Shown: positions 1-32,055 of the stretch, piece after piece
Layout of the letters: the number at the start of each line of letters is the position of its first letter
Position numbering within the stretch: position 1 is the stretch's first letter
Notes under the pieces: model-generated
Databases searched by the model: none
What the model was told of the DNA's origin: nothing
What the model saw: only the letters and a program-made list of their open reading frames with translations
Made by a program: the position numbers and the translations under genes
Virus record (IMG/VR): IMGVR_UViG_3300040810_000833
Location: 64,001-96,055 of that record
DNA length: 32,055 bases
Strand: one strand, 5' to 3'
Source of the DNA: a virus
Lineage: Duplodnaviria; Heunggongvirae; Uroviricota; Caudoviricetes

Positions 1-281
1 GGTAGTGAGCCAATATCTTTACCAGCACATACCAATGGTCTAGTTGCTATAATTTGATCAACCTCTTCCCGCTGCAACATTCTTGCAAAAATACCAGCAC
101 TTATGTAAGATTTTCCAGATCCTGCAGGACCTGTACATATTGTAATCTCGTTATCTAGAATTGAGTCTATGTAGTACTGATGATTCTCCGTTTTAGCTTC
201 GACCGTCCTTACGTCTACCCTTTCTTCTGTTTTTCTTGATCTAGATCTATGTGGGGAACGTTTTTTTCGATGCTGGCTCAT
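1..281 (-). CDS. phoH: PhoH-like ATPase, N-terminal part (runs off window start)
   Basis: Not in ORF track; my translation from ATG at 281 gives MSQHRKKRS...ITICTGPAGSGKSYISAG...IIATRPLVCAGKDIGSLP, with a Walker A motif and the PhoH RP..G..(I/L)G.LP motif. Confidence 0.9.
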   Translation of the reverse strand, partial: MSQHRKKRSPHRSRSRKTEERVDVRTVEAKTENHQYYIDSILDNEITICTGPAGSGKSYISAGIFARMLQREEVDQIIATRPLVCAGKDIGSL

Positions 282-297
282 TATCTCTCTTTTGCTG

Positions 298-969
298 TTA
301 TGTTAGTTTTGTCACGCTTTTCTTTGACCAGAATCTGCAACTCCAGTACCTAGCCTTCCATTTTGGCCCTGGGTTGGTGTCGCATTGATGTCTAGCCCTA
401 AAGCTTTTTCTTCTAGCTGGGTCATCCCTCTTAATATCCATGTTTGGATCTCCAAAGTTGACCTTGACTACGTTATTTTTGTCGTTCTTAACGTAAACGC
501 TGAATTTTTTTGGGCCTTTTGGGGTCCTGAATGGACTATTAAGCTTAACATTTTTACCCTTCTTTTCTTCGCTCTGTGCCTTCTTCCATGAATCTTCTGA
601 TGGCCTCTCTGGATCTCCAGGTTTTGCCGGTCTATACTTTTTGCCTTCTCTCTCTTTTTTCTTTCTTATGTTGTCCCAAAGTCCGTCTTTTGCTATTGTG
701 ACCTCTTCAACCTCTTCCCCGAAATCTAGATATTCTCCCTCTGCTGGAATATACATACTTTCGTAATCAACATCTTCTTCAGAACCAAACGTTTGAAAGT
801 AAAGACTTTCGTCAATTCTACTCAGCATGCTTTCCGCAGAAGCCTGTCTGCTGCATACGGCATAACGCTGGCCGGGGTCTGGATATTCTTGTTTCATATT
901 TTCGTTAGCCATACATGAAGATATAAAGCTACGCTTGTTTTCGTTTGGGTTTGGTTTTGGTAGTGGCAT
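298..969 (-). CDS. Modular hypothetical phage protein, basic C-terminal domain (DUF6321-like)
   Basis: 223 aa; N-terminal MPLPKP..E..FI..CM....EYPD..QR.AVC module and C-terminal KKFSVYVK...VNFGDPNM...RRKSFRARH.C...ARYWSC module, both recurrent in large phages; family name from memory. Confidence 0.6.
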   Translation of the reverse strand: MPLPKPNPNENKRSFISSCMANENMKQEYPDPGQRYAVCSRQASAESMLSRIDESLYFQTFGSEEDVDYESMYIPAEGEYLDFGEEVEEVTIAKDGLWDNIRKKKEREGKKYRPAKPGDPERPSEDSWKKAQSEEKKGKNVKLNSPFRTPKGPKKFSVYVKNDKNNVVKVNFGDPNMDIKRDDPARRKSFRARHQCDTNPGPKWKARYWSCRFWSKKSVTKLT

Positions 970-978
970 TTAGTTCAC

Positions 979-1341
979 CTATAAATCTTCTTCTTTAACA
1001 AATGTACCGTTCATCATCCTACCTTTTCGATCCTTTATATCATTATAAGCTTTATGTAGACATTCCAGCATTGTAATCTCGTTTCTATTCATGATATTTA
1101 TCATAACGACCATCATATCACCAAGGTCGTCACGAATATCACGCCCTTTCGCTATATTGTCACAAAGTTCGCCAAATTCCGAACCAAGCTTTAGGCATTG
1201 TGTTTTGTCGTCACTTCCATCAATTAAGTTTCTGTCGTGATGCCATTTACCAATAAGGCATATCAAGCGATGAATCGAATCTTCTGACGTCTTATCGGTG
1301 TTTTCTTCAGACCACTCTTCTTTTAGTTTTTGTATATTCAT
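979..1341 (-). CDS. MazG-like nucleotide pyrophosphohydrolase
   Basis: KLGSEFGEL...DDLGDMMVV acidic metal-binding helices; AYNDIKDRKG...GTFVKEEDL tail typical of phage MazG-like proteins. Confidence 0.85.
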   Translation of the reverse strand: MNIQKLKEEWSEENTDKTSEDSIHRLICLIGKWHHDRNLIDGSDDKTQCLKLGSEFGELCDNIAKGRDIRDDLGDMMVVMINIMNRNEITMLECLHKAYNDIKDRKGRMMNGTFVKEEDL

Positions 1342-2414
1342 ATATTAAGATCTCCGAATTCCATTGAGTCAACATCACTCACACTAGCTCCTATTTTATA
1401 GGAAGTTACTTCATGCTCCTGTGGAGCAACTTGTACGGACGCACTATTCATCCAAGGCTCGGTCCAACCAGCTATGGGATTTCTATTTCCCCGCTCATAT
1501 GGGAGACCTATTGCTTTCCTTCTTGAGTGACACAAGTAATCAATATACTGATGCATAACAGACTCATTAAGGCCAAGCATTGAACCGTCTTTAAAAAGAT
1601 ATGACGACCATTCTTTTTCTTCAGAGGCTGCAAAATCAAACATTCTACATGCATCTTCTTCGCATTCCTTCACCGTCTCCAAGAAGCCCTCTGATTCTTC
1701 CCTCATAAGGAGCTTTAGTATCTCTTGCGTGTTGTACAGGTGCAGTGCTTCATCTCTTTTGATTAGCTTGACAATGTCTGCATTGCCAACCATTTTCTTG
1801 TTCTCAGCGAACGCAAATGCACAAACGAAACTAACGTAAAATCTGACAGATTCGAGTATGTTAATGCTTATAAGTGTCATGTAAATTTGTCGTCGGATAT
1901 CGTTCTCGTCGGCACCGTCAGGTATTGAAGAAAGCTTGTCATACTCACTGACGCTCGCCAAGGCCCTTTTTAGTATTTCTGGGTCTGTTAAGCATGAATC
2001 AAAAACCTCGGATGGATTGTTATAAACATTCTTGATGATGTAAGTATAGCTGTAGGAATGAATCTGTTCAAAAAACTGCCACGCGTTCATACAGGCCTCA
2101 AGTTCTGGACTTGAGACGTACCTCATAAGAGTTGGGACACCTCTGCATATAACGGAGTCCATCACGGTTTGATACTTTAAGTTCGATGTAAAAATAAACC
2201 GCTCGTTTTCAGACATAAGAGAATCGTTTTTGAAGTCTGCACGGTCTTTCTTTAGCTCTATCTCCTCAGGACGCCAGAAAAACTCTAGCTGTCGTTTGTA
2301 TAGATCAAAGAACACTGGGTGTCTAAATTTATCATATCGCTGTAGCGACAACCCCCGCCCAAGAAATAAAGGCTGGTCCGTGTGGTCAAATGGATTGATA
2401 TTCAATATTGTCAT
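1338..2414 (-). CDS. nrdB: Ribonucleotide reductase class Ia beta subunit
   Basis: FFWRPEE, EQIHSYSY, ESVRFY and RDEALH diiron/tyrosyl-radical motifs; adjacent to nrdA. Confidence 0.97.
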   Translation of the reverse strand: MTILNINPFDHTDQPLFLGRGLSLQRYDKFRHPVFFDLYKRQLEFFWRPEEIELKKDRADFKNDSLMSENERFIFTSNLKYQTVMDSVICRGVPTLMRYVSSPELEACMNAWQFFEQIHSYSYTYIIKNVYNNPSEVFDSCLTDPEILKRALASVSEYDKLSSIPDGADENDIRRQIYMTLISINILESVRFYVSFVCAFAFAENKKMVGNADIVKLIKRDEALHLYNTQEILKLLMREESEGFLETVKECEEDACRMFDFAASEEKEWSSYLFKDGSMLGLNESVMHQYIDYLCHSRRKAIGLPYERGNRNPIAGWTEPWMNSASVQVAPQEHEVTSYKIGASVSDVDSMEFGDLNI

Positions 2415-2444
2415 ATTTCACCCCTTCAAATATAATGACTTAAC

Positions 2445-4667
2445 CTAGATTGAGCAAGCACCGCTCTCACAATCGCTTTTTTCTGTTTTACCGTCTCCGT
2501 CAGGACTGTTACAGTAATACAGATTTTTGATTCCAAGCTTGTAAGAAAGAACTTGGTCTCTAATTATAGCACTGAGTGGAACTCTACCATCCTCATAATT
2601 TTCGTAATTGTAGTAGAGGTTCAAGCTTATACTCATATCAACAAATTTCTGTAGCACAGCAGCAATATTAATCAGGCCTGCATTACTAGCCATAGAAAAC
2701 GCGGCTGTGTAATATTTTCTTCTATTTGCAAAGTTTGGCACCAACTGTTTAAGATTTCCATTCTTTGCTTTTTTCCATGACAGCAGATTTCTTACAGGCT
2801 CAATTCCGTTTGTTGAGTTTTGGATGACCGAGCTGCTCTCGCAAGGCATTATAGCTGAAACGGTCGAGTGCCTAAGTCCGAATTCTGCAATTTTTTCCCT
2901 CAAGCCCTCCCAATCCATTGAGTATTCCGGAGCGACAATATCGTCAACTGTACGCTTGTACCAATCTATAGGAAGAAGCCCTTGGGCATATTTTGTTTCA
3001 TCAAACTTTGGGCATCTGCCTTTTTCTCTAGCTAGTTCACATGACTCATTCAAAAGATTCCATTGAATCCTTTCCATGATTCCGTGAACAAACGCTGGGG
3101 CACTAGGGTCCTCGTAGGAGAGTTTTTGCTTCGCTAAAAGGCCAGCTAGGTTGGTGATGCCAATCCCGAGAGACCTTCTGTTCTTTGTGAAGTTTTCCCC
3201 TGCTTTTACTGGGTATTCCTGATAATCAATAACCGAGTCAAGCGACCTTACTGCTATTCTGCATGCAGTTTGTATCTCTTCGTCACTGACAGCCTCAAGT
3301 AGGTTTATTGCAGAGAGCATACAAATCCCAATCTCACCATTCTCGTCGTCAATAGACGTGATCGGGGTTGTTGGGTGAATTATTTCTTGGCACAAGTTTG
3401 ACATATAGACGGGGACTGACCACGATCCGTGCTGATTTGCCGTGTCAACATTCATGCTATAAATTCTTGCTGTCTCTAACCTTTCCTTTGCGTAAATACC
3501 AGCCAGCTTTCTTGCTGCTATTTTCTTCTTCATCTTTATTGTGCTTGATTTTTCATACTTCTCGTATAGACGCTCAAACTCTTCGTTATCATGAAACGCC
3601 TCGTAAAGACCTTTCGCTTCATTTGGGCTGAACAGAGTTATATCGCCTCCGTTTACAAGCCTTGAATAGAACAACCTATTGAACTGAATTGAGTAGTCTA
3701 ATTTTCTAACCCTGTTGTCATCTGTACCAGCATTGTTTTTAAGCATGAGGACGTCATCGATTTCATAATGCCAGAATGGAAAATGCACAGTTGCACCACC
3801 GCCACGAATGCCATTCTGAGTTGTCGACTTCGCTGTGGACTCAAATACTTTGAGGTACGGAATTACCCCAGTATGAATTACCTCACCACCCCTAATGGCA
3901 GAGTTTATTGGCCGGATTCGTCCAAAATTCAACCCGATCCCTGCACGTTTAGAGGTGTATCTGCCAACCGCATGATTTGACGAAAAGATACTGTCGAGGT
4001 CATCACCAACGTCGACCAAAACACAGGACGCAAACTGTCTTGTGGTTGTTCTCACCCCCGCCATTATTGGTGTTGGTAGATTTACCATAAATGTAGAATA
4101 CGCATCATAGGCGGATTTTACAGACTCGACAGTGTCAAACAGGTACATAGCAATTAAGATGTATGCAAATTGTGGCGTTTCGTATATTTGCCCAGTACGC
4201 CTGTTTTTAACCAAGTACTTGTCAACAAGCTGTTGTAGACCAGCGTATGTATACAGATTATCACGACCGTGATCAATCATCGACTCGATTTTTTTTATAT
4301 CATCTTCGGACCATTTATCCAATATTGATCCGTCGTATATTCCGTTGTCAACTCTTATCTGTAAAAAATGCAGAAAATCAGGAGGGGTGTTAGATCCCCA
4401 AACCATTTTTCTCAAGCTCATGCTCAGTAATCTGGCGGCTACATATTGATAGTTTGGTGCTGATTCTGATATTAAGTTACTTGCGGATCGGATTAGGTTG
4501 TTGTGTATGTCTTCTGTTTTCAAACCGTTAGATATTGACAGAGAAGCATTCATCTCAATATCCGAGAATGATACGCCATTTATGCCCTCGGTTGCCCACT
4601 CAAGAACCTTGTGAATCTTTTCAACATCGTAAGATTCAAATTCACCACTTCTTTTCTGAACCCGCAT
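2445..4667 (-). CDS. nrdA: Ribonucleotide reductase class Ia alpha subunit with N-terminal ATP cone
   Basis: VQKRSG ATP-cone start, PTPIMAG, SCVL, NLCQEI catalytic motif, C-terminal CESGAC; ATG at 4667 follows a GAAAGG RBS (track start is GTG 4676); uninterrupted. Confidence 0.97.
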   Translation of the reverse strand: MRVQKRSGEFESYDVEKIHKVLEWATEGINGVSFSDIEMNASLSISNGLKTEDIHNNLIRSASNLISESAPNYQYVAARLLSMSLRKMVWGSNTPPDFLHFLQIRVDNGIYDGSILDKWSEDDIKKIESMIDHGRDNLYTYAGLQQLVDKYLVKNRRTGQIYETPQFAYILIAMYLFDTVESVKSAYDAYSTFMVNLPTPIMAGVRTTTRQFASCVLVDVGDDLDSIFSSNHAVGRYTSKRAGIGLNFGRIRPINSAIRGGEVIHTGVIPYLKVFESTAKSTTQNGIRGGGATVHFPFWHYEIDDVLMLKNNAGTDDNRVRKLDYSIQFNRLFYSRLVNGGDITLFSPNEAKGLYEAFHDNEEFERLYEKYEKSSTIKMKKKIAARKLAGIYAKERLETARIYSMNVDTANQHGSWSVPVYMSNLCQEIIHPTTPITSIDDENGEIGICMLSAINLLEAVSDEEIQTACRIAVRSLDSVIDYQEYPVKAGENFTKNRRSLGIGITNLAGLLAKQKLSYEDPSAPAFVHGIMERIQWNLLNESCELAREKGRCPKFDETKYAQGLLPIDWYKRTVDDIVAPEYSMDWEGLREKIAEFGLRHSTVSAIMPCESSSVIQNSTNGIEPVRNLLSWKKAKNGNLKQLVPNFANRRKYYTAAFSMASNAGLINIAAVLQKFVDMSISLNLYYNYENYEDGRVPLSAIIRDQVLSYKLGIKNLYYCNSPDGDGKTEKSDCESGACSI

Positions 4668-4686
4668 CGTTAACACCTTTCAAGAT

Positions 4687-4713
4687 AAAAAAAGCCAGCA
4701 TATACATACTGGC
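4687..4713 (-). terminator. Rho-independent terminator just upstream of nrdA
   Basis: Minus strand GCCAGTAT-GTAT-ATGCTGGC followed by T7. Confidence 0.75.
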
Positions 4714-4731
4714 ATATATCAAAACGTTTGT

Positions 4732-5025
4732 CTATCGCAGTTGACTATATGAAAAAGCAATATCTGGGAAATTTTCTATTTCCAAAACACCCCCAGTTTT
4801 TGATAAATGAATGCCGCCTAGTGATAGGGATAATCTAATAAACTTCCTGACAGTCACTTTTGGTTTTGTGCCCTCGAATTTTATTTTAATACCATCGTTC
4901 AAGTTTTCTATTTTAATGCTCAGTGGGGTAGGGCATTTTATCTCGAACGACCCAGATGAAAACCCATTTTTTGAGAATATTTGTTGAGCGATCGCAAAAT
5001 AATCACTGGGCTGCATTGAATTCAT
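4732..5025 (-). CDS. Hypothetical protein
   Basis: 97-aa ORF overlapping the upstream gene end in a co-directional operon. Confidence 0.65.
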   Translation of the reverse strand: MNSMQPSDYFAIAQQIFSKNGFSSGSFEIKCPTPLSIKIENLNDGIKIKFEGTKPKVTVRKFIRLSLSLGGIHLSKTGGVLEIENFPDIAFSYSQLR

Positions 5026-5701
5026 CCAGTAGTCTCTTGCTCATACCTTGATAGTATCCACTGATCCTATATTTTTCTATTTTCTTGGAGTCTAGCACAA
5101 CTAGGCATGGAATTCCTTTGCTGCCTTTTTTGTATGTTTTCCACATGTCTGTGTGCTTATCCACATCCACTATTTCAATGTCATCAACAACACCATCATC
5201 AACTTCGCCGGAAGTTAGGCCAGCGTCTATCAGCTTTGGTAGCTCAAGAGACTTAAAAAGTCGACAAGGGTTGCACCAAGAGGCGGTAAAGTAAAGGATG
5301 GTTTTCCTTGATTCTGTCTGAGAGTTTATGTCTTGATCCACTTTTTTTTTAACCTCATCCGTTTCTATAGAATCTTCCGGGTATGTAGATTTATCTGGCT
5401 CCCAAGTGTTTTGGGTTGTCACGCATTCACATTTGCCGCTAGATGAATTGAGGCACTGGCATGGCGTTTTATGTCCGTCGCCATGGACAATTACCTTACT
5501 GCCATTGCAATCACACTCGCTAATGACTTCATCGTCCGTGTCGTCAACCTGACGATCCTCGTTGGCAATAAAGGCGGAATACCCCTCACTTCTGTTTATG
5601 TCGATAGATATCTCGTTTTTCTCCGAACCGAGGCTTATCTCTGGGATCGGCAGAAAACTAACAAGAAAAAACAGCAATACTATTATCGTACTCTTATTCA
5701 T
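5003..5701 (-). CDS. Exported thioredoxin-domain protein
   Basis: N-terminal signal-like hydrophobic segment, Cys-rich middle (CDC..CQC..CEC), C-terminal YFTASWCNPC and GIPCLVVLD (cis-Pro) thioredoxin motifs. Confidence 0.8.
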   Translation of the reverse strand: MNKSTIIVLLFFLVSFLPIPEISLGSEKNEISIDINRSEGYSAFIANEDRQVDDTDDEVISECDCNGSKVIVHGDGHKTPCQCLNSSSGKCECVTTQNTWEPDKSTYPEDSIETDEVKKKVDQDINSQTESRKTILYFTASWCNPCRLFKSLELPKLIDAGLTSGEVDDGVVDDIEIVDVDKHTDMWKTYKKGSKGIPCLVVLDSKKIEKYRISGYYQGMSKRLLDEFNAAQ

Positions 5702-6609
5702 TAGATAATCCTCGTGTTAATCTTTTGCGGTTTAAAGCCCTCATAACCGCTTATGGCCCAGCAGTCGCCAACTCTCAATATGTATCTTTCGAGAATGTCA
5801 GCGTCTATCCAAAAGCTGCCATCAGGTTGGTCATGACGCTTATTCCCAGCATTCCATCGGCCCCAGCTATTGGCACAGCAAACACCAGGTCTTCTATAGG
5901 CATCATCTATTCCACATAGCCACATTTGGTGATACCAAGTGCCGTACCGTCTTGCGAAGCCCTCCCTATCTCTCTTTGAGGAGAATCCTTGGCTACTGGC
6001 AATTGTTACAGCGTACCCATTAGCAATCAAGTCCCTAACTTCTTCGTAGGTTTTTACCTGAGATATTATTCCTACCGGATGTGACTTCGCGGAATCAACA
6101 AATTCTTGTGGCAGCTTGAAGCCCTTATTACCCCATTTTCTCGCACGTTCTCCACTATACTTAGACAGGTCTATTGAGCCGTACACGCCACGGGGAAGAC
6201 AGCCGTACTGACTAATATACTTAGCCGCCCATACTCCGAGAGATCCATCCCTATTACCAAGCCGCCCCTGACCTATCACATTTCTGCTACCCCAGTAGAT
6301 ATCCTCAGTGGAGGTTTCATTGACCCATAATTCATCCTCTTTTTTTAGGTAGATGTCTACGCACTTAATTGCATCTACCGCACCTGCGGCACCAAAAGCG
6401 ACACAATCGCCTATTTTCTGTTTTCTGTATGGGAAATCTCCAGCCACACGACGGATTATGTCATAAAGAAGAACTATTTTCCCCTTACCGCTTCCCTTTA
6501 TTTGACTATGGACGTCCGAGAATACGGGGTGTGGTAAATCACCCATCGCATGCTCTACTCCACGAGGATCATCCACCCACCCGAAAAGGTCAGAGTACTT
6601 ACTTTTCAT
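5701..6609 (-). CDS. Papain-like (C1 family) cysteine peptidase
   Basis: Q..GDCVAFG (catalytic Cys), WYHQM (His), ANSWG (Asn), G.FWI. Confidence 0.8.
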   Translation of the reverse strand: MKSKYSDLFGWVDDPRGVEHAMGDLPHPVFSDVHSQIKGSGKGKIVLLYDIIRRVAGDFPYRKQKIGDCVAFGAAGAVDAIKCVDIYLKKEDELWVNETSTEDIYWGSRNVIGQGRLGNRDGSLGVWAAKYISQYGCLPRGVYGSIDLSKYSGERARKWGNKGFKLPQEFVDSAKSHPVGIISQVKTYEEVRDLIANGYAVTIASSQGFSSKRDREGFARRYGTWYHQMWLCGIDDAYRRPGVCCANSWGRWNAGNKRHDQPDGSFWIDADILERYILRVGDCWAISGYEGFKPQKINTRII

Positions 6610-7069
6610 ATCTTGTAGCCTCGGCTAAGTTAGAAAAGATTTTATAGAACCGCTCTCTATTCTCTTCGTTATCCAAGTCCATTGGTTCATCGTAGCCGAC
6701 ATCAATAAGGTATTCAGAAACAGCGTCCGTAAAAGATGGATATCTCTCCCTGTTCCATCCATACGATGACTGCACCTTACCAAGAATTGGATCAAATTGT
6801 GTTGTGGATTCAAGCGTTTGGCAGTTTTTAATATACTCGGCAGAACCAGAAAATAGTACGCATATCAATCGTCGTTCGCTAGGAGAATCAATATTCATAA
6901 ACTCTTCTGATATTTTTGAAAGGAGTTCTGATTGACTAACCGCACCAACAACTGCATTATTTAATTCTTCCGAGTTTTGGTCTCCGTCTGTCAAATTTTT
7001 CAATGTCAGTGGAGAGGGGACAATCCAAATTAGTAATCCGCACATTAGAAGAATAAAATTATTTCTCAT
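6599..7069 (-). CDS. Hypothetical exported/membrane-anchored protein
   Basis: 156 aa, hydrophobic N-terminus, overlaps both neighbours. Confidence 0.65.
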   Translation of the reverse strand: MRNNFILLMCGLLIWIVPSPLTLKNLTDGDQNSEELNNAVVGAVSQSELLSKISEEFMNIDSPSERRLICVLFSGSAEYIKNCQTLESTTQFDPILGKVQSSYGWNRERYPSFTDAVSEYLIDVGYDEPMDLDNEENRERFYKIFSNLAEATRYEK

Positions 7070-7470
7070 TGCACCACCTCCTTGGAGGGCGATTCATTCA
7101 CAGGCAAATACTTTTCAATCTCTTTGATTGGTTCATTGAAAAGAATTGTATTAATCTGCGATACCAGCCTTGCACCCTCTAGATTTCCACGCTTAATCAT
7201 TACACTTCTGAGGTGAAGCAAGTGATCATAGTCTATTTTTGAGCATTTTGAATCGTTCGTACCCGTCTGGATATCTACTCCTGCTTTATTCCCCATGTCG
7301 GTAAAAAATCTAGAAATGGCTGGAAAAACCAAGACTAACCCGCCGATACCAGATAATCCCATCTGGATATACCATCGAACCGTGTATTCAAACATATCAA
7401 CAGAAACTGCTTGAAATCCATTCCAAACAAAAAATAGCAGGAGAAACATTCCCGCAGTCGTGTCAAACAT
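7066..7470 (-). CDS. Hypothetical membrane protein
   Basis: Two hydrophobic N-terminal segments; ATG 7470 follows an AAGGA RBS (track start 7503 lies in a hairpin). Confidence 0.6.
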   Translation of the reverse strand: MFDTTAGMFLLLFFVWNGFQAVSVDMFEYTVRWYIQMGLSGIGGLVLVFPAISRFFTDMGNKAGVDIQTGTNDSKCSKIDYDHLLHLRSVMIKRGNLEGARLVSQINTILFNEPIKEIEKYLPVNESPSKEVVQ

Positions 7471-7501
7471 ATCGTTGTCCTTAAAAATTACTATAGACAG
7501 C

Positions 7502-7530
7502 ATTAAGGCCCGCTTTAAGCAGGCCTTAAT
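7502..7530. terminator. Strong intergenic hairpin (terminator or processing site)
   Basis: Minus strand ATTAAGGCCTGC-TTAAA-GCGGGCCTTAAT, 12-bp stem; no clear U-tract. Confidence 0.5.
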
Positions 7531-7550
7531 TTAGTGATTCAACAGTTAAA

Positions 7551-7757
7551 TCACTTCGTGTTGTCTTTTGTCCACTTTAGTGCGGCATCGATCACGAAAC
7601 CAACAACAGGAACGACGAGTGCCGTTGCTGGACCAAGATCTAGCCCTCCAATGTTTTGCCCAGCGTATGTCAGGCCAGCCGCAAGCCCAACAAGTGCAGA
7701 TGTTTTAGCTAGCTGAACGAGGTCGGCTACGTCTAGTTTAAATCTACCAGATCCCAT
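7551..7757 (-). CDS. Small two-TM membrane protein (holin-like)
   Basis: 68 aa, two hydrophobic helices, basic C-terminus; holin role is inference. Confidence 0.5.
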   Translation of the reverse strand: MGSGRFKLDVADLVQLAKTSALVGLAAGLTYAGQNIGGLDLGPATALVVPVVGFVIDAALKWTKDNTK

Positions 7758-8281
7758 TAGATTACTCCCATTACTGTGATTGAATAAGAAGCGTTGCCAG
7801 AAGTAGAGCCAGATGTGGTGGCAACGTTGTGAATGTGAATTTTACTGTTCGTCGATACATCTATCCCCGAGTATGGATCATTTACCACAAACGATGAATA
7901 GGGCTTTATTAGTAGATTTCCGCTGCCTCCATTGAAGATATCTACCGCCGCATTTGTTCCGGTCGCCATGACGCTTATATCAATTCCTTCATCCGTAGAA
8001 GTGTTTGATATCAAAACGCTCTTAACTGAATTGTAAGCCACTGTCCCGCTAAGGCCAATGCTTGAGAAAGGATATAAAGAAAAGTCTATTTCTATATTTG
8101 CTCCGCTATTTACAACACCCGTGTTTCTGACTATGGAATTAACCTGAAAGTTTCCAGTTCCATACGTGTACTCACACTTCCTTTCTGTGCTGTCAGAGTC
8201 CGTTATCGATTTACCGCCATCAGTGTCGGAAAACGAGTACTTGATTGAAGACGCTGATTTTGCAGAGATCGATTTAGCCAT
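7757..8281 (-). CDS. Hypothetical, probably virion structural protein
   Basis: 174 aa, Ser/Thr/Gly/Asn-rich beta-type composition. Confidence 0.55.
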   Translation of the reverse strand: MAKSISAKSASSIKYSFSDTDGGKSITDSDSTERKCEYTYGTGNFQVNSIVRNTGVVNSGANIEIDFSLYPFSSIGLSGTVAYNSVKSVLISNTSTDEGIDISVMATGTNAAVDIFNGGSGNLLIKPYSSFVVNDPYSGIDVSTNSKIHIHNVATTSGSTSGNASYSITVMGVI

Positions 8282-8607
8282 TAGTATTCTTCCTTACTGT
8301 TCTTAACGCACGAGACTTCTTGTATTACATCCCTTAGAGATGTTAAAGCGGTTGATATTTCCCTGTCCCTTCTTGTTATTTCGCTACGCCAAGACTCGTC
8401 TCTTCTGTTTACATCCCGCTTCCACTCTTCACGCTCTTCCCTGTGCATGTTATGAAATTCACCCATAGCTCGCTGAAAAGAGTCGACCCTGTTTGATTCC
8501 TTTTTGTTTCCTGAATAGATCACATAAGCCATAAGTGACATAAGACCAGAAACAACTAGACCAGCCAAACCAAGTTCAGTCGTGAAGAAATTGGATAACA
8601 TAATCAA
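8281..8607 (-). CDS. Single-TM protein with charged coiled coil (holin-like)
   Basis: N-terminal TM followed by Arg/Glu-rich helix. Confidence 0.5.
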   Translation of the reverse strand: MIMLSNFFTTELGLAGLVVSGLMSLMAYVIYSGNKKESNRVDSFQRAMGEFHNMHREEREEWKRDVNRRDESWRSEITRRDREISTALTSLRDVIQEVSCVKNSKEEY

Positions 8608-8622
8608 CCCCCATTTGAAAAT

Positions 8623-8647
8623 GGCACGCCGCTATTAACGGCGTGTC
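8623..8647 (-). terminator. Intergenic hairpin, terminator-like
   Basis: GACACGCCG-TTAATAG-CGGCGTGCC then ATTTT, just after the stop of the 8660-9259 gene. Confidence 0.5.
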
Positions 8648-8659
8648 TATGTGGATTTG

Positions 8660-9259
8660 TCAAGTATTAGCAGGATAATCTAGTTGCTTAGGATCAATCG
8701 CACCATACATAAACGTTAGCTCACCAGGTATTGTTCTGTATGTCACGAATTGACACTGATCACTAGCTGCTACGGCGTTGTTGGTCGTAGAGACGTAATC
8801 GCCATTTCCACTAGAGGGTGGTGTACTCCAACTTGTTCTCTGCCCAGAAATACCAGTATTTCTGAAATATCCAGCTCTATAAGCAGTTCCAAATAGAGAC
8901 CCTTTGGACTTATTAGAGATTGCTGTTTTTGGTCTATTGACAGTCGTTCCGTTGATCAGAATTGCTGTGTTTGCAATATTGTTGATCTTCGTAGCAACGC
9001 CTCTAACAATAAACTGAGATTGTTCATAAGCAAATGTACCTGCGGTGTCTGCTTTTGTTGTGCTAAATGCGTGTGCTGTACCAGACACTTCTTGTACTGT
9101 AGACCTTCTAACTCCATCAACTGAATTGTCGGCAAGGTTAAAAGTTTGTGTGATTGGCCCATTTGTGGTGTCAGTGACTGATGTAATACCAATCATTGTA
9201 CCACCGTCTCGTTTTTCTACGGGGGATGCATTACTGCCTGTTGTGCCATAAATTGCCAT
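8660..9259 (-). CDS. Hypothetical, probably virion structural protein
   Basis: 199 aa, Thr/Gly/Ser/Ala-rich; GGAG RBS. Confidence 0.6.
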   Translation of the reverse strand: MAIYGTTGSNASPVEKRDGGTMIGITSVTDTTNGPITQTFNLADNSVDGVRRSTVQEVSGTAHAFSTTKADTAGTFAYEQSQFIVRGVATKINNIANTAILINGTTVNRPKTAISNKSKGSLFGTAYRAGYFRNTGISGQRTSWSTPPSSGNGDYVSTTNNAVAASDQCQFVTYRTIPGELTFMYGAIDPKQLDYPANT

Positions 9260-9333
9260 ACTTATGCTCCGAAAGCATTTATTTCCTATTGGTCCATAAA
9301 AATTTCAGTCCATTTCCAGTCATTTATACGCCA

Positions 9334-9930
9334 TTACGTTGGTTCTGAGGTTATTATGTTTCCGCCTTTTGTGTTTTTTAGAACCTGTATGTATTGATCA
9401 AATTCATCCTCCGAATCAAAGTCTTCAAGGGTTACACGCTCGGTTCTCCCATCGGGATGAATAAACGCAGCCCATTTTCCGGAGATTAATATTTCTTCTG
9501 ACTCTTCGTAGTTTATTACGTCTTGGTCTTCAAATTCAGACAGATTCAACATCTCGTTGAGCATACGCCTTACCCCACTAAACGAGAAGAAAGTTCGCTC
9601 TATTCCGATAATGAAAGAATACCTTGAAAGACATTTTGCTGCACTTACCCCCTCGCACGCTGATATCTCGGAGAGAATTTGATCTGTGATTTGGAAATTG
9701 CAGTTTGCAACCCATAACTCAAATCTAGAATACGGAGAAAACTCATAGCTTGGTTCATAATATCCAAAAGGAGTTCTTATTTTAAAGTTAACAAATAACT
9801 CATTACTAAAACTTCCAGAATCCTCATCATGCTCAATATATGAGTCTTGAGTTCTATCTGATGAATCCATCTCGACGTCATCATCTGGATCATTTGGATT
9901 GAAAGATTCCCAAGCTATAAGGCGTGACAT
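9334..9930 (-). CDS. Acidic hypothetical protein
   Basis: 198-aa ORF with GGAGG RBS. Confidence 0.7.
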   Translation of the reverse strand: MSRLIAWESFNPNDPDDDVEMDSSDRTQDSYIEHDEDSGSFSNELFVNFKIRTPFGYYEPSYEFSPYSRFELWVANCNFQITDQILSEISACEGVSAAKCLSRYSFIIGIERTFFSFSGVRRMLNEMLNLSEFEDQDVINYEESEEILISGKWAAFIHPDGRTERVTLEDFDSEDEFDQYIQVLKNTKGGNIITSEPT

Positions 9931-9948
9931 ATTTTTACCTCCCTTATT

Positions 9949-10206
9949 CTATTTTCCATATTCATGCGGCGGAATCACTGGTTCCGATACACTACTATAG
10001 TACTCCACAAGCCTAGCTATCGAATCAGTATACTCGGGGTCCTTCCCTTCTTTAAGCATTGATTGCTGAATTGTAAACAGTAGCTTAAACTTTGGAGTCA
10101 AACATATTGTGGCTGCAATAGATGAGAGCGTGTCTAGATCTTCCCCGACCGTAGACACCTTTATATGTCCATCCTCAATTGAAAATGTCATAGATGTCAT
10201 AAGCAC
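9949..10206 (-). CDS. Hypothetical protein
   Basis: 85-aa ORF tightly packed in operon. Confidence 0.6.
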   Translation of the reverse strand: MLMTSMTFSIEDGHIKVSTVGEDLDTLSSIAATICLTPKFKLLFTIQQSMLKEGKDPEYTDSIARLVEYYSSVSEPVIPPHEYGK

Positions 10207-10209
10207 CCC

Positions 10210-11337
10210 TTACAGGTTATTTAGAACCTTCGAAAGTTTTCTTGCTGATTTTTCCCAAGTGTACTCCAACGAAGACAATATCCCTTCGTTGTTTAACATA
10301 AGAGAGCCCTCTTTATGTTTCTTGTGTACAGACCTCATATATTCTACAAACTGATCAATTTCAGAGTCTCCAATTTTACGCCAATCAAAATCTCCATTAA
10401 ACCATTTTCCGTCATACGCTGGCTCGTATCCACTCTGCATATCCACCAAAAGACAATTTGATCGATTACAGAATTCTGTGTGTGCTGTTGCGTCTGTTAT
10501 TATGACATGCCTTCCGCATGCCAGCATTTCTAATGCTTCAAGGTTCCAACCCTCTGCACGGGACGGAAATACGCCGCAGTGTGATGAGTTCATGACTTGT
10601 GCGACTTGAGACTGGGTTTCAAGCCTCGGTATGAAAAATATCTTGTCTTTTAGTTTCGACCGCTTGTACCTATTTACGAATTCATTTATTTCTTCGTTCG
10701 TCATAAAAGCATTTGCTGGCATCATAACTAATGCGACGTCATCATCTTCATTGAACGCTTTATTAAATATATCACTAAGAACGTCATGACCTTTTCTTAT
10801 CTCAAACTTACCAAAATTTGCAAAAACCGTAGTCGATGCATTAAACCCCAAATCACTAATTCCATCTACTTTAAATGGCTGTGGTTTGAACTTTCTTTGG
10901 TCATATCCAAGCGGAACAACTGATGCGGCACGGCTTGACGTACTTTCAATCACTCCCTTGGCCCACTGAGAGCAAACAATAAGATGATCTGGATTTCCCA
11001 AAGAATGAAGCTCTACTTCATTGAATGACTCAAGCTCAAATATCGGGAAGCCAACTCTAGGTCCTTTCCCGTAGAATGCACCAAGGTCGTTTTGGTGCCA
11101 TATTTTAAGACATGGTGCATCATAGAAGTAGTCGTTCCGAGAGATGGCCGGAAGTATACTTTCGACCATCTCCGGATCTGGATCATTCCTTCCGATCGGA
11201 GCATGCCTTATGTCATGTCCAACCAAAAGTAGATTGCTCATGAAATACGAAGAGACATACCCATACGAAGTCCTATTTATTGGACAGTTCATATTAAGCC
11301 TTGCAGGTATTGAAGTCAATACACTTTGATCGCTCAT
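10210..11337 (-). CDS. GT4 (GT-B fold) glycosyltransferase
   Basis: FGKFEIRKGHD and FPSRAEGWNLEALEMLACG (EX7E) motifs. Confidence 0.9.
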   Translation of the reverse strand: MSDQSVLTSIPARLNMNCPINRTSYGYVSSYFMSNLLLVGHDIRHAPIGRNDPDPEMVESILPAISRNDYFYDAPCLKIWHQNDLGAFYGKGPRVGFPIFELESFNEVELHSLGNPDHLIVCSQWAKGVIESTSSRAASVVPLGYDQRKFKPQPFKVDGISDLGFNASTTVFANFGKFEIRKGHDVLSDIFNKAFNEDDDVALVMMPANAFMTNEEINEFVNRYKRSKLKDKIFFIPRLETQSQVAQVMNSSHCGVFPSRAEGWNLEALEMLACGRHVIITDATAHTEFCNRSNCLLVDMQSGYEPAYDGKWFNGDFDWRKIGDSEIDQFVEYMRSVHKKHKEGSLMLNNEGILSSLEYTWEKSARKLSKVLNNL

Positions 11338-11344
11338 GGCTCAT

Positions 11345-11518
11345 TTACCTCTCGTTGATTATTGGTGAAACCCTTTCTTGGGAGGCCGATATCGCGTTGG
11401 ATATTTGCTCTTCAGCACTTCTCTCTTCTCTGAGAGCCCTTCTTTTTTTGAGTACTTTTTTTCTTGAGTTTCTCTCTCTCGCTTTTCGTTTCGCGAATTG
11501 CCGTTTAGATTTACTCAT
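11345..11518 (-). CDS. Small highly basic protein (57 aa)
   Basis: Not in ORF track; MSKSKRQFAKRKARERNSRKKVLKKRRALREERSAEEQISNAISASQERVSPIINER; TGATG stop/start overlap with ssb. Confidence 0.65.
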   Translation of the reverse strand: MSKSKRQFAKRKARERNSRKKVLKKRRALREERSAEEQISNAISASQERVSPIINER

Positions 11519-11853
11519 CAAAAATCAGACCCGCCCTGTTGTTCAATCCTGACCGGCTTATAAATCTTCTGAATATCGTTTACATAAATAACCGTTTCAG
11601 AACCCGCCGTTTGATCTTCTCTTGTAAATTCCTCGGTTACAAGACGTCCGTTGACATAAACCTTGTCACCCTTAACGATTGAGAAATAGTTGATCTCGCC
11701 AGCCTGTCTTCCAAACAACTTGCATGTGATGTACAGCGTCTGTTTTGATTCTTCGCGTCCAGAGTTGACGGCAACTCTTAGTCGCCCAACGCCTCCGTCG
11801 CCGTAAATTTTTGGATCGCTCGTTACATTCCCGATTAAAGTTACCTGATTCAT
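11518..11853 (-). CDS. ssb: Single-stranded DNA-binding protein
   Basis: MNQVTLIGNVTSDP, LRVAVN, KGDKVYVNGRL OB-fold motifs; acidic-aromatic C-terminus SDF. Confidence 0.9.
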   Translation of the reverse strand: MNQVTLIGNVTSDPKIYGDGGVGRLRVAVNSGREESKQTLYITCKLFGRQAGEINYFSIVKGDKVYVNGRLVTEEFTREDQTAGSETVIYVNDIQKIYKPVRIEQQGGSDF

Positions 11854-11873
11854 TTTCTTCCTTTCTTCTTTGT

Positions 11874-11903
11874 AAAAAAAATCGAGGCCGTTAAGCCCCG
11901 ATT
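11874..11903 (-). terminator. Rho-independent terminator
   Basis: Minus strand AATCGGGGC-TTAACG-GCCTCGATT followed by a T-run. Confidence 0.75.
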
Positions 11904-11926
11904 CATATTCTCACGACTTCAATCTA

Positions 11927-12229
11927 TCAGGAAAGAACCTTTCGGATTTTTCCGTTCACAACCTGTGAATGACCTCGATTGTCTCGGGAGTAAATTGCGT
12001 CAGCGAGCGTTGAACCCATTTTGATTGCTTTTGCTGCACGCCGTGTGTCACGCTTAGTATTTCTAAACGTTTGCCCAGTAATGCTCTGTGCAACCGCAGT
12101 TACTGGGTTAAAAACCACTCCCTTTAGGGCACGCTTGTTGCTTGTGGCTGTGTGCCCTCCACGGTCATTGCTCCATGAGTAACTTACACGAGCGTCTCGA
12201 AGTGCGTCCAAAAACTGAGCCTGGTTCAT
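11927..12229 (-). CDS. Basic hypothetical protein
   Basis: 100-aa ORF with GGAAAAGAG leader; TATAAT upstream at 12274-12279. Confidence 0.65.
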   Translation of the reverse strand: MNQAQFLDALRDARVSYSWSNDRGGHTATSNKRALKGVVFNPVTAVAQSITGQTFRNTKRDTRRAAKAIKMGSTLADAIYSRDNRGHSQVVNGKIRKVLS

Positions 12230-12662
12230 CTCTTTTCCTTTCTTTAGAGTTTTGTTAAGTGATTCACTGAGTTATTATACCGAGAACACCTCGGGTCGCG
12301 TTCGGTTTTTCTGAAAAACAAAAAAAAATCATCTGATTTCTTGTGTTTTTGGATATACTGTATTGTCGGTTGTTGGTAGTCCGGCATACAGCCACTGTTG
12401 GCAAGTCAAAACCATCAAGCTGTTGGGCGTAGGCGTAATAATGTCAGCTAAAGAACCTCCAACGGCATGAATACCTCGATGGTTCCGTGCAGACGGGTAA
12501 TGATTCATGTCACCTCAGCAGTTTTTTCTTTATTTTCTGAGCTTTAATTATATTCTAAATCGCAGGATAAACACTATCTAATATAACTTCATCCTTTACC
12601 GATGAATAAAGATTAACACAAAGTTAAATATAAAATGAACTGTAAAAGAGAAAGGTTTAGTA

Positions 12663-13409
12663 ATGGATAAACAGGTAGAGATAATCACTTCAGTGTATGC
12701 AGGGAGAAGATTCATAAGAAAGTTCCTAGAGAACATAACGGCACAGACAGTGTTTGATAGGTGTGAACTGTTCTTGCTTGGGGCAAATAGTCCAGACGAA
12801 GAGTATGAAAGTGATGTGATACGTGAATTTCAACAAAATCACAAAAATATCAGGTATGAGACATTGACACACGACCCAGGATTGTATAATTGCTGGAACC
12901 TTATGATTCAGGGGTCAGATTCAAACTTCATTACAAATGCAAACTTGGATGATCGACTTCATCGAGAATCAATAGAGCGTCATCTTTCCCTTTTACAGAA
13001 TGAAGATGACATTGATGTTGCATATTGTGTAAATTACGTATCGGAAAGTCATATTGATGATGCGGAAGATTGTCCTGTCGGTCTTGGTTTATTTCCAACT
13101 GCTGAATTTAGCTTGCATGAGTTGAGTCATTCGAATCTTCCTCACAATCATCCTGTGTGGAGGAGAAGTCTTCACGAAAAATTTGGTTATTTCTCTTCTG
13201 AGTTTGTTTCTGGTAGCGATTGGGAGTTTTGGTTAAGGTGTGCATATGGTGGTGCAAAAATGAAGTTGATTAACGATATTCTTGGTTTTTATTATAAAAA
13301 CCCAAAGGGTATATCTACCGATCCTGAAAATATGAGTAGAAACATTGCTGAGGTCAGAGAGATACACGAAAGATATCGTAGAATCGCAAAAGATATGGGT
13401 TGGGGCTAG
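12663..13409 (+). CDS. GT2 family glycosyltransferase
   Basis: IITSVY, GLYNCWN, NANLDD (DXD), PHNHPVWRRSLH, GSDWEFWLR motifs. Confidence 0.85.
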   Translation: MDKQVEIITSVYAGRRFIRKFLENITAQTVFDRCELFLLGANSPDEEYESDVIREFQQNHKNIRYETLTHDPGLYNCWNLMIQGSDSNFITNANLDDRLHRESIERHLSLLQNEDDIDVAYCVNYVSESHIDDAEDCPVGLGLFPTAEFSLHELSHSNLPHNHPVWRRSLHEKFGYFSSEFVSGSDWEFWLRCAYGGAKMKLINDILGFYYKNPKGISTDPENMSRNIAEVREIHERYRRIAKDMGWG

Positions 13410-13508
13410 AAAATTAAATTATCTTATCGGGTCGCAAACAATGCCTAGAATCATATCTGGTATCAGGTCTTGGATCAGATCTGGGAGGAAACCAATGAAA
13501 ACAGCTAA
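13410..13508 (+). pseudogene. Decayed QV-repeat gene remnant
   Basis: Frame after the GT2 stop reads KIKLSYRVANNA*NHIWYQVLDQIWEETNENS*; degenerate CAGGTC/CAGATC units; no start codon. Confidence 0.55.
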
Positions 13509-13668
13509 TCAAACCAAGGTTCGGGTCATGAGTCAGGTCAGGAATCAGGCCTGCCTTCAGGTTCGGAATCAGGCCTGTTCTCAGGTCTGGCTTCAGGTCG
13601 GGAGTCAGGTCTGGCTTCAGGTCAGGAATCAGGTCGAGGAGGAAATTAAGGAAATGACAAATGACTGA
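13495..13668 (+). CDS. QVxx tetrapeptide-repeat protein, copy A (57 aa)
   Basis: Starts ATGAAAACAGCTAAT (MKTAN) after GGAGG RBS; 11 units of a 12-nt CAGGTC-NNG-NNT repeat. Confidence 0.75.
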   Translation: MKTANQTKVRVMSQVRNQACLQVRNQACSQVWLQVGSQVWLQVRNQVEEEIKEMTND

Positions 13669-13855
13669 TCTAAAGATCATAGACGAACTTATAATTCTTA
13701 TGAAGAAACCGGACCAGTCTTGGCAAGAATTTGAAAATAGTTACAACACAACTCAAAAAGCTATGATGCGTTTAAGAACCGCTTATCTAAGCGGTGAAAT
13801 GGACCAGATTACTGCTAGTTTAGCAATTTACTTTGAAGGAAAGGAAAAGATATGA
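13661..13855 (+). CDS. Hypothetical protein
   Basis: 64 aa; AAGGA RBS, overlap with upstream stop. Confidence 0.6.
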   Translation: MTDLKIIDELIILMKKPDQSWQEFENSYNTTQKAMMRLRTAYLSGEMDQITASLAIYFEGKEKI

Positions 13856-14100
13856 AATTTCGTCGCGTTAGAGTAAATCCTCAAACCGGACAATTTTACC
13901 CGCACCCTCAAGGATTTGCTGGTATTGGCATCCATGCTTTAGAATCAGACAGGTGGATGACGATAGAGGAAATCATGGATGCTCATAAGAAATATTGTGA
14001 AGATCAAGATATAGGAGATGTTCCGCCGACATGGGGTGAGCTAATTAGAGATTTAGGACTATTTATTTGTTTTCATATGGTGGAGGTTTTCGATGATTGA
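13852..14100 (+). CDS. Hypothetical protein
   Basis: 82 aa; ATGA overlap, GGAAAGG RBS. Confidence 0.65.
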   Translation: MKFRRVRVNPQTGQFYPHPQGFAGIGIHALESDRWMTIEEIMDAHKKYCEDQDIGDVPPTWGELIRDLGLFICFHMVEVFDD

Positions 14101-14197
14101 ACAAAAAAGGATCTGATGATTCGATTCGAAGACATGCTAACTGAGCGACAAAAGGCAATGTGGGCACAGACACTTGAGGACGAAGAAATCATAGGAT

Positions 14198-14449
14198 TTG
14201 ATGAATGAAATGGAAAGTCATTATGAAACCGGCATCGCCGGAAGGAATTTACAAATGAGTTTACAAGATCAATCAGAAAATTTAGAACAAATTAAATTAA
14301 TATGTACCAAACACAAAGAAGAACTAAAACAAAAGGCTCTTAGCATGGTTTGGAGACAAGATCAAGAGCAAGGGGAAGGGTGGTCTGACGATTCTTATTC
14401 TATAGCCGATATTATGGTAAAATTTTATTTAGAATTGGTAAATGAATAA
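14198..14449 (+). CDS. Hypothetical protein (start uncertain)
   Basis: 83-aa ORF in co-directional cluster. Confidence 0.55.
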   Translation: MMNEMESHYETGIAGRNLQMSLQDQSENLEQIKLICTKHKEELKQKALSMVWRQDQEQGEGWSDDSYSIADIMVKFYLELVNE

Positions 14450-14452
14450 CAA

Positions 14453-14677
14453 ATGAAAACTCTTAATCTAATTATCAACAGTTGTAGCGAATGCCCTTTT
14501 TCTTATAAAGAAGAATATGATGATGTCGGTGTTGATTTTGGTATGTCTTATTATTGTTCTAAAAAAGCCGATCATGTTGGAGTAGACCATATCAAGAGTA
14601 AGTATAAGCCACATGAACACCGTCCAATGACTAAAGAAGAAAACGAAACAATGATAAGAAAGGATTGTCCCCTATGA
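14453..14677 (+). CDS. Small Cys-containing hypothetical protein
   Basis: CSECP...YYC...DCPL pattern, possible metal binding. Confidence 0.6.
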   Translation: MKTLNLIINSCSECPFSYKEEYDDVGVDFGMSYYCSKKADHVGVDHIKSKYKPHEHRPMTKEENETMIRKDCPL

Positions 14678-14703
14678 AAGAACCGTCTAAAAAAAACAAC
14701 AAA

Positions 14704-15057
14704 ATGAGAGAAATTAAGTTTAGATTTTGGGATGCCCGTAGCGATGAATGGTGTGACTCAGAAAACTGGCTCCCATCAGATGTTCGCTTTGATGTAAATG
14801 AAACCTTTGAACTGGCACTCAAGGACGGGATTGTTGTCCAACAGTATACTGGACTTAAAGACAAGAAAGGTCGAGAGATTTATGAGGGCGATTTAATTAT
14901 ATCAGATCATTGGGCTTCGCAAGAACCATTAGTAGTTAGCTGGGATAAAGACGCCTGTAAATTTTACGCTTCACTTTCAACTGGTGGAGAATACATTGAT
15001 ATGGACGAGGCTAGTAAACTGGTGGTCGGTAATATTTTTGAAGGAGTTGATAAATGA
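14704..15057 (+). CDS. YopX family protein
   Basis: MREIKFRFWD, QYTGLKDKKGREIYEGDLI, VVGNIFE hallmark motifs; start reassigned to ATG 14704. Confidence 0.9.
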   Translation: MREIKFRFWDARSDEWCDSENWLPSDVRFDVNETFELALKDGIVVQQYTGLKDKKGREIYEGDLIISDHWASQEPLVVSWDKDACKFYASLSTGGEYIDMDEASKLVVGNIFEGVDK

Positions 15058-15251
15058 GTGAAGGAAAAGCAGAAACGAATAACGAACTTGAAAGATTCAA
15101 AGTAGAAGTAGCAGAATTATTTATAAATAGCACAAGAAGCAGATGTTCGTGGAAAGGAGCTGCCGGATGCGGTGGGTATAAAAAATGGGAAGCGGAATTG
15201 TTAAGAATGTGTGGTTATGAATACGCTGATGGAGAATGGAGCAAGGTTTAG
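15054..15251 (+). CDS. Hypothetical protein
   Basis: 65 aa; AAGGAG RBS and ATGA overlap. Confidence 0.65.
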   Translation: MSEGKAETNNELERFKVEVAELFINSTRSRCSWKGAAGCGGYKKWEAELLRMCGYEYADGEWSKV

Positions 15252-15252
15252 G

Positions 15253-15516
15253 ATGGATATTAAATATGGTCAAATATATCAGTGTCCAAAAACTCAAGAA
15301 TGCCAAAATTTACAATGCTTCTGGAAACAGCGTGATTGCATGGGGTTAGAACCATTTCCAGTATGGTTTGACGAAAATGGCAACTGTTCTTCGATAGAAT
15401 CAAATGCTAGAATACAAGAAAAATTTGGAGACTCATATTTCCCAAAACATTATGTGAGCACAGGAACTAATTGTATGCATGTTATATGTGAAGACTTTGA
15501 AGGAGTTGACAAATGA
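15253..15516 (+). CDS. Cys-rich hypothetical protein
   Basis: MDIKYGQIYQCP...; ATG 15253 immediately after the upstream stop (track start 15211). Confidence 0.6.
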   Translation: MDIKYGQIYQCPKTQECQNLQCFWKQRDCMGLEPFPVWFDENGNCSSIESNARIQEKFGDSYFPKHYVSTGTNCMHVICEDFEGVDK

Positions 15517-15767
15517 GTCCTGATGAACTAATACCGGATGGGCATCGTCGTCAGCTTCAACTTCAACAAGCGGTTGAACTTGCTATGAATATAATGGAGC
15601 TAGCAGAATTTTCCAGAAAAGAGTCCGCCGCCAAAGAAGCGGCGGATAATAATATTTGCGATCATTGTGACGGAGCAGGAGTCATCCACTCCGCCAAACA
15701 GGCTGAGACTTGTAATGTTTGTGATACACCGTTTCATTCATATGACGGGTGTTTTTACTGTGTTTAA
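15513..15767 (+). CDS. Hypothetical protein with CxxC pairs
   Basis: CDHCDGAG, CNVC, CFYC; AAGGAG RBS. Confidence 0.65.
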   Translation: MSPDELIPDGHRRQLQLQQAVELAMNIMELAEFSRKESAAKEAADNNICDHCDGAGVIHSAKQAETCNVCDTPFHSYDGCFYCV

Positions 15768-15786
15768 AACGAATGGTGTGAGTTAG

Positions 15787-16512
15787 ATGAGTAGTGAAAA
15801 AATAATTGCTTTTTCCCTTTGGGGTGATGACACAAGATATACCCATGGTGCGATCAGAAATACACAATTGGCAAAGCAGGTTTATCCTGAATGGCGGTGT
15901 GTTTTCTATACGGATGGCACCGTCCCCACTCACATATCTGAGACTATTGTCGAGGCTGGTGGGTACGTCAGGAAGGTCATTGATCCATCAGGTGTTTTGA
16001 TGCATGGTATGAATCGAAGCATGCTGCGTTTTCTAGCAGCAGACAGTGACGATATTTGCATATTCAGAGATGCCGATTCCAGGGTCGATTTCAGAGAAAG
16101 GTCGATGGTTGACGATTGGCTTAATTCTGGCCGCGATATGCATATAATTAGAGATCATCAGTTCCATGCTTGGGCTATAATGGCTGGTATGTGGGGAATT
16201 AGAAATGGAGTTTTAAAGGGTCAGATACTTCCCTTATTCAACTCTGTAGTAAATAGTCAAATCAATGGTCAGTACGGTATTGACCAGTGTTTTCTAAGAG
16301 ATTCTGTCTTTTCTAGACATTCCATATCTCGGTATGTAAATGACGAGTTTTTCGACTGTCCAGACACGCACTGTGCAATCGAAAGAAACCCATTGTACTT
16401 TGTTGGGCAAGCCTATGACGGATTTGATAAAATTTTAGACAAAGACATCTATCATCAAGATGTATACAGGAGTGATTATGAGGGTTTACGCAAACGTAAT
16501 GGTAAAAAATGA
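15787..16512 (+). CDS. Glycosyltransferase-like protein
   Basis: IIAFSLWG, RFLA, FRDADSR (DXD), HIIRDH, IMAGMWG, DQ.FL motifs of a viral GT-A-like family. Confidence 0.7.
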   Translation: MSSEKIIAFSLWGDDTRYTHGAIRNTQLAKQVYPEWRCVFYTDGTVPTHISETIVEAGGYVRKVIDPSGVLMHGMNRSMLRFLAADSDDICIFRDADSRVDFRERSMVDDWLNSGRDMHIIRDHQFHAWAIMAGMWGIRNGVLKGQILPLFNSVVNSQINGQYGIDQCFLRDSVFSRHSISRYVNDEFFDCPDTHCAIERNPLYFVGQAYDGFDKILDKDIYHQDVYRSDYEGLRKRNGKK

Positions 16513-17296
16513 GGCGTTGCTTGTTGATTGTCTTCATAAGTATTGGTCAAATTATCCAGTAGATCACTGGGTGTTTTTTGACGACAAGTCTACTGACGGC
16601 ACCGATGCTGTTATCGAGCATAAATTTGGCTCAAGTGCTACGATTCTAAGATCTTCAGACGCATTTAATGAATCCGCAAATAGAAGTGCGATGTTTGAGT
16701 TTTCTCGTGAGAGCGGTGCGGACGTTGTGCTGTCAATCGATGCAGATGAATTGCTTTCTGCGAACATTCTTTCTGACTGGGATTCCGCAGTAAATCCAGA
16801 TGCTAACTACTATTGGTATTCTTTCAATTGTGTAGAATCAATTTCTAGGAGAAGATCGGATGGATCTTACGGTGGATACAACTGTTGCAAAAATTACTTT
16901 ATACCAGTAAAGTATGCACAGCCATACGACCTGTCACTATCTAGATATCACTCCCCGAGGATGCCTCAGGTTTCACTACCGGCCGTTGCCTGTTTAAATG
17001 CAGGGATGATTCATCTACAGTCGATCAACCGAAGATTCTATGCATTAAAACAGCTTTGGTATAAACATTTTGAGTATGTTAATTATTCTTTAACCGTCGA
17101 TCAGATCAATTCGAGATATGACAAAGAGGTAAACAATCTCAATTTTTCTCCATGCGACATTGACCCCGCGATCTATAATGGTATTGAGTTTGACCCAGAT
17201 CTTTATGATGATATTGAGTGGGTTAAGAGGTACAGGGATTATGTCCTTGAGAATAGAGTTGATGGGCTTGTTACTTTTGGGAGCGAGTACTTATGA
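16478..17296 (+). CDS. GT2-like glycosyltransferase
   Basis: VMVKNEA, DDKSTDGT, SIDADE; ATG 16478 follows an AGGAG RBS. Confidence 0.8.
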   Translation: MRVYANVMVKNEALLVDCLHKYWSNYPVDHWVFFDDKSTDGTDAVIEHKFGSSATILRSSDAFNESANRSAMFEFSRESGADVVLSIDADELLSANILSDWDSAVNPDANYYWYSFNCVESISRRRSDGSYGGYNCCKNYFIPVKYAQPYDLSLSRYHSPRMPQVSLPAVACLNAGMIHLQSINRRFYALKQLWYKHFEYVNYSLTVDQINSRYDKEVNNLNFSPCDIDPAIYNGIEFDPDLYDDIEWVKRYRDYVLENRVDGLVTFGSEYL

Positions 17297-18069
17297 AGAT
17301 TGATTATGCAATTACATGCGTTGACAATAACCCCAACTACCTAGAGCATCTACCAATAGTTAAAGCCGCATGGGAAAGGCTTGGTATTAAGTTGCTGGTT
17401 GGCTATATCGGGGAAGGGCTTGTCGAAAGTGATTCATTCGCTTTTGTGAGAATAAACTCAATAGATTCTGGAATTCAGGCCAAGATAACAAGGATGTGGT
17501 TTGCTTCGGTATTTCCAGGCAACAATATCATTGTCGACGCAGATATGATTCCACTTCATCGTGGCGTGATCGATTGTTATGAAAGGGCACCAAATGATCA
17601 TCTTGTAAAATTTGGCTGTGAGCATCCAGCTTTTTCTAGGCATCCAGATGTTGGTAAATGGCCAATGCATCAGACTGCGGCAAATAATTCAACATTTCTG
17701 GAAATAGTCAATCCATCAAGAATGAGTTATTCTAAGTGGATAGAATGGCTCACGAATGAATCATTTCCAGATGGTCGTGCTAACATTAGAAATGGATTTT
17801 CCGGTTTCTCAGACGAATCTTTGCTGAAGTGTCTCTATGAGAGATGGCATGGGGGGGAGGGCAAAACGACAAAGATATCAAGAAAAGAAGTTTCTGACGG
17901 AATGAATTCGCATGAAGTGTACGGAAGGATTTGTCGCTTATTCAATCCGAGCACAGAAGGTATTGATGTTAGCAAGTATTTTGAAGTTCATGGACCAAGG
18001 CCATTTTCAGAGCATTCGCACTGGTATCAACCAGTAATTGATTACATCAACGGGGGTAGAAATGTCTAG
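17293..18069 (+). CDS. Hypothetical, glycosyltransferase-like
   Basis: IIVDADMIP DXD motif; ATGA overlap within the glyco cluster. Confidence 0.55.
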   Translation: MKIDYAITCVDNNPNYLEHLPIVKAAWERLGIKLLVGYIGEGLVESDSFAFVRINSIDSGIQAKITRMWFASVFPGNNIIVDADMIPLHRGVIDCYERAPNDHLVKFGCEHPAFSRHPDVGKWPMHQTAANNSTFLEIVNPSRMSYSKWIEWLTNESFPDGRANIRNGFSGFSDESLLKCLYERWHGGEGKTTKISRKEVSDGMNSHEVYGRICRLFNPSTEGIDVSKYFEVHGPRPFSEHSHWYQPVIDYINGGRNV

Positions 18070-18550
18070 ATTTGGCGGATCAAATGCATCAGATGAATTA
18101 ATCTCATTCATCAGGTCGAAAGTTTCACTTGGTGGTTTTATACTTGAGTTTGGTTCTGGTGATGGTAGCACAAGGGAATTATGCGATGACTACAATCTTT
18201 TCTCAATAGAACATAGCCATGAGTATCTTTGGAGGTACAATACGAACTATATTCATGCAAGTTTTGTGAATGGATGGTATAATCCGGTAGACATCAGAAG
18301 GTATATGAGCTATAATAGCGTGAACTTCCCTTTTGATCTCTTTCTTGTTGATGGGCCTATTGGTGGAGAAAATAGATTAAATATGCTAAAAGAAGAGCAT
18401 ATTGGATTGTTTGATTTTTCTGGTGCTTGGGTTGTTTGTGACGACACTCATCGGGAAAATGATTTGGATCTTTTTAATGGTTTGGCATCAAGATTTGATC
18501 ATACCGATTATGTTTTGTTTGATCATTTTGGTGCTTTCAAAGTTAGATAA
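18062..18550 (+). CDS. Class I SAM-dependent methyltransferase-like protein
   Basis: ILEFGSGDGST motif I, DLFLVDGP, VVCDDTHRE. Confidence 0.75.
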   Translation: MSRFGGSNASDELISFIRSKVSLGGFILEFGSGDGSTRELCDDYNLFSIEHSHEYLWRYNTNYIHASFVNGWYNPVDIRRYMSYNSVNFPFDLFLVDGPIGGENRLNMLKEEHIGLFDFSGAWVVCDDTHRENDLDLFNGLASRFDHTDYVLFDHFGAFKVR

Positions 18551-18562
18551 GGAGTTTTTATT

Positions 18563-18841
18563 ATGACTGACTCGACAAATCCTAATGGTTGTAAGGTAGT
18601 TACTCTTGATTTGCCTGGAGTCTCTCAAGAGAGAGTGACTTTGCAAATTGAATCCGAAAACAGTTTCTATGGTGGTAGAACTTTGTATGTACTTATTGAT
18701 AATGTCCGTCAATATCATGGCACGCTTGCAGAAAGGTACAACCTACAATCAGCGTCTGTAGAGAATGGTCAGCTCAAGTTGTATTTAATGACAAATGAGC
18801 CAGACACAATTTTATTACCATACAATGCTGGGGGTGGATGA
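18563..18841 (+). CDS. Hypothetical, possible Hsp20/alpha-crystallin-like fold
   Basis: DLPGV and ASVENGQLKL resemble sHSP motifs, but the domain is short; AAGGAG RBS. Confidence 0.45.
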   Translation: MTDSTNPNGCKVVTLDLPGVSQERVTLQIESENSFYGGRTLYVLIDNVRQYHGTLAERYNLQSASVENGQLKLYLMTNEPDTILLPYNAGGG

Positions 18842-19023
18842 TGTTTAGGTATGACTTATCAGACAAAAAACTAAGGGATCATGAAGATCGCGTTGTTGGG
18901 TCTGTAAAGAACAACAGATTTACTCAAGATGGCTGTCACGAACACTACAAAAACGGATTTGTCCCTAGAGAGCTTGAGCAAATCTCCGAGGCTCTACAGA
19001 GGGGTGGAGTGAATTACCTGTGA
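18838..19023 (+). CDS. Hypothetical protein
   Basis: 61 aa, overlaps both neighbours. Confidence 0.55.
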   Translation: MMFRYDLSDKKLRDHEDRVVGSVKNNRFTQDGCHEHYKNGFVPRELEQISEALQRGGVNYL

Positions 19024-19520
19024 AGAAGTGTCTCGTTGTTAACTCTGACATGACGCCACTCTCCATTATTCCGCTAAGGAGGTCGATGACCCTTGATCTT
19101 TACAGTGATAGGGTTACGGCATTATCTTATTATGCGGATTCATCTATACGCAGCGAGTCTATATCGCATAGAATTCCAGCCGTCATGATGTGCGTTAATT
19201 ACGTAAACGCGACAATGGTCAAGCGTCCAACAAAAAGAAACATAAGACTCAGAGATGACAACAAATGTGCTTATTGTGGAAGTTATTTAACCAAGTGTAG
19301 CTTCAGCATTGATCATGTTATTCCAAAGAGTAGATTCAATCAATCGTCTGCGGCAAACACATGGAAGAATCAGGTTGCCTGCTGCATCCCCTGCAATCTA
19401 AAAAAGGGGGACAGAACGCCGGAAGAGGCTGGGATGACACTACTAATAATCCCAAAAAAAGTTCACGGTATTGTCGTTGGGAGTGAAATTCCTAATGAAT
19501 GGATTCCGTATTTGGGGTAA
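19020..19520 (+). CDS. HNH endonuclease (McrA-like)
   Basis: RDDNKCAYCG, IDHVIPKSR, W.N.VACCIPCNLKKGDRTPEEAGM. Confidence 0.9.
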   Translation: MKKCLVVNSDMTPLSIIPLRRSMTLDLYSDRVTALSYYADSSIRSESISHRIPAVMMCVNYVNATMVKRPTKRNIRLRDDNKCAYCGSYLTKCSFSIDHVIPKSRFNQSSAANTWKNQVACCIPCNLKKGDRTPEEAGMTLLIIPKKVHGIVVGSEIPNEWIPYLG

Positions 19521-19529
19521 TAGTTTATT

Positions 19530-20153
19530 ATGGGAAGATCATTTCAAATAATAAGAGCTGTCGAGGAGAGACTGGACCTAAATAGGTCTTTGTCTCTTCT
19601 TGGCATTTCTGAGGAGCAGCTTAACTCTTTACTGACTCCTCCTCCAAGTGATGATAGTATCGACACATTGATTGAACTAAGTGATGTGGTGAAATGGTCA
19701 TGCAGACTAAACAGTATGCCCGCCAACAAGACAGTCGCTTTGGACGTCGACGAGGATGCTGGAGTCATTCATAAACGCCTCGTCGGGATGAAAGATTCTT
19801 CAGAGTTCGATAAATTCTACGCTGTCCTTCATCCGGTGATTCTGCATCTTAAGGATCACTTTAATAGATCAAGGCCATACGATCTCAGTCGAAGGGTTTG
19901 TTATATCCCATCAGAGACCCATATCGGCTTTAAATCCTATCCGTCAGGCCACACGGCGTATGCAGCACTTCTCGAAAAATTCCTTTCGGAAAAGCACCCA
20001 CACCTAAGCAAGTCACTAAACAAGGCAACTAGAGAAGTTGGAATGACACGGATATTGATGGGTGTTCACTTTAAGTCAGACAATGATGCCTCTATCGCAC
20101 TTGTCGATAAACTTTGGCCCATAATGAAAGGCGGTAAAGATGAGAGCAAGTGA
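19530..20153 (+). CDS. PAP2/vanadium haloperoxidase-superfamily phosphatase
   Basis: K..FNRSRP, SYPSGH, R...GVHF.SD three-motif signature. Confidence 0.85.
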   Translation: MGRSFQIIRAVEERLDLNRSLSLLGISEEQLNSLLTPPPSDDSIDTLIELSDVVKWSCRLNSMPANKTVALDVDEDAGVIHKRLVGMKDSSEFDKFYAVLHPVILHLKDHFNRSRPYDLSRRVCYIPSETHIGFKSYPSGHTAYAALLEKFLSEKHPHLSKSLNKATREVGMTRILMGVHFKSDNDASIALVDKLWPIMKGGKDESK

Positions 20154-20490
20154 TATTGATTACCTAAGAGAGTCCTCTTTTAATGAAGTCGTTGAAGGTT
20201 CTGGCCGAGTTGGCTCTCCGGGCTTATACTACAACGAGCGGAAAGTCGCTTACCATGCGATATTTGATGAGGCTCAGAAGATCTACGGAGGTCTGAATCA
20301 GACGGACTGTGAGATGCTCAGTAGACGTGCTCTAAAGCGTCGATTCATGAATAGGCTAGTTGTAGTCGGGAGCGATCAGGAGAAGCCATCAGGGTTCATT
20401 CCTGCATTTGTATGGGCTTGGATTATAAGATATATTGCGACATGGATTGTGAATAAGATAGTCGATCATATCTTTTCAAATTATAGATAA
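20140..20490 (+). CDS. Hypothetical protein
   Basis: 116 aa, hydrophobic C-terminus, overlap with upstream gene. Confidence 0.6.
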   Translation: MRASDIDYLRESSFNEVVEGSGRVGSPGLYYNERKVAYHAIFDEAQKIYGGLNQTDCEMLSRRALKRRFMNRLVVVGSDQEKPSGFIPAFVWAWIIRYIATWIVNKIVDHIFSNYR

Positions 20491-20511
20491 AAAAGGCCCC
20501 TTTCGGGGCCT
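20489..20511 (-). terminator. Terminator between convergent operons
   Basis: Minus strand AGGCCCC-GAAA-GGGGCCT followed by a T-run. Confidence 0.85.
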
Positions 20512-20515
20512 CGGA

Positions 20516-21748
20516 TCATGAGACTTCTTCTTGGTCGACGTAGTCGTCATTTTCCTTTGCGATTCCCTCAAGCACCTTGAATGTCCAACCTTTATGCTTG
20601 TAGGCTCTCCATTCAGACGAGTCAACCCTAACACAAACCCCCTCCCTGACATGTCTTGTGTCAATGGGGTCTTCGCCGTCAGAGAGAGAATCAACTCTTT
20701 CAATAAGTGACTCTTGATCTCCATCGTAAATGAATCTGTCGAGTTCTGGGACATGTTTAACATCCCATTGCTCACACTTCTTCTTTACTTGATCCCAAGT
20801 TAGGTCGATGGTAGTTCCGTTTGGTAGAACATACGCAATACGGTAAATATAGATGTCAAACTCTCCAGGATTGCAGCCATAAGAGTATGTCATCGTCTCT
20901 CCGTAACGCTTTGCCTCTTTTGATTTATTTGTAGAGTGAGATGGCATAATAGACTTCTGCCCCTCATAACCAACAACTTCAAAAAAGACCTGCATATGAT
21001 CTTCTAAGTACGGCATAATACGACGAGCCACGGCATCACGCCAAGACTCTGAGTAGTATCCACCACCCTTACCTTTTAACGTAACCCTTCGCGTGCCATT
21101 GTATTCCCTCATCCCTTGAGTTCTTGAAAACCCAATAAGGTTAAACAGCTTGTCATACCACCTTGATTCTGCTTCTTCGATGTTTTTCGCAACACGCTGA
21201 GAAGTTCCATGCATTTTCAATGTCACGACGAGCGTCTGCCCTGCTTTGAGATCTGCGGTAGATCTTGCTAGGTGATCAGTTTCTTTATGCTCTGGAAACA
21301 CTGTGTACTTTTTAGATGCTTGATTTCTTGACATTCTTTCTGTTTTTGGCGTAATGTACTTTTTAGCAATTTCTACGCCGCAAAACTCAGTAATTTTATC
21401 ACCTGGGTTTAATACTGAAGTATCTCCGAAAGAACCTAAGTAAGAAATCGGGCACCAAAATCCACAGGACTTAATTCCCCGAAATTTCTGTGCTCTAACC
21501 CTTCGGTTTTCTTCAAACATTCCACCGGCCTTAGATCCGTCTTCGTTCTTTCTACGAACTAGGTCGTTGACTGCCGCAAAATCATACCCAAGCTGGAGTT
21601 CGCACGGAAAGTATAAACCAAGTGCATTGTCTTCTGTGTCTTTGGATACGATCACCGTTTCTCCACAAACATTACCAACCGCCAAGGAGTGAACTTCTGG
21701 GTCGGGGTGTGGAGTGACTTTGACTCTTGAAACAATCGCTGCGTGCAT
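20516..21748 (-). CDS. ATP-dependent RNA ligase (DRB0094/Rnl2-like) with N-terminal OB-like domain
   Basis: TLKMHGTS (motif I), FFEVVG, FDIYIY, REGVCVR, AYKHK nucleotidyltransferase motifs; AGGAGG RBS. Confidence 0.85.
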   Translation of the reverse strand: MHAAIVSRVKVTPHPDPEVHSLAVGNVCGETVIVSKDTEDNALGLYFPCELQLGYDFAAVNDLVRRKNEDGSKAGGMFEENRRVRAQKFRGIKSCGFWCPISYLGSFGDTSVLNPGDKITEFCGVEIAKKYITPKTERMSRNQASKKYTVFPEHKETDHLARSTADLKAGQTLVVTLKMHGTSQRVAKNIEEAESRWYDKLFNLIGFSRTQGMREYNGTRRVTLKGKGGGYYSESWRDAVARRIMPYLEDHMQVFFEVVGYEGQKSIMPSHSTNKSKEAKRYGETMTYSYGCNPGEFDIYIYRIAYVLPNGTTIDLTWDQVKKKCEQWDVKHVPELDRFIYDGDQESLIERVDSLSDGEDPIDTRHVREGVCVRVDSSEWRAYKHKGWTFKVLEGIAKENDDYVDQEEVS

Positions 21749-21795
21749 TTTAGATTCCTCCTAGTTAAAAGACTGTTTGATCAATTCGCTCTGGC

Positions 21796-21823
21796 ATTCT
21801 ACAGCCAGTATCGTCATTGTCAA
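21796..21823 (-). promoter_or_regulatory. Sigma70-type promoter for RNA ligase gene
   Basis: TTGACA-N16-TAGAAT. Confidence 0.75.
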
Positions 21824-21848
21824 TGCGTTTCATCAAGAAAATTCAAAT

Positions 21849-21879
21849 AAAAAAGCCCGTTTGGATAACAAGGGCGGGC
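21849..21879 (-). terminator. Terminator ending the tmRNA coding piece
   Basis: GCCCG...CGGGC stem followed by T6. Confidence 0.75.
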
Positions 21880-22017
21880 AACCCCCCGTGACTACTCACG
21901 CAGCCATTGCGACATTTCTGCCTGCATTTATTTTTGATTAGATTTTTTAGCTGGCCCTTCTAATCACCCAGCACATGCAGTCGTTACCTACGTCACCTGT
22001 CAATTCCATTCACCCCC
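21855..22017 (-). ncRNA. ssrA: Two-piece tmRNA, coding piece
   Basis: 5' GGGGGTGAATGGAATTGACAGG (acceptor 5' strand plus D-loop); H-type pseudoknot GCTGG/CCAGC with GATTAGA/TCTAATC; AAAAATAAAT before the resume codon; tag ORF; stop-codon hairpin CGTGA-GTAG-TCACG. Confidence 0.9.
21896..21925 (-). other. tmRNA tag reading frame AGRNVAMAA*
   Basis: GCA GGC AGA AAT GTC GCA ATG GCT GCG TGA; hydrophobic AA C-terminus of ssrA degrons. Confidence 0.85.
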
Positions 22018-22556
22018 GTTGTTTTAGTAACTGCTCGTGCGAATTCTATAACATCTTCATCTGAAAATTTATTTCGAGCAAAGTTAAACATAACAGAAAC
22101 AAATCTAACATTGTCTACAGCATACCCTTTTGAATTATCAATTCTATCAAGACTTGCTGTTTTTAATCTTAATTTGTAGTTCTTAGATTGAGTTGGAAGT
22201 TCTAATGCCCAGCCAGTAAGAGGACAAATGCCTTTTTGAGAGTCCCAGATTTCTTTCAGAGATTCTAAAGTTATAGTAATTTCTTTACCTCTTCTGTGTA
22301 GTCTCCTAAAAGTTTCTCTAAATGGTGATAGCTCGTCAGCTCTGTTTCCAGCACGCTGAGATATGTCAAAATCACTTAGGTCTCTTATTCTTTTTAAATG
22401 ACTTAGTTGCTCAGGCTGTTTACCTGAACAAGACAGTCCACAATAAAACTTATCTTTACCCAACCTTATTCTTCTGTTATATTCTCCCTTCGATTTTTCA
22501 AATTCTTTGTTACAGGTTTCGCAGACGAGGGTTACTGTTTTCATCACAATCTCCAT
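21993..22556 (-). CDS. HNH-type (His-Me finger) endonuclease-like protein in the tmRNA intervening segment
   Basis: N-terminal CxxC...YCxxxC zinc motif; QKGICPLTG, SLDRIDNSKGY..DNV, N..RN motifs typical of phage homing-endonuclease-like proteins. Confidence 0.75.
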   Translation of the reverse strand: MEIVMKTVTLVCETCNKEFEKSKGEYNRRIRLGKDKFYCGLSCSGKQPEQLSHLKRIRDLSDFDISQRAGNRADELSPFRETFRRLHRRGKEITITLESLKEIWDSQKGICPLTGWALELPTQSKNYKLRLKTASLDRIDNSKGYAVDNVRFVSVMFNFARNKFSDEDVIEFARAVTKTTGVNGIDR

Positions 22557-22629
22557 TTAAGGTAATAGTAGTTTTATATCATACCATACACCAAAAACGA
22601 TGGAGAGCGTAAGAAAAAAAAATGGAGAG

Positions 22630-22706
22630 TGGAGGTGGGGGGCAACGATCCCCCGTCCAGTCTGATTTCAATAACAACGTCTACATGTTTATCCGGCTTA
22701 CGCCAG
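22630..22706 (-). ncRNA. ssrA: Two-piece tmRNA, acceptor piece
   Basis: CTGGC-GTAA-GCCGG hairpin, AAACATGTAG, then GGAC-GGGGG-ATCGTTG-CCCCC (T arm)-CACCTCC-A; pairs with GGGGGTG at 22017-22011 giving G3.U70 Ala identity; ACATGTA pairs with TGCATGT of the coding piece. Confidence 0.9.
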
Positions 22707-22709
22707 AAA

Positions 22710-22821
22710 AGGAGGGGCTGGACTCGAACCAGCATCAGGTTCCGACTTAGGAACGTGCCTTCCTCTTGGCACTTATTGGTATACTGCGTCCAGTATTGCC
22801 CGTCTTTATCATCACCCTCCC
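22710..22821 (-). ncRNA. Non-canonical tRNA-like RNA (acceptor + T arm + three hairpins)
   Basis: GGGAGGG/CCCTCCT acceptor, GCTGG-TTCGAGT-CCAGC T arm, hairpins ATACTG/CAGTAT, GTGCC/GGCAC (8-nt loop), GTTCC/GGAAC; no canonical D arm or anticodon loop. Confidence 0.65.
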
Positions 22822-22831
22822 CTAAAACTCT

Positions 22832-22885
22832 AACAAGTGGTGGTTCACTAAGAGGTTATCTTAGCCATTATGAACGTCGCTTGTT
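22832..22885. other. Long imperfect hairpin between tRNA-like RNAs
   Basis: AACAAGTGGTG/CGTCGCTTGTT, TTCA/TGAA, CTAAGA/TCTTAG. Confidence 0.55.
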
Positions 22886-22895
22886 TTTCATTAAT

Positions 22896-23027
22896 TGATG
22901 GCCGGTGGAGTCGAACCACCATATGCGGTATATCTACCTATTTGCTCTCCAAGATAAAAGGGAATCGAACCCTAACGCCCTAACCACTAGGAAAACGGAG
23001 TCGAACCGTCTACATTCCAACGCCATC
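22896..23027 (-). ncRNA. tRNA-like RNA with three T-arms
   Basis: GATGGC/GCCATC closing stem plus discriminator A; arms GACGG-TTCGACT-CCGTT, AGGG-TTCGATT-CCCT, GGTGG-TTCGACT-CCACC. Confidence 0.75.
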
Positions 23028-23030
23028 TAA

Positions 23031-23114
23031 TAGGAGAAGAGGGATTCGAACCCCCGAAGGCATAATGCCGCTAGATTTACAGTCTAGTCCTTTTGGCCGC
23101 TTAGGTATTCTCCT
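23031..23114 (-). tRNA. tRNA-Tyr(GTA)
   Basis: CTAGA-CT-GTA-AA-TCTAG anticodon arm, long variable arm, TTCGAAT T loop, AGGAGAA/TTCTCCT acceptor. Confidence 0.93.
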
Positions 23115-23119
23115 ATAAA

Positions 23120-23255
23120 AATCAGACAAGTCAAGGTTACGTTGTGTTTTTATCACCGGCAGTATTTCTACGTCTTTCCCTCATATATTGCTATATGTCC
23201 AGTGTTTATTTCACAATAACTACGGTCTTTAGCCCCTTGATACATTAACCTGATT
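23120..23255 (-). ncRNA. Candidate structured ncRNA rich in GNRA hairpins
   Basis: AATCAGG/TCTGATT and TCAAGG/CCTTGA closing stems; TTATT-GTGA-AATAA, CATATA-GCAA-TATATG, GTA-GAAA-TAC. Confidence 0.55.
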
Positions 23256-23261
23256 AAATAA

Positions 23262-23400
23262 CGCCGCATAATGGAATCGAACCATTTTCTCCCGGGCACC
23301 CCGGTTGTTTTAACACTATATCACATTTCGCGAAAATGTCAAGTGCGAATTCTCTAAATTTAGCTACGATCTAGAAAGCTCTCCATTAAACTAATGCGGC
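23262..23400 (-). ncRNA. tRNA-like RNA with a large insertion containing a promoter
   Basis: GCCGCAT/ATGCGGC acceptor, TAGTTTAATGG D-arm, AATGG-TTCGATT-CCATT T arm, 9-bp stem with 9-nt loop, then about 60 extra nt. Confidence 0.65.
23315..23342 (-). promoter_or_regulatory. Sigma70-type promoter inside the tRNA-like element
   Basis: TTGACA-N16-TATAGT, extended -10 (TGn), inverted repeat ACATTT-TCGCG-AAATGT. Confidence 0.7.
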
Positions 23401-23477
23401 AATCCTCACCTATTCGACGAACTCAAACCAGTTCTATTTGCTCATTATTCCATCCTTAGAATGTGTCACAAAACTGA

Positions 23478-23521
23478 GCCAGATGGACACTCAGCCAAAA
23501 GGTATTGAGCATCCATCTGAC
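23478..23521 (-). other. Long hairpin downstream of rsr
   Basis: GTCAGATGGA/TCCATCTGGC plus TGCTCA/TGAGTG, with G.U pairs in the minus orientation. Confidence 0.6.
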
Positions 23522-23544
23522 TAAAATCAAAGATTCGACTTTCT

Positions 23545-24915
23545 TCATTGGGCTTCTGCAATAAATCTCAGGAATTGATCCGACCATCCCGAAATTTCTG
23601 CATCCCATACACCCCTGTAATTAATTCCATTTTGGTGACAACTTACATCAATGATGTAGTTTTTCTTGCCAAATGGACTTGGGGCTTTATTGGTGAGGTC
23701 GCAGTCTTGGCTGTCGCTGAACACAATAACTGTGTCGGTATTCTTTTCAAGTGGTCTTAGGTGATCCATACACTGCCGTGTAAAAATACCCCCGTAGCCA
23801 GCAGCGTTCTTGTTTGCACGAATCTCTTTCATTAATCCAAAACCGCGAAGGTTAGAAACTTTAATTGTCCTGTGTGTAGTATAGCCTCCCGCTGTAATGT
23901 AAATAGAAACCCCTTCGCACATTTCTGCCGCCATCATAGCCATAGAAATTCCCACGTCAAGTCTTGTATGTTTAGATTTTACGGAAATAGGACAATTCAT
24001 ACTTCCAGACACATCAAGGACAAAAACTGTCTCCCCCTTAATTTTTGGCAGTTCTGATAAGCAACGGAACATTAAGCCTTCCAAGTCAGGCATAAAGTCC
24101 GGGGCAGCTTCTGCAGCCTTGATAAAATCAACGGGAAGCAATGCTGATGTAGAGCATTGACTGATAGCTTTTCGGATGTTGGCCTTAGATACTCCAACCT
24201 GCTGCATGTTTCGTAAATTCCTCAGAACCGCTAAGGCACCAAGGCTCCGACTAGAAATCATATCTTCCCAGATATTCTTTTTTTCCTCATCTGACTTGGC
24301 TGCTGAATAACGAACCTCCCAAGTGTCTGGAGAGGTCAGTGTGCCATTAGCTAATTCCTTAAATAACAGTGACTGCTCTTGGTCTTTTGGTTTTGGGTGT
24401 GTCAGGAACAGAATGTCACGTAGACGAATATCAGCATCTCTATTCCACTTTGAGAGTTGATATCTGTCAAAATTAACCATTGCATCAGCCATTCCAAGTC
24501 GCAGCTGTCGAGAGATAGGCGTTCTTCCTTCTCTCCAGTAAAGAGCGAGTAGTTCAGTCAGTTGATCTGGTCGTGTACATACCTGCCGCACAGTTTCACG
24601 AACGAACGGTGCGTGCGTTTTGTATCGACACATTTCACGCACAACGAGCAATGGAACATGTCGCAGCTTCTGATCTCGTCGTGCAGAGACCGCTAAATCA
24701 GCACAGAATTTACCACTAACTGTTGGAATTAACTTACAAATCTCTGAGGCGATTTCAACACCGTCTTGATATGCGTTATCTTCCCATAGCAAACAGGTAA
24801 GAACCATACGCTTCAGTTCGTTTTCGTTCGACTGATTCGCTGCACGCAGGCCTTTACCTCCAGCAAGTCTTGCTGTCTTCATTTGCGGTGTTTTTGTTCT
24901 TACGTTGGTTCTCAT
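23545..24915 (-). CDS. rsr: Ro60 / TROVE-domain RNA-binding protein
   Basis: ELKRMVLTCLLWED..Y, KLRHVP, RPDQLTELL, FDRYQLSKW, TWE, LGALAVLRNLRNM, and vWA MIDAS FVLDVSGSM...FSDSQD; AAGGAG RBS. Confidence 0.92.
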   Translation of the reverse strand: MRTNVRTKTPQMKTARLAGGKGLRAANQSNENELKRMVLTCLLWEDNAYQDGVEIASEICKLIPTVSGKFCADLAVSARRDQKLRHVPLLVVREMCRYKTHAPFVRETVRQVCTRPDQLTELLALYWREGRTPISRQLRLGMADAMVNFDRYQLSKWNRDADIRLRDILFLTHPKPKDQEQSLLFKELANGTLTSPDTWEVRYSAAKSDEEKKNIWEDMISSRSLGALAVLRNLRNMQQVGVSKANIRKAISQCSTSALLPVDFIKAAEAAPDFMPDLEGLMFRCLSELPKIKGETVFVLDVSGSMNCPISVKSKHTRLDVGISMAMMAAEMCEGVSIYITAGGYTTHRTIKVSNLRGFGLMKEIRANKNAAGYGGIFTRQCMDHLRPLEKNTDTVIVFSDSQDCDLTNKAPSPFGKKNYIIDVSCHQNGINYRGVWDAEISGWSDQFLRFIAEAQ

Positions 24916-24932
24916 TTAAATCTCCTTATGGC

Positions 24933-24967
24933 AAAAAAAAAGAATGCACGGCATACACCGTGCATTC
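24933..24967 (-). terminator. Rho-independent terminator between the tRNA/Y RNA block and rsr
   Basis: GAATGCACGG-TGTATG-CCGTGCATTC followed by T9. Confidence 0.9.
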
Positions 24968-24982
24968 GCAAGCGTTCAAAAG

Positions 24983-25054
24983 CTGGCCAGGTAGGGATCG
25001 AACCTACAGCCCCTCGGTTAACAGCCGAGTGCTCTACCATTGAGCTACAAGCCA
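24983..25054 (-). tRNA. tRNA-Asn(GTT)
   Basis: CTCGG-CT-GTT-AA-CCGAG, canonical D and T arms, G73. Confidence 0.93.
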
Positions 25055-25060
25055 AAATTC

Positions 25061-25133
25061 GAGGTAACAAGCGAATACAGGGTTTTTGGACAGATTTTTA
25101 GTTCTGTTGATGAAGCTGTATTCTACGACACTC
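25061..25133 (-). ncRNA. Y RNA-like gene 1 (short, no tRNA domain)
   Basis: GTGTCGTAGAATACAGCTTCATC...CTGTATTCGCTTGTTACC; same scaffold as 25214-25290 and 25372-25519. Confidence 0.75.
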
Positions 25134-25136
25134 AAT

Positions 25137-25209
25137 TGTAGGATAAGGGATTCGAACCCTTAACTTCTGCTTGGAAGGCAGGCGTTTTAGCCATTGAAAC
25201 TAATCCTAC
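25137..25209 (-). tRNA. tRNA-Gly(TCC)
   Basis: CCTGC-CT-TCC-AA-GCAGA, GTAGGAT/ATCCTAC acceptor; atypical A73. Confidence 0.88.
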
Positions 25210-25213
25210 GTTT

Positions 25214-25290
25214 CTTACCAGAAGGCAACATTCGATTACAGCTTTTTACCTATAAAACGATGAATCTGCAATCTACAGCACTTTAGTAAG
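25214..25290 (-). ncRNA. Y RNA-like gene 2 (short, diverged Ro-binding motif)
   Basis: GTGCTGTAGATTGCAGATTCATC...TAAAAAG-CTGTAATCGAATGTTGCC with outer CTTACTA/TGGTAAG stem. Confidence 0.7.
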
Positions 25291-25293
25291 AAT

Positions 25294-25364
25294 TGGGGAT
25301 ACGGGAGTCGAACCCGCTGTCTTCGGCTTATGAGGCCGCTATGTAAACCGTTTCACTCATCCCC
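25294..25364 (-). tRNA. tRNA with CAT anticodon (elongator Met or lysidine Ile2)
   Basis: GCGGC-CT-CAT-AA-GCCGA; paired G1-C72 and no three G-C anticodon pairs, so not initiator. Confidence 0.88.
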
Positions 25365-25371
25365 TACAATA

Positions 25372-25519
25372 AAAGAGAGGTAACATTCGGTGCGAGAATT
25401 TTTAGCGTGCTACCGTTACACTACCGACCCACCAGCACGACGGCGGTGGACCAGGCTGGATTCGAACCAGCACAGCTCGATTAACATTCGATGAATCTCA
25501 CATCTTCGACACTCTCTTT
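25372..25519 (-). ncRNA. yrlA: YrlA-type Y RNA with a permuted tRNA-like domain
   Basis: GTCGAAG Ro60-binding motif in the terminal stem; T arm GCTGG-TTCGAAT-CCAGC, loop-closed acceptor stem, D arm TA-GTGT-AACGGTA-GCAC in T-acceptor-D order; near rsr and rtcB. Confidence 0.85.
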
Positions 25520-25525
25520 GTCTCA

Positions 25526-25774
25526 TTATAGACAAACTGTTTTGTTTGTCAACTGCTTTTCTACGATTTTTTCATTTTCATAATTATTTCGCCGCCTATC
25601 AAATGAATCAGAAATGTACGATGTTGCAACGGCAAACTGAAAGGCGAATGCGATACAGGCTGCGTAAAACGCAGCCTCTGCCCAGTCGCTCTCTTGTTCC
25701 GAAAGCCAGTTAATCAAAAATGGCGACCCGACCAATACAGCATTGAATTGAAATGCATTAAATACTTTCATCAT
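25526..25774 (-). CDS. Hypothetical membrane protein
   Basis: 82 aa with hydrophobic segments, directly downstream of rtcB; GAGGA RBS. Confidence 0.55.
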   Translation of the reverse strand: MMKVFNAFQFNAVLVGSPFLINWLSEQESDWAEAAFYAACIAFAFQFAVATSYISDSFDRRRNNYENEKIVEKQLTNKTVCL

Positions 25775-25787
25775 TTTACTTTCCTCG

Positions 25788-26840
25788 CTATCCTTTAATG
25801 TTTAAAATTGGGCGAATATAATCCACCACATCAACAGAGTCCACCTGAAGTTCCATGACTTCAAAGATATTTTTATACGCCATCGGCGATTCGTCAAGGG
25901 TATCTTTAGAAATATTTGCACAAACGCCAATCATTTGCTGCTTAAATTCTTCAATAGATAGTTTTCTTTTTGCCTCTTTTCTTCCATAGACTCGACCAGC
26001 ACCGTGAGAAGACGAACATATCCAGTCTGGATTGCCCTTACCTCTAACAATAAATGATCCATCACGCATATTTCCAGGAATCACACCCATCATTCCGTCT
26101 TCGGCGTGCGTGGCCCCTTTTCTATGAATCCATCCTCCATCCTTTAGTTCTGCGTGATTGTGGTTGCGGTTTACGGTTTCGATTATATCTCCGTCAATAA
26201 CGCTTGCCGCAGCTTGAGCCATCGCGAGTCGCGAATCCAAGGCATATTGTAGGCAAAATGCAAGATCATTCATGTAGTCGTCATGATCCTGACTTCCAAC
26301 CTCTAGGTGTGCATTGCAGTTCTTAATGTACCAAGAGGCAACGGAATGACCAAAGCCCCTAGATCCGGAATGAACCACAACCCATAAATGATTGTCGCGA
26401 CCCCTACCGACTTCGACGAAATGATTACCCCCGCCAAGAGTCCCGAGTTGCTTCAAGAATTTTTCCTTTTGATCTCTCCAAACTCTAAGACCAGGTGTGT
26501 CTTCTGTCGGATCATCATATGTTCTAATTCTCTCGTGGCAATTAAAGCCTACTGGAATCAGTTTTTCAATATCTGACTTGATCTTTGCTGCTTTATTCTG
26601 ATCAATATCAGTCGTGCTGTCAAGCTTTAACGCAGTCATTCCACAGCCAATATCAAATCCAACCCATGCAGGAACAACGACACCATCAGTCTTTACAACA
26701 GCACCAATCGGCAAATCATACCCTTGGTGTGCATCCGGCATTAATGCCCCATCAATAGCGAAATCAAAAGACATGCAGTTATCCATCTGGGTAACGGCAC
26801 CTTCTTCAAGAATCTCTGCGTATACACGGTACTTTGACAT
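25788..26840 (-). CDS. rtcB: RtcB RNA ligase
   Basis: MPDAH.G, VGFDIGCG, TLGGGNHFVE, HSGSRG, HNH, HRKGAT, IPGNM, SSSHGAGR, DESPMAYK. Confidence 0.96.
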   Translation of the reverse strand: MSKYRVYAEILEEGAVTQMDNCMSFDFAIDGALMPDAHQGYDLPIGAVVKTDGVVVPAWVGFDIGCGMTALKLDSTTDIDQNKAAKIKSDIEKLIPVGFNCHERIRTYDDPTEDTPGLRVWRDQKEKFLKQLGTLGGGNHFVEVGRGRDNHLWVVVHSGSRGFGHSVASWYIKNCNAHLEVGSQDHDDYMNDLAFCLQYALDSRLAMAQAAASVIDGDIIETVNRNHNHAELKDGGWIHRKGATHAEDGMMGVIPGNMRDGSFIVRGKGNPDWICSSSHGAGRVYGRKEAKRKLSIEEFKQQMIGVCANISKDTLDESPMAYKNIFEVMELQVDSVDVVDYIRPILNIKG

Positions 26841-26884
26841 TGGTATTTCCTTTTACTGCTTTTGCCTTGCTTTGAGATCTGAAC

Positions 26885-26959
26885 TGACCCGTATGGGAAT
26901 CGAACCCATGAACTCCAGGTTGAAAGCCTAGTATTTCTACCAGCAGAAACTAACGGGCC
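26885..26959 (-). tRNA. tRNA-Glu(TTC)
   Basis: CTAGG-CT-TTC-AA-CCTGG, GGCCCGT/ACGGGTC acceptor. Confidence 0.92.
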
Positions 26960-26968
26960 TTTTGGTGT

Positions 26969-26996
26969 ATTGTATCAAGCGAAAATCAATAGTCAA
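26969..26996 (-). promoter_or_regulatory. Promoter for the tRNA-Glu/rtcB/Y RNA transcript
   Basis: TTGACT-N16-TACAAT with TGn extension. Confidence 0.75.
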
Positions 26997-27011
26997 TGGA
27001 AGTCAAACAAA

Positions 27012-27084
27012 TTCAGGTGACAGGACTCGAACCTGCAACTTCTTGGTCCCAAACCAAGCACTCTACCAATTGAGCTACACCCGA
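27012..27084 (-). tRNA. tRNA-Pro(TGG)
   Basis: CTTGG-TT-TGG-GA-CCAAG. Confidence 0.93.
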
Positions 27085-27085
27085 T

Positions 27086-27168
27086 TACCAAGGGAGGGAC
27101 TCGAACCCTCACGCCCTTTCAGGCACCAGATCCTAAATCTGGCGTGGCTGCCATTTCACCACCTTGGC
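27086..27168 (-). tRNA. tRNA-Leu(TAG)
   Basis: CCAGA-TT-TAG-GA-TCTGG, long variable arm. Confidence 0.93.
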
Positions 27169-27183
27169 AATTATGGAAGAAGT

Positions 27184-27389
27184 AATAGTGCAAACGCACA
27201 CCTTCGGTCTCGACTAAAAGACCGTTTTCTATTTCGTCTATCCTTGCGTACAGCAAACCCCTGATGCTGAATCAAGCCCCTATATAGCAAGTCATGATTC
27301 AGCCAGTGTAATGCTCAGCCGTTAGCCCAGCCGGGCATTGCTAATTAGCAAAAACAAAGTTCAAGTGCTCCTATCAAAACCTCCACTAT
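27184..27389 (-). ncRNA. Candidate ~205-nt structured ncRNA inside the tRNA array
   Basis: Perfect stems GCTGAATCA/TGATTCAGC and CGGTCT/AGACCG, plus AATGC/GCATT, TGCT/AGCA and terminal AATAGTG/CACTATT; no supported ORF. Confidence 0.5.
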
Positions 27390-27460
27390 TTACTCCGCAG
27401 GGACTCGAACCCCAACTAACAGGACCAAAACCTGTGGTGCTACCATTACACTACGGAGTA
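27390..27460 (-). tRNA. tRNA-Gln(TTG)
   Basis: ACAGG-TT-TTG-GT-CCTGT, TACTCCG/CGGAGTA acceptor. Confidence 0.92.
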
Positions 27461-27461
27461 G

Positions 27462-27532
27462 AGGCACCAGCCGGGATCGAACCAGCAACGACTGTTTACA
27501 AAACAGTAGTTATACCATTTAACTATGGTGCC
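27462..27532 (-). tRNA. tRNA-Thr(TGT)
   Basis: ACTGT-TT-TGT-AA-ACAGT, GGCACCA/TGGTGCC acceptor. Confidence 0.92.
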
Positions 27533-27535
27533 AAA

Positions 27536-27607
27536 CAACACCCCTGAGAATCGAACTCAGCCAGTTTGATTTGGAGTCAAACTCGCCACCTTGGAACATT
27601 GGGTGCT
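27536..27607 (-). tRNA. tRNA-Trp(CCA)
   Basis: TTTGA-CT-CCA-AA-TCAAA, G73. Confidence 0.9.
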
Positions 27608-27611
27608 ATAG

Positions 27612-27684
27612 TACTCGCGGTAGGACTCGAACCCACAATCGGCAGGGTAGAAACCTGCTGCATTATCCATTATGCTACGCGAGC
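27612..27684 (-). tRNA. tRNA-Arg(TCT)
   Basis: GCAGG-TT-TCT-AC-CCTGC. Confidence 0.92.
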
Positions 27685-27689
27685 GTAAG

Positions 27690-27762
27690 TAGGGATGGTG
27701 GGAATCGAACCCACGACCAATGCTTTATAAGAACACTACTCTTACCACTGAGCTACATCCCC
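27690..27762 (-). tRNA. tRNA-Ile(TAT)
   Basis: GTGTT-CT-TAT-AA-AGCAT, GGGGATG/CATCCCT acceptor, A73. Confidence 0.9.
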
Positions 27763-27850
27763 ATTGCCGTGATAAGTGCCCTGATAATTCCTAGCCCATT
27801 CACCTTTAATAATGGAACTCTTAGTAGAAACAGCATTGCCTCCTAGAATC

Positions 27851-27878
27851 ATTATACCTTATTGATTGCTTTCGTCAA
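27851..27878 (-). promoter_or_regulatory. Promoter heading the tRNA array
   Basis: TTGACG-N16-TATAAT, overlapping the 3' end of the upstream ORF. Confidence 0.8.
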
Positions 27879-28173
27879 CAACTGTAAATACAAAATTTCC
27901 ATCCTCTCCGATGAGATAGTCTATTTCTCCGTTCTGAACCATTTCTTCCAGTGTCAAACCAAAAAGGTCCCTCTCCAAGTAAAGCCTGTTCATCGTGAAT
28001 GGGATCACTTGATAATGCTTATCGTCCTCATTTTCCAATCCCTTAACAAACTCAAGGTTTTCTTGAGCGGCGACCTCTTCTTCGAATACACCAGAAATAA
28101 ACATATTTACGTCACCCTCTCTGGTTTTTTGTGCCGTAACTACAACATATACCTCTCTGTCCATTATTCCCAC
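27859..28173 (-). CDS. Acidic hypothetical protein
   Basis: About 104-aa ORF overlapping the upstream stop. Confidence 0.65.
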   Translation of the reverse strand: MGIMDREVYVVVTAQKTREGDVNMFISGVFEEEVAAQENLEFVKGLENEDDKHYQVIPFTMNRLYLERDLFGLTLEEMVQNGEIDYLIGEDGNFVFTVVDESNQ

Positions 28174-28778
28174 CTTTCCTCAACAAACCAGTTCTTGAAT
28201 TCGCCCGCTGGCAAAATGATCCCCGGTTTGAACCCCATGTACTTGATTTTCTGTACTTTACCAGTATCTTCTGCGTCTGTCAAGAAGTGTTTTACTTGAT
28301 TTGGCGACATTATCGACCATCTGAGAACGTCAATACAGGATTCTATTTTTTCTATGTGTCTTTGTATTAGGATGTCTGCGTCTTGGTGGTAATCCCTTGG
28401 CTGTCTGAGTGTTATCGTCTCTTCTGAGGGATAAATGAATAGAATTCCTGCGTTTTCTCGAACATATCCTTTCAAATCTCCTACTTTTAGCGTCAACTTT
28501 CCATACGTTGGTGCCCACTTGATTTCGAGAGGCATATCTTTAACGGATAGTGCATGATATTCGATGTTTACCATGTAGTCCGCACCCGATGTTCGTCTTC
28601 CGTCCTCAATATAACCGCCAGTGTTGTCAACTCCATTCGATCTCGGCGAAGACACATTGATGTAATTTATGTTTCGGCACATAGCCATCCATCGATTGAA
28701 CCAGAACTCTTCAATCTTTGTGCCAATATAAATATCCCGCTTAAATCTATTTATGTCTCTACCGTCTCTTCTTGTCAT
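28164..28778 (-). CDS. Hypothetical, possible PD-(D/E)xK nuclease
   Basis: G..IEE....GADYMV...PLEIKW spacing resembles the restriction-endonuclease-like fold. Confidence 0.5.
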   Translation of the reverse strand: MTRRDGRDINRFKRDIYIGTKIEEFWFNRWMAMCRNINYINVSSPRSNGVDNTGGYIEDGRRTSGADYMVNIEYHALSVKDMPLEIKWAPTYGKLTLKVGDLKGYVRENAGILFIYPSEETITLRQPRDYHQDADILIQRHIEKIESCIDVLRWSIMSPNQVKHFLTDAEDTGKVQKIKYMGFKPGIILPAGEFKNWFVEERWE

Positions 28779-28832
28779 TTTTTTTACCTTGGTTTTATGT
28801 ATTTGGATAATGATTTCTGGTATGATCTCTGT

Positions 28833-29048
28833 CTATAAGCTGATCCAAGACCTAAGCTTCGCCCGACCCCAGACCTGGCCCTCGACCTGATCCTCGACCT
28901 GAAGACAGACCTGATTCCAGACCTGAAACCAGACCTGACTCCGGACCCGAATCTGGGCCTGATCCCAGATATGAAACCTGGCCTTATCCCAAGCCTGAAA
29001 CCGGACCTGATCCATGACTTGATCCTTGATTTGTCTAGCCGTTTTCAT
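28833..29048 (-). CDS. QVxx tetrapeptide-repeat protein, copy B (71 aa)
   Basis: MKTAR start, 15 tetrapeptide units; ATGA overlap with copy C. Confidence 0.75.
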   Translation of the reverse strand: MKTARQIKDQVMDQVRFQAWDKARFHIWDQAQIRVRSQVWFQVWNQVCLQVEDQVEGQVWGRAKLRSWISL

Positions 29049-29212
29049 TGGGCTTCCCTTCTTGTCTGACTACAAACCTGAATTCGGACCTGAAACCAAG
29101 TCGGGTCCAAGACCTGAATCCGGACCTGATCGACCTGACGCCAGACCTGATCCAAGACCTGATACAAGACCTGATCCGTGACCTGATCCATGATACGATT
29201 AGCTGTTTTCAT
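29045..29212 (-). CDS. QVxx tetrapeptide-repeat protein, copy C (55 aa)
   Basis: ATGAAAACAGCTAAT at 29212 (track start 29329 is upstream); one unit is shortened. Confidence 0.75.
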   Translation of the reverse strand: MKTANRIMDQVTDQVLYQVLDQVWRQVDQVRIQVLDPTWFQVRIQVCSQTRREAQ

Positions 29213-29462
29213 TAACAGCCCTATTCTTTCTGTTTTTGCCAGACGCCTCAATTTTTCCAACAAAACATAAAAAACAAAACGGTGGAGGAAATATGTCAAG
29301 TACTCGCTTAAAATGCCTGATCCTTCCATTTCTGTCTCTCAGCATGTAGTGTGTGACGGGTCTTCCTTTTGCACCAATTTCTGATCCATGAACAAAAATT
29401 TCGCCACCGTAGAACATTCTAAGAATCAAAGCCCAGCAATAACAGTTTCCAATGCAATACAT
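29199..29462 (-). CDS. Hypothetical protein
   Basis: 87-aa ORF ending NENS* across the MKTAN start of copy C. Confidence 0.45.
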   Translation of the reverse strand: MYCIGNCYCWALILRMFYGGEIFVHGSEIGAKGRPVTHYMLRDRNGRIRHFKRVLDIFPPPFCFLCFVGKIEASGKNRKNRAVNENS

Positions 29463-29464
29463 TT

Positions 29465-29686
29465 TTACTCCTTGGTCTGATCAAATACCATATCCATCAA
29501 TTGATCGTACTTATTTGCCGCACGTAGGTTTGTACGAATTTCCTCATATAATTTTTTTGGGAGAGTCATCATACCAGACTCGGCAAGTTTGTCAAGTGTT
29601 ATCTTTGTTGTTTTTCCGGATGGCGATTTTACAATGGCGTTACCGCCAATAACATTTATCGACCAGCCGCTAATTCTTATGGGCAT
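29465..29686 (-). CDS. Hypothetical protein
   Basis: 73 aa; AGGA RBS. Confidence 0.65.
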   Translation of the reverse strand: MPIRISGWSINVIGGNAIVKSPSGKTTKITLDKLAESGMMTLPKKLYEEIRTNLRAANKYDQLMDMVFDQTKE

Positions 29687-29764
29687 TTTAATCCTACTTC
29701 AAAAGAAAGTTCATCAGCATTTATATCCGTTATCGACAGTAAAAGAGAGGAATTGCTACTAATC

Positions 29765-29941
29765 TCATAGTTCATCCCCATCGATTATTCTTATGATGTA
29801 CTTCAAGGTGGCGACAGATGCTCTCGCCATGTCTTCGCCATGGTAATCATCGTGTTTCTGACAGTTATCAATTTCATCTCCGAGTCTGAATAACTCGGCA
29901 TCGATCTCATTTTTAAGATCCTGTATTGTCATTTCCCCCAT
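29765..29941 (-). CDS. Hypothetical protein (start 29941 or 29932)
   Basis: Acidic helical ORF MTIQDLKNEIDAELF...; the longer track ORF overlaps the upstream gene. Confidence 0.5.
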   Translation of the reverse strand: MGEMTIQDLKNEIDAELFRLGDEIDNCQKHDDYHGEDMARASVATLKYIIRIIDGDEL

Positions 29942-30209
29942 TTTTATTTTTCCTTTCTCTGCATTCGACGCATGGCTCAACCCTTTTAACGATATTACAT
30001 TCTGGGCATTTGTAGTTGTTTGGCTCCATAAAGCCAAAGATATGTCCCAAAATATAACCTAATACTATTAGAACTAGATTACTCTGCTGTCCTCCCATTT
30101 GTAAGAATCTGCTAATTGATGCATCCATCCCGCAGAATGCTATCAGATAGAGATCTAACAAACCAAGCCCGATAAAGCATGCCGTTATTATCATGTGTGC
30201 TGGTCTCAT
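29913..30209 (-). CDS. Membrane protein with C-terminal CxxC...CxxC
   Basis: Two TM segments, CPEC and CVEC; AAGGAG RBS. Confidence 0.65.
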   Translation of the reverse strand: MRPAHMIITACFIGLGLLDLYLIAFCGMDASISRFLQMGGQQSNLVLIVLGYILGHIFGFMEPNNYKCPECNIVKRVEPCVECRERKNKNGGNDNTGS

Positions 30210-30261
30210 ATTTTCTCCTTGTGTGAATAGGGAAAGGTTATGAAACTATATACACCTTAGC

Positions 30262-30510
30262 TTATTCAATTGTTTTTTCCACCTCTTCACGGAGCCAGTC
30301 TGGAATAAATGTCTGATCCCAGAACAGTCTCCAGGTCTGACCCCAGACTTGAAGCCAGGCCTGATCCCGGACCTGATCTTTGACCTGATTCTCAACCTGA
30401 TTCCAGACCTGATCGTCGACCTGATCCACGACCGGATCGTCGACCTGATTCCAGACCTGATCCCTGACCTGATAGGTGAACTGGTTCCTGACCTCATTAG
30501 CTGTTTTCAT
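30262..30510 (-). CDS. QVxx tetrapeptide-repeat protein, copy D (82 aa)
   Basis: MKTAN start, about 16 tetrapeptide units. Confidence 0.75.
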   Translation of the reverse strand: MKTANEVRNQFTYQVRDQVWNQVDDPVVDQVDDQVWNQVENQVKDQVRDQAWLQVWGQTWRLFWDQTFIPDWLREEVEKTIE

Positions 30511-30603
30511 TTATTTCCCCCGAACATGAAACCAGACCTAGTTGAAGAGCTACTCCGAGGGCTGATTATAGATATAACGCCAAATGTATTTAGTCGTTCT
30601 CGT
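30511..30603 (-). pseudogene. Decayed QV-repeat gene remnant in frame with copy D
   Basis: ACG AGA ACG ACT AAA (decayed ATG AAA ACG GCT), then YIWRYIYNQPSE*LFN*VWFHVRGK*; TAA directly abuts the ATG of copy D. Confidence 0.55.
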
Positions 30604-31138
30604 TGTTTGTCACCTTGGGTTCTTCAGACGCCAACATTTCATTCCACCATCTAGGTGATTGTCTGCACTTATTCCATTCGCACTGGATATTTTTTCGCTT
30701 GTCGTAGAAGTAGTAGTTACGATACGCAACAACCGCTGACGCATCGCGATACTCATCTGGCATGGCTTGGGCAAAAGGAGTCATACTACCTTCTGGAATT
30801 ATGTCGGACATTGTTGCGATCTGCCGTATACCGGCACTACAAGCATGTTCCTTGCCGTATCGCTCAGTATATTCTTCCGCTAAAGCAATAGCGTGCCATG
30901 CCGCCCATTCAAAATTACTGCGTGAATCACCACACCATTGAGTGCAAGGATGGTGATGATAACCGCCACGAAGTGGCCTGCCTGACTGAGTGAGTGGCAT
31001 TTGACTGTCTGTCGCACCATGTCGTCGTAGAGCCGATCCAAGCTGCTGATATAGTTCTACCACCATCTTTACGCAGTGCTTGTCACAGTGCATTTCTGCC
31101 GCTTCTAGGGGGTCATACGATAAAGCAAAGATATTCAT
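30590..31138 (-). CDS. Pyrimidine-dimer DNA glycosylase / endonuclease V-like (DenV-like) protein
   Basis: MNIF.L..DP..AA..HCDKH.VKM..E..Q.L and HHPCTQW motifs; GGAGG RBS. Confidence 0.75.
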   Translation of the reverse strand: MNIFALSYDPLEAAEMHCDKHCVKMVVELYQQLGSALRRHGATDSQMPLTQSGRPLRGGYHHHPCTQWCGDSRSNFEWAAWHAIALAEEYTERYGKEHACSAGIRQIATMSDIIPEGSMTPFAQAMPDEYRDASAVVAYRNYYFYDKRKNIQCEWNKCRQSPRWWNEMLASEEPKVTNNEND

Positions 31139-31139
31139 G

Positions 31140-31415
31140 TCACCTCCAACTTCTGACTCTCACAATAATGTTTCCGCTACGAGCAGTTGCGTCACCAGTC
31201 AGACGCATACTGCTATATGGTACACATGTGTTCGGCATTTGTCCAGAAAAATTCCAGCCAACTCCTTCAAAATTCCCAATAGTGGGGCCAACATGACGAA
31301 ACTGACGATGAGCGAGCATATAATCAGCTTCTGCCTGACATTTCATTTGGTCTGTCATGTTGCCCGACCAGATAGATGGTAGTATAAAACAAATTATTGT
31401 CAATCCTTTGAGCAT
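31140..31415 (-). CDS. Small exported hypothetical protein
   Basis: Signal-like N-terminus; H-V-G...EGVG resembles a truncated CAP/SCP domain (weak); AGGAGG RBS. Confidence 0.6.
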   Translation of the reverse strand: MLKGLTIICFILPSIWSGNMTDQMKCQAEADYMLAHRQFRHVGPTIGNFEGVGWNFSGQMPNTCVPYSSMRLTGDATARSGNIIVRVRSWR

Positions 31416-31486
31416 GAGTTCCTCCTAGTTTTATCGATTGAACAAGGTTAAAGAATATACAACAGCCCGAATTTCATAAACTCCTC

Positions 31487-31888
31487 CTAGAAAAATTCTT
31501 GTCCAGACGGATTTTCTGACCAAAACCTGTCAGGATCTTTAATGAACTCAATAAGATGTCGCCCAGGGTGTGGTTCGTGTCCAGGTTTACCCCCATACTC
31601 TGTCGGTGTGTAAAAGTTGAGGTACAAAAATAAAATCAATTGACATAAAGTCAATACAATCACAACGTTTTTATACTTTGTTTTCCTTATGTATACGAGG
31701 ATAATTACGATAAATATCGTGGTGAACGACTTGATTGTAACGAATGACGAAATACCCCAATTCTTAATGATATACATCGCTACCGGATTTTGCTCAAGCA
31801 TGTAAACATCCATTGGATAAATTATCGTCATGTAAATATCATAAACGCTAACTAAACCAATTATGAGGCAACATAATAAATACATCAC
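31487..31888 (-). CDS. Three-TM membrane protein (DUF5658-like)
   Basis: D...T....EQNP.A motif followed by TM helices; family name from memory. Confidence 0.55.
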   Translation of the reverse strand: MMYLLCCLIIGLVSVYDIYMTIIYPMDVYMLEQNPVAMYIIKNWGISSFVTIKSFTTIFIVIILVYIRKTKYKNVVIVLTLCQLILFLYLNFYTPTEYGGKPGHEPHPGRHLIEFIKDPDRFWSENPSGQEFF

Positions 31889-32055
31889 AACCCCTTGATA
31901 ACTATAATTTGATCTCGGGCCTCAAGCAAGACCTGAAGCGAGACCTGATCCCAGACCTGACTCCAGACCTGATCCTCGACCTGATTCCTAACCTGACGCT
32001 GAGCCTGAACCCAGACCTGATCCAAGACCTGACGCCGAGCCTGAACCCAGACCTG
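31885..32055 (-). CDS. QVxx tetrapeptide-repeat protein, copy E (C-terminal part; start beyond window)
   Basis: QVWVQARRQVLDQVWVQAQRQVRNQVEDQVWSQVWDQVSLQVLLEARDQIIVIKGL*; stop overlaps the next start; not in ORF track. Confidence 0.75.
   Translation of the reverse strand, partial: QVWVQARRQVLDQVWVQAQRQVRNQVEDQVWSQVWDQVSLQVLLEARDQIIVIKGL

What the first reader, a model, noticed from the sequence alone, without database searches (positions are those of the whole stretch)
20516..27878. Phage RNA-repair and ribosome-rescue island: two ligase chemistries, Ro60, Y RNAs, tmRNA, tRNAs and tRNA mimics
Seen: in 7.3 kb on one strand, an ATP-dependent RNA ligase, tmRNA, four or more atypical structured RNAs, rsr, three Y-like RNAs, rtcB and 12 tRNAs. 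Established: RtcB joins 2',3'-cyclic-phosphate/3'-P ends to 5'-OH (the ends left by anticodon nucleases); Rnl2-type ligases join 3'-OH to 5'-P; rsr, Y RNA and rtcB are linked in the Salmonella rtc operon. Inference: an integrated counter-defence against host tRNA/mRNA-cleaving immunity, with repair, replacement, rescue and possibly decoy RNAs.
Basis: partly seen in the sequence, partly recalled or inferred. Interest (0 to 1): 0.8.

Follow-up and report, generated by a model that had tools for sequence, protein, structure and literature searches.

The report
Phage RNA-repair and ribosome-rescue gene cluster
An uncultured estuarine phage packs two RNA-joining enzymes, a Ro60 protein with three partner Y RNAs, a split tmRNA and 12 tRNAs into 7.3 kb; every part is real, but the cluster is a lineage-specific collection of known phage accessories, not a conserved single system.

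Summary
Every listed component is present on the minus strand at the stated coordinates. Three points needed correcting or adding.

- **Ligase:** the ATP-dependent ligase is of the Rnl5 type (NgrRnl/DraRnl-like), not the Rnl2 type.
- **tmRNA:** it is a circularly permuted two-piece gene. Its 612-nt intervening segment holds an HNH nuclease gene under purifying selection. An 83%-identical copy in other phage contigs shows compensatory changes in P2 and in both stems of pseudoknot 1.
- **Y RNAs:** the three covary, alternate with tRNAs at gaps of 6 nt or less, and belong to a family found next to rsr in at least 18 other phage loci, always on the rsr strand.

Integration is weak. The region carries five σ70-like promoters. 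Among 50 rsr-bearing viral records, RtcB occurs in 3, an RNA_ligase-domain (PF09414) gene in 9, a standard tmRNA in 15, and all four together in none. A related phage has the same tmRNA–HNH unit without rtcB, rsr or the ligase.

The tRNA set matches the phage's favoured A-ending codons. No end-healing enzyme, SmpB or CCA-adding enzyme was found in the 96 kb held.

My best reading is an early-expressed set of modules that maintain translation RNAs. A counter-defence role is plausible but unproven, and nothing supports decoy RNAs. Earlier notes of this scan describe similar islands on other phage DNA.

The parts
27851..27878 (-). Promoter P1 (TTGACG-16-TATAAT) ahead of the first tRNA array
   Evidence: Consensus scan, 11 of 12 matches
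27390..27762 (-). tRNA array: Ile(UAU), Arg(UCU), Trp(CCA), Thr(UGU), Gln(UUG)
   Evidence: ARAGORN. Rfam tRNA 57-71 bits, except Trp at 22.8 bits
27170..27389 (-). 220-nt structured RNA of unknown kind between tRNA-Gln and tRNA-Leu
   Evidence: MFE -72.9 kcal/mol, z -3.84, 0 of 200 shuffles fold as well. No Rfam match and no homolog in the fetched loci. Absent in L077, where the Gln and Leu tRNA genes are 2 nt apart
27012..27169 (-). tRNA-Leu(UAG) and tRNA-Pro(UGG)
26885..26996 (-). Promoter P2 (26996-26969) and tRNA-Glu(UUC) (26885-26959)
25788..26840 (-). rtcB, 350 aa: ligase for 3'-P or 2',3'-cyclic-P ends with 5'-OH ends
   Evidence: Pfam RtcB E 5e-75. Metal-binding motifs and the GMP-histidine motif align to P. 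horikoshii RtcB. Nearest phage homologs are 48% identical
25526..25774 (-). 82-aa ORF of unknown function; its 3' end overlaps promoter P3
   Evidence: No Pfam or PHROG match. Present in sister contigs L074 and L005
25525..25552 (-). Promoter P3, a perfect TTGACA-16-TATAAT; the expected start is at the first base of the Y1 stem
   Evidence: 12 of 12 matches. Invariant in L005
25372..25520 (-). Y1: YrlA-like Y RNA with GUCGAAG on the 5' strand of its stem and an internal T-arm, closed acceptor-like stem and D-arm-like hairpin
   Evidence: Fold. All substitutions in predicted stems keep the pair, including C-G to U-A. Weak Rfam YrlA match, 19.3 bits. Motif as defined in PMC4201824
25293..25365 (-). 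tRNA with anticodon CAU
   Evidence: Rfam tRNA 46.3 bits; sequence
25212..25290 (-). Y2: short Y-like RNA
   Evidence: Fold z -2.4; covariation with its paralogs; model R1 66.8 bits
25137..25209 (-). tRNA-Gly(UCC)
25056..25134 (-). Y3: short Y-like RNA
   Evidence: Fold z -2.9; covariation; R1 82.6 bits
24942..25054 (-). tRNA-Asn(GUU) (24982-25054) and a strong intrinsic terminator (24942-24967)
23545..24915 (-). rsr (Ro60 ortholog), 456 aa: TROVE ring plus a vWA domain with a MIDAS motif
   Evidence: Pfam TROVE. 7951 homologs among the 8000 candidates scored. The DxSGS motif is invariant. The family profile matches phiLo Ro60 (PDB 9KOP), E 3e-28
23401..23544 (-). Hairpin-rich stretch downstream of rsr
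   Evidence: z -3.47. 88% identical in L005, after which the two sequences diverge completely
23262..23400 (-). tRNA-like RNA with a 72-nt insert in the D-loop and no anticodon loop; the insert carries sigma-70-like promoter P4 (23342-23315)
   Evidence: Rfam tRNA 35.2 bits, alignment; promoter 11 of 12 matches. Not conserved at this position in L005
23030..23115 (-). tRNA-Tyr(GUA)
22895..23027 (-). RNA with about 130 nt, one acceptor-like stem and three T-arm hairpins; ARAGORN calls part of it an aberrant tRNA-Pro
   Evidence: A 21-nt pattern from its 3' end had no match in IMG/VR
22706..22821 (-). 112-nt tRNA-like RNA with a 7-bp acceptor stem, a canonical T-arm and three inserted hairpins; it sits where a related phage has tRNA-Leu, directly before the tmRNA
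   Evidence: Fold z -2.3; position compared with L077; no homology to tRNA-Leu
22630..22697 (-). tmRNA acceptor piece: 5' strands of P2, T-arm with the unusual loop AUCGUUG, acceptor 3' strand and discriminator A (22630); CCA is not encoded
   Evidence: Rfam alignment; invariant in L077; G3-U70 pair present
22018..22629 (-). tmRNA intervening segment, 612 nt. It holds most of the 187-aa HNH endonuclease ORF (21993-22556), whose last 25 nt lie inside the coding piece
   Evidence: phrog_3322 E 8e-23. The ORF is open in L075-L077 with an in-frame 6-nt indel, 83% aa identity and dN/dS 0.29
21850..22017 (-). tmRNA coding piece: acceptor 5' strand, 3' strands of P2, pseudoknot 1, resume codon GCA (21925-21923), tag AGRNVAMAA and stop (21896-21898), terminator hairpin
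   Evidence: Both stems of pseudoknot 1 are rebuilt by compensatory changes in L077, whose tag is AEPSFALAA
21796..21823 (-). Promoter P5 ahead of the ATP-dependent ligase gene
   Evidence: 11 of 12 matches
20493..21748 (-). ATP-dependent RNA ligase, 410 aa, Rnl5-like (N-terminal OB-like domain plus nucleotidyltransferase domain), followed by a terminator at 20493-20512
   Evidence: Pfam RNA_ligase. K178 and the other motif residues are invariant. The only PDB relative by profile is NgrRnl. AlphaFold2 pLDDT 90. Foldseek: NgrRnl E 1e-18, TM 0.75; T4 Rnl2 E 2e-7 over the catalytic domain only. Terminator

Best explanation
The stretch is the early-transcribed tRNA and non-coding-RNA region of an uncultured estuarine phage. 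Five separately promoted modules that service the RNAs of translation have accumulated in it.

1. **tRNAs.** Twelve tRNAs supply the A-ending codons that the phage prefers.
2. **RtcB.** It reseals RNAs cut to 2',3'-cyclic-phosphate and 5'-OH ends.
3. **Y RNA and tRNA array.** One transcript from a perfect sigma-70 promoter carries Y1, tRNA, Y2, tRNA, Y3, tRNA. Host RNase P and 3'-end tRNA processing would cut it into three Y RNAs and three tRNAs. The Y RNAs would load phage Ro60, which binds misfolded or broken structured RNAs and, by analogy with bacterial and phiLo Ro60, hands them to host PNPase.
4. **Two-piece tmRNA.** With host SmpB it would free ribosomes stalled on truncated mRNAs and tag the products (AGRNVAMAA).
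5. **Rnl5-like ligase.** It seals 3'-OH/5'-P nicks in duplex RNA.

Together these would keep translation running when RNAs are cut, most plausibly by host RNase-type defences.

**Shown:** gene identities, catalytic motifs, RNA structures with covariation, promoter and terminator consensus matches, and conservation of the whole region within the phage population.

**Inferred:** all activities, the processing scheme, the use of host partners (SmpB, PNPase, CCA-adding enzyme), and the counter-defence purpose. The modules are co-located but are not a conserved operon.
For: - **Identities.** RtcB, Rnl5-like ligase, Ro60.
- **tmRNA.** Rfam matches. The 83%-identical relative keeps the T-arm and acceptor stem. 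It has a compensatory G-C to A-U change in P2 across the intervening segment, compensatory changes in both stems of pseudoknot 1, and a 9-codon tag ending in LAA where this one ends in MAA.
- **Y RNAs.**
  - On the alignment, 98.4% of cells pair, against 30-45% when the partners are slid, and 6 pairs change on both sides.
  - Y1 carries the GNCGAAN0-1G motif of PMC4201824.
  - Model R1 finds 60 of 60 matches on the rsr strand, in at least 18 other rsr loci, often abutting tRNAs.
- **Array layout.** Promoter P3 matches 12 of 12, a terminator follows, and gaps between Y RNAs and tRNAs are 6 nt or less.
- **Conservation.**
  - Sister contigs keep the array: L074 at 98.9% identity and L005 at 92%.
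  - The whole region recurs in metagenomes of at least 13 studies. A roughly 5%-divergent seawater strain has cover in all 30 bins.
- **Precedents.** Phage phiLo Ro60 binds two upstream Y-like RNAs and host PNPase (PMC12135203). Salmonella links rsr, Y RNAs and rtcB in an operon induced by damaged tRNAs (PMC7790460). Large phages combine RtcB, ATP-dependent ligases and TROVE proteins (PMC7824862).
- **Related loci.** RtcB at 65% identity also sits inside a tRNA array in a related marine phage. A standard tmRNA occurs in 15 of 50 rsr-bearing viral records, against 2.3% of phage genomes in PMC9004378.
Against: - No activity is shown.
- The parts are not co-inherited.
  - RtcB is in 3 of 50 rsr-bearing records, a PF09414 ligase in 9, and all four parts in none.
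  - L077 has the tmRNA-HNH unit without the three proteins.
- Five promoters and a strong terminator between the Y array and rsr argue against one operon.
- No kinase/phosphatase, RtcA, archease, SmpB or CCA-adding enzyme was found in the 96 kb held. The record is only 63% complete, so this is weak.
- The tRNA set is explained by codon usage alone.
- The tmRNA T-loop is non-canonical. Both Rfam scores are below the gathering threshold, and ARAGORN rejects the gene.
- The host is unknown.
Confidence: 0.55

Rival explanations
1. The cluster is an accretion zone with no shared function. It is the phage's hypervariable tRNA region, where unrelated accessory genes are gained and lost one at a time, helped by homing endonucleases. 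Each gives a small separate benefit, mainly codon supply, and co-location says nothing about joint action.
For: - The parts are unlinked in relatives.
- There are five promoters.
- Two HNH genes lie in or beside the region.
- The tmRNA-HNH unit is 83% identical at the DNA level, while flanking proteins are only 31-48% identical, which suggests lateral exchange.
- L005 diverges completely 135 nt after rsr.
- The tRNAs match the preferred codons.
- Earlier scan note e1-1607480 reached the same view on other DNA (unchecked).
Against: - All five modules act on the RNAs of translation, which is unlikely for random cargo.
- rsr and tmRNA co-occur far above the phage background (against PMC9004378).
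- RtcB sits in tRNA arrays repeatedly.
- The whole arrangement is kept across strains and habitats.
Confidence: 0.3
2. The cluster serves host takeover, not repair. Ro60 and the Y RNAs redirect host PNPase to degrade host structured RNAs for nucleotides or to blunt CRISPR RNA maturation. The tmRNA tags host proteins for proteolysis. The ligases process the phage's own RNAs.
For: phiLo Ro60 and its Y-like RNAs assemble with host PNPase, and the authors propose PNPase hijacking (PMC12135203). Tagging of host proteins was proposed for a phage two-piece tmRNA (PMC9004378). The sigma-70-type promoters imply early expression.
Against: No nuclease or host-shutoff gene lies in the region. RtcB and a nick-sealing ligase have no obvious role in degradation. 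tmRNA acts only on stalled ribosomes.
Confidence: 0.1
3. The atypical tRNA-like RNAs are decoys that soak up host anticodon nucleases or tRNA-sensing defence proteins.
For: They keep acceptor and T-arm features that tRNA-binding proteins recognise. Contigs from RNA libraries cover them.
Against: - None keeps an anticodon loop, which is the usual nuclease target.
- None has a detectable relative.
- One element contains a promoter and is missing at the same site in the sister contig.
- The 112-nt element occupies the slot of a real tRNA before the tmRNA in L077, which fits a role as a processing signal.
Confidence: 0.07

Closest known systems
Salmonella rsr-yrlBA-rtcBA RNA repair operon (PMC7790460; Y RNAs in PMC4201824)
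   Same: Ro60, one tRNA-mimic Y RNA plus shorter Y RNAs, and RtcB lie side by side on one strand. The GNCGAAN0-1G motif is on the Y RNA stem.
   Different: No RtcA and no RtcR/sigma-54 control. The units have separate sigma-70-like promoters. The order is rtcB, then Y RNAs, then rsr. tRNAs are interleaved with the Y RNAs. It is phage-borne. In phage relatives rsr and rtcB are rarely together (3 of 50 records).
Thermus phage phiLo Ro60 with Yrl1 and Yrl2 (PMC12135203; PDB 9KOP, 9L5Y)
   Same: A phage Ro60 with Y-like RNAs encoded just upstream that carry a CGAA motif. It is the only solved structure matched by the family profile.
   Different: Here there are three Y RNAs in strict alternation with tRNAs, and one has a tRNA-like domain. 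RtcB, a second ligase and a tmRNA lie nearby.
RNA-repair and tRNA suites of jumbo phages (Iyer et al. 2021, PMC7824862)
   Same: Combinations of RtcB, ATP-dependent RNA ligases, a TROVE protein and tRNA arrays, read there as a counter to RNase effectors.
   Different: This record is 96 kb at an estimated 63% completeness, so it is probably not a jumbo phage. The ligase is Rnl5-like, not Rnl1 or Rnl2. No kinase or phosphoesterase was found. A two-piece tmRNA is included, and everything sits in 7.3 kb.
Two-piece (permuted) tmRNAs of bacteria and marine phages (PMC9004378; database paper PMC11915505)
   Same: The order is acceptor piece, intervening segment, coding piece. P2 pairing holds the two pieces together. 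G3-U70, a GCA resume codon and an (L/M)AA tag end are present.
   Different: The intervening segment is 612 nt and encodes a conserved HNH nuclease whose ORF runs 25 nt into the coding piece. The database paper reports homing endonuclease genes only in group I introns of tmRNA genes, and reports a tRNA or a repeat element in intervening segments. Here only pseudoknot 1 is present, and the T-loop is AUCGUUG.
Naegleria gruberi and Deinococcus radiodurans RNA ligases (Rnl5 family; PDB 5COT)
   Same: An N-terminal OB-like domain followed by the nucleotidyltransferase domain, with matching ligase motifs and a full-length fold match.
   Different: About 17% identity and roughly 70 residues longer. 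The score is below the NCBIfam DraRnl cut-off (24.7 against 151 bits). It belongs to a phage clade of its own (phrog_968), found in 364 phage records, mostly actinophages.
Phage T4 Pnkp and Rnl1 repair of tRNA-Lys cut by PrrC (from my own knowledge)
   Different: No end-healing enzyme and no tRNA-Lys here. RtcB needs no healing step, and the ATP-dependent ligase is of a different family.
Homing endonucleases in phage tRNA regions (T4 SegB, PMC2330249 and PMC13096335)
   Same: A free-standing endonuclease gene embedded among phage tRNA genes. Such genes favour inheritance of the neighbouring RNA genes.
   Different: It is HNH, not GIY-YIG, and is nested inside a tmRNA gene. Cleavage and homing are untested.

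Membership tests
Rnl5 (DraRnl/NgrRnl) ATP-dependent RNA ligases | N-terminal OB-like domain preceding the nucleotidyltransferase domain | tested here: met
   The profile matches NgrRnl residues 15-181. Foldseek gives full-length matches to NgrRnl, E 1e-18, TM 0.75 normalised to the target.
Rnl5 (DraRnl/NgrRnl) ATP-dependent RNA ligases | Ligase motifs, including the motif I lysine | tested here: met
   K178, E257, E369/G370, K384 and K386 are invariant in 30 homologs.
Rnl5 (DraRnl/NgrRnl) ATP-dependent RNA ligases | Score above the curated family cut-off (TIGR02306) | tested here: not met
   24.7 bits against a cut-off of 151. It is a distant relative, best called Rnl5-like.
Rnl5 (DraRnl/NgrRnl) ATP-dependent RNA ligases | Seals 3'-OH/5'-P nicks in duplex RNA | not testable with these tools
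   Needs a biochemical assay.
Rnl2 (T4 Rnl2 type) | Nucleotidyltransferase domain followed by the Rnl2 C-terminal domain | tested here: not met
   The catalytic domain is C-terminal (residues 172-379). T4 Rnl2 aligns over the catalytic domain only, E about 2e-7 and TM 0.33-0.36.
RtcB | Pfam RtcB above cut-off, with metal ligands and the GMP-accepting histidine | tested here: met
   253.7 bits. The DxHxG, CG, GNH, HSGSRG and SHGAGR motifs align to P. horikoshii RtcB.
Ro60/Rsr | TROVE (HEAT-repeat ring) plus a vWA domain with a MIDAS motif | tested here: met
   Pfam TROVE 56 bits. The DxSGS motif is invariant. The profile matches phiLo Ro60 over residues 22-459.
Bacterial and phage Y RNA (YrlA/YrlB) | Encoded within 4 kb of rsr on the same strand | tested here: met
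   The RNAs lie 140-600 nt upstream of rsr. All 60 matches to model R1 are on the rsr strand.
Bacterial and phage Y RNA (YrlA/YrlB) | GNCGAAN0-1G on the 5' strand of the terminal stem | tested here: inconclusive
   Y1 has GUCGAAG, an exact match. Y3 has GUCGUAG and Y2 has GCUGUAG, each differing from the motif.
Bacterial and phage Y RNA (YrlA/YrlB) | Terminal stem supported by covariation | tested here: met
   Four of the 8 pairs in the upper stem and 1 of 6 in the lower stem change on both sides.
Bacterial and phage Y RNA (YrlA/YrlB) | tRNA-like domain (T-arm, closed acceptor stem, D-arm) in at least one Y RNA | tested here: met
   Y1 fold. Substitutions in these stems keep the pairs.
Bacterial and phage Y RNA (YrlA/YrlB) | Rfam YrlA gathering score | tested here: not met
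   19.3 bits against 69. A relative in L003 reaches 41.3 bits.
Bacterial and phage Y RNA (YrlA/YrlB) | Binds Ro60 | not testable with these tools
   Needs a gel-shift assay or an immunoprecipitation.
Two-piece (permuted) tmRNA | Acceptor stem with G3-U70, T-arm and discriminator A | tested here: met
   The T-loop is non-canonical but invariant in the relative.
Two-piece (permuted) tmRNA | P2 pairing between the two pieces | tested here: met
   P2 pairs hold except one G-G position, with one G-C to A-U change and two changes to G-U wobble pairs between the window and L077.
Two-piece (permuted) tmRNA | Pseudoknot 1, resume codon and tag reading frame with a stop | tested here: met
   Both pseudoknot stems form in both phages with different sequences. 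The tags are AGRNVAMAA and AEPSFALAA.
Two-piece (permuted) tmRNA | Rfam gathering score or an ARAGORN call | tested here: not met
   29.6 bits against 47, with a 612-nt insert. ARAGORN finds nothing, even with the insert shortened.
Two-piece (permuted) tmRNA | SmpB partner available; alanine charging | not testable with these tools
   No SmpB in the 96 kb held. A host SmpB is assumed.
rsr-yrl-rtcBA type RNA repair operon | rsr and rtcB co-inherited, with RtcA and an RtcR regulator | tested here: not met
   No RtcA. RtcB is present in 3 of 50 rsr-bearing viral records. The units have separate promoters.

The most novel reading that the evidence does not exclude
The five modules work as one early-expressed counter-measure that lets the phage survive several RNase-based host defences at once. 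Breaks of both end chemistries are resealed. Unrepairable RNAs are triaged by a Ro60-Y RNA particle released from a tRNA-punctuated transcript. Ribosomes stalled on cut mRNAs are rescued by the phage's own tmRNA.

In addition, the tmRNA-HNH unit would be a homing cassette that spreads ribosome rescue between phages. Its nuclease output would be limited because tmRNA maturation cuts the nuclease mRNA before its stop codon.
Probability: 0.2. Interest if true: 0.8.

Novelty: new variant of a known kind. Interest (0 to 1): 0.5.

Why it matters
Phage toolkits that repair RNA and supply tRNAs are already described, so the cluster as a class is not new.

This example is useful because it is compact, sits in a widespread estuarine phage, and brings together parts that are rarely combined. 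None of 50 other rsr-bearing viral records has all four.

It also has three features that can be tested directly:

- a Y RNA array whose members are delimited by tRNAs, an arrangement shared by related phage loci;
- an Rnl5-like ligase paired with RtcB but with no end-healing enzyme detected;
- a two-piece tmRNA whose intervening segment carries a conserved HNH nuclease gene.

If the modules cooperate, the cluster would be a small model for how a virus protects the translation machinery from RNA-cutting immunity.

Tried and rejected
- **No close DNA relative in isolate phages.** Megablast of the region against phage records found nothing. Sensitive blastn of 21850-23420 found only tRNA-sized matches. 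A single-protein IMG/VR search with Rsr found nothing.
- **ARAGORN and the tmRNA.** It did not call the tmRNA on the native sequence, nor on four in-silico versions with a shortened intervening segment. The tmRNA call therefore rests on Infernal and on comparative evidence.
- **Rfam YrlA.** The best YrlA match (27026-27133) overlaps tRNA-Pro and tRNA-Leu and is a cross-hit.
- **Atypical RNAs.**
  - blastn against all fetched loci matched only the post-rsr hairpins.
  - The pattern for the three-T-arm RNA had no match.
  - The pattern for the 112-nt RNA hit unrelated tRNA-like elements in other phages.
  - An alignment to tRNA-Leu and tRNA-Tyr showed no homology.
  - Their function stays open.
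- **RNA-library contigs.**
  - Contigs from three metatranscriptome studies cover most genes at or near 100% identity.
  - Contigs cannot show transcription, strand or ends, and no silent control stretch was laid. I therefore do not count this as proof of expression.
  - The end of one contig at 22017 and the joint 25057>25145 were not interpreted.
- **Missing partner genes.** No SmpB, archease, AAA_33 kinase, CCA-adding enzyme, RtcA or metallophosphoesterase was found. The record is 63% complete, so this does not show the phage lacks them.
- **Ligase neighbours.** The contigs of its nearest relatives are too short to inform linkage.

Full report
**Context.** The window is the last 32 kb of a 96-kb IMG/VR virus record estimated to be 63% complete. 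GC content is about 42%.
- The phage is far from any isolate. Its structural genes have no PHROG match. Its DnaE-type polymerase is split into two ORFs and is under 30% identical to known phage polymerases.
- Near-identical DNA occurs in estuary, marsh, aquatic, freshwater and seawater metagenomes of at least 13 studies.
- The genes flanking the region are unrelated to RNA: glycosyltransferases, a PAP2 protein, an HNH endonuclease and a DenV-like glycosylase.
- All tRNA genes of the 96 kb lie inside the region.

**Proteins.**
- *ATP-dependent ligase (20516-21748).*
  - It matches Pfam RNA_ligase and phrog_968.
  - A profile of 30 homologs, with the motif I lysine K178 and the other motif residues invariant, matches one solved protein only, the Naegleria nick-sealing ligase NgrRnl.
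  - An AlphaFold2 model (pLDDT 90) matches NgrRnl over its full length (E 1e-18, TM 0.75). T4 Rnl2 aligns only over the catalytic domain (E about 2e-7).
  - The family is large: 1839 clusters and 364 phage records, mostly actinophages.
- *RtcB (25788-26840).* The match is clear (253.7 bits) and the metal-binding and GMP-histidine motifs are kept.
- *Rsr (23545-24915).* It has the TROVE domain and an invariant MIDAS motif. Its family profile matches the Ro60 of Thermus phage phiLo over the full length.

**tmRNA.** ARAGORN and Rfam at gathering threshold report none.
- *Rfam at relaxed threshold.* The tmRNA_permuted model aligns end to end across 21896-22688 with a 612-nt insert. The standard model hits both halves as truncated matches.
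- *Gene order.* In transcription order the gene runs: acceptor piece (to discriminator A at 22630), intervening segment (22629-22018), coding piece (from G1 at 22017).
- *A close copy.* Three IMG/VR contigs carry an 83%-identical copy of the whole unit.
  - The T-arm, including its unusual loop, and the acceptor stem with G3-U70 are invariant.
  - P2 has a G-C to A-U change whose two sides lie 612 nt apart.
  - Both stems of pseudoknot 1 are rebuilt with different sequences.
  - The tags differ (AGRNVAMAA and AEPSFALAA) but share length, the GCA resume codon and an (M/L)AA end.
  - This is strong evidence for a functional two-piece tmRNA.
- *The nested nuclease gene.* The intervening segment holds a 187-aa HNH endonuclease ORF. 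The ORF is open in both lineages, with an in-frame indel and dN/dS 0.29.
- *Possible lateral exchange.* The flanking proteins of the two phages are only 31-48% identical. The unit therefore looks laterally exchanged.
- *Literature.* Two-piece tmRNAs are known in phages (PMC9004378). The 2025 database paper reports homing endonuclease genes only within group I introns of tmRNA genes (PMC11915505).

**Y RNAs.** Between rtcB and rsr the order is: a perfect sigma-70 promoter, Y1, tRNA(CAU), Y2, tRNA-Gly, Y3, tRNA-Asn, a strong terminator. Gaps are 6 nt or less.
- Y1 folds into a terminal stem that carries GUCGAAG, the GNCGAAN0-1G motif of PMC4201824, plus a T-arm, a closed acceptor-like stem and a D-arm-like hairpin.
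- On an alignment of the three paralogs from the window and two sister contigs, 98.4% of cells pair, against 30-45% when the partners are slid. Six pairs change on both sides.
- A covariance model built only from these sequences finds matches in at least 18 other rsr loci. All 60 matches are on the rsr strand. In the nearest clade they directly abut tRNAs.
- The Y RNA and tRNA alternation is therefore a conserved design. It implies that tRNA processing enzymes release the Y RNAs.

**Atypical RNAs.** Four further elements fold better than shuffled controls or resemble tRNAs. None has a detectable relative.
- One contains a promoter and is missing at the same place in the sister contig L005.
- The 112-nt element sits where L077 has tRNA-Leu, directly before the tmRNA. 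That fits a role as a processing signal.
- I see no evidence for decoys.

**Linkage.**
- *Nearest Rsr relatives (61-68% identity).* They lie in tRNA arrays of T4-like contigs without rtcB.
- *Local census.* Across 65 rsr loci, within 10 kb, RtcB occurs in 2, this ligase in 1, a tmRNA called by ARAGORN in 9, and tRNAs in 43.
- *Whole-record census of 50 rsr-bearing viral records.*
  - RtcB is in 3 records, or 1 of the 26 that are near-complete.
  - A PF09414 ligase is in 9 records.
  - A standard tmRNA above the gathering score is in 15 records.
  - A permuted tmRNA is in none, and all four parts together are in none.
- *RtcB relatives.* At 65% identity RtcB sits in the tRNA array of a related marine phage without rsr. 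At 62% identity it is on a bacterial chromosome.
- *Within this phage's population.* The full arrangement is kept. L074 is 98.9% identical. L005 is 92% identical across the Y array and rsr. A seawater strain about 5% divergent has cover in all 30 bins.

**Other tests.**
- The phage's favoured codons are the ones its tRNAs read: RSCU is 2.60 for AGA, 1.87 for CCA and 1.55 for ACA.
- No SmpB, archease, kinase, RtcA, metallophosphoesterase or CCA-adding enzyme was found in the 96 kb. The tRNA and tmRNA genes do not encode CCA, so host factors are needed.

**Reading.**
- The parts are what they were said to be, and all of them service the RNAs of translation.
- They are separately promoted, and in relatives they are separately inherited.
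- My best explanation is a lineage-specific assembly of maintenance modules for translation RNAs. It is most plausibly useful against RNase-type host defences, as already proposed for large phages (PMC7824862), for phiLo Ro60 (PMC12135203) and for the Salmonella operon (PMC7790460).
- Earlier notes of this scan describe comparable islands on other phage DNA. The class is therefore known, and this is an unusually compact variant.
- The HNH-bearing two-piece tmRNA and the tRNA-punctuated Y RNA array are its most original parts.

Noticed in passing
window 21845-22697 against L075, L076 and L077: The tmRNA-HNH unit is 83% identical at the DNA level between two phages whose flanking proteins are only 31-48% identical. 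This suggests the unit moves laterally, perhaps by homing.
   Followed up: partly
window 21993-22017: The last 25 nt of the HNH ORF, including its stop codon, lie inside the mature tmRNA coding piece. RNase P cleavage at G1 would therefore leave the nuclease mRNA without a stop codon.
   Followed up: no
window 23315-23342: A near-consensus sigma-70 promoter with an extended -10 element lies inside the 72-nt D-loop insert of a tRNA-like element. It may drive the transcript that runs from tRNA-Tyr to the tmRNA.
   Followed up: no
L003 11545-12726; L072 3415-4647; L073 3639-4871: DUF1501 (alkaline-phosphatase-like) genes sit just downstream of rsr or rtcB in phage relatives. They could be an unrecognised RNA-end phosphoesterase. 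None is present in this window.
   Followed up: no
50 rsr-bearing IMG/VR records (G001-G050): A standard tmRNA is present in 15 of 50 rsr-bearing viral records, often directly upstream of rsr. One published census found tmRNA in 2.3% of phage genomes. This comparison is not corrected for lineage or genome size.
   Followed up: partly
G000 contig positions 51332-55390 (L070 7333-11391): The DnaE-type DNA polymerase is split into two ORFs of 605 and 520 aa with a gap of about 680 nt. An earlier follow-up of this scan already examined it.
   Followed up: no
window 23074-23078 (tRNA-Tyr): Strain variants in a seawater DNA run and an aquatic RNA-library run carry about 7 extra bases inside tRNA-Tyr. 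The exact placement is uncertain because only differences from contigs were available.
   Followed up: no
L081 1-150: An unrelated viral contig has a promoter followed by a T-arm, an acceptor 3' strand, an 8-nt spacer, then an acceptor 5' strand and a D-arm. This is a permuted tRNA-like or YrlA-like RNA.
   Followed up: no
window 19020-19520 (+): A second HNH endonuclease gene lies just outside the region. Its homolog (48% identity) sits downstream of the tmRNA in L077, on the same strand as the tmRNA there but on the opposite strand here. This indicates a rearrangement at the border of the region.
   Followed up: partly

Follow-up and report, generated by a model that had tools for sequence, protein, structure and literature searches.

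A protein gene of a PacI-like nuclease family in the spacer of a phage two-piece tmRNA gene

Layout of the locus

The window that we analysed, 32,055 nucleotides from an aquatic phage (positions 64,001 to 96,055 of IMG/VR virus record IMGVR_UViG_3300040810_000833), carries on its minus strand a two-piece tmRNA gene in which the discarded spacer, normally tiny, is occupied by a nuclease-like gene. The acceptor piece (22706-22630) precedes the spacer in transcription order and is followed by an intervening segment of 612 nt (22629-22018) and then by the coding piece (22017-21849), which holds P2, pk1, the tag AGRNVAMAA* and a pk2 that is also a terminator. An earlier note, made from the sequence alone, had described a circularly permuted two-piece tmRNA with most of a 187-aa ORF in the segment 22018-22629. 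The anatomy and the covariation in 11 loci bear out the first point, and the coordinates match for the second. The note had also named misassembly as one observation that would refute it. This is ruled out, as the same layout recurs in independent assemblies (L001-L007, L100-L105 and L188) and the same stretch is found in DNA runs from several studies.

The acceptor piece starts with a 5'-terminal hairpin, CUGGC-GUAA-GCCGG (22693-22706), which relatives have at the same place with other stem sequences and a variable tetraloop (GAAA in L100, GUGA in L103 and GAGA in L102). The 3' strand of P2 (22658-22690) comes next, and the Rfam RF04321 alignment and the RNAalifold consensus pair it with 22010-21973 of the coding piece. 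The T arm, GGGGG/AUCGUUG/CCCCC (22638-22654), has a 5-bp stem and a non-canonical loop that deviates from UUCGAnU; the loop sequence is unconserved and degenerate in this clade, which is unusual for a tmRNA. The piece ends with the acceptor 3' strand CACCUCC (22637-22631), which pairs with 22017-22011, and the discriminator A22630. CCA is not encoded, and the discriminator is followed by CTC.

The coding piece begins with the tmRNA 5' end GGGGGUG (22011-22017), the 5' strand of the acceptor stem, which was placed by the Rfam alignment, by ARAGORN on constructs with a shortened spacer and by covariation. The stem has seven pairs and includes G3.U70, and RNase P would be expected to cut just before G22017. 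After this come the D-loop analogue and the 5' strand of P2 (21973-22010; Rfam alignment, RNAalifold consensus and pair counts) and the H-type pseudoknot pk1 (21935-21972), formed by GCUGG/CCAGC and UGAUUAGA/UCUAAUCA. The tag frame called by ARAGORN (21896-21925) runs from GCA at 21925 through TGA at 21896. The pseudoknot pk2 (21889-21855), formed by ACGGGGG/CCCUUGU and GCCCG/CGGGC, concludes the coding piece and, with a U-run at 21854-21849, also serves as a terminator. The intact G3.U70 and P2 pairing, pk1 and the tag were all correctly recognized in the earlier note, whereas its statement that pk2 to pk4 are absent holds for pk3 and pk4 and fails for pk2.

Comparative support and detection of the tmRNA

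Covariation was assessed over 11 related loci by counting the 29 pairs that join the two pieces (acceptor stem plus P2). These pairs are formed in 95% of cases and 18 of the 29 show compensatory changes. When the acceptor pieces were dealt to the wrong loci as a control, pairing was 83 ± 1.6%, and 95% was reached in 0 of 1000 trials. G3.U70 is retained in all 11 loci while acceptor pairs 5, 6 and 7 change on both sides, and most of the 22 pairs of P2 have compensatory changes in the RNAalifold consensus and pair counts, as do all five pairs of the T-arm stem. Both pseudoknots also form in every one of the 11 loci, pk1 in eight different sequence versions and pk2 with compensatory changes. The tag differs in ten relatives (AEPSFALAA, ANRSVALVA, ANRNVALAA, AEETLALAA, ADESLALAA, ANESFALAA and AERSFAMVA are found, and ADRNIAMAA in L188), and its tail is always small and hydrophobic: -LAA, -MAA, -LVA or -MVA. 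The tag, pk1 and pk2 are maintained though identity between the tmRNAs falls to 68%. By these sequence patterns, the permuted two-piece tmRNA gene is genuine and under selection.

The standard programs do not see it at their usual settings. The full Rfam model tmRNA_permuted (RF04321, positions 1-213) aligns over 21896-22688 with 29.6 bits (E 9e-4) against a cut-off of 47, a low score because the model must pay for the 612-nt insert, and at the gathering threshold Rfam gives no tmRNA in the window, in the whole contig or in the ORF-bearing relative L008. ARAGORN at default settings calls no tmRNA on the intact window or the intact region; once no more than 160 nt of the spacer remain, it reports a permuted tmRNA, again with the tag AGRNVAMAA. 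The check by these two programs that the earlier note had proposed thus comes out mixed, with full alignment below threshold by one and a call on the shortened construct by the other. That note had also suggested looking for relatives with a short spacer and had held that spacers are normally short, and two ORF-less relatives agree with this. One (L098) has a spacer of 29 nt and scores 100.4 bits with RF04321, as well as 97.5 bits in a full-length match to beta_tmRNA (RF01850; cut-off 84); the other (L096) has a spacer of 36 nt and scores 76 bits with RF04321, above the cut-off. A nucleotide search of GenBank phages returned tRNA matches only, so there is no close cultured relative.

Phage two-piece tmRNAs have been published, for instance for the OM43 phage Melnitz and the pelagimyophages (PMC9004378), which the list of hosts in the earlier note (alphaproteobacteria, cyanobacteria and betaproteobacteria) had omitted. 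Our gene shares with the known two-piece genes (RF04321, RF01850) the acceptor-first order, the G3.U70 stem made by two RNAs, P2, pk1, a tag ending in AA and the loss of 3' pseudoknots, and with the published phages an aquatic setting. It differs in that the spacer is 612 nt long and codes for a protein, whereas theirs measure tens of nt, and in that its T loop is non-canonical and ARAGORN and the curated Rfam thresholds miss it.

The spacer cassette, its protein and its family

The spacer measures 589-618 nt in nine ORF-bearing relatives, and in nine of nine loci the ORF spans it exactly, from the acceptor 3' end to G1. The cassette opens with a leader (22583-22629) made of two CTCTCCA boxes (22629-22623 and 22607-22601), which resemble the acceptor 3' end, and the conserved sequence TTTTTGGTGTATGGT downstream of both (22597-22583). 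The same leader lies upstream of the ORF in relatives irrespective of the orientation of the tmRNA, and 29 of 76 loci have at least two CTCTCCA-type boxes, where 0.1 would be expected. We infer that the leader is a promoter or an operator.

The ORF itself (22556-21993 on the minus strand, 187 aa) encodes an N-terminal CxxC...CxxxC zinc finger and a C-terminal PacI-like His-Me finger domain. Its true start is probably the second ATG at 22544, giving 183 aa, because the relatives start with MKT or MSK and GGAG precedes this codon. The last eight codons and the stop codon fall within the mature tmRNA 5' end. The ORF is under purifying selection (dN/dS 0.16-0.29), and the nine spacer-resident ORFs form one clade with support 99/96.

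The protein has no match in Pfam, including the HNH models, and does match PHROG 3322 'endonuclease' (8e-23), with PHROG 1035 and 3118, also 'endonuclease', matching as well. The AF2 model (pLDDT 84) has strands at 133-138 and 150-154 followed by a helix, a beta-beta-alpha-metal fold, and its top structural matches in the PDB are PacI, Cap5, Cas9 HNH and McrA. PacI (3ldy) is the best of these by Foldseek with a probability of 0.99, a weak E-value of 7e-3, a TM of 0.34-0.42 and 17% identity. A sequence-profile search of the PDB relates the N terminus to MYM-type zinc fingers (E 0.006) and gives PacI only at E 0.5. The position of the general-base His is an invariant Arg138 in the whole family. 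The term 'HNH-type' used in the earlier note is therefore valid at the level of the fold and the PHROG match only. In the PacI group (His-Me finger group 20) the catalytic His is missing and a Tyr of the omega loop is used instead (PMC5714182). Tyr145 is invariant here and lies in the omega loop between the two strands, which makes it a candidate counterpart of the PacI Tyr by loop position; Asn149 and Asn158 are invariant too and would, from their position, be metal-ligand residues. The two proteins also share zinc-bound motifs round the core, while PacI is a homodimeric restriction enzyme and not a mobile gene.

The family to which this ORF belongs counts more than 500 viral loci and, with tmRNA genes of every form, adjoins the tRNA-like 3' end. 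For about 27 of the 80 viral loci ARAGORN calls a standard tmRNA at 37-86 nt upstream of the ORF; most of the others have, by eye, a T arm and an acceptor 3' end at that place. Some members stand tail-to-tail with a tmRNA on the opposite strand, others follow tRNA-Ala genes, and some standard phage tmRNAs with such a neighbour have a duplicated 3' end. Among 51 bacterial loci, mostly in filamentous cyanobacteria, 38 have the ORF adjoining the chromosomal tmRNA, which lies mostly 57-80 nt upstream. Carriers range from crAss-like to aquatic large phages and to cyanobacterial chromosomes. The same address beside all forms of tmRNA points to the tmRNA 3' end as the target, the spacer being merely what occupies that place in the permuted gene. 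The earlier note had seen a homing-type nuclease on a neutral landing site; a homing-type selfish gene is still the best reading, but the address of the family replaces the neutral site.

Several observations bear on mobility. The ORF-less L096 and L098 lie inside the same tmRNA clade as the ORF-bearing loci, a presence/absence polymorphism, and their tmRNAs are 72-81% identical to the ORF-bearing ones, which are 68-89% identical among themselves. In five loci (L030, L027, L010, L014 and L040) direct repeats of the tmRNA 3' end, 13-25 bp long, stand on both sides of the cassette. The orientation of the cassette relative to the tmRNA varies among loci, and L188 has a mosaic junction that hints at gene conversion. 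Two scans sought an ORF-less allele of the exact window tmRNA: the first, which required a 5' end of the window type 10-40 nt after CCACCTCCA, had no hit, and the second found only another ORF-bearing copy, L188. The identities of ORF and tmRNA are partly correlated (rho 0.44), so their shared history may be largely vertical. In a tmRNA tree of 17 loci the inner supports are 21-50%, too low to order gain against loss of the ORF.

Proposed reading, alternatives and significance

We consider it likely that the locus is a working phage two-piece tmRNA of the betaproteobacterial type whose spacer has received a cassette with a PacI-like, most likely free-standing homing endonuclease. The steps by which the RNA would be made are modelled on the established biology of two-piece tmRNAs. 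A single precursor would run from the acceptor piece (5' hairpin, P2 3' strand, T arm and acceptor 3' strand) through the spacer to the coding piece (acceptor 5' strand, P2, pk1, tag and pk2/terminator). Cleavage by RNase P before G22017, 3' trimming after A22630 and addition of CCA would give two RNAs, which would join through the acceptor stem and P2 and be charged with alanine through G3.U70, using the SmpB of the host. Neither SmpB nor a CCA-adding enzyme turned up on the 96-kb contig, whose completeness is about 63%. The content of the spacer would be a self-contained cassette, a leader and an ORF of a PacI-like His-Me finger (HNH-superfamily) family with a fixed address in the DNA just beyond the tRNA-like 3' end of tmRNA genes. 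When phages co-infect a cell, the nuclease would recognize the conserved sequence of that 3' end and cut alleles that lack the ORF, and repair would copy its gene into them. The spacer would be the sole DNA after the 3' end of a permuted gene, and insertion there would do no harm, as the RNA does not retain the spacer.

The RNA data, from libraries that may contain DNA, give at most hints on processing and are not counted as evidence for it. One run has a 641-nt contig that covers exactly 22017-22657 and so ends at the predicted G1, which is a single-run contig end and a hint at most. Another has a contig end at 21858, close to the terminator, again in a single run and with DNA possibly in the library. 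All four RNA runs have a coverage gap somewhere in 21750-21860, as judged from assembled contigs, and this too is at most a hint.

A different arrangement, which is possible and which we on balance doubt, is a truly split gene with separate transcription, where the acceptor piece is the tail of an upstream tRNA-like transcript and the coding piece is the 3' end of a nuclease mRNA that starts at the leader. The promoter-like leader conserved before the ORF in all relatives would fit this, as would the T-rich tract that most ORF-bearing loci have 3' of the acceptor end (a T9 run in the window) and a strong promoter-like site that precedes the ncRNA cluster (TTGACA-16-TATAGT, 23342-23315). However, a sigma-70 scan finds no promoter at the leader or elsewhere inside the spacer, the terminator scan calls none after the acceptor piece, and the T run begins 15 nt past the T-arm hairpin, too distant for a standard intrinsic terminator. 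In addition, a 714-nt contig (21984-22697) from one RNA library, where DNA carry-over is possible, bridges the acceptor piece, the ORF and the tmRNA 5' end.

It is unlikely, in our view, that the protein is instead a domesticated DNA- or RNA-binding partner of the tmRNA, for example a regulator of its transcription or maturation, that is kept for its function and is not a nuclease. The arginine in place of the catalytic His in every member of the family would suit such a role, and pure DNA binders are known among the His-less His-Me fingers, the Smad MH1 group being one case (PMC5714182). So would the near universal association with tmRNA in phages and cyanobacterial chromosomes, the purifying selection, and the acceptor-like boxes in the leader of the ORF itself, which suggest sequence-specific binding. 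On the other side, close relatives of the tmRNA do without the ORF, its orientation varies to the point of tail-to-tail, its flanks carry duplications of the target, and the best structural match, PacI, is an active His-less nuclease. The C-terminal domain is also found at a classical homing position, as a distant homologue splits the DNA polymerase gene of Escherichia phage KBNP1711.

Quite improbable is a permutation that arose around the ORF, in which a tandem tmRNA-ORF-tmRNA lost its outer halves, leaving the ORF as a fossil and the short spacers as later deletions. The family does lie downstream of standard phage tmRNAs, the spacer-resident clade adjoins the ORFs of standard tmRNAs, and the exact fit of ORF to spacer would be expected. 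Against this, the full-length beta_tmRNA match of L098 suggests that the clade descends from permuted tmRNAs that already existed with short spacers, and other ORF-less permuted tmRNAs, with spacers of 20-100 nt, are common in phages (also PMC9004378). The notion that the tmRNA is a relic broken by insertion, or that its true acceptor partner is an upstream tRNA-like element at about 22745-22712, is barely credible: ARAGORN on shortened constructs does pick that upstream T arm with its canonical GGUUCGAGUCC loop, and the Rfam score of the window is under the cut-off, but the comparative data reject the pairing, which has a U-C mismatch in the acceptor stem, a discriminator U and no P2 partner, the element is missing upstream of the same tmRNA in L001 and L008, the partner at 22654-22630 forms a stem without mismatch, with covariation in 11 loci, and a relic would not be expected to keep its tag and pseudoknots across such divergent tmRNAs.

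Within the preferred reading of a homing endonuclease in a working tmRNA, we can add a rather doubtful extension, that the nuclease gene is wired into tmRNA maturation and is self-limiting, its dose being set by the speed of host-RNA processing. In each of the nine spacer-resident copies checked as DNA, the mature tmRNA starts before the stop codon, which lies 6-30 nt in from its 5' end, and at least 40 related protein clusters look alike in position, judged by their C-terminal peptides. With the stop codon there, a cut by RNase P at G1 would turn the nuclease message into a non-stop mRNA. The tmRNA that hosts the gene would then itself rescue the ribosomes on this message and tag the nuclease for degradation.

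Both components, the two-piece tmRNA and the homing-type nuclease, are of known kinds. A literature search found no published description of a protein-coding tmRNA spacer, and the 2025 tmRNA database paper mentions none; it calls a tRNA gene in the spacer 'unique' and explains the longest gene (1152 bp) by a repetitive element (PMC11915505). The nearest parallel there is the intron form, with a group I intron in the T loop and, in 36 of 883 cases, a LAGLIDADG homing endonuclease gene (PMC11915505). Both forms carry a homing-type nuclease gene, in a part removed from the RNA, beside the tRNA-like 3' domain. The present gene has no ribozyme, and its removal would be the ordinary tRNA-end processing of a permuted gene, whereas theirs is splicing; its nuclease is a PacI-like His-Me finger placed after the 3' end, not a LAGLIDADG protein inside the T loop. 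T4 SegB, a GIY-YIG enzyme with demonstrated cleavage, is a free-standing homing endonuclease in a tRNA gene cluster (PMC2330249). Like SegB-type genes, our nuclease gene is small and free-standing, has a leader of its own, lies beside conserved RNA genes and is sporadic in relatives, and both would be predicted to spread in co-infections through cleavage of genomes that lack the ORF. In contrast to them, this family is tied to one target gene, the tmRNA, across very different phages and bacteria, often has a spare copy of the target 3' end, and its nuclease activity is a predicted one. The homologue in KBNP1711 also sits between two halves of a conserved gene that presumably works, but in that case the split gene encodes a protein and keeps its normal order, and here the ORF lies in the discarded spacer of an RNA gene that was already permuted.

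The locus extends the known forms of tmRNA genes by one in which a whole protein gene lies in the discarded spacer, with function probably kept and no intron ribozyme. Standard finders miss such genes, as ARAGORN tolerates a spacer of about 160 nt and the curated Rfam cut-off is not reached, so tmRNA censuses of phages and metagenomes would undercount them. The large and unnamed PacI-like family points to a source of site-specific enzymes whose target is predictable and highly conserved. Finally, the stop codon inside the mature RNA offers a testable link between RNA processing, non-stop decay and the control of a selfish gene.

The two-piece tmRNA and its relatives

Reading of the minus-strand sequence bears out, each in its stated place, the elements of the permuted two-piece tmRNA described in the earlier note: the T arm (22654-22638), CACCTCC with the discriminator A (22637-22630) and, after a gap of 612 nt between the pieces, GGGGGTG (22017-22011) and the tag AGRNVAMAA* (21925-21896). 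The Rfam model tmRNA_permuted aligned from its first to its last position over 21896-22688 but scored 29.6 bits against a cut-off of 47; the insert, which the model must absorb, depresses the score artificially. ARAGORN, whose spacer tolerance limit is 160 nt, made no call on the native sequence, but once the spacer was trimmed to 160 nt or less it called a permuted tmRNA with the identical tag. On the trimmed constructs it paired the 5' end with a different T arm, canonical in appearance, about 90 nt farther upstream, a partner rejected by the covariation of the 22654-22630 side in the relatives. That T arm belongs to a self-contained RNA of about 118 nt (22712-22830, minus strand), 5 nt upstream of the acceptor piece, which combines an acceptor stem of tRNA type with a canonical T arm (GGUUCGAGUCC) and lacks a normal D or anticodon half. 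A homologue of it precedes the tmRNA in L100, one of the relatives, and is absent there in two others, L001 and L008.

We compared the window with ten relatives, giving 11 loci. Eight of these relatives carry the ORF at 57-84% identity to that of the window (L001 and L008 are viral contigs; L100-L105 come from ENA, JGI and Logan assemblies), and two are the short-spacer forms that the earlier note had thought worth seeking, with spacers of 36 nt (L096) and 29 nt (L098) and no ORF. Both sides of the acceptor stem vary while pairing is kept (GGGGGCG/CGCCTCC, GGGGATG/CATCTCC, GGGGGTA/TACCTCC), and G3.U70 is retained in all 11. The acceptor stem and P2 together link the pieces by 29 pairs; standard pairing is found in 95% of their cells, with compensatory change at 18 pairs. 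When acceptor pieces were dealt to other loci, the share fell to 83 +/- 1.6%, with 95% reached in 0 of 1000 deals. The T stem covaries at all five pairs. An H-type pseudoknot lies 5' of the resume codon in 11/11 loci, in eight different sequences. The earlier claim that pk2 is absent does not hold, as every locus has a second pseudoknot 3' of the stop codon; it ends in a U-run and doubles as a terminator. The ORF-less relatives score 100.4 (L098) and 76 bits (L096) on RF04321, over the curated thresholds, and L098 also passes the betaproteobacterial two-piece model at 97.5 bits. Because of the covariation, the pseudoknots and these scores, the gene is, as judged from sequence, a maintained two-piece tmRNA of the beta type. 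Misassembly, which the earlier note had named as a possible undoing of the permuted order, is excluded because the same layout recurs in independent assemblies, including L188, a second metagenome contig with a 100% identical ORF.

Compared with the window over 23401-21588, L188 shows no difference (100% identity) from 23401 down to about 21925, a part that takes in the upstream RNAs, the acceptor piece, the ORF and pk1. The match then weakens across the tag (ADRNIAMAA in L188) and pk2 and is gone past the tmRNA 3' end, placing a mosaic junction within the coding piece. The T-loop sequence is variable in this phage clade (the window, L100-L105, L008, L096 and L098), with loops such as AUCGUUG, AUCAUUG, CUCGAUA, GGCAGUA, UUCAACU and a 6-nt UUCGAU on a covarying stem. 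Such variability is unusual for tmRNA and may perhaps affect D/T-loop or SmpB contacts.

The protein encoded in the spacer

The 187-aa ORF (22556-21993, minus strand; the likely start is the second ATG, 22544) has no Pfam match and falls in PHROGs "endonuclease" families (3322 at 8e-23, plus 1035 and 3118). Across 23 aligned homologues there is an N-terminal zinc finger, CxxC...CxxxC, and a C-terminal block, ASLDRIDNSKGY..GNVRFV...N.ARN, with Asp137, Arg138, Tyr145, Asn149, Arg151 and Asn158 invariant and no invariant His. In the AlphaFold model (pLDDT 84) this block forms two strands and a helix, and comparison of the model with the PDB puts PacI, an HNH restriction enzyme, in first place (probability 0.99, E 7e-3) and further HNH domains behind it. 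According to a survey of the His-Me finger superfamily, the PacI group stands out in having no catalytic His, and a Tyr in the inter-strand loop does its work (PMC5714182); the invariant Tyr145 sits in the corresponding loop of the predicted model. The ORF is under purifying selection (dN/dS 0.16-0.29 in five pairs).

The ORF stop codon lies within the mature tmRNA 5' end in every spacer-resident copy. In the window the ORF and the coding piece share 25 nt, the last of the ORF and the first of the coding piece; in others the stop is the TGA of GGGGGTGA. Of the 63 closest protein clusters, at least 40 have C-terminal peptides that are translated tmRNA 5' end. RNase P cleavage at G1, the first nucleotide of the coding piece, would thus yield a non-stop nuclease message.

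Genomic setting and distribution of the family

The window is the final 32 kb of a 96-kb IMG/VR viral contig with an estimated completeness of 63%. The tmRNA neighbourhood is an RNA-centred island for RNA repair and translation on the minus strand (20516-27800), in which genes for an RNA ligase (21748-20516), a TROVE/Ro60-like protein (24915-23545), RtcB (26840-25788) and twelve tRNAs accompany the tmRNA, together with several tRNA-like or odd RNAs such as a 95-nt "tRNA-Pro" at 22895-22989. Ribonucleotide reductase genes lie elsewhere in the window. The stretch turns up in the metagenomes of many studies, from estuaries, marshes, freshwater and the sea, and no cultured phage close at the DNA level was found.

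A pattern search found relatives of the ORF at more than 500 viral loci. Among the best 80 of these, ARAGORN called a standard unpermuted tmRNA in about 27; it lies on the strand of the ORF and ends 37-86 nt before it. Most of the rest show an upstream T arm and acceptor 3' end that the program missed. At other viral loci the tmRNA 3' end meets the ORF tail-to-tail from the opposite strand. In bacterial genomes, mostly of filamentous cyanobacteria, the chromosomal tmRNA adjoins the ORF in 38 of 51 loci, mostly ending 57-80 nt upstream. Annotated crAss-like phages carry a member labelled "endonuclease", and Escherichia phage KBNP1711 has a distant homologue of the C-terminal domain between two halves of its DNA polymerase gene. 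The nine spacer-resident ORFs form one clade inside the family (support 99/96).

Several individual loci add detail. The cyanobacterial copies (L111-L157; Laspinema, Oscillatoria, Rivularia, Calothrix, Scytonema) are separated by 57-80 nt from the standard tmRNA of the host, which precedes them, and read as longer ORFs of about 330 aa. A few viral members (L064, L068, L077-L079) instead follow tRNA-Ala genes by 29-51 nt, in keeping with recognition of an acceptor and T-arm sequence of alanine type. In crAss-like phage cr56_1 (NC_055890.1, 2000-2040) the 3' end of the "endonuclease" overlaps an opposite-strand T arm and acceptor 3' strand, beyond which 450 nt of non-coding DNA carry no annotation, and a tmRNA-like gene uncalled by ARAGORN may lie here tail-to-tail with the ORF; viral loci L020-L029 are laid out alike. 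Other nucleases occur nearby as well. The window has a canonical HNH_5 gene (19020-19520, plus strand; 166 aa, Pfam 1.8e-10) 2.5 kb from the tmRNA, L001 has a similar 165-aa HNH gene two genes downstream, and canonical HNH genes of another kind stand just upstream of the tmRNA in the ORF-less L096 (about 5850-6260, oriented) and L098 (motifs CANCHREIH, CKRCNSKKG), that of L096 running into the acceptor piece. In these phages several nuclease families seem to share the tmRNA and tRNA regions as hot spots.

A probable homing-type gene aimed at tmRNA 3' ends

These observations are most simply read as a free-standing homing-type endonuclease gene whose target would be the conserved tRNA-like 3' end of tmRNA genes; we infer both its activity and its homing. 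At five viral loci with the cassette (leader plus ORF) after a standard tmRNA (L030, L027, L010, L014, L040), the tmRNA 3' end is present as a direct repeat of 13-25 bp at both cassette flanks. The tmRNA therefore keeps an intact end, a spare brought by the cassette, with the displaced original past the ORF stop codon. The ORF leader also holds one or two boxes similar to the acceptor 3' end (CTCTCCA at 22629-22623 and 22607-22601 in the window, minus strand), at least two being observed in 29 of 76 loci against 0.1 expected. Because the boxes are kept even with the tmRNA on the other side of the ORF, they suggest a sequence recognised by the protein, or footprints of earlier hosts.

In a permuted gene the DNA directly past the 3' end is the spacer, so the cassette would occupy the stretch from discriminator to G1, and the insertion would be costless to the RNA since tRNA-type processing at the predicted ends would remove it. 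The two pieces may come from one precursor or from separate transcripts, the latter being the less likely of the two. A conserved leader ahead of the ORF and T-rich tracts past the acceptor end speak for separate transcripts; however, simple scans call neither promoter nor terminator at those sites, and one RNA-library contig spans both junctions. The permuted gene with a nuclease-like ORF in its spacer stands as first described; under the homing-type reading the spacer as landing site has to be recast, the address being the tmRNA 3' end of any gene form, and the earlier interpretation is supported in part. The ORF-less alleles are no more distant from the ORF-bearing ones (tmRNA identity 72-81%) than these are among themselves (68-89%), and the tmRNA tree is too weak to separate ORF gain from loss. 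Covariation across about 600 nt shows that the predicted tmRNA function has been kept through divergence down to 68% identity.

Two-piece tmRNAs of aquatic phages have been published (53 among 18,146 phage genomes; PMC9004378), and phage tRNA regions are an established home of free-standing homing endonucleases such as T4 SegB (PMC2330249). The 2025 tmRNA database paper, covering 97,179 sequences of which 11,946 are permuted, reports homing endonuclease genes solely within T-loop group I introns, calls a tRNA gene in a spacer "unique", ascribes the longest gene to a repetitive element and makes no mention of protein-coding intervening segments (PMC11915505). Our literature search turned up neither an account of the ORF family nor one of a tmRNA spacer carrying a nuclease gene. 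The initial observation is confirmed, and what is chiefly added to it is where the ORF family lives, beside tmRNA genes generally. On the sequence evidence the gene is a two-piece tmRNA whose spacer codes for protein and houses a member of an uncharacterised nuclease family, predicted to be PacI-like and to target tmRNA genes. Its components are of known kinds; the combination, a protein-coding spacer in a two-piece tmRNA gene, is what is new.

Follow-up and report, generated by a model that had tools for sequence, protein, structure and literature searches.

A homing-endonuclease-like gene without its own stop codon ends inside a circularly permuted phage tmRNA gene

Several homing endonucleases of phages, I-TevI, I-TevII, I-TevIII, SegB and Aeh1 MobE, are preceded by a hairpin that makes read-through transcripts untranslatable (Edgell, Gibb and Belfort, 2010; PMC2988022). 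For SegB of phage T4 two things were proposed, a hairpin at the ribosome-binding site (RBS) and a cut that separates the stop codon from the last sense codon when the downstream tRNA-Arg is matured and so impairs the message (Brok-Volchanskaya et al., 2008; PMC2330249). A comparable arrangement is found in Carsonella ruddii, where the smpB coding sequence runs into the 5' end of ssrA and non-stop mRNAs are expected (Hudson, Lau and Williams, 2014; PMC4131195). The 2025 tmRNA database paper distinguishes three forms of tmRNA genes and reports that 36 of 883 T-loop introns carry LAGLIDADG genes; a single tRNA-Ala gene and a single repeat element are the oddities that it lists in the spacers of permuted tmRNA genes, and a protein gene in such a spacer goes unmentioned (PMC11915505).

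The locus described here resembles each of these systems in part. As in the case of T4 segB, a predicted free-standing homing endonuclease is encoded among stable-RNA genes and within the precursor transcript of an RNA gene, and a hairpin would occlude its Shine-Dalgarno sequence (SD) and start codon (PMC2330249). However, SegB is a GIY-YIG enzyme with a tRNA gene as neighbor, whereas the nuclease found here is HNH/PacI-like and its neighbor is a tmRNA gene; the cut proposed for segB falls at the stop codon, here it would fall 25 nt before the stop; and segB lies outside any split RNA gene and without an adjacent promoter, whereas in this locus a -10-like box is found in the hairpin loop. In I-TevI, I-TevII, I-TevIII and MobE, too, the hairpin hides SD and AUG on long early and middle transcripts, and late transcripts escape through promoter placement (PMC2988022); unlike in I-TevI and MobE the upstream "host" transcript is in this case a tmRNA/tRNA precursor and the promoter a candidate. 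With smpB-ssrA of Carsonella the locus shares that the message would become a substrate of the very system it is linked to, but there the gene is smpB in the reduced genome of an endosymbiont, the tmRNA is of the standard form and the authors found the overlap nowhere else (PMC4131195), whereas here a selfish phage nuclease sits in the spacer of a permuted tmRNA gene throughout an entire clade. The order acceptor piece, intervening segment, coding piece, the formation of the tRNA-like domain from both pieces, which pair with each other, the presence of the pseudoknot PK1 and a tag ending in AA are as in other permuted tmRNAs (RF04321; PMC11915505), the known spacers of which are, however, short, in contrast to 612 nt with an expressed-looking ORF in this locus. 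Finally, as in the intron form of tmRNA genes with LAGLIDADG genes, a homing endonuclease would have invaded a tmRNA gene, and the tmRNA would keep its function through removal of the insert as RNA (PMC11915505), albeit without a self-splicing intron, with a different nuclease family, and within a segment that tRNA-processing enzymes remove anyway.

Loss of a stop codon by RNA maturation is thus not a new idea, as it has been published for T4 SegB and for Carsonella smpB. New are the placement of a nuclease within the spacer of such a permuted tmRNA gene in a phage, the variation of the overlap register, the comparison with unrelated overlapping genes, the hairpin common to the cassettes, and an RNA contig that ends at G+1 of the tmRNA.

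The permuted tmRNA gene and the nuclease ORF in its spacer

The window, as the whole stretch of 32,055 nucleotides that was analyzed is called in the following, comprises the final 32 kb of the 96-kb record of an uncultured virus in IMG/VR. Its minus strand carries a circularly permuted tmRNA gene in which the acceptor piece is followed by a 612-nt intervening segment and the coding piece. The features of the locus are collected in Table 1.

Table 1. Features of the permuted tmRNA gene and of the nuclease cassette, in positions of the window
Feature	Position	Strand	Basis or remark
tmRNA acceptor piece	22630-22688	-	Rfam RF04321 alignment; T arm and acceptor identical in L001-L003
Helix-2 3' strand, then T arm	within acceptor piece 22688-22630	-	Rfam RF04321 alignment
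T-arm stem, loop AUCGUUG	22654-22650 / 22642-22638	-	T-arm covariation among relatives
Acceptor 3' strand CACCUCC	22637-22631	-	
Discriminator A (A73)	22630	-	
Intervening segment, 612 nt	22018-22629	-	fully taken up by the nuclease cassette
RBS-sequestering hairpin (predicted)	22535-22618	-	dG -23 kcal/mol, z -3.95
Anti-SD CGCUCUCCAUCG	22609-22598	-	pairs with SD GGAGA 22554-22550 and with the region of the start codon
-10-like box TGGTATGAT in the hairpin loop, candidate internal promoter	22578-22586	-	position and sequence conserved
HNH/PacI-like free-standing endonuclease ORF (predicted), no stop codon of its own	21993-22544	-	PHROG, AlphaFold, PDB fold match
Overlap, 25 nt including the stop: ORF 3' end (G VNGIDR stop) = tmRNA nt 1-25	21993-22017	-	covers acceptor 5' strand, D-loop analogue and start of helix 2
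tmRNA coding piece	22017-~21849	-	Rfam alignment, ARAGORN on shortened spacer, PK1 search
GGGGGUG	22017-22011	-	5' end of coding piece; helix-2 5' strand next
PK1	21972-21936	-	
Tag ORF GCA..UGA, (A)AGRNVAMAA	21925-21896	-	GCA GGC AGA AAU GUC GCA AUG GCU GCG UGA
Hairpin, then T run	21879-21855, then 21854-21849	-	3' end of coding piece

Is the tmRNA genuine? In the native sequence a tmRNA is reported neither by ARAGORN nor by Rfam at the gathering score. At a relaxed threshold the Rfam model RF04321 (tmRNA_permuted) aligns end to end with 21896-22688(-) at 29.6 bits (E 7e-4), which falls short of the gathering score (47) owing to 580 nt inserted in the loop of the model. After in-silico shortening of the spacer ARAGORN does report a permuted tmRNA, with the tag AGRNVAMAA and the 5' tRNA domain at GGGGGTG; for the 3' domain it takes another T arm, located farther upstream, whereas in the relative L005 it uses the proximal acceptor piece. 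As read from the sequence, the first seven nucleotides of the coding piece pair with the 3' strand of the acceptor piece to form a stem with G3:U70, followed by A73. The five G's occupy 22017-22013, with G+1 at 22017. G3:U70 is the identity pair of alanine tRNAs, and the acceptor stem is invariant across all relatives. CCA is unencoded in the window, where the discriminator is followed by CUC.

Moreover, the structural elements covary. The relatives have six different T-arm stems, the more distant ones at least five, and every one is fully paired (among them GGGGG/CCCCC, GGGGC/GCCCC, GAGGC/GCCTC, TCGGA/TCCGA, GTGGA/TCCAC). Three near-identical IMG/VR contigs (L001-L003), about 87% identical to the window and with the layout kept, encode the tag AEPSFALAA and have both PK1 stems altered by compensatory changes; helix 2 is paired in the Rfam alignment and, read by eye, also shows compensatory changes relative to L001. 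A per-sequence search found an H-type pseudoknot PK1 of 5 + 7 bp, identically placed, in all 12 of the 12 coding pieces, which between them have 6 stem-1 and at least 9 stem-2 sequences, and a PK1-like pseudoknot in 24 of 2400 shuffled sequences (1%). PK1 is the only pseudoknot evident in this tmRNA. The tag ORF is open in the relatives and keeps its ...A(L/M)AA end despite non-synonymous change (AGRNVAMAA, AEPSFALAA, AEETLALAA, ADESLALAA). Judged by the acceptor stem with G3:U70, the covarying T arm and PK1, and the tag, the tmRNA is genuine, which may serve as a warning to annotators that such tmRNAs are missed by ARAGORN and Rfam.

The ORF in the intervening segment encodes 187 amino acids when read from the start listed earlier, ATG 22556, or 183 from ATG 22544; the latter is the likelier start since homologues begin with MKTVTL or MSKITL and translation from 22544 begins with MKTVTL. 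More than 190 homologues of about 180 residues each were found. The protein matches two PHROG endonuclease families (phrog_3322, 8e-23; a second at 5e-13) and has no match in Pfam. An AlphaFold model built from 61 homologues reaches a pLDDT of 91.5, and residues 181-187, that is the last seven, which are encoded by the tmRNA, are disordered in it. The best fold match of the model in the PDB is the HNH restriction enzyme PacI (3ldy, E 1.2e-3, probability 1.0); the matches next in rank are weak (E 0.2-1.1) and comprise Gme HNH, McrA, the Cas9 HNH domain, Cap5 and T4 endonuclease VII. The family motif ASLDRID..GY..N.R is invariant, as is N149, and N158 is nearly so. The canonical HNH motif has its first histidine where this family has the invariant Arg138 (of DRID); PacI is likewise not known to have the canonical histidine. 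The ORF is intact in all relatives, and its product is likely an active nuclease.

The minus-strand ORF ends with ACG GGG GTG AAT GGA ATT GAC AGG TGA, the TGA being located at 21995-21993. An earlier note on this DNA had claimed that the final 25 nt of the ORF are the first 25 nt of the coding piece, and this is confirmed by the position of G+1 as fixed by the pairing; the 25 nt start with GGGGGUGAAUGGAAUUGAC, a typical tmRNA 5' end. The geometry assumed in the note is also correct. The stop codon is part of the mature RNA, ORF and RNA are encoded on one strand, and ahead of G+1 there is no room for a terminator or an untranslated spacer, so that a transcript cut at G+1 would lose its stop codon. 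The length of the overlap is unremarkable. The three reading frames of the tmRNA 5' end in the window stop after 8, 18 and 25 nt, and therefore any ORF without a stop of its own ends within 25 nt.

Habitat of the nuclease family and occurrence of the overlap

Where do the homologues of the nuclease reside? Examined were 160 loci, 108 of them unique. A tmRNA-type 3' end, defined as a T arm plus NNNNUCC-A on the same strand at most 150 nt upstream, precedes the nuclease gene in 72 of the 108 unique loci at a median distance of 50 nt, and was found in 0 of 87 control windows. ARAGORN places the end of a tmRNA there in 35 of those loci, nearly all of the standard one-piece form. A few family members follow tRNA-Ala or tRNA-Ile genes. 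This habit suggests a free-standing homing endonuclease with its site at the 3' end of tmRNA genes. In a permuted gene the position after the 3' end is the intervening segment, which would place the cassette in the spacer.

Scanning for the motif typical of the 5' end in this lineage of tmRNAs yielded 79 loci, among them many short-spacer permuted loci that ARAGORN itself calls permuted tmRNA. Permuted tmRNAs without the nuclease have spacers of 26-107 nt (L241, L222, L208, L194 and others) and acceptor pieces homologous to those of the nuclease-bearing relatives. The PK1/coding-piece segments are near-identical between the HNH-less L222 and the HNH-bearing L088, and likewise between the HNH-less L241 and L085. 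In the HNH-bearing alleles the cassette starts right behind A73/C74 and ends at position -1, with CCA unencoded. The cassette thus appears to have replaced the entire spacer, and the nuclease is by this comparison an optional insertion, since HNH-less relatives have spacers of 26-107 nt. It could also be imagined that the nuclease created the permutation by recombination of tmRNA-HNH with HNH-tmRNA; this is disfavored by the existence of HNH-less permuted relatives with short spacers and by the position of the spacer-borne clade within a family that is mostly found behind standard tmRNA 3' ends. Neither the locus nor 20 kb of the window matched any deposited phage in BLAST searches, and no relatives were found via the neighboring RNA ligase.

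The overlap, for which the earlier note had proposed a comparison of homologous loci, is kept in all spacer-borne homologues that were read, nine distinct sequences. Its register varies: 8 nt in six of the nine, with the stop at UGA of tmRNA nt 6-8 (L005, L085, L086, L087, L088/L089, L090), 25 nt in two (the window, equal to L084, and L001-L004) and 52 nt in one, which has one extra G (L091). Four more IMG/VR loci from the motif scan have the 8-nt overlap (L197, L200, L201, L212). In addition, when the C-termini of about 50 protein clusters (at least 50% identity) are back-translated, they give tmRNA 5' ends, and all three registers are represented, with the C-terminal types ...NRG, ...TTGVNGIDR, ...NGGVPVSTGNTGW and ...TTGAK directly before the stop, and by this back-translation the homologues in protein databases would overlap a tmRNA as well. 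The pairing of nuclease and tmRNA persists although the nuclease has diverged to about 53% identity.

How much weight can be put on this conservation? On a tree, the eight spacer-borne HNH proteins that could be placed form one clade (SH-aLRT 98.8) nested among family members most of which lie behind standard tmRNA 3' ends; the spacer-borne overlap therefore counts as one historical event, plus later frame shifts. From the last conserved helix (..EFAxAV) to G+1 the linker measures 3-4 codons, and given the base composition of the ORFs the probability that such a linker contains no stop by chance is 0.71-0.78. The tmRNA 5' ends of the relatives provide a stop in each frame within 8-120 nt. Two family members upstream of standard tmRNA genes, L108 and L119, have stops of their own 11 and 15 nt before G+1. 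Furthermore, unrelated genes end on UGA(6-8) of standard tmRNAs, namely PAP2 (L219, L236 and also L173), ThyX (L174) and DeoC (L239). In the sample from which these were taken, about 24 standard tmRNA genes on phage contigs from the same motif scan, a protein gene ends inside the tmRNA 5' end in about 1 of 6. In bacteria 250 same-strand overlaps by an upstream CDS were counted among 115,660 t(m)RNA genes, and about 1 mRNA in 15,000 overlaps any tRNA or tmRNA gene (Hudson et al., 2014; PMC4131195). Since unrelated genes overlap alike, the spacer-borne members form one clade and the linker is short, the overlap appears to be a common outcome of tight packing beside the tmRNA genes of these contigs and not specific for the nuclease.

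Hairpin, promoter-like box and RNA contigs

All cassettes, whether next to a standard or in a permuted tmRNA gene, follow a common plan: an element ..CAUCUCCA.. that pairs with the Shine-Dalgarno and start region, a box GTGTATAAT, GGAG and AUG. In the window the pairing closes a hairpin over the SD and the start-codon region of the nuclease. Folded sequence by sequence, the hairpin is found in 10 of 10 loci with z-scores of -2.9 to -9.2, and in 32 of 52 unique loci the duplex of anti-SD and SD is significant against shuffled sequences (p<=0.05). No consensus emerged when the 5'-UTR hairpins were aligned with MAFFT and RNAalifold, the loop lengths being different. The hairpin would supply a more conventional brake than stop loss, of a kind already known.

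The box in the hairpin loop had been pointed out in the earlier note as an extended -10. The element as such stands, being conserved in position and sequence among the relatives (GTGTATAAT) in type A and type C cassettes, while its coordinates were one base off and are correctly 22586-22578. A sigma-70 scan of the spacer detected no canonical promoter and no -35 for the box. Transcripts starting at the box would lack the anti-SD arm, if the box indeed acts as a promoter.

RNA data were available as Logan contigs of six metatranscriptome runs that hold the locus; stretches without RNA cover (22708-22791, and the coding piece in X18) were left out of the evidence. Contigs that bridge G+1 are found in three runs from different studies (X11, 21858-22208; X13, 21984-22697; X19, 21924-22260). 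The best-covered contig, 641 nt long and from the DNase-treated run X18, extends exactly from 22017 to 22657 and leaves the coding piece uncovered. Its end at G+1 is 1 nt past the expected 22018, and it should be noted that contigs cannot prove RNA ends; the chance that a contig end falls no more than 1 nt from the predicted cut is estimated at about 0.02-0.04 (23 contig ends, 1251 nt). As the contig starts at 22657, upstream of the internal box, it is uninformative on internal-promoter transcripts. Taken together, the contigs hint, if weakly, at the existence of both uncut precursors and a leader that was cut at G+1.

Fate of the overlapping message

RNase P generates the 5' ends of tmRNAs, and non-stop mRNAs are substrates of trans-translation. 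Against this background the following course of events is considered probable. An HNH/PacI-like homing-endonuclease cassette would have taken the place of the entire intervening segment in a permuted phage tmRNA gene, abutting the coding piece so tightly that the ORF, devoid of its own stop, reads 25 nt into the tmRNA. The nuclease mRNA would then constitute the 5' leader of the pre-coding piece, and cleavage by RNase P at G22017 would leave a stop-less message ending in ...ACA AC, to be degraded or, if occupied by a ribosome, rescued by trans-translation. On precursors that bear the hairpin no ribosome would be present and the leader would just be discarded. On transcripts from the internal promoter translation and cleavage would compete, a cut ahead of the ribosome stranding it, and a ribosome that reaches UGA 21995-21993 would have to unwind tmRNA nt 1-40. 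The main control would be exerted by the hairpin, which masks SD and start codon on read-through precursors, while the box in its loop would give rise to translatable transcripts. The reasoning that RNase P cleavage would remove the stop codon is sound, and some stop-less nuclease mRNA is likely made.

Is the overlap a selected device? It is probably a tolerated by-product of compaction instead, because its register varies, the tail it encodes is disordered, the linker is short, and the PAP2, ThyX and DeoC genes overlap alike. Three observations speak against this reading. None of the nine ORFs has gained a stop of its own, which selection for read-through would predict as well; the pairing of nuclease and tmRNA has outlasted divergence to about 53% identity and is not a transient accident; and the end of the X18 contig hints that nuclease-bearing RNA is cut, which makes a regulatory effect conceivable. 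In addition, the box in the loop is a candidate promoter, and with Arg in place of the first canonical histidine the nuclease activity is a putative one.

Alternatively, the overlap could be nearly inconsequential because message and tmRNA precursor are separate populations, which is considered unlikely. In such a case mRNAs from the internal promoter, without an acceptor piece in cis, would be poor RNase P substrates and end at UGA 21995-21993, and the precursors that are cut would bear the hairpin and stay untranslated. The hairpin indeed hides SD and AUG only on transcripts that start upstream of 22609, the promoter-like box in its loop is conserved, and RNA contigs bridge G+1 in three runs. 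However, pairing of the acceptor piece in trans, the mode of the mature two-piece tmRNA, is conceivable, a ribosome terminating at 21993 would unwind tmRNA nt 1-40, making some interference unavoidable, and the X18 contig, which starts upstream of the box at 22657, is silent on internal-promoter transcripts.

The earlier note had seen in the overlap a built-in self-limiting circuit, in which maturation strips the stop codon and the nuclease is tagged, perhaps by this same tmRNA, and degraded. A circuit of this kind, if selected, would keep a toxic enzyme low and couple its level to tmRNA production. It would be in line with the overlap in all nine distinct spacer-borne relatives, with a nuclease mRNA that inevitably forms the leader of the coding piece, and with the one RNA contig that ends at G+1. 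Homing endonucleases are moreover known to be restrained at several levels; for T4 SegB it was proposed that tRNA maturation removes the stop, and for Carsonella smpB the same feedback was suggested. The interpretation given in the note is thus supported in part, in its geometry, the conserved -10-like box, the overlap in all spacer-borne homologues that were read and the contig end at G+1. Nevertheless, the circuit as stated is unsupported and distinctly unlikely: 1) the relatives on the tree form one clade and represent one event; 2) linkers of 3-4 codons are open by chance alone in 71-78% of cases; 3) length and sequence of the tail are unconserved (8, 25 or 52 nt); 4) family members beside standard tmRNAs have their own stops, in two cases 11 and 15 nt before G+1; 5) the housekeeping-type genes for PAP2, ThyX and DeoC overlap too, with no obvious need for self-limitation; and 6) a conserved RBS-sequestering hairpin is present. 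Equally doubtful is a selected negative-feedback and addiction link, in which each tmRNA made from the cassette's box releases one stop-less nuclease mRNA, the product of which is tagged by that tmRNA. If such a link were true, deletion of the cassette would cripple the tmRNA, and tmRNA production would keep the nuclease low.

That the locus is a decaying relic, with a non-functional split tmRNA or an unexpressed pseudogene and a meaningless overlap, is highly improbable, since the Rfam score below gathering, the silence of ARAGORN on the native sequence and the canonical catalytic histidine missing from the nuclease motif are set against compensatory changes in the T arm and both PK1 stems, a tag ORF that is open and keeps its ...A(L/M)AA end despite non-synonymous change, a nuclease ORF that is intact in all relatives and folds with confidence, and RNA contigs that cover the locus.

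If the stop codon is truly removed from the nuclease message, maturation of its host RNA gene would hold a selfish nuclease in check, and a ribosome-rescue RNA would act on the message from which it was cut. Overlapping genes of this kind would be natural constructs in which processing by RNase P competes with translation. For the nuclease family the findings suggest homing to phage tmRNA genes at their 3' end, and that a permuted RNA gene may offer it an intron-free safe harbor, from which the insert would be removed by the tRNA-processing enzymes.

Protein genes and tRNA-like elements overlapping or adjoining tmRNAs

Overlap with a tmRNA 5' end is also found for genes lying upstream of standard tmRNAs in viral contigs and unrelated to the nuclease. 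PAP2 genes (L173, L219 and L236; L-numbers denote related loci fetched for comparison), a ThyX gene (L174) and a DeoC gene (L239) all end with the UGA at nt 6-8 of the downstream tmRNA, as does a gene of unknown product in L176, and another such gene in L220 likewise ends within the tmRNA 5' end. The overlap amounts to 8 nt, except in L220, where it is 13 nt. Such overlaps of protein genes with tmRNAs are much commoner in these viral contigs than the bacterial figure (Hudson 2014, PMC4131195).

A second tRNA-like element is located directly upstream of the acceptor piece of the permuted tmRNA, and ARAGORN chose its T arm as tmRNA 3' domain in a spacer-shortened test. In five other loci (L168, L171, L181, L233 and L238) just 64-137 nt separate a tmRNA-type 5' end from a downstream T arm with CACCUCCA. 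They are candidates for tag-less mini-tmRNAs made up of the tRNA-like domain only, of the kind seen in mycobacteriophage DS6A.

Features of the window (by position) and of related loci
Feature	Location	Strand	Remarks
Second tRNA-like element	22700-22850	-	T arm GCUGGUUCGAGUCCAGC; acceptor-like GGAGGG/CCCUCC
Conserved hairpin	22535-22618	-	..CUCCA.. element paired with Shine-Dalgarno and start region of nuclease ORF
Hairpin after tag ORF	21855-21879	-	Also in relatives
Near-consensus sigma-70 promoter (predicted)	21796-21823	-	TTGACA-16-TAGAAT, 11/12
Nuclease stop and second tmRNA 3' end	L025, L028, L112-L114, L148, L094/L095, L134, L140, L012, L007, L098

Hairpins flanking the coding regions

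The hairpin over the nuclease start, with its ..CUCCA.. arm, recurs in L004, L085, L088, L090, L029, L092, L058, L006 and L007, is common to cassettes (nuclease ORF plus upstream leader) at standard and at permuted tmRNAs, and holds in its loop a conserved box of GTGTATAAT type. By analogy, it would exert the same type of translational control as in I-TevI, SegB and MobE.

Downstream of the tag ORF stands a hairpin whose stem covaries (GCCCG/CGGGC versus GCCAGU/ACUGGC) but whose loop CCUURUUAUCCAAA is kept, and this loop conservation suggests a function besides termination. The predicted promoter is situated in the interval that separates the tmRNA terminator from the RNA ligase gene.

Boundaries and sites of the nuclease cassette

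The cassette boundary can be placed at position 74/75, since permuted alleles lacking the HNH nuclease (L241, L208, L199, L206 and L198) encode CCA after the discriminator base, whereas HNH-bearing alleles (window 22627-22630, L004, L085-L090) encode A-CUU or A-AUU instead and therefore require enzymatic CCA addition. In the T9 run following the acceptor piece, a contig of the metatranscriptome run X19 is one T short (window 22614), a difference due either to variation among strains or to an error of assembly.

In several standard-tmRNA loci the tmRNA 3' end occurs a second time, directly after the nuclease stop (e.g. TAG ATTCYCGCCRCCTCCAC). This copy has the appearance of the original 3' fragment, displaced as it would be by integration into the T loop. 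One nuclease-family member follows a tRNA-Ile gene (L072). In L062, L066 and L075-L077, it is tRNA-Ala-UGC, not tmRNA, that lies ~50 nt upstream of family members, an arrangement consistent with a target within the alanine-type acceptor/T-arm region that the two RNAs share.

What the first reader, a model, noticed from the sequence alone, without database searches (positions are those of the whole stretch)
22896..23027. 132-nt RNA with one acceptor stem and three T-arms
Seen, minus strand: GATGGC GTTGGAATGTA GACGG-TTCGACT-CCGTT TTCC TAGTGGTTAGGGCGTT AGGG-TTCGATT-CCCT TTTATCTTGGAGAGCAAATA GGTA-GATA-TACC GCATAT GGTGG-TTCGACT-CCACC GGCCATC A. That is three canonical TTCGANT loops on intact stems, a D-loop-like TAGTGGTTAG, and a tRNA-like 3' end. 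Established: T-loops form the tRNA elbow read by RNase P, modification enzymes, T-boxes and the ribosome. I know no RNA family with this layout. Inference: a multivalent tRNA-elbow mimic or decoy.
Basis: partly seen in the sequence, partly recalled or inferred. Interest (0 to 1): 0.85.

Follow-up and report, generated by a model that had tools for sequence, protein, structure and literature searches.

The report
Phage tRNA-like RNA with three T-arms
The 132-base stretch is a real gene for a tRNA-shaped RNA that cannot decode; it belongs to a conserved family with three tRNA "elbow" arms, found almost only in phages, that matches no Rfam family and that I did not find in the papers searched, and its job is unknown.

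Summary
Observation confirmed. On the minus strand, 23027-22896 holds a 6-bp acceptor-like stem, three canonical T-arms (GGTTCGANTCC), a 4-bp hairpin with a D-loop-like GUGGU loop, a tetraloop hairpin and a discriminator A. It lies 3 nt behind tRNA-Tyr.

It is not decayed tRNA debris. A model built from this one sequence found 42 distinct relatives (116-149 nt, 39-66% GC) in phage contigs, metagenomes and Streptomyces phages such as Comrade, where part of it is annotated tRNA-Ser. All six helices covary: 97.7% of cells pair and 23 of 28 pairs show double changes, against about 50% pairing when partners are slid.

No Rfam family matches. It is not a tRNA, because no anticodon arm is present. 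It is not a YrlA-type Y RNA: 0 of 42 members carry the Ro60 motif, and six complete member genomes lack a Ro60 gene. It is not homologous to T4 RNA C/D.

Only 3 of 71 pattern hits in bacterial genome contigs are members. No protein gene is a constant neighbour. RNA-ligase and Ro60 genes are somewhat commoner in member phages.

The best reading, which is inferred, is a processed non-decoding tRNA mimic with up to three elbow modules that engages a factor reading T-arms or elbows. Function is untested. The scan had noted a member's locus on other DNA (e1-3280566) without recognising the RNA.

The parts
23022..23027 (-). Acceptor-like stem, 5' strand (GAUGGC). Position 23021 (G7) faces G66 (22903) and does not pair.
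   Evidence: All 6 pairs show changes on both sides in 26 sequences, with 98% of cells paired. The 7:66 opposition is mostly non-canonical across the family.
23011..23020 (-). 5' junction J1, UUGGAAUGUA (family consensus NN-GG-A/U-A-N-G-GUA). It has no stem and resembles the D-loop analogue at the 5' end of tmRNA.
   Evidence: Family alignments. The likeness to the window's own tmRNA 5' end, GGGGGUGAAUGGAAUUGAC, is by eye only.
22994..23010 (-). T-arm 1: GACGG-UUCGACU-CCGUU
   Evidence: 4 of 5 pairs have double changes. The loop stays UUCRANU in 14 of 15 members fetched with a pattern that did not require it. N59 is U in 31 of 37.
22979..22991 (-). Hairpin hp2: CCUA-GUGGU-UAGG, a D-arm-like hairpin whose loop carries GG
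   Evidence: All 4 pairs have double changes. The close relative L280 has CCC/GGG instead. The loop consensus is N-Y-G-G-Y.
22959..22973 (-). T-arm 2: AGGG-UUCGAUU-CCCU (4-bp stem)
   Evidence: 100% of cells pair; the 2 outer pairs covary and the 2 inner G-C pairs are invariant. The invariance of the loop is partly due to the fetch patterns.
22946..22954 (-). Possible mini-hairpin hp3: UCU-UGG-AGA, a second GG-presenting loop. Tentative.
   Evidence: Different stems appear in relatives: CCU/AGG, CCA/UGG, CUA/UAG, UAC/GUA. One permutation test was not significant. A second was significant, but its register had been chosen on the native pairs.
22939..22945 (-). Conserved linker GCAAAUA (family consensus GC-N-AAUA)
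   Evidence: AAUAG is nearly invariant in the MAFFT alignment. It was part of the metagenome fetch pattern, but not of the viral one.
22927..22938 (-). Hairpin H4: GGUA-GAUA-UACC. It sits where an anticodon arm would, but has a 4-nt loop.
   Evidence: All 4 pairs have double changes. Recovered independently by RNAalifold on a MAFFT alignment.
22904..22920 (-). T-arm 3: GGUGG-UUCGACU-CCACC. It abuts the acceptor 3' strand, as in a tRNA.
   Evidence: 3 of 5 pairs covary. N59 is free (C 11, A 10, U 8, G 8), as in ordinary tRNAs.
22896..22902 (-). Acceptor 3' strand GCCAUC plus discriminator A (22896). No CCA is encoded.
   Evidence: The discriminator is A in 28 of 42 members. CCA follows in only 4 of 42.
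23030..23115 (-). tRNA-Tyr(GTA), 3 nt upstream on the same strand; probably co-transcribed
   Evidence: ARAGORN and Rfam, 57.4 bits. Contigs from RNA libraries bridge the junction.
23315..23342 (-). Near-consensus sigma-70-type promoter TTGACA-16-TATAGT upstream of the RNA cluster; candidate promoter of the operon
   Evidence: Consensus scan, 11 of 12 matches with TG. A pattern match only.

Best explanation
This is the gene for a stable, non-decoding tRNA-like RNA. It belongs to a conserved family found almost only in phages, called here '3T RNA'.

Shown: the secondary structure is a seven-helix junction closed by a tRNA-type acceptor stem. It holds three T-arms, a D-arm-like GG hairpin and a tetraloop hairpin in the anticodon-arm position. 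A further small GG hairpin is tentative.

Inferred: the RNA is transcribed with the neighbouring tRNAs. It is cut out like a tRNA, by RNase P at G1 with 3' trimming and CCA addition. Each T-loop is capped by one of the three GG elements, giving up to three tRNA-elbow-like modules on one molecule.

Most likely mechanism (inferred, not shown): it acts in trans as a tRNA mimic. It engages, and probably titrates, a host or phage factor that reads T-arms or elbows rather than anticodons. The likeliest setting is the contest over tRNA damage and repair between phage and host.

My odds: real conserved structured RNA gene, above 0.95. Processed like a tRNA, about 0.7. Three elbows formed, about 0.5. 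Works as an elbow/T-arm mimic or decoy, about 0.35-0.4.
For: Family. A covariance model built from the window sequence alone finds 26 viral, 3 bacterial-contig and 15 metagenomic full-length matches (E from 1e-6 to 1e-45), 42 of them distinct.

Structure. 97.7% of cells pair, against 65.9% in shuffles and 44-58% when partners are slid. 23 of 28 pairs have double changes. T1, T2, H4 and T3 are recovered from a model-free MAFFT alignment. The close relative L280 has compensatory changes in hp2 and keeps the 7:66 mismatch.

tRNA-like processing. The ends I define abut neighbouring tRNAs by 1-15 nt, and the RNA is always on the tRNA strand. The discriminator is A in 28 of 42, and CCA is rarely encoded.

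Not decoding. There is no Rfam tRNA hit. Where an anticodon arm would sit there is a 4-nt loop. ARAGORN names members inconsistently: Pro here, Ser in Comrade.

A gene of its own. Two complete genomes (43 and 46.5 kb) carry it but have no tRNA. In L090 it is antisense to both neighbouring ORFs.

Selection on the extra T-loops. T1 keeps UUCRANU even when the fetch pattern did not require it. N59 is U in T1 (31/37) and mostly U in T2 (25/37), but free in T3.

Phage-specific. Only 3 of 71 pattern hits in 185,579 species genomes are members, against 28 of 66 in IMG/VR.

RNA-damage theme. RNA ligase PF09414 is found in 9 of 29 member records and 2 of 36 control phage records. TROVE is found in 5 of 29 and 3 of 36.

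Contigs from RNA libraries of three studies cover the element and bridge to tRNA-Tyr.
Against: No binding partner, modification, RNA end or phenotype has been observed.

Which GG element pairs with which T-loop cannot be read from covariation, because these nucleotides do not vary. The third GG hairpin is not statistically secured.

The invariance of the T2 and T3 loops is partly an artefact of the fetch patterns, which required GTTCGANTCC.

No protein gene is a constant neighbour, so there is no genetic pointer to a target.

The RNA-repair enrichment is modest. It is not dereplicated rigorously, and the control set is itself made of phages with odd multi-T-loop RNAs.

A decoy for anticodon nucleases is unlikely, since there is no anticodon loop. 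A decoy for enzymes that attack the 3' end would not need three T-arms.

The RNA-library contigs cannot exclude DNA carry-over and give no ends.
Confidence: 0.4

Rival explanations
1. The T-loops are only building blocks of a compact fold, as in RNase P, riboswitches and rRNA. The RNA then does something unrelated to tRNA mimicry. It could bind a specific protein or ligand through the conserved GC-N-AAUA / GGGN-GNNR-NCCCGC region, or T1 and T2 could form a receptor that docks a tRNA elbow instead of imitating one.
For: The strongest sequence conservation outside the T-loops is AAUAGGG...CCCGC. T1 and T2 prefer U59, unlike ordinary T-loops. T-loops are known as general tertiary modules and, when paired, as elbow receptors (PMC4810234 and PMC4919913, seen by title and abstract).
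Against: All three loops keep the full tRNA-type sequence GG-UUCGANU-CC, not just the minimal five-nucleotide T-loop motif. Three GG elements match three T-loops one to one. The frame (acceptor stem, T3, discriminator) is that of a tRNA.
Confidence: 0.2
2. It is a Y-RNA-like partner of the phage Ro60 (TROVE) protein encoded 0.5 kb upstream, in the way YrlA works with Rsr in the bacterial rsr-yrlBA-rtcBA operon.
For: In the window, a TROVE gene (23545-24915) and rtcB (25788-26840) lie just upstream on the same strand. All three complete member genomes of 115 kb or more, plus one 55%-complete 61-kb record, also encode TROVE. [quoted passage not shown]
Against: 0 of 42 members carry the GNCGAAN0-1G motif. 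The Rfam YrlA model does not match. The module order differs: YrlA is V-T-AS-D inside a Ro-binding stem. Six complete genomes of 42-85 kb have the RNA but no TROVE. Outside the window, TROVE lies 6-16 kb away.
Confidence: 0.1
3. It is a relative of the tRNA-like domain of tmRNA. It would be charged and/or bound by SmpB or EF-Tu, and would interfere with or assist ribosome rescue.
For: The 5' junction (acceptor, 2-3 nt, GGAAU) looks like the window's own tmRNA 5' end. The RNA lies about 210 nt upstream of the split tmRNA gene in the window and about 95-105 nt upstream of the tmRNA in Streptomyces phage Comrade. In Comrade, T3 plus the acceptor 3' strand scores as a permuted-tmRNA acceptor piece (49.5 bits).
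Against: G3.U70, the alanine identity pair of tmRNA, is present in only 2 of 26 members and not here. No tmRNA was found in the other 18 member loci scanned. There is no coding part. T1, hp2 and T2 have no counterpart in tmRNA.
Confidence: 0.08
4. It is a cis-acting processing or punctuation element. The tRNA-like shape would serve only to attract RNase P and RNase Z, so as to cut or stabilise the polycistronic transcript.
For: It sits tightly packed between tRNAs, or between genes on the same strand (L026).
Against: A single minihelix would be enough for that. Three conserved T-arms plus H4 are far more than needed. In L090 it is antisense to both neighbouring ORFs.
Confidence: 0.05
5. It consists of decayed or fused fragments of tRNA genes, or is an aberrant but decoding tRNA (ARAGORN says tRNA-Pro).
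For: ARAGORN calls tRNA-Pro(tgg) at 22895-22989. GenBank annotates part of the Comrade homologue as tRNA-Ser(tcg).
Against: There are 42 distinct members with the same seven-helix layout and strong covariation. The Rfam tRNA model gives no hit. No 7-nt anticodon loop is conserved, and the supposed anticodon is the invariant GG of a small loop.
Confidence: 0.02

Closest known systems
T4 species 1 and species 2 RNAs (rnaC, rnaD): small stable RNAs in the T4 tRNA cluster
   Same: They are stable RNAs of roughly 120-140 nt, encoded inside a phage tRNA gene cluster on the tRNA strand. rnaC ends in a canonical T-arm (CCGGGUUCGAAUCCCGG) followed by a short tail, so it is tRNA-like at its 3' end. The T4 record calls both 'small, stable RNA' and names no function.
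   Different: They are not homologous: the model scores 13.4 bits on rnaC, at the level of ordinary tRNAs. rnaC has one T-arm, not three, and rnaD has none that I saw.
YrlA-type bacterial and phage Y RNAs (Rfam RF02553; Chen et al. 2014, PMC4201824)
   Same: They are non-decoding RNAs with a tRNA-like module (T-arm plus D-arm). They are found in bacteria and phages, often beside Ro60 and RtcB, as in this window.
   Different: YrlA has one T-arm, a closed 'acceptor' hairpin between T and D, and a terminal Ro60-binding stem with GNCGAAN0-1G. The 3T RNA has an open tRNA-type acceptor end and three T-arms. It has no Ro motif (0 of 42) and occurs in complete genomes without TROVE.
tRNA-like domain of tmRNA
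   Same: Both have an acceptor stem stacked on a T-arm, a stemless GG-containing D-loop analogue right after the acceptor 5' strand, a discriminator A, and no anticodon.
   Different: G3.U70 is absent in most members. There is no mRNA-like part and no pseudoknots. Two extra T-arms and two hairpins fill the interior.
Viral and cellular tRNA mimics with a single elbow (plant-virus TLS, mascRNA)
   Same: They use tRNA shape to engage tRNA-processing enzymes.
   Different: Each has one elbow and they are eukaryotic or from RNA viruses. Rfam hits of these models on the element are trivial matches to a T-arm.

Membership tests
3T RNA family (defined here) | Acceptor-type terminal stem closing a junction with T1, the GG hairpin, T2, the tetraloop hairpin H4 and T3, in that order | tested here: met
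   The window sequence seeds the model. 41 other distinct sequences align end to end, with covariation in all six helices.
tRNA (Rfam RF00005) | Cloverleaf with a 5-bp anticodon stem and 7-nt loop; score at or above the 29-bit gathering threshold | tested here: not met
   No RF00005 hit on 22896-23027, even at E up to 10. H4 has a 4-nt loop. The ARAGORN call is partial and inconsistent between members.
YrlA / bacterial Y RNA (RF02553) | Ro60-binding motif GNCGAAN0-1G near the 5' end of a long terminal stem | tested here: not met
   A regular-expression scan finds it in 0 of 42 members. The terminal stem is 6 bp and variable in sequence.
YrlA / bacterial Y RNA (RF02553) | Match to the covariance model (gathering score 69 bits) and module order V-T-AS-D | tested here: not met
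   No RF02553 hit on the element. The order here is J1-T-D-like-T-D-like-H4-T.
YrlA / bacterial Y RNA (RF02553) | Encoded next to a Ro60 (TROVE) gene | tested here: inconclusive
   Met in the window, at 0.5 kb. In four other member genomes TROVE lies 6-16 kb away. It is absent from six complete member genomes.
YrlA / bacterial Y RNA (RF02553) | Physical binding to Ro60 | not testable with these tools
   Needs co-immunoprecipitation.
tmRNA tRNA-like domain | G3.U70 alanine identity pair and a linked tag-coding part | tested here: not met
   The window has U3-A70. G.U occurs in 2 of 26 members. No open tag frame with a stop is shared. The Rfam tmRNA models give only T-loop-sized hits of 9.5-9.8 bits.
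T4 rnaC / rnaD | Sequence and structure homology | tested here: not met
   Model R1 with filters off scores 13.4 bits on rnaC and gives nothing on rnaD.

The most novel reading that the evidence does not exclude
The 3T RNA is an RNA-based counter-defence. It would be a three-elbow tRNA decoy that soaks up, or mis-directs, a host factor that recognises tRNAs by their T-arm or elbow, such as a tRNA-targeting defence nuclease or toxin. This would make it a tRNA-world counterpart of phage pseudo-ToxI RNAs and RNA anti-CRISPRs. A still bolder variant is that its three elbows occupy several tRNA-elbow docking sites at once, on the ribosome or on RNase P.
Probability: 0.2. Interest if true: 0.88.

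Novelty: new variant of a known kind. Interest (0 to 1): 0.72.

Why it matters
Phage tRNA clusters are usually read as codon-supply kits or as spare parts against anticodon nucleases. Here a conserved RNA in the same clusters cannot decode. In some small phages it is the only tRNA-like gene. It triplicates the part of a tRNA that RNase P, T-loop modification enzymes, T-boxes and the ribosome recognise.

If it is a mimic, it points to a host or phage factor that reads elbows, and to a new way for phages to manipulate tRNA biology. If the T-loops are purely architectural, it is a compact new fold built from canonical tRNA parts. Both outcomes are directly testable, because cultured Streptomyces phages (Comrade, SparkleGoddess, Belfort, Karp, Stigma, Moab, Patelgo) carry it.

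There is also a practical point. The RNA is currently mis-annotated as tRNA-Ser or tRNA-Pro, or left blank.

Tried and rejected
- **Single-sequence folding.** The minimum-energy structure differs from the conserved one, and z = -1.56 is not significant.
- **BLAST of the window region against cultured phages.** Only the tRNA-Tyr part matched. Members L073, L094 and L068 also found nothing.
- **Related loci through the TROVE protein.** The search for related loci found none.
- **Rfam.** At E up to 10, only trivial T-arm-sized hits appeared (Tymo_tRNA-like, beta_tmRNA, plastid 3'UTR).
- **MAFFT seed alignments.** They misplaced the variable 5' junction, so I seeded the model from the window sequence plus my own structure.
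- **Conserved protein neighbours.** All-against-all BLASTP of ORFs within 5 kb of 29 members, and of five complete member genomes, found no family shared beyond close relatives. Pfam names of flanking genes are unrelated to each other: ParB_N, AAA_24, helicase, sigma-like, cytidylyltransferase.
- **A link to tmRNA.** tmRNA is adjacent in only two lineages.
- **The third GG hairpin.** The free-register permutation test was not significant (2.97 against 2.83 +/- 0.14). The fixed-register test is biased towards the native pairs. Counting it on alignment A6 failed because the columns are not in register.
- **GG/T-loop pairing register.** I looked for covariation between T-loop position 59 and the GG-loop letters to settle it. 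No usable signal appeared, only the U59 preference of T1 and T2.
- **RNA-library contigs.** They show that the element is covered in X15, X17 and X18. They give no ends, strand or level, and no DNA run was laid beside them, so contig stops at 22817 and 23144/23145 are not interpreted. Stretches without cover in these runs are not evidence of anything.
- **Literature.** Searches for multi-T-arm RNAs found nothing relevant. A catalogue of more than 10,000 candidate viral structured RNAs (PMC10690425) may contain this family, but the main text does not describe it and I did not open its supplementary files.

Full report
**1. What is there.**
The window's minus strand carries a phage-type RNA island. 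ARAGORN finds 12 tRNAs between 22895 and 27762 and Rfam supports 11. On the same strand lie an RNA ligase gene (20516-21748), a TROVE/Ro60 gene (23545-24915) and rtcB (25788-26840), and pieces of a split tmRNA.

The finding lies at 23027-22896, 3 nt behind tRNA-Tyr. GGTTCGANTCC occurs 15 times in the window against 0.03 expected, and three of the sites are inside this element. No Rfam family matches it, even at E up to 10. ARAGORN's overlapping 'tRNA-Pro(tgg)' call is not backed by the Rfam tRNA model.

Folding the single sequence gives a different, non-significant structure (z = -1.56). The question therefore had to be settled by comparison with relatives.

**2. It is a conserved family.**
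A scan of IMG/VR for T-loop, GTGGT, T-loop at short spacing turned up contigs with the same full layout. I built a covariance model from the window sequence alone, using the stems I read from it.

- It scored 72-80 bits on those unrelated contigs.
- A second scan for three T-loops at the family's spacing gave 66 loci. The model found 28 full-length matches among them.
- The same pattern on one genome from each of 185,579 bacterial and archaeal species gave 71 loci, of which only 3 are members.
- A metagenome scan that did not constrain T-arm 1 added 15 more. These include an identical copy (L281) and a close relative (L280).
- In all there are 42 distinct sequences, 116-149 nt long, with 39-66% GC.
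- BLAST with GC-rich members finds the RNA in eight records of cultured Streptomyces phages (Comrade, SparkleGoddess, Belfort, Karp, Stigma, Moab, Patelgo). In Comrade, 82 nt of it are annotated 'tRNA-Ser(tcg)'.

**3. The structure is supported by covariation.**
On the 26 viral members, 97.7% of cells form standard pairs. The figures are 65.9% in column shuffles and 44-58% when the 3' partners are slid by 1-3 columns. Twenty-three of 28 pairs show changes on both sides, and all six helices covary.

That alignment was fitted by the model. However, RNAalifold on a plain MAFFT alignment independently recovers T1, T2, H4 and T3. L280 differs from the window by a compensated change in the GG hairpin (CCUA/UAGG to CCC/GGG). 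It also changes G66 to A, which keeps the 7:66 mismatch.

The layout, 5' to 3', is:
- acceptor stem of 6 bp, followed by a usually non-canonical 7:66 opposition;
- junction NN-GG-A/U-A-N-G-GUA;
- T-arm 1 (5 bp);
- 2 nt, the second mostly U;
- hairpin hp2 (4 bp, loop N-Y-G-G-Y);
- 3-5 nt;
- T-arm 2 (4 bp);
- about 4 nt;
- a possible 2-4-bp mini-hairpin presenting YGG;
- GC-N-AAUA;
- hairpin H4 (GGGN-GNNR-NCCC);
- 5-6 nt;
- T-arm 3 (5 bp);
- acceptor 3' strand;
- discriminator (A in 28 of 42); CCA is rarely encoded.

The mini-hairpin is only tentative. One permutation test was negative and the other is biased.

**4. What it is not.**
- *Not a decoding tRNA.* No 7-nt anticodon loop is conserved, the tRNA model does not match, and gene finders name members inconsistently.
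- *Not a YrlA-type Y RNA.* The published Ro60 motif GNCGAAN0-1G (PMC4201824) occurs in 0 of 42 members. The YrlA model does not hit, and the module order differs.
- *Not dependent on a phage Ro60.* Six complete genomes of 42-85 kb have the RNA but no TROVE gene. In the four other member genomes with TROVE, that gene lies 6-16 kb away.
- *Not a tmRNA domain.* G3.U70 occurs in 2 of 26, there is no coding part, and tmRNA is adjacent in only two lineages.
- *Not homologous to T4 rnaC or rnaD*, although these are the nearest analogues by genomic setting.

**5. Context.**
In 19 of 29 member loci the RNA sits among tRNAs. It is always on their strand and often 1-15 nt from the next tRNA. This fits excision by the tRNA-processing machinery at the ends I define.

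It is nonetheless a gene in its own right. Ten member loci hold no tRNA. Two complete genomes (43 and 46.5 kb) have no tRNA at all. In L090 the RNA is antisense to both neighbouring ORFs.

There is one copy per genome in the five records searched whole. No protein family is a constant neighbour.

RNA ligase (PF09414) is found in 9 of 29 member records against 2 of 36 control phage records. TROVE is found in 5 of 29 against 3 of 36. This is a modest excess of RNA-repair genes, not corrected for relatedness.

Contigs from RNA libraries of three studies cover the element, and two of them bridge it to tRNA-Tyr. This is compatible with co-transcription but does not prove it. A near-consensus promoter lies at 23342-23315.

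**6. How it most likely works.**
*Shown:* the secondary structure, the family, its near-restriction to phages, and the absence of an anticodon arm.

*Inferred from established tRNA biology:*
- The acceptor/T3 stack with a discriminator should make it a substrate of RNase P, 3' trimming and the CCA-adding enzyme.
- Three full GG-UUCGANU-CC arms should be substrates of TrmA and TruB, which accept isolated T-arms.
- The molecule has three GG elements for three T-loops, so each T-loop can be capped as in the tRNA elbow (G18/G19 with pseudouridine-55/C56).

Two pairing registers are geometrically plausible: each GG element with the T-arm that follows it, or the 5' junction with T3 as in tmRNA and each hairpin with the T-arm before it. 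I could not decide between them.

T1 and T2 are under extra constraint: U59 in 31 and 25 of 37, and T1 stays canonical when not selected for by the fetch pattern. T3 behaves like any tRNA T-loop.

The reading I commit to, at about 0.35-0.4, is a trans-acting tRNA mimic that engages a factor reading T-arms or elbows. The likeliest setting is the phage-host contest over tRNA integrity. Alternatives are a compact scaffold with an unrelated function (0.2), a Ro60-linked role in the large phages (0.1), a tmRNA/SmpB-related role (0.08) and a cis processing signal (0.05).

**7. Novelty and verdict.**
The kind of thing is known: non-decoding tRNA-like RNAs in phages and bacteria, such as T4 RNA C/D and YrlA. 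This architecture, one acceptor stem with three canonical T-arms and matching GG loops, matches no Rfam family. I did not find it in the papers searched. It is conserved across phages of very different hosts. I rate it a new variant of a known kind, with high confidence in the object and low-to-moderate confidence in the mechanism.

Noticed in passing
window 22710-22822 (-): A second long tRNA-like RNA of about 112 nt lies 75 nt downstream. It has the acceptor GGGGAGG/CCCCUCC and a canonical T-arm (GCUGGUUCGAGUCCAGC), but no D or anticodon arms of tRNA type. It scores only 12 bits against the Rfam tmRNA model.
   Followed up: no
window 21800-22688 (-): A split (permuted) tmRNA. The acceptor piece is at 22600-22688 (RF04321, 27.7-29.6 bits). 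The coding piece starts with GGGGGUGAAUGG at 22017 (RF00023, 24.8 bits). A 187-aa ORF (21993-22556) lies between them. An earlier follow-up, e1-5387309, treats it.
   Followed up: partly
window 23262-23401 (-): A tRNA-like frame: 7-bp acceptor GCCGCAU/AUGCGGC, a D-arm-like segment, and the T-arm AAUGGUUCGAUUCCAUU. Its roughly 95-nt interior contains a near-perfect promoter, TTGACA-16-TATAGT.
   Followed up: no
window 25458-25468 (-): A canonical T-loop (GGTTCGAATCC) outside every tRNA called by ARAGORN or Rfam.
   Followed up: no
L018:187-270, L014, L021, L024, L031, L033, L034, L022 (IMG/VR loci): Other phage RNAs have two T-arms separated only by a GUGGU-type segment, closed by a long terminal stem. 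L034, for example, has AAUGAAUGGUGAU...AUCGCCAUUCAUU. They appear to be one or more further families of multi-T-arm tRNA-like RNAs, mostly in very large phages.
   Followed up: partly
L172:1486-1567 (Streptomyces phage Comrade, NC_048728 77362-77443): The gene annotated tRNA-Ser(tcg) is the 5' two-thirds of the 3T RNA (model hit 1492-1622 of L172, 51.8 bits), not a tRNA. In Stigma, Moab and Patelgo the homologous stretch carries no annotation.
   Followed up: yes
L011:7989-8069 (+): An 81-nt stretch scores 60 bits against the full tmRNA model (positions 1-374 matched). It looks like a tRNA-like domain of tmRNA without a coding part, in a small phage contig that also holds a 3T RNA and an RNA ligase.
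   Followed up: no
L035:8272-8707 (-): A GOLLD RNA (RF02032, 176.7 bits) lies inside a 37-tRNA cluster, 1.6 kb from that phage's 3T RNA.
   Followed up: no
G022:16-164 and G024:147-282 (complete 43-kb and 46.5-kb phage records): In both small complete genomes the 3T RNA lies within 300 nt of the left end of the record. G024 has direct terminal repeats. This may reflect where the records were opened, or a position next to the genome terminus.
   Followed up: no

What the first reader, a model, noticed from the sequence alone, without database searches (positions are those of the whole stretch)
25061..25519. Three paralogous Y-RNA-like genes strictly alternating with tRNAs
Seen: order tRNA-Asn / Y1 / tRNA-Gly / Y2 / tRNA-CAT / Y3. 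All three share GTG(TC/CT)G(T/A)AG-stem-TTCATC-[insert]-AAAAA-NN-stem-CG-(CT/AA)-TGTT(A/G)CC. Stems covary (AATACAG/CTGTATT, ATTGCAG/CTGTAAT, TGTGAG/CTCGCA), while inserts are 17, 28 and about 93 nt. Established: bacterial Y RNAs bind Ro60 through a GNCGAAN0-1G stem and use the other end as an effector module. Inference: one Ro60 with interchangeable Y RNA modules, released by RNase P and 3' tRNA processing of the flanking tRNAs; the two minimal forms may be a new Y RNA subclass.
Basis: partly seen in the sequence, partly recalled or inferred. Interest (0 to 1): 0.85.

Follow-up and report, generated by a model that had tools for sequence, protein, structure and literature searches.

The report
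Phage Y RNAs interleaved with tRNAs
An aquatic phage encodes three small "Y RNA" partners for its Ro60 RNA-binding ring protein, each filling the gap between two tRNA genes in one transcription unit; this is a clean new example of a known RNA-surveillance system, not a new kind of system.

Summary
Both shared motifs occur exactly three times in the 32 kb window, only at these sites (0.02 and 0.18 expected by chance).

On the minus strand the order is: consensus promoter, Y3, tRNA-CAT, Y2, tRNA-Gly, Y1, tRNA-Asn, terminator, then the Ro60 (TROVE) gene. rtcB lies upstream.

A covariance model built from these copies finds 133 relatives beside TROVE genes in 57 of 65 sources, plus 80 more in MAG contigs. 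Every hit is on the TROVE strand, and covariation is strong. A motif scan of all viral contigs that did not use TROVE gave 20 loci, and 17 have a TROVE gene within 824 nt downstream.

Lengths are bimodal. Long forms carry a permuted tRNA-like module (Y3, YrlA-type); short forms do not (Y1 and Y2, YrlB-like). Exact abutment to tRNAs is enriched but seen in a minority of loci (13).

Short Y RNAs, several Y RNAs per Ro60, phage Ro60-Y RNA pairs and a Y-tRNA-Y precursor in Deinococcus are all published. Ro60 binding and release by tRNA processing remain inferences.

This scan has already reported similar phage Ro60/Y-RNA arrays on other DNA. Verdict: new member of a known kind, moderate interest.

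The parts
25525..25552 (-). Sigma-70-type promoter of the Y RNA/tRNA array: TTGACA, 16 nt, TATAAT
   Evidence: 12 of 12 consensus matches. Conserved in relative L003. The -10 box holds the stop codon of the upstream 82-aa ORF.
25366..25519 (-). Y3: long, YrlA-type Y RNA. It has a closing stem, a bulged-helix handle (GUCGAAG), a second stem, then a permuted tRNA-like module of T-arm, 12-bp capped stem and D-arm.
   Evidence: R2 model 48.7 bits, E 1.5e-8, at 25517-25371. Rfam YrlA matches only the tRNA-like core, 25477-25404, 19.3 bits, below the threshold of 69. Fold. A compensatory C-G to U-A change in the capped stem is seen in L003.
25293..25365 (-). tRNA with CAU anticodon and an A1.A72 mismatch
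   Evidence: Rfam tRNA 46.3 bits. Not called by ARAGORN.
25210..25292 (-). Y2: short Y RNA with a 17-nt apical segment and an extended closing stem that reaches both tRNA borders
   Evidence: R2 58.1 bits, E 7e-11. Fold -21.6 kcal/mol, z -3.3.
25137..25209 (-). tRNA-Gly(UCC)
   Evidence: ARAGORN. Rfam 62.3 bits.
25055..25136 (-). Y1: short Y RNA with a 28-nt apical segment
   Evidence: R2 61.7 bits, E 9e-12. Fold z -3.0.
24982..25054 (-). tRNA-Asn(GUU)
   Evidence: ARAGORN. Rfam 67.7 bits.
24942..24967 (-). Intrinsic terminator: 11-bp stem followed by a run of nine U
   Evidence: Conserved in L003. No promoter-like site lies between it and the rsr start.
23545..24915 (-). rsr: Ro60/TROVE-vWA protein, 456 aa, the presumed protein partner
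   Evidence: Pfam TROVE 4.9e-15. It is the only TROVE gene in the 96 kb record. The closest solved structure is Thermus phage phiLo Ro60, 9KOP/9L5Y, E 1.2e-17. The MIDAS motif DxSGS is invariant in the alignment.
25788..26840 (-). rtcB RNA ligase, upstream neighbour (context only)
   Evidence: Pfam RtcB 5.1e-75. RtcB lies near TROVE in only 5 of 104 related loci.

Best explanation
The three elements are Y RNA genes that serve the phage's single Ro60 (Rsr) protein. Y3 is a YrlA-type RNA with a permuted tRNA-like module. Y1 and Y2 are short stem-bulge-stem forms.

All three share one handle:
- a variable 5-bp closing stem made by the 5' and 3' ends;
- a conserved bulged U;
- two covarying Watson-Crick pairs;
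- a pyrimidine-U mismatch;
- an invariant G.U pair;
- a small internal loop;
- a covarying 8-bp second stem;
- a conserved single-stranded UWCWUC at the start of the apical region and an A-run at its end.

The three Y RNAs and three tRNAs are made as one precursor. It starts at a consensus sigma-70 promoter and ends at an intrinsic terminator just upstream of rsr. rsr itself is probably expressed by read-through.

Because each Y RNA fills a whole tRNA-tRNA spacer, RNase P cleavage at the next tRNA would set its 3' end. Endonucleolytic 3' maturation of the preceding tRNA, which lacks an encoded CCA, would set its 5' end. Y3 would begin at the transcription start.

Ro60 would bind the common handle. 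The different apical modules would tether or gate Ro60 for different partners or substrates, inside a phage island for RNA repair and translation rescue.

Shown here: the sequence family, covariation, linkage to TROVE, abutment to tRNAs, and the promoter and terminator consensus. Inferred: Ro60 binding, the processing route and the biological role.
For: Motifs are unique to the three sites.

Model R1, built from 8 seeds, gave 77 hits, all on the TROVE strand, in 648 kb.

Model R2 gave 154 hits in 1.02 Mb, again all on the TROVE strand. In a whole 306 kb phage, hits lie only within about 9 kb of TROVE. There are none in the other 64 kb of this phage's own record.

R2 also gave 80 same-strand hits in TROVE loci from MAGs.

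Covariation: 89.5% of cells are paired against 57% when shuffled. The covariation score is 0.83 against 0.20, with 0 of 500 shuffles as high, and slid registers score 0.18 or less. Pair 8-243 is GC 96 / AU 35. Pair 9-242 is GC 110 / UA 12 / CG 8.

A handle pattern scan of 2.9 million viral contigs that did not use TROVE found 20 loci. Seventeen have TROVE 12-824 nt downstream on the same strand, and one more has it elsewhere in the record.

R2 gave no hit in 150 other bacterial genomes, of which 149 showed no TROVE match.

Lengths are bimodal. A T-loop motif is present in 34 of 46 long forms and 5 of 87 short forms. Long forms in cultured phages match Rfam YrlA over its full length at E 2.8e-9 and 2.3e-6.

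Abutment to same-strand tRNAs: 20 of 133 hits against a random mean of 1.2 and maximum of 6. The same alternation is seen in L003, L005 and L006.

Promoter and terminator.

Literature: at least two Y RNAs per species, and a Yrn2-tRNA-Asp-Yrn1 precursor (PMC4201824). Phage phiLo Ro60 binds two upstream Y-like RNAs (PMC12135203).
Against: No direct evidence of expression, RNA ends or Ro60 binding was obtained.

None of the three reaches the Rfam YrlA threshold (19.3 against 69 bits).

Y1 and Y2 lack the literal GNCGAAN0-1G/CGAA motif, as do 128 of 133 family members.

R2 does not detect a canonical YrlA that passes the Rfam threshold. The link to validated Y RNAs therefore rests on architecture and on sub-threshold YrlA matches.

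Most loci were fetched through TROVE, so part of the association is by construction. The scan corrects for this only for one handle variant.

One phage type (L148/L162) has two family members upstream of terminase genes with no TROVE in the fragment held.

Most family members (113 of 133) do not abut a tRNA, so tRNA-coupled release cannot be general.

The Y3 fold is not better than shuffled sequence (z -0.9).
Confidence: 0.78

Rival explanations
1. Y1 and Y2 are structured spacers of a tRNA operon, acting as processing or insulating hairpins that help RNase P, E or Z separate the tRNAs. They have no role with Ro60. Only Y3 is a true Y RNA.
For: They fill tRNA-tRNA spacers exactly. They lack the CGAA motif. 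In the fold of the whole precursor they form independent modules between tRNAs.
Against: The same handle is found in 113 family members that do not touch any tRNA. It is shared with the YrlA-type long forms in the same loci. It tracks TROVE genes in position and strand. Ordinary tRNA spacers would not conserve an invariant G.U pair, a bulged U and a UWCWUC motif across Ro60 proteins only 42-90% identical.
Confidence: 0.07
2. The RNAs are ligands or substrates of another factor rather than of Ro60. Candidates are the neighbouring RtcB ligase, a host tRNA-modifying or tRNA-processing enzyme, or host PNPase. Linkage to TROVE would then reflect only a shared RNA-repair island.
For: rtcB lies directly upstream and an ATP-dependent RNA ligase, tmRNA and many tRNAs lie nearby. 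The most invariant positions are in the single-stranded UWCWUC motif, outside the bulged helix.
Against: RtcB is within the held flanks of only 5 of 104 TROVE loci, the RNA ligase of 2, and the 82-aa ORF of none, while the RNAs are present in most. TROVE is the only constant neighbour, typically within 1 kb on the same strand. Published Ro60 proteins bind RNAs of exactly this architecture (PMC4201824, PMC12135203).
Confidence: 0.08
3. The short copies are decaying duplicates of the YrlA-type gene that have lost the tRNA-like module and are no longer functional.
For: They share the handle with Y3 and differ mainly by a shorter apical insert.
Against: Both stems covary among paralogues and orthologues, so pairing is kept while sequence changes. 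Y1 and Y2 are retained with compensatory changes in L003, whose Ro60 is 90% identical. Short forms are the majority class across the family, 87 of 133.
Confidence: 0.04

Closest known systems
Bacterial Rsr-Y RNA systems: S. Typhimurium and M. smegmatis YrlA/YrlB, D. radiodurans Yrn1/Yrn2 (Chen et al. 2014, PMC4201824; Rfam RF02553 YrlA)
   Same: ncRNAs are encoded within a few kb of rsr on the same strand. There are at least two per locus, one with a tRNA-like module (T-arm, D-arm, capped acceptor-like stem) and others that are plain hairpins. The 5' and 3' ends pair into a bulged helix with a 5'-strand motif (Y3: GUCGAAG). They are processed from a common precursor, which in D. radiodurans also contains a tRNA (Yrn2-tRNA-Asp-Yrn1). 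rtcB is a neighbour, as in the Salmonella rsr-yrlBA-rtcBA operon.
   Different: No copy passes the Rfam YrlA threshold (19.3 bits). The handle consensus of this phage family (bulged U, RN pairs, Y.U mismatch, invariant G.U) lacks CGAA in 128 of 133 members. My model does not detect a canonical YrlA. Here there are three Y RNAs and three tRNAs in strict alternation with borders 0-2 nt apart, driven by a constitutive-looking sigma-70 promoter rather than a stress-regulated one.
Thermus phage phiLo Ro60 with Yrl1 and Yrl2 (PMC12135203; PDB 9KOP, 9L5Y)
   Same: A phage-encoded Ro60 with more than one stem-bulge-stem Y-like RNA encoded just upstream. It is the closest solved structure to the window's Ro60 (E 1.2e-17). 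Binding of both RNAs to the phage Ro60, and ternary complexes with host PNPase, were shown in vitro.
   Different: The phiLo RNAs were picked by their CGAA motif. No tRNA-like module or interleaving with tRNAs is described in the parts of the paper I read. I did not compare the phiLo RNA sequences with my model.
Unannotated members of the same RNA family in cultured phages: Xanthomonas phage MET23-P3 (5 copies), Caulobacter phage CcrColossus (8 copies), Bacteroides phage crAss001 (3 copies)
   Same: They match the same covariance model (24-61 bits) on the TROVE strand, in the unannotated gaps beside the TROVE gene. They mix short and long forms. The long forms match Rfam YrlA over its full length below threshold (52.3 and 42.3 bits). 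The phiLo paper cites Chen et al. 2014 as having reported Y-like RNAs in CcrColossus.
   Different: Their Ro60 proteins are only 37-44% identical to the window's. The arrays are mostly back to back rather than alternating with tRNAs. None of these RNAs is annotated in the records.

Membership tests
Y RNA (Ro60-associated ncRNA, functional class) | Encoded close to, and on the same strand as, a Ro60/TROVE gene | tested here: met
   Y1 ends 140 nt upstream of the rsr start, on the same strand. The same holds for all 133 plus 80 family hits and for 17 of 20 loci found without using TROVE.
Y RNA (Ro60-associated ncRNA, functional class) | The 5' and 3' ends pair into a long stem that contains a conserved bulged helix (stem-bulge-stem) | tested here: met
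   Folds. Family-wide covariation in both stems, with a conserved bulged U (130 of 133) and an invariant G.U pair.
Y RNA (Ro60-associated ncRNA, functional class) | GNCGAAN0-1G (CGAA) motif on the 5' strand | tested here: inconclusive
   Y3 has GUCGAAG, so it meets the feature. Y1 has GUCGUAG and Y2 has GCUGUAG, so they do not. Only 5 of 133 family members carry the literal motif.
Y RNA (Ro60-associated ncRNA, functional class) | Bound by Ro60, with accumulation dependent on Ro60 | not testable with these tools
   Needs EMSA or RIP and an rsr deletion. The tools offer no RNA-protein docking.
Rfam RF02553 YrlA | Score at or above the gathering threshold of 69 bits | tested here: not met
   The best match is 19.3 bits, E 0.45, for Y3 and covers only model positions 24-84. 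None passes in 13 related loci.
Rfam RF02553 YrlA | Permuted tRNA-like module: T-arm, capped acceptor-like stem, D-arm | tested here: met
   Met by Y3 only. It has T-arm GCUGG-UUCGAAU-CCAGC, a 12-bp capped stem, and UA followed by a D-arm. Y1 and Y2 have no such module.
YrlB/Yrn2-type short Y RNAs (Chen et al. 2014) | [quoted passage not shown] | tested here: inconclusive
   The long hairpin is present. The apical segments are 17 and 28 nt between UUCAUC and the stem, and are A/U-rich rather than clearly pyrimidine-rich (direct reading). No public sequence model for YrlB or Yrn2 exists to test against.
Polycistronic Y RNA-tRNA precursor (D. radiodurans Yrn2-tRNA-Asp-Yrn1) | Y RNAs and tRNA(s) lie in one transcription unit | tested here: inconclusive
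   One consensus promoter upstream of Y3, one intrinsic terminator after tRNA-Asn, and no other strong signals between them. Metatranscriptome contigs could not show transcript structure.

The most novel reading that the evidence does not exclude
These RNAs belong to a large phage-borne Y RNA lineage with its own handle (bulged U, tandem non-canonical pairs, invariant UWCWUC), not covered by Rfam. In this reading, arrays of 2-8 copies with different apical modules act as exchangeable adaptors that retarget one phage Ro60. Targets might include host exoribonucleases or cleaved tRNAs during conflict with host anticodon nucleases. In the window's sub-lineage, production would be hard-wired to tRNA maturation, so that Y RNAs and phage tRNAs are made in fixed proportion.
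Probability: 0.15. Interest if true: 0.7.

Novelty: new member of a known kind. Interest (0 to 1): 0.38.

Why it matters
The locus adds a compact example to the Ro60/Y RNA field: one promoter, three Y RNAs with three different apical modules, three tRNAs, one terminator and one Ro60 gene.

The family model shows that unannotated relatives sit beside the TROVE genes of cultured phages (crAss001, CcrColossus, Xanthomonas phages). In those phages, binding, processing and function could be tested directly.

It also shows that the published CGAA rule for spotting Y RNAs misses most members of this phage family, and that Rfam's YrlA model does not reach them.

It does not change the current picture of what Ro60 and Y RNAs are.

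Tried and rejected
1. blastn of the array against 50,697 phage records found only tRNA matches. The single-protein locus search in viral contigs found nothing. Relatives came from the protein search and the alignment-based scans instead.

2. Rfam at gathering thresholds reported only tRNAs in the window and in 13 related loci.

3. The genome search with the RNA model on five large viral records lost hits that direct cmsearch finds, because of its first-look filter. I therefore fetched a whole 306 kb phage and the rest of this phage's record and searched them directly.

4. Expression. Four metatranscriptome runs hold parts of the stretch as low-depth Logan contigs, including the coding genes rsr and rtcB.
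- Contigs cannot show ends, strand or level.
- Three runs have next to no cover over about 25194-25520.
- Contigs of two runs stop at 25521/25522, next to the predicted start site. I laid no DNA run for comparison.
- An 87-nt 'skip' joint (25057 to 25145, side 28, depth 233) is probably another organism's tRNA.
- I drew no conclusion from any of this.

5. R2 does not detect a canonical YrlA that passes the Rfam threshold, nor other sub-threshold YrlA loci in Gammaproteobacteria. There is therefore no direct handle-level bridge to validated Y RNAs.

6. Handle variants are more uniform within a locus than after shuffling (34, 37 and 36 of 47 loci against 24, 29 and 23). Stem identity within a locus is raised too, so paralogy confounds this.

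7. The supplementary tables of Chen et al. 2014, which hold the phage coordinates, are not held. Two Wolin-lab reviews were also not held.

8. In the whole-precursor MFE fold, Y2, tRNA-Gly and Y1 form separate modules, but Y3, tRNA-CAT and tRNA-Asn are mispaired over long range. This gives weak support only.

9. My first model used a wrong register for two handle pairs (7-242 and 8-241). Covariation showed the right one is 8-243 and 9-242, with U7 bulged.

Full report
**What is in the window**

The window is the last 32 kb of a 96 kb IMG/VR virus record, estimated 63% complete. DNA runs that hold the stretch come from estuary, marsh and other aquatic metagenomes.

Every feature of the finding is on the minus strand. 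In the order of transcription:
- rtcB at 26840-25788 (Pfam RtcB, 5e-75);
- an 82-aa ORF at 25774-25526;
- a 12/12 consensus promoter, TTGACA-16-TATAAT, at 25552-25525;
- Y3 at about 25519-25366;
- a tRNA with anticodon CAU at 25365-25293;
- Y2 at 25292-25210;
- tRNA-Gly(UCC) at 25209-25137;
- Y1 at 25136-25055;
- tRNA-Asn(GUU) at 25054-24982;
- an intrinsic terminator at 24967-24942;
- a 456-aa TROVE/vWA protein (Ro60, rsr) at 24915-23545.

No promoter-like site lies between the terminator and rsr. rsr is therefore probably read from the same promoter by read-through. That is an inference.

**Check of the observation**

Shuffles give 0.02 and 0.18 on average. The quoted stems and the insert lengths of 17, 28 and 93 nt are exact.

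Y1 and Y2 fold as closed stem-bulge-stem hairpins with z-scores of -3.0 and -3.3. Y3 adds a T-arm (GCUGG-UUCGAAU-CCAGC), a 12-bp capped stem rich in G.U pairs, and a D-arm. Rfam's YrlA model aligns to this tRNA-like core, but at only 19.3 bits.

The three Y elements fill the whole spacers. Y2 and Y1 start on the nucleotide after the discriminator base of the preceding tRNA, and each element ends just before the first base of the next. None of the three tRNAs encodes CCA (direct reading).

**Comparative evidence that this is a real RNA family tied to Ro60**

A metagenomic contig whose Ro60 is 90% identical (L003) keeps the whole arrangement. It shows compensatory changes, for example CCACC/GGUGG becoming CCAUC/GAUGG in the capped stem of Y3. 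Contigs at 68%, 65% and 55% Ro60 identity (L004, L005, L006) also interleave such elements with tRNAs.

A covariance model built from 8 short copies (R1) gave 77 hits at E below 1 in 648 kb of TROVE loci from viral contigs. All were on the TROVE strand.

A second model built from 44 hits (R2) gave:
- 154 hits in 1.02 Mb, again all on the TROVE strand;
- in a complete 306 kb phage, hits only within about 9 kb of TROVE;
- no hit in the other 64 kb of this phage's own record.

In 40 TROVE loci from MAG contigs, R2 gave 80 hits, all co-oriented with TROVE.

On the 133 hits with E of 1e-3 or less, the two helices are 89.5% paired, against 57% after shuffling. The covariation score is 0.83 against 0.20, and slid registers fall to 0.18 or less.

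**The handle**

Covariation corrected my first register. The handle is:
- a 5-bp variable closing stem;
- a bulged U (130 of 133);
- two Watson-Crick pairs (GC 96 / AU 35, and GC 110 / UA 12 / CG 8);
- a Y.U mismatch;
- an invariant G.U pair;
- a small internal loop;
- an 8-bp covarying stem;
- a single-stranded UWCWUC, invariant at four positions in 129-133 of 133 members;
- an A-run before the 3' strand of the second stem.

**Is the link to TROVE only an effect of how the loci were fetched?**

To answer this I scanned all 2.9 million viral contigs for one handle variant without using TROVE.

Of 20 loci, 17 have a TROVE gene 12-824 nt downstream on the same strand. One more has TROVE elsewhere in a complete 97 kb genome. 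The other two are fragments of one phage type, estimated 3% and 12% complete. In these, two family members sit upstream of terminase genes.

R2 had no hit in 150 other bacterial genomes, and 149 of these showed no TROVE match. That search scores only pre-filtered candidates.

RtcB lies within the flanks of only 5 of 104 TROVE loci, and the RNA ligase of 2. TROVE, not RtcB, is therefore the constant neighbour.

**Anatomy across the family**

Fifty-seven of 65 sources have hits, and 47 of those 57 have two or more copies (up to 6 in these loci, 8 in CcrColossus).

Lengths are bimodal, about 70-90 nt and about 130-150 nt. A T-loop motif is present in 34 of 46 long forms and in 5 of 87 short forms.

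A long tRNA-like form plus short forms is therefore the usual set. This matches what Chen et al. [quoted passage not shown]

Abutment to a same-strand tRNA (12 nt or less) holds for 20 of 133 hits in 13 loci, against a random mean of 1.2 and a maximum of 6. It is real and enriched, but it is a minority arrangement. Strict alternation is a trait of the window's own sub-lineage.

**Comparison with what is known**

- Y3 has the literal GNCGAAN0-1G motif (GUCGAAG). Y1, Y2 and 128 of 133 family members do not.
- No copy passes the Rfam YrlA threshold.
- R2 does not detect a canonical YrlA that passes that threshold.
- Long family members in cultured phages do match YrlA over its full length, at E 2.8e-9 (Xanthomonas phage MET23-P3) and 2.3e-6 (CcrColossus).
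- The phiLo paper cites Chen et al. 2014 as having reported Y-like RNAs in CcrColossus.
- The nearest solved protein is Thermus phage phiLo Ro60. It binds two upstream Y-like RNAs and forms complexes with host PNPase in vitro.
- D. radiodurans makes Yrn2, tRNA-Asp and Yrn1 as one precursor.

Several Y RNAs per Ro60, short forms, phage systems and co-transcription with a tRNA are thus all published.

What this locus adds is a three-plus-three alternation with exact borders under a consensus promoter, and membership of a large phage family whose handle differs from the published motif and has no Rfam model. This scan has already reported similar phage arrays on other DNA.

**Mechanism, with its status**

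- Shown: the family, its covariation, its linkage to TROVE, and the exact fit into tRNA spacers.
- Inferred: one precursor; Y 3' ends set by RNase P at the next tRNA; Y 5' ends set by endonucleolytic 3' maturation of the preceding CCA-less tRNA, or by the transcription start for Y3; Ro60 binding through the common handle; apical modules as tethers or gates.
- Expression could not be established. Metatranscriptome contigs cover the locus at low depth, including coding genes, and cannot show ends.

**Verdict**

This is a new member of a known kind, of moderate interest. Its main use is as a compact test case and as a pointer to unannotated relatives in cultured phages.

Noticed in passing
window 25293-25365 (-): The tRNA with anticodon CAU has an A1.A72 mismatch, which is A1.C72 in relative L003, and a weak D-stem. 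ARAGORN does not call it, while Rfam gives 46 bits. A 1:72 mismatch is a mark of bacterial initiator tRNA, but only two of the three G-C pairs typical of the initiator anticodon stem are present.
   Followed up: partly
L005 379-476 and L004 1-57: A homologue of that tRNA-CAT, with the same 5' GGGAUAGAGUGAAACGG and 3' end, carries an extra hairpin of about 25 nt between the D-arm and the anticodon arm. ARAGORN does not call it. It sits between two Y-like RNAs.
   Followed up: no
window 25525-25552 (-): The -10 box TATAAT of the Y/tRNA promoter contains the TAA stop codon of the upstream 82-aa ORF. The spacer between the -35 and -10 boxes is a perfect palindrome, GACAAAC-N6-GTTTGTC, also present in L003. 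It may be an operator or a terminator for the upstream unit.
   Followed up: no
alignment A4, columns 27-33 (window: UUCAUC at 25114-25109, 25264-25259, 25495-25490): The single-stranded motif UWCWUC just after the second stem is the most invariant part of the family (U, C, U invariant in 133 of 133; final C in 129 of 133). It is more conserved than the bulged helix, and its role is unknown.
   Followed up: partly
L146 (Caulobacter phage CcrColossus) 3079-3246; L144 (crAss001) 5430-6149; L145 (Xanthomonas phage MET23-P3) 3282-3880: The unannotated gaps beside the TROVE genes of cultured phages hold 8, 3 and 5 family members. In CcrColossus an annotated tRNA-Gln (3083-3150) lies inside a long family hit and may be the tRNA-like module of a Y RNA. 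In crAss001 an unannotated 144-nt tRNA-like match (5606-5749) follows a Y-like hit directly.
   Followed up: partly
L148 4982-5227 and L162 9086-9331: Two family members (57 and 38 bits) lie upstream of the small and large terminase genes, with no TROVE gene in the fragments held. The fragments are estimated 12% and 3% complete.
   Followed up: partly
G011:C34:77838-77969 (L134): A gammaproteobacterial genome has a YrlA that passes the Rfam threshold (69.4 bits) but no Pfam TROVE match at E of 1e-5 or less in the genome search.
   Followed up: no
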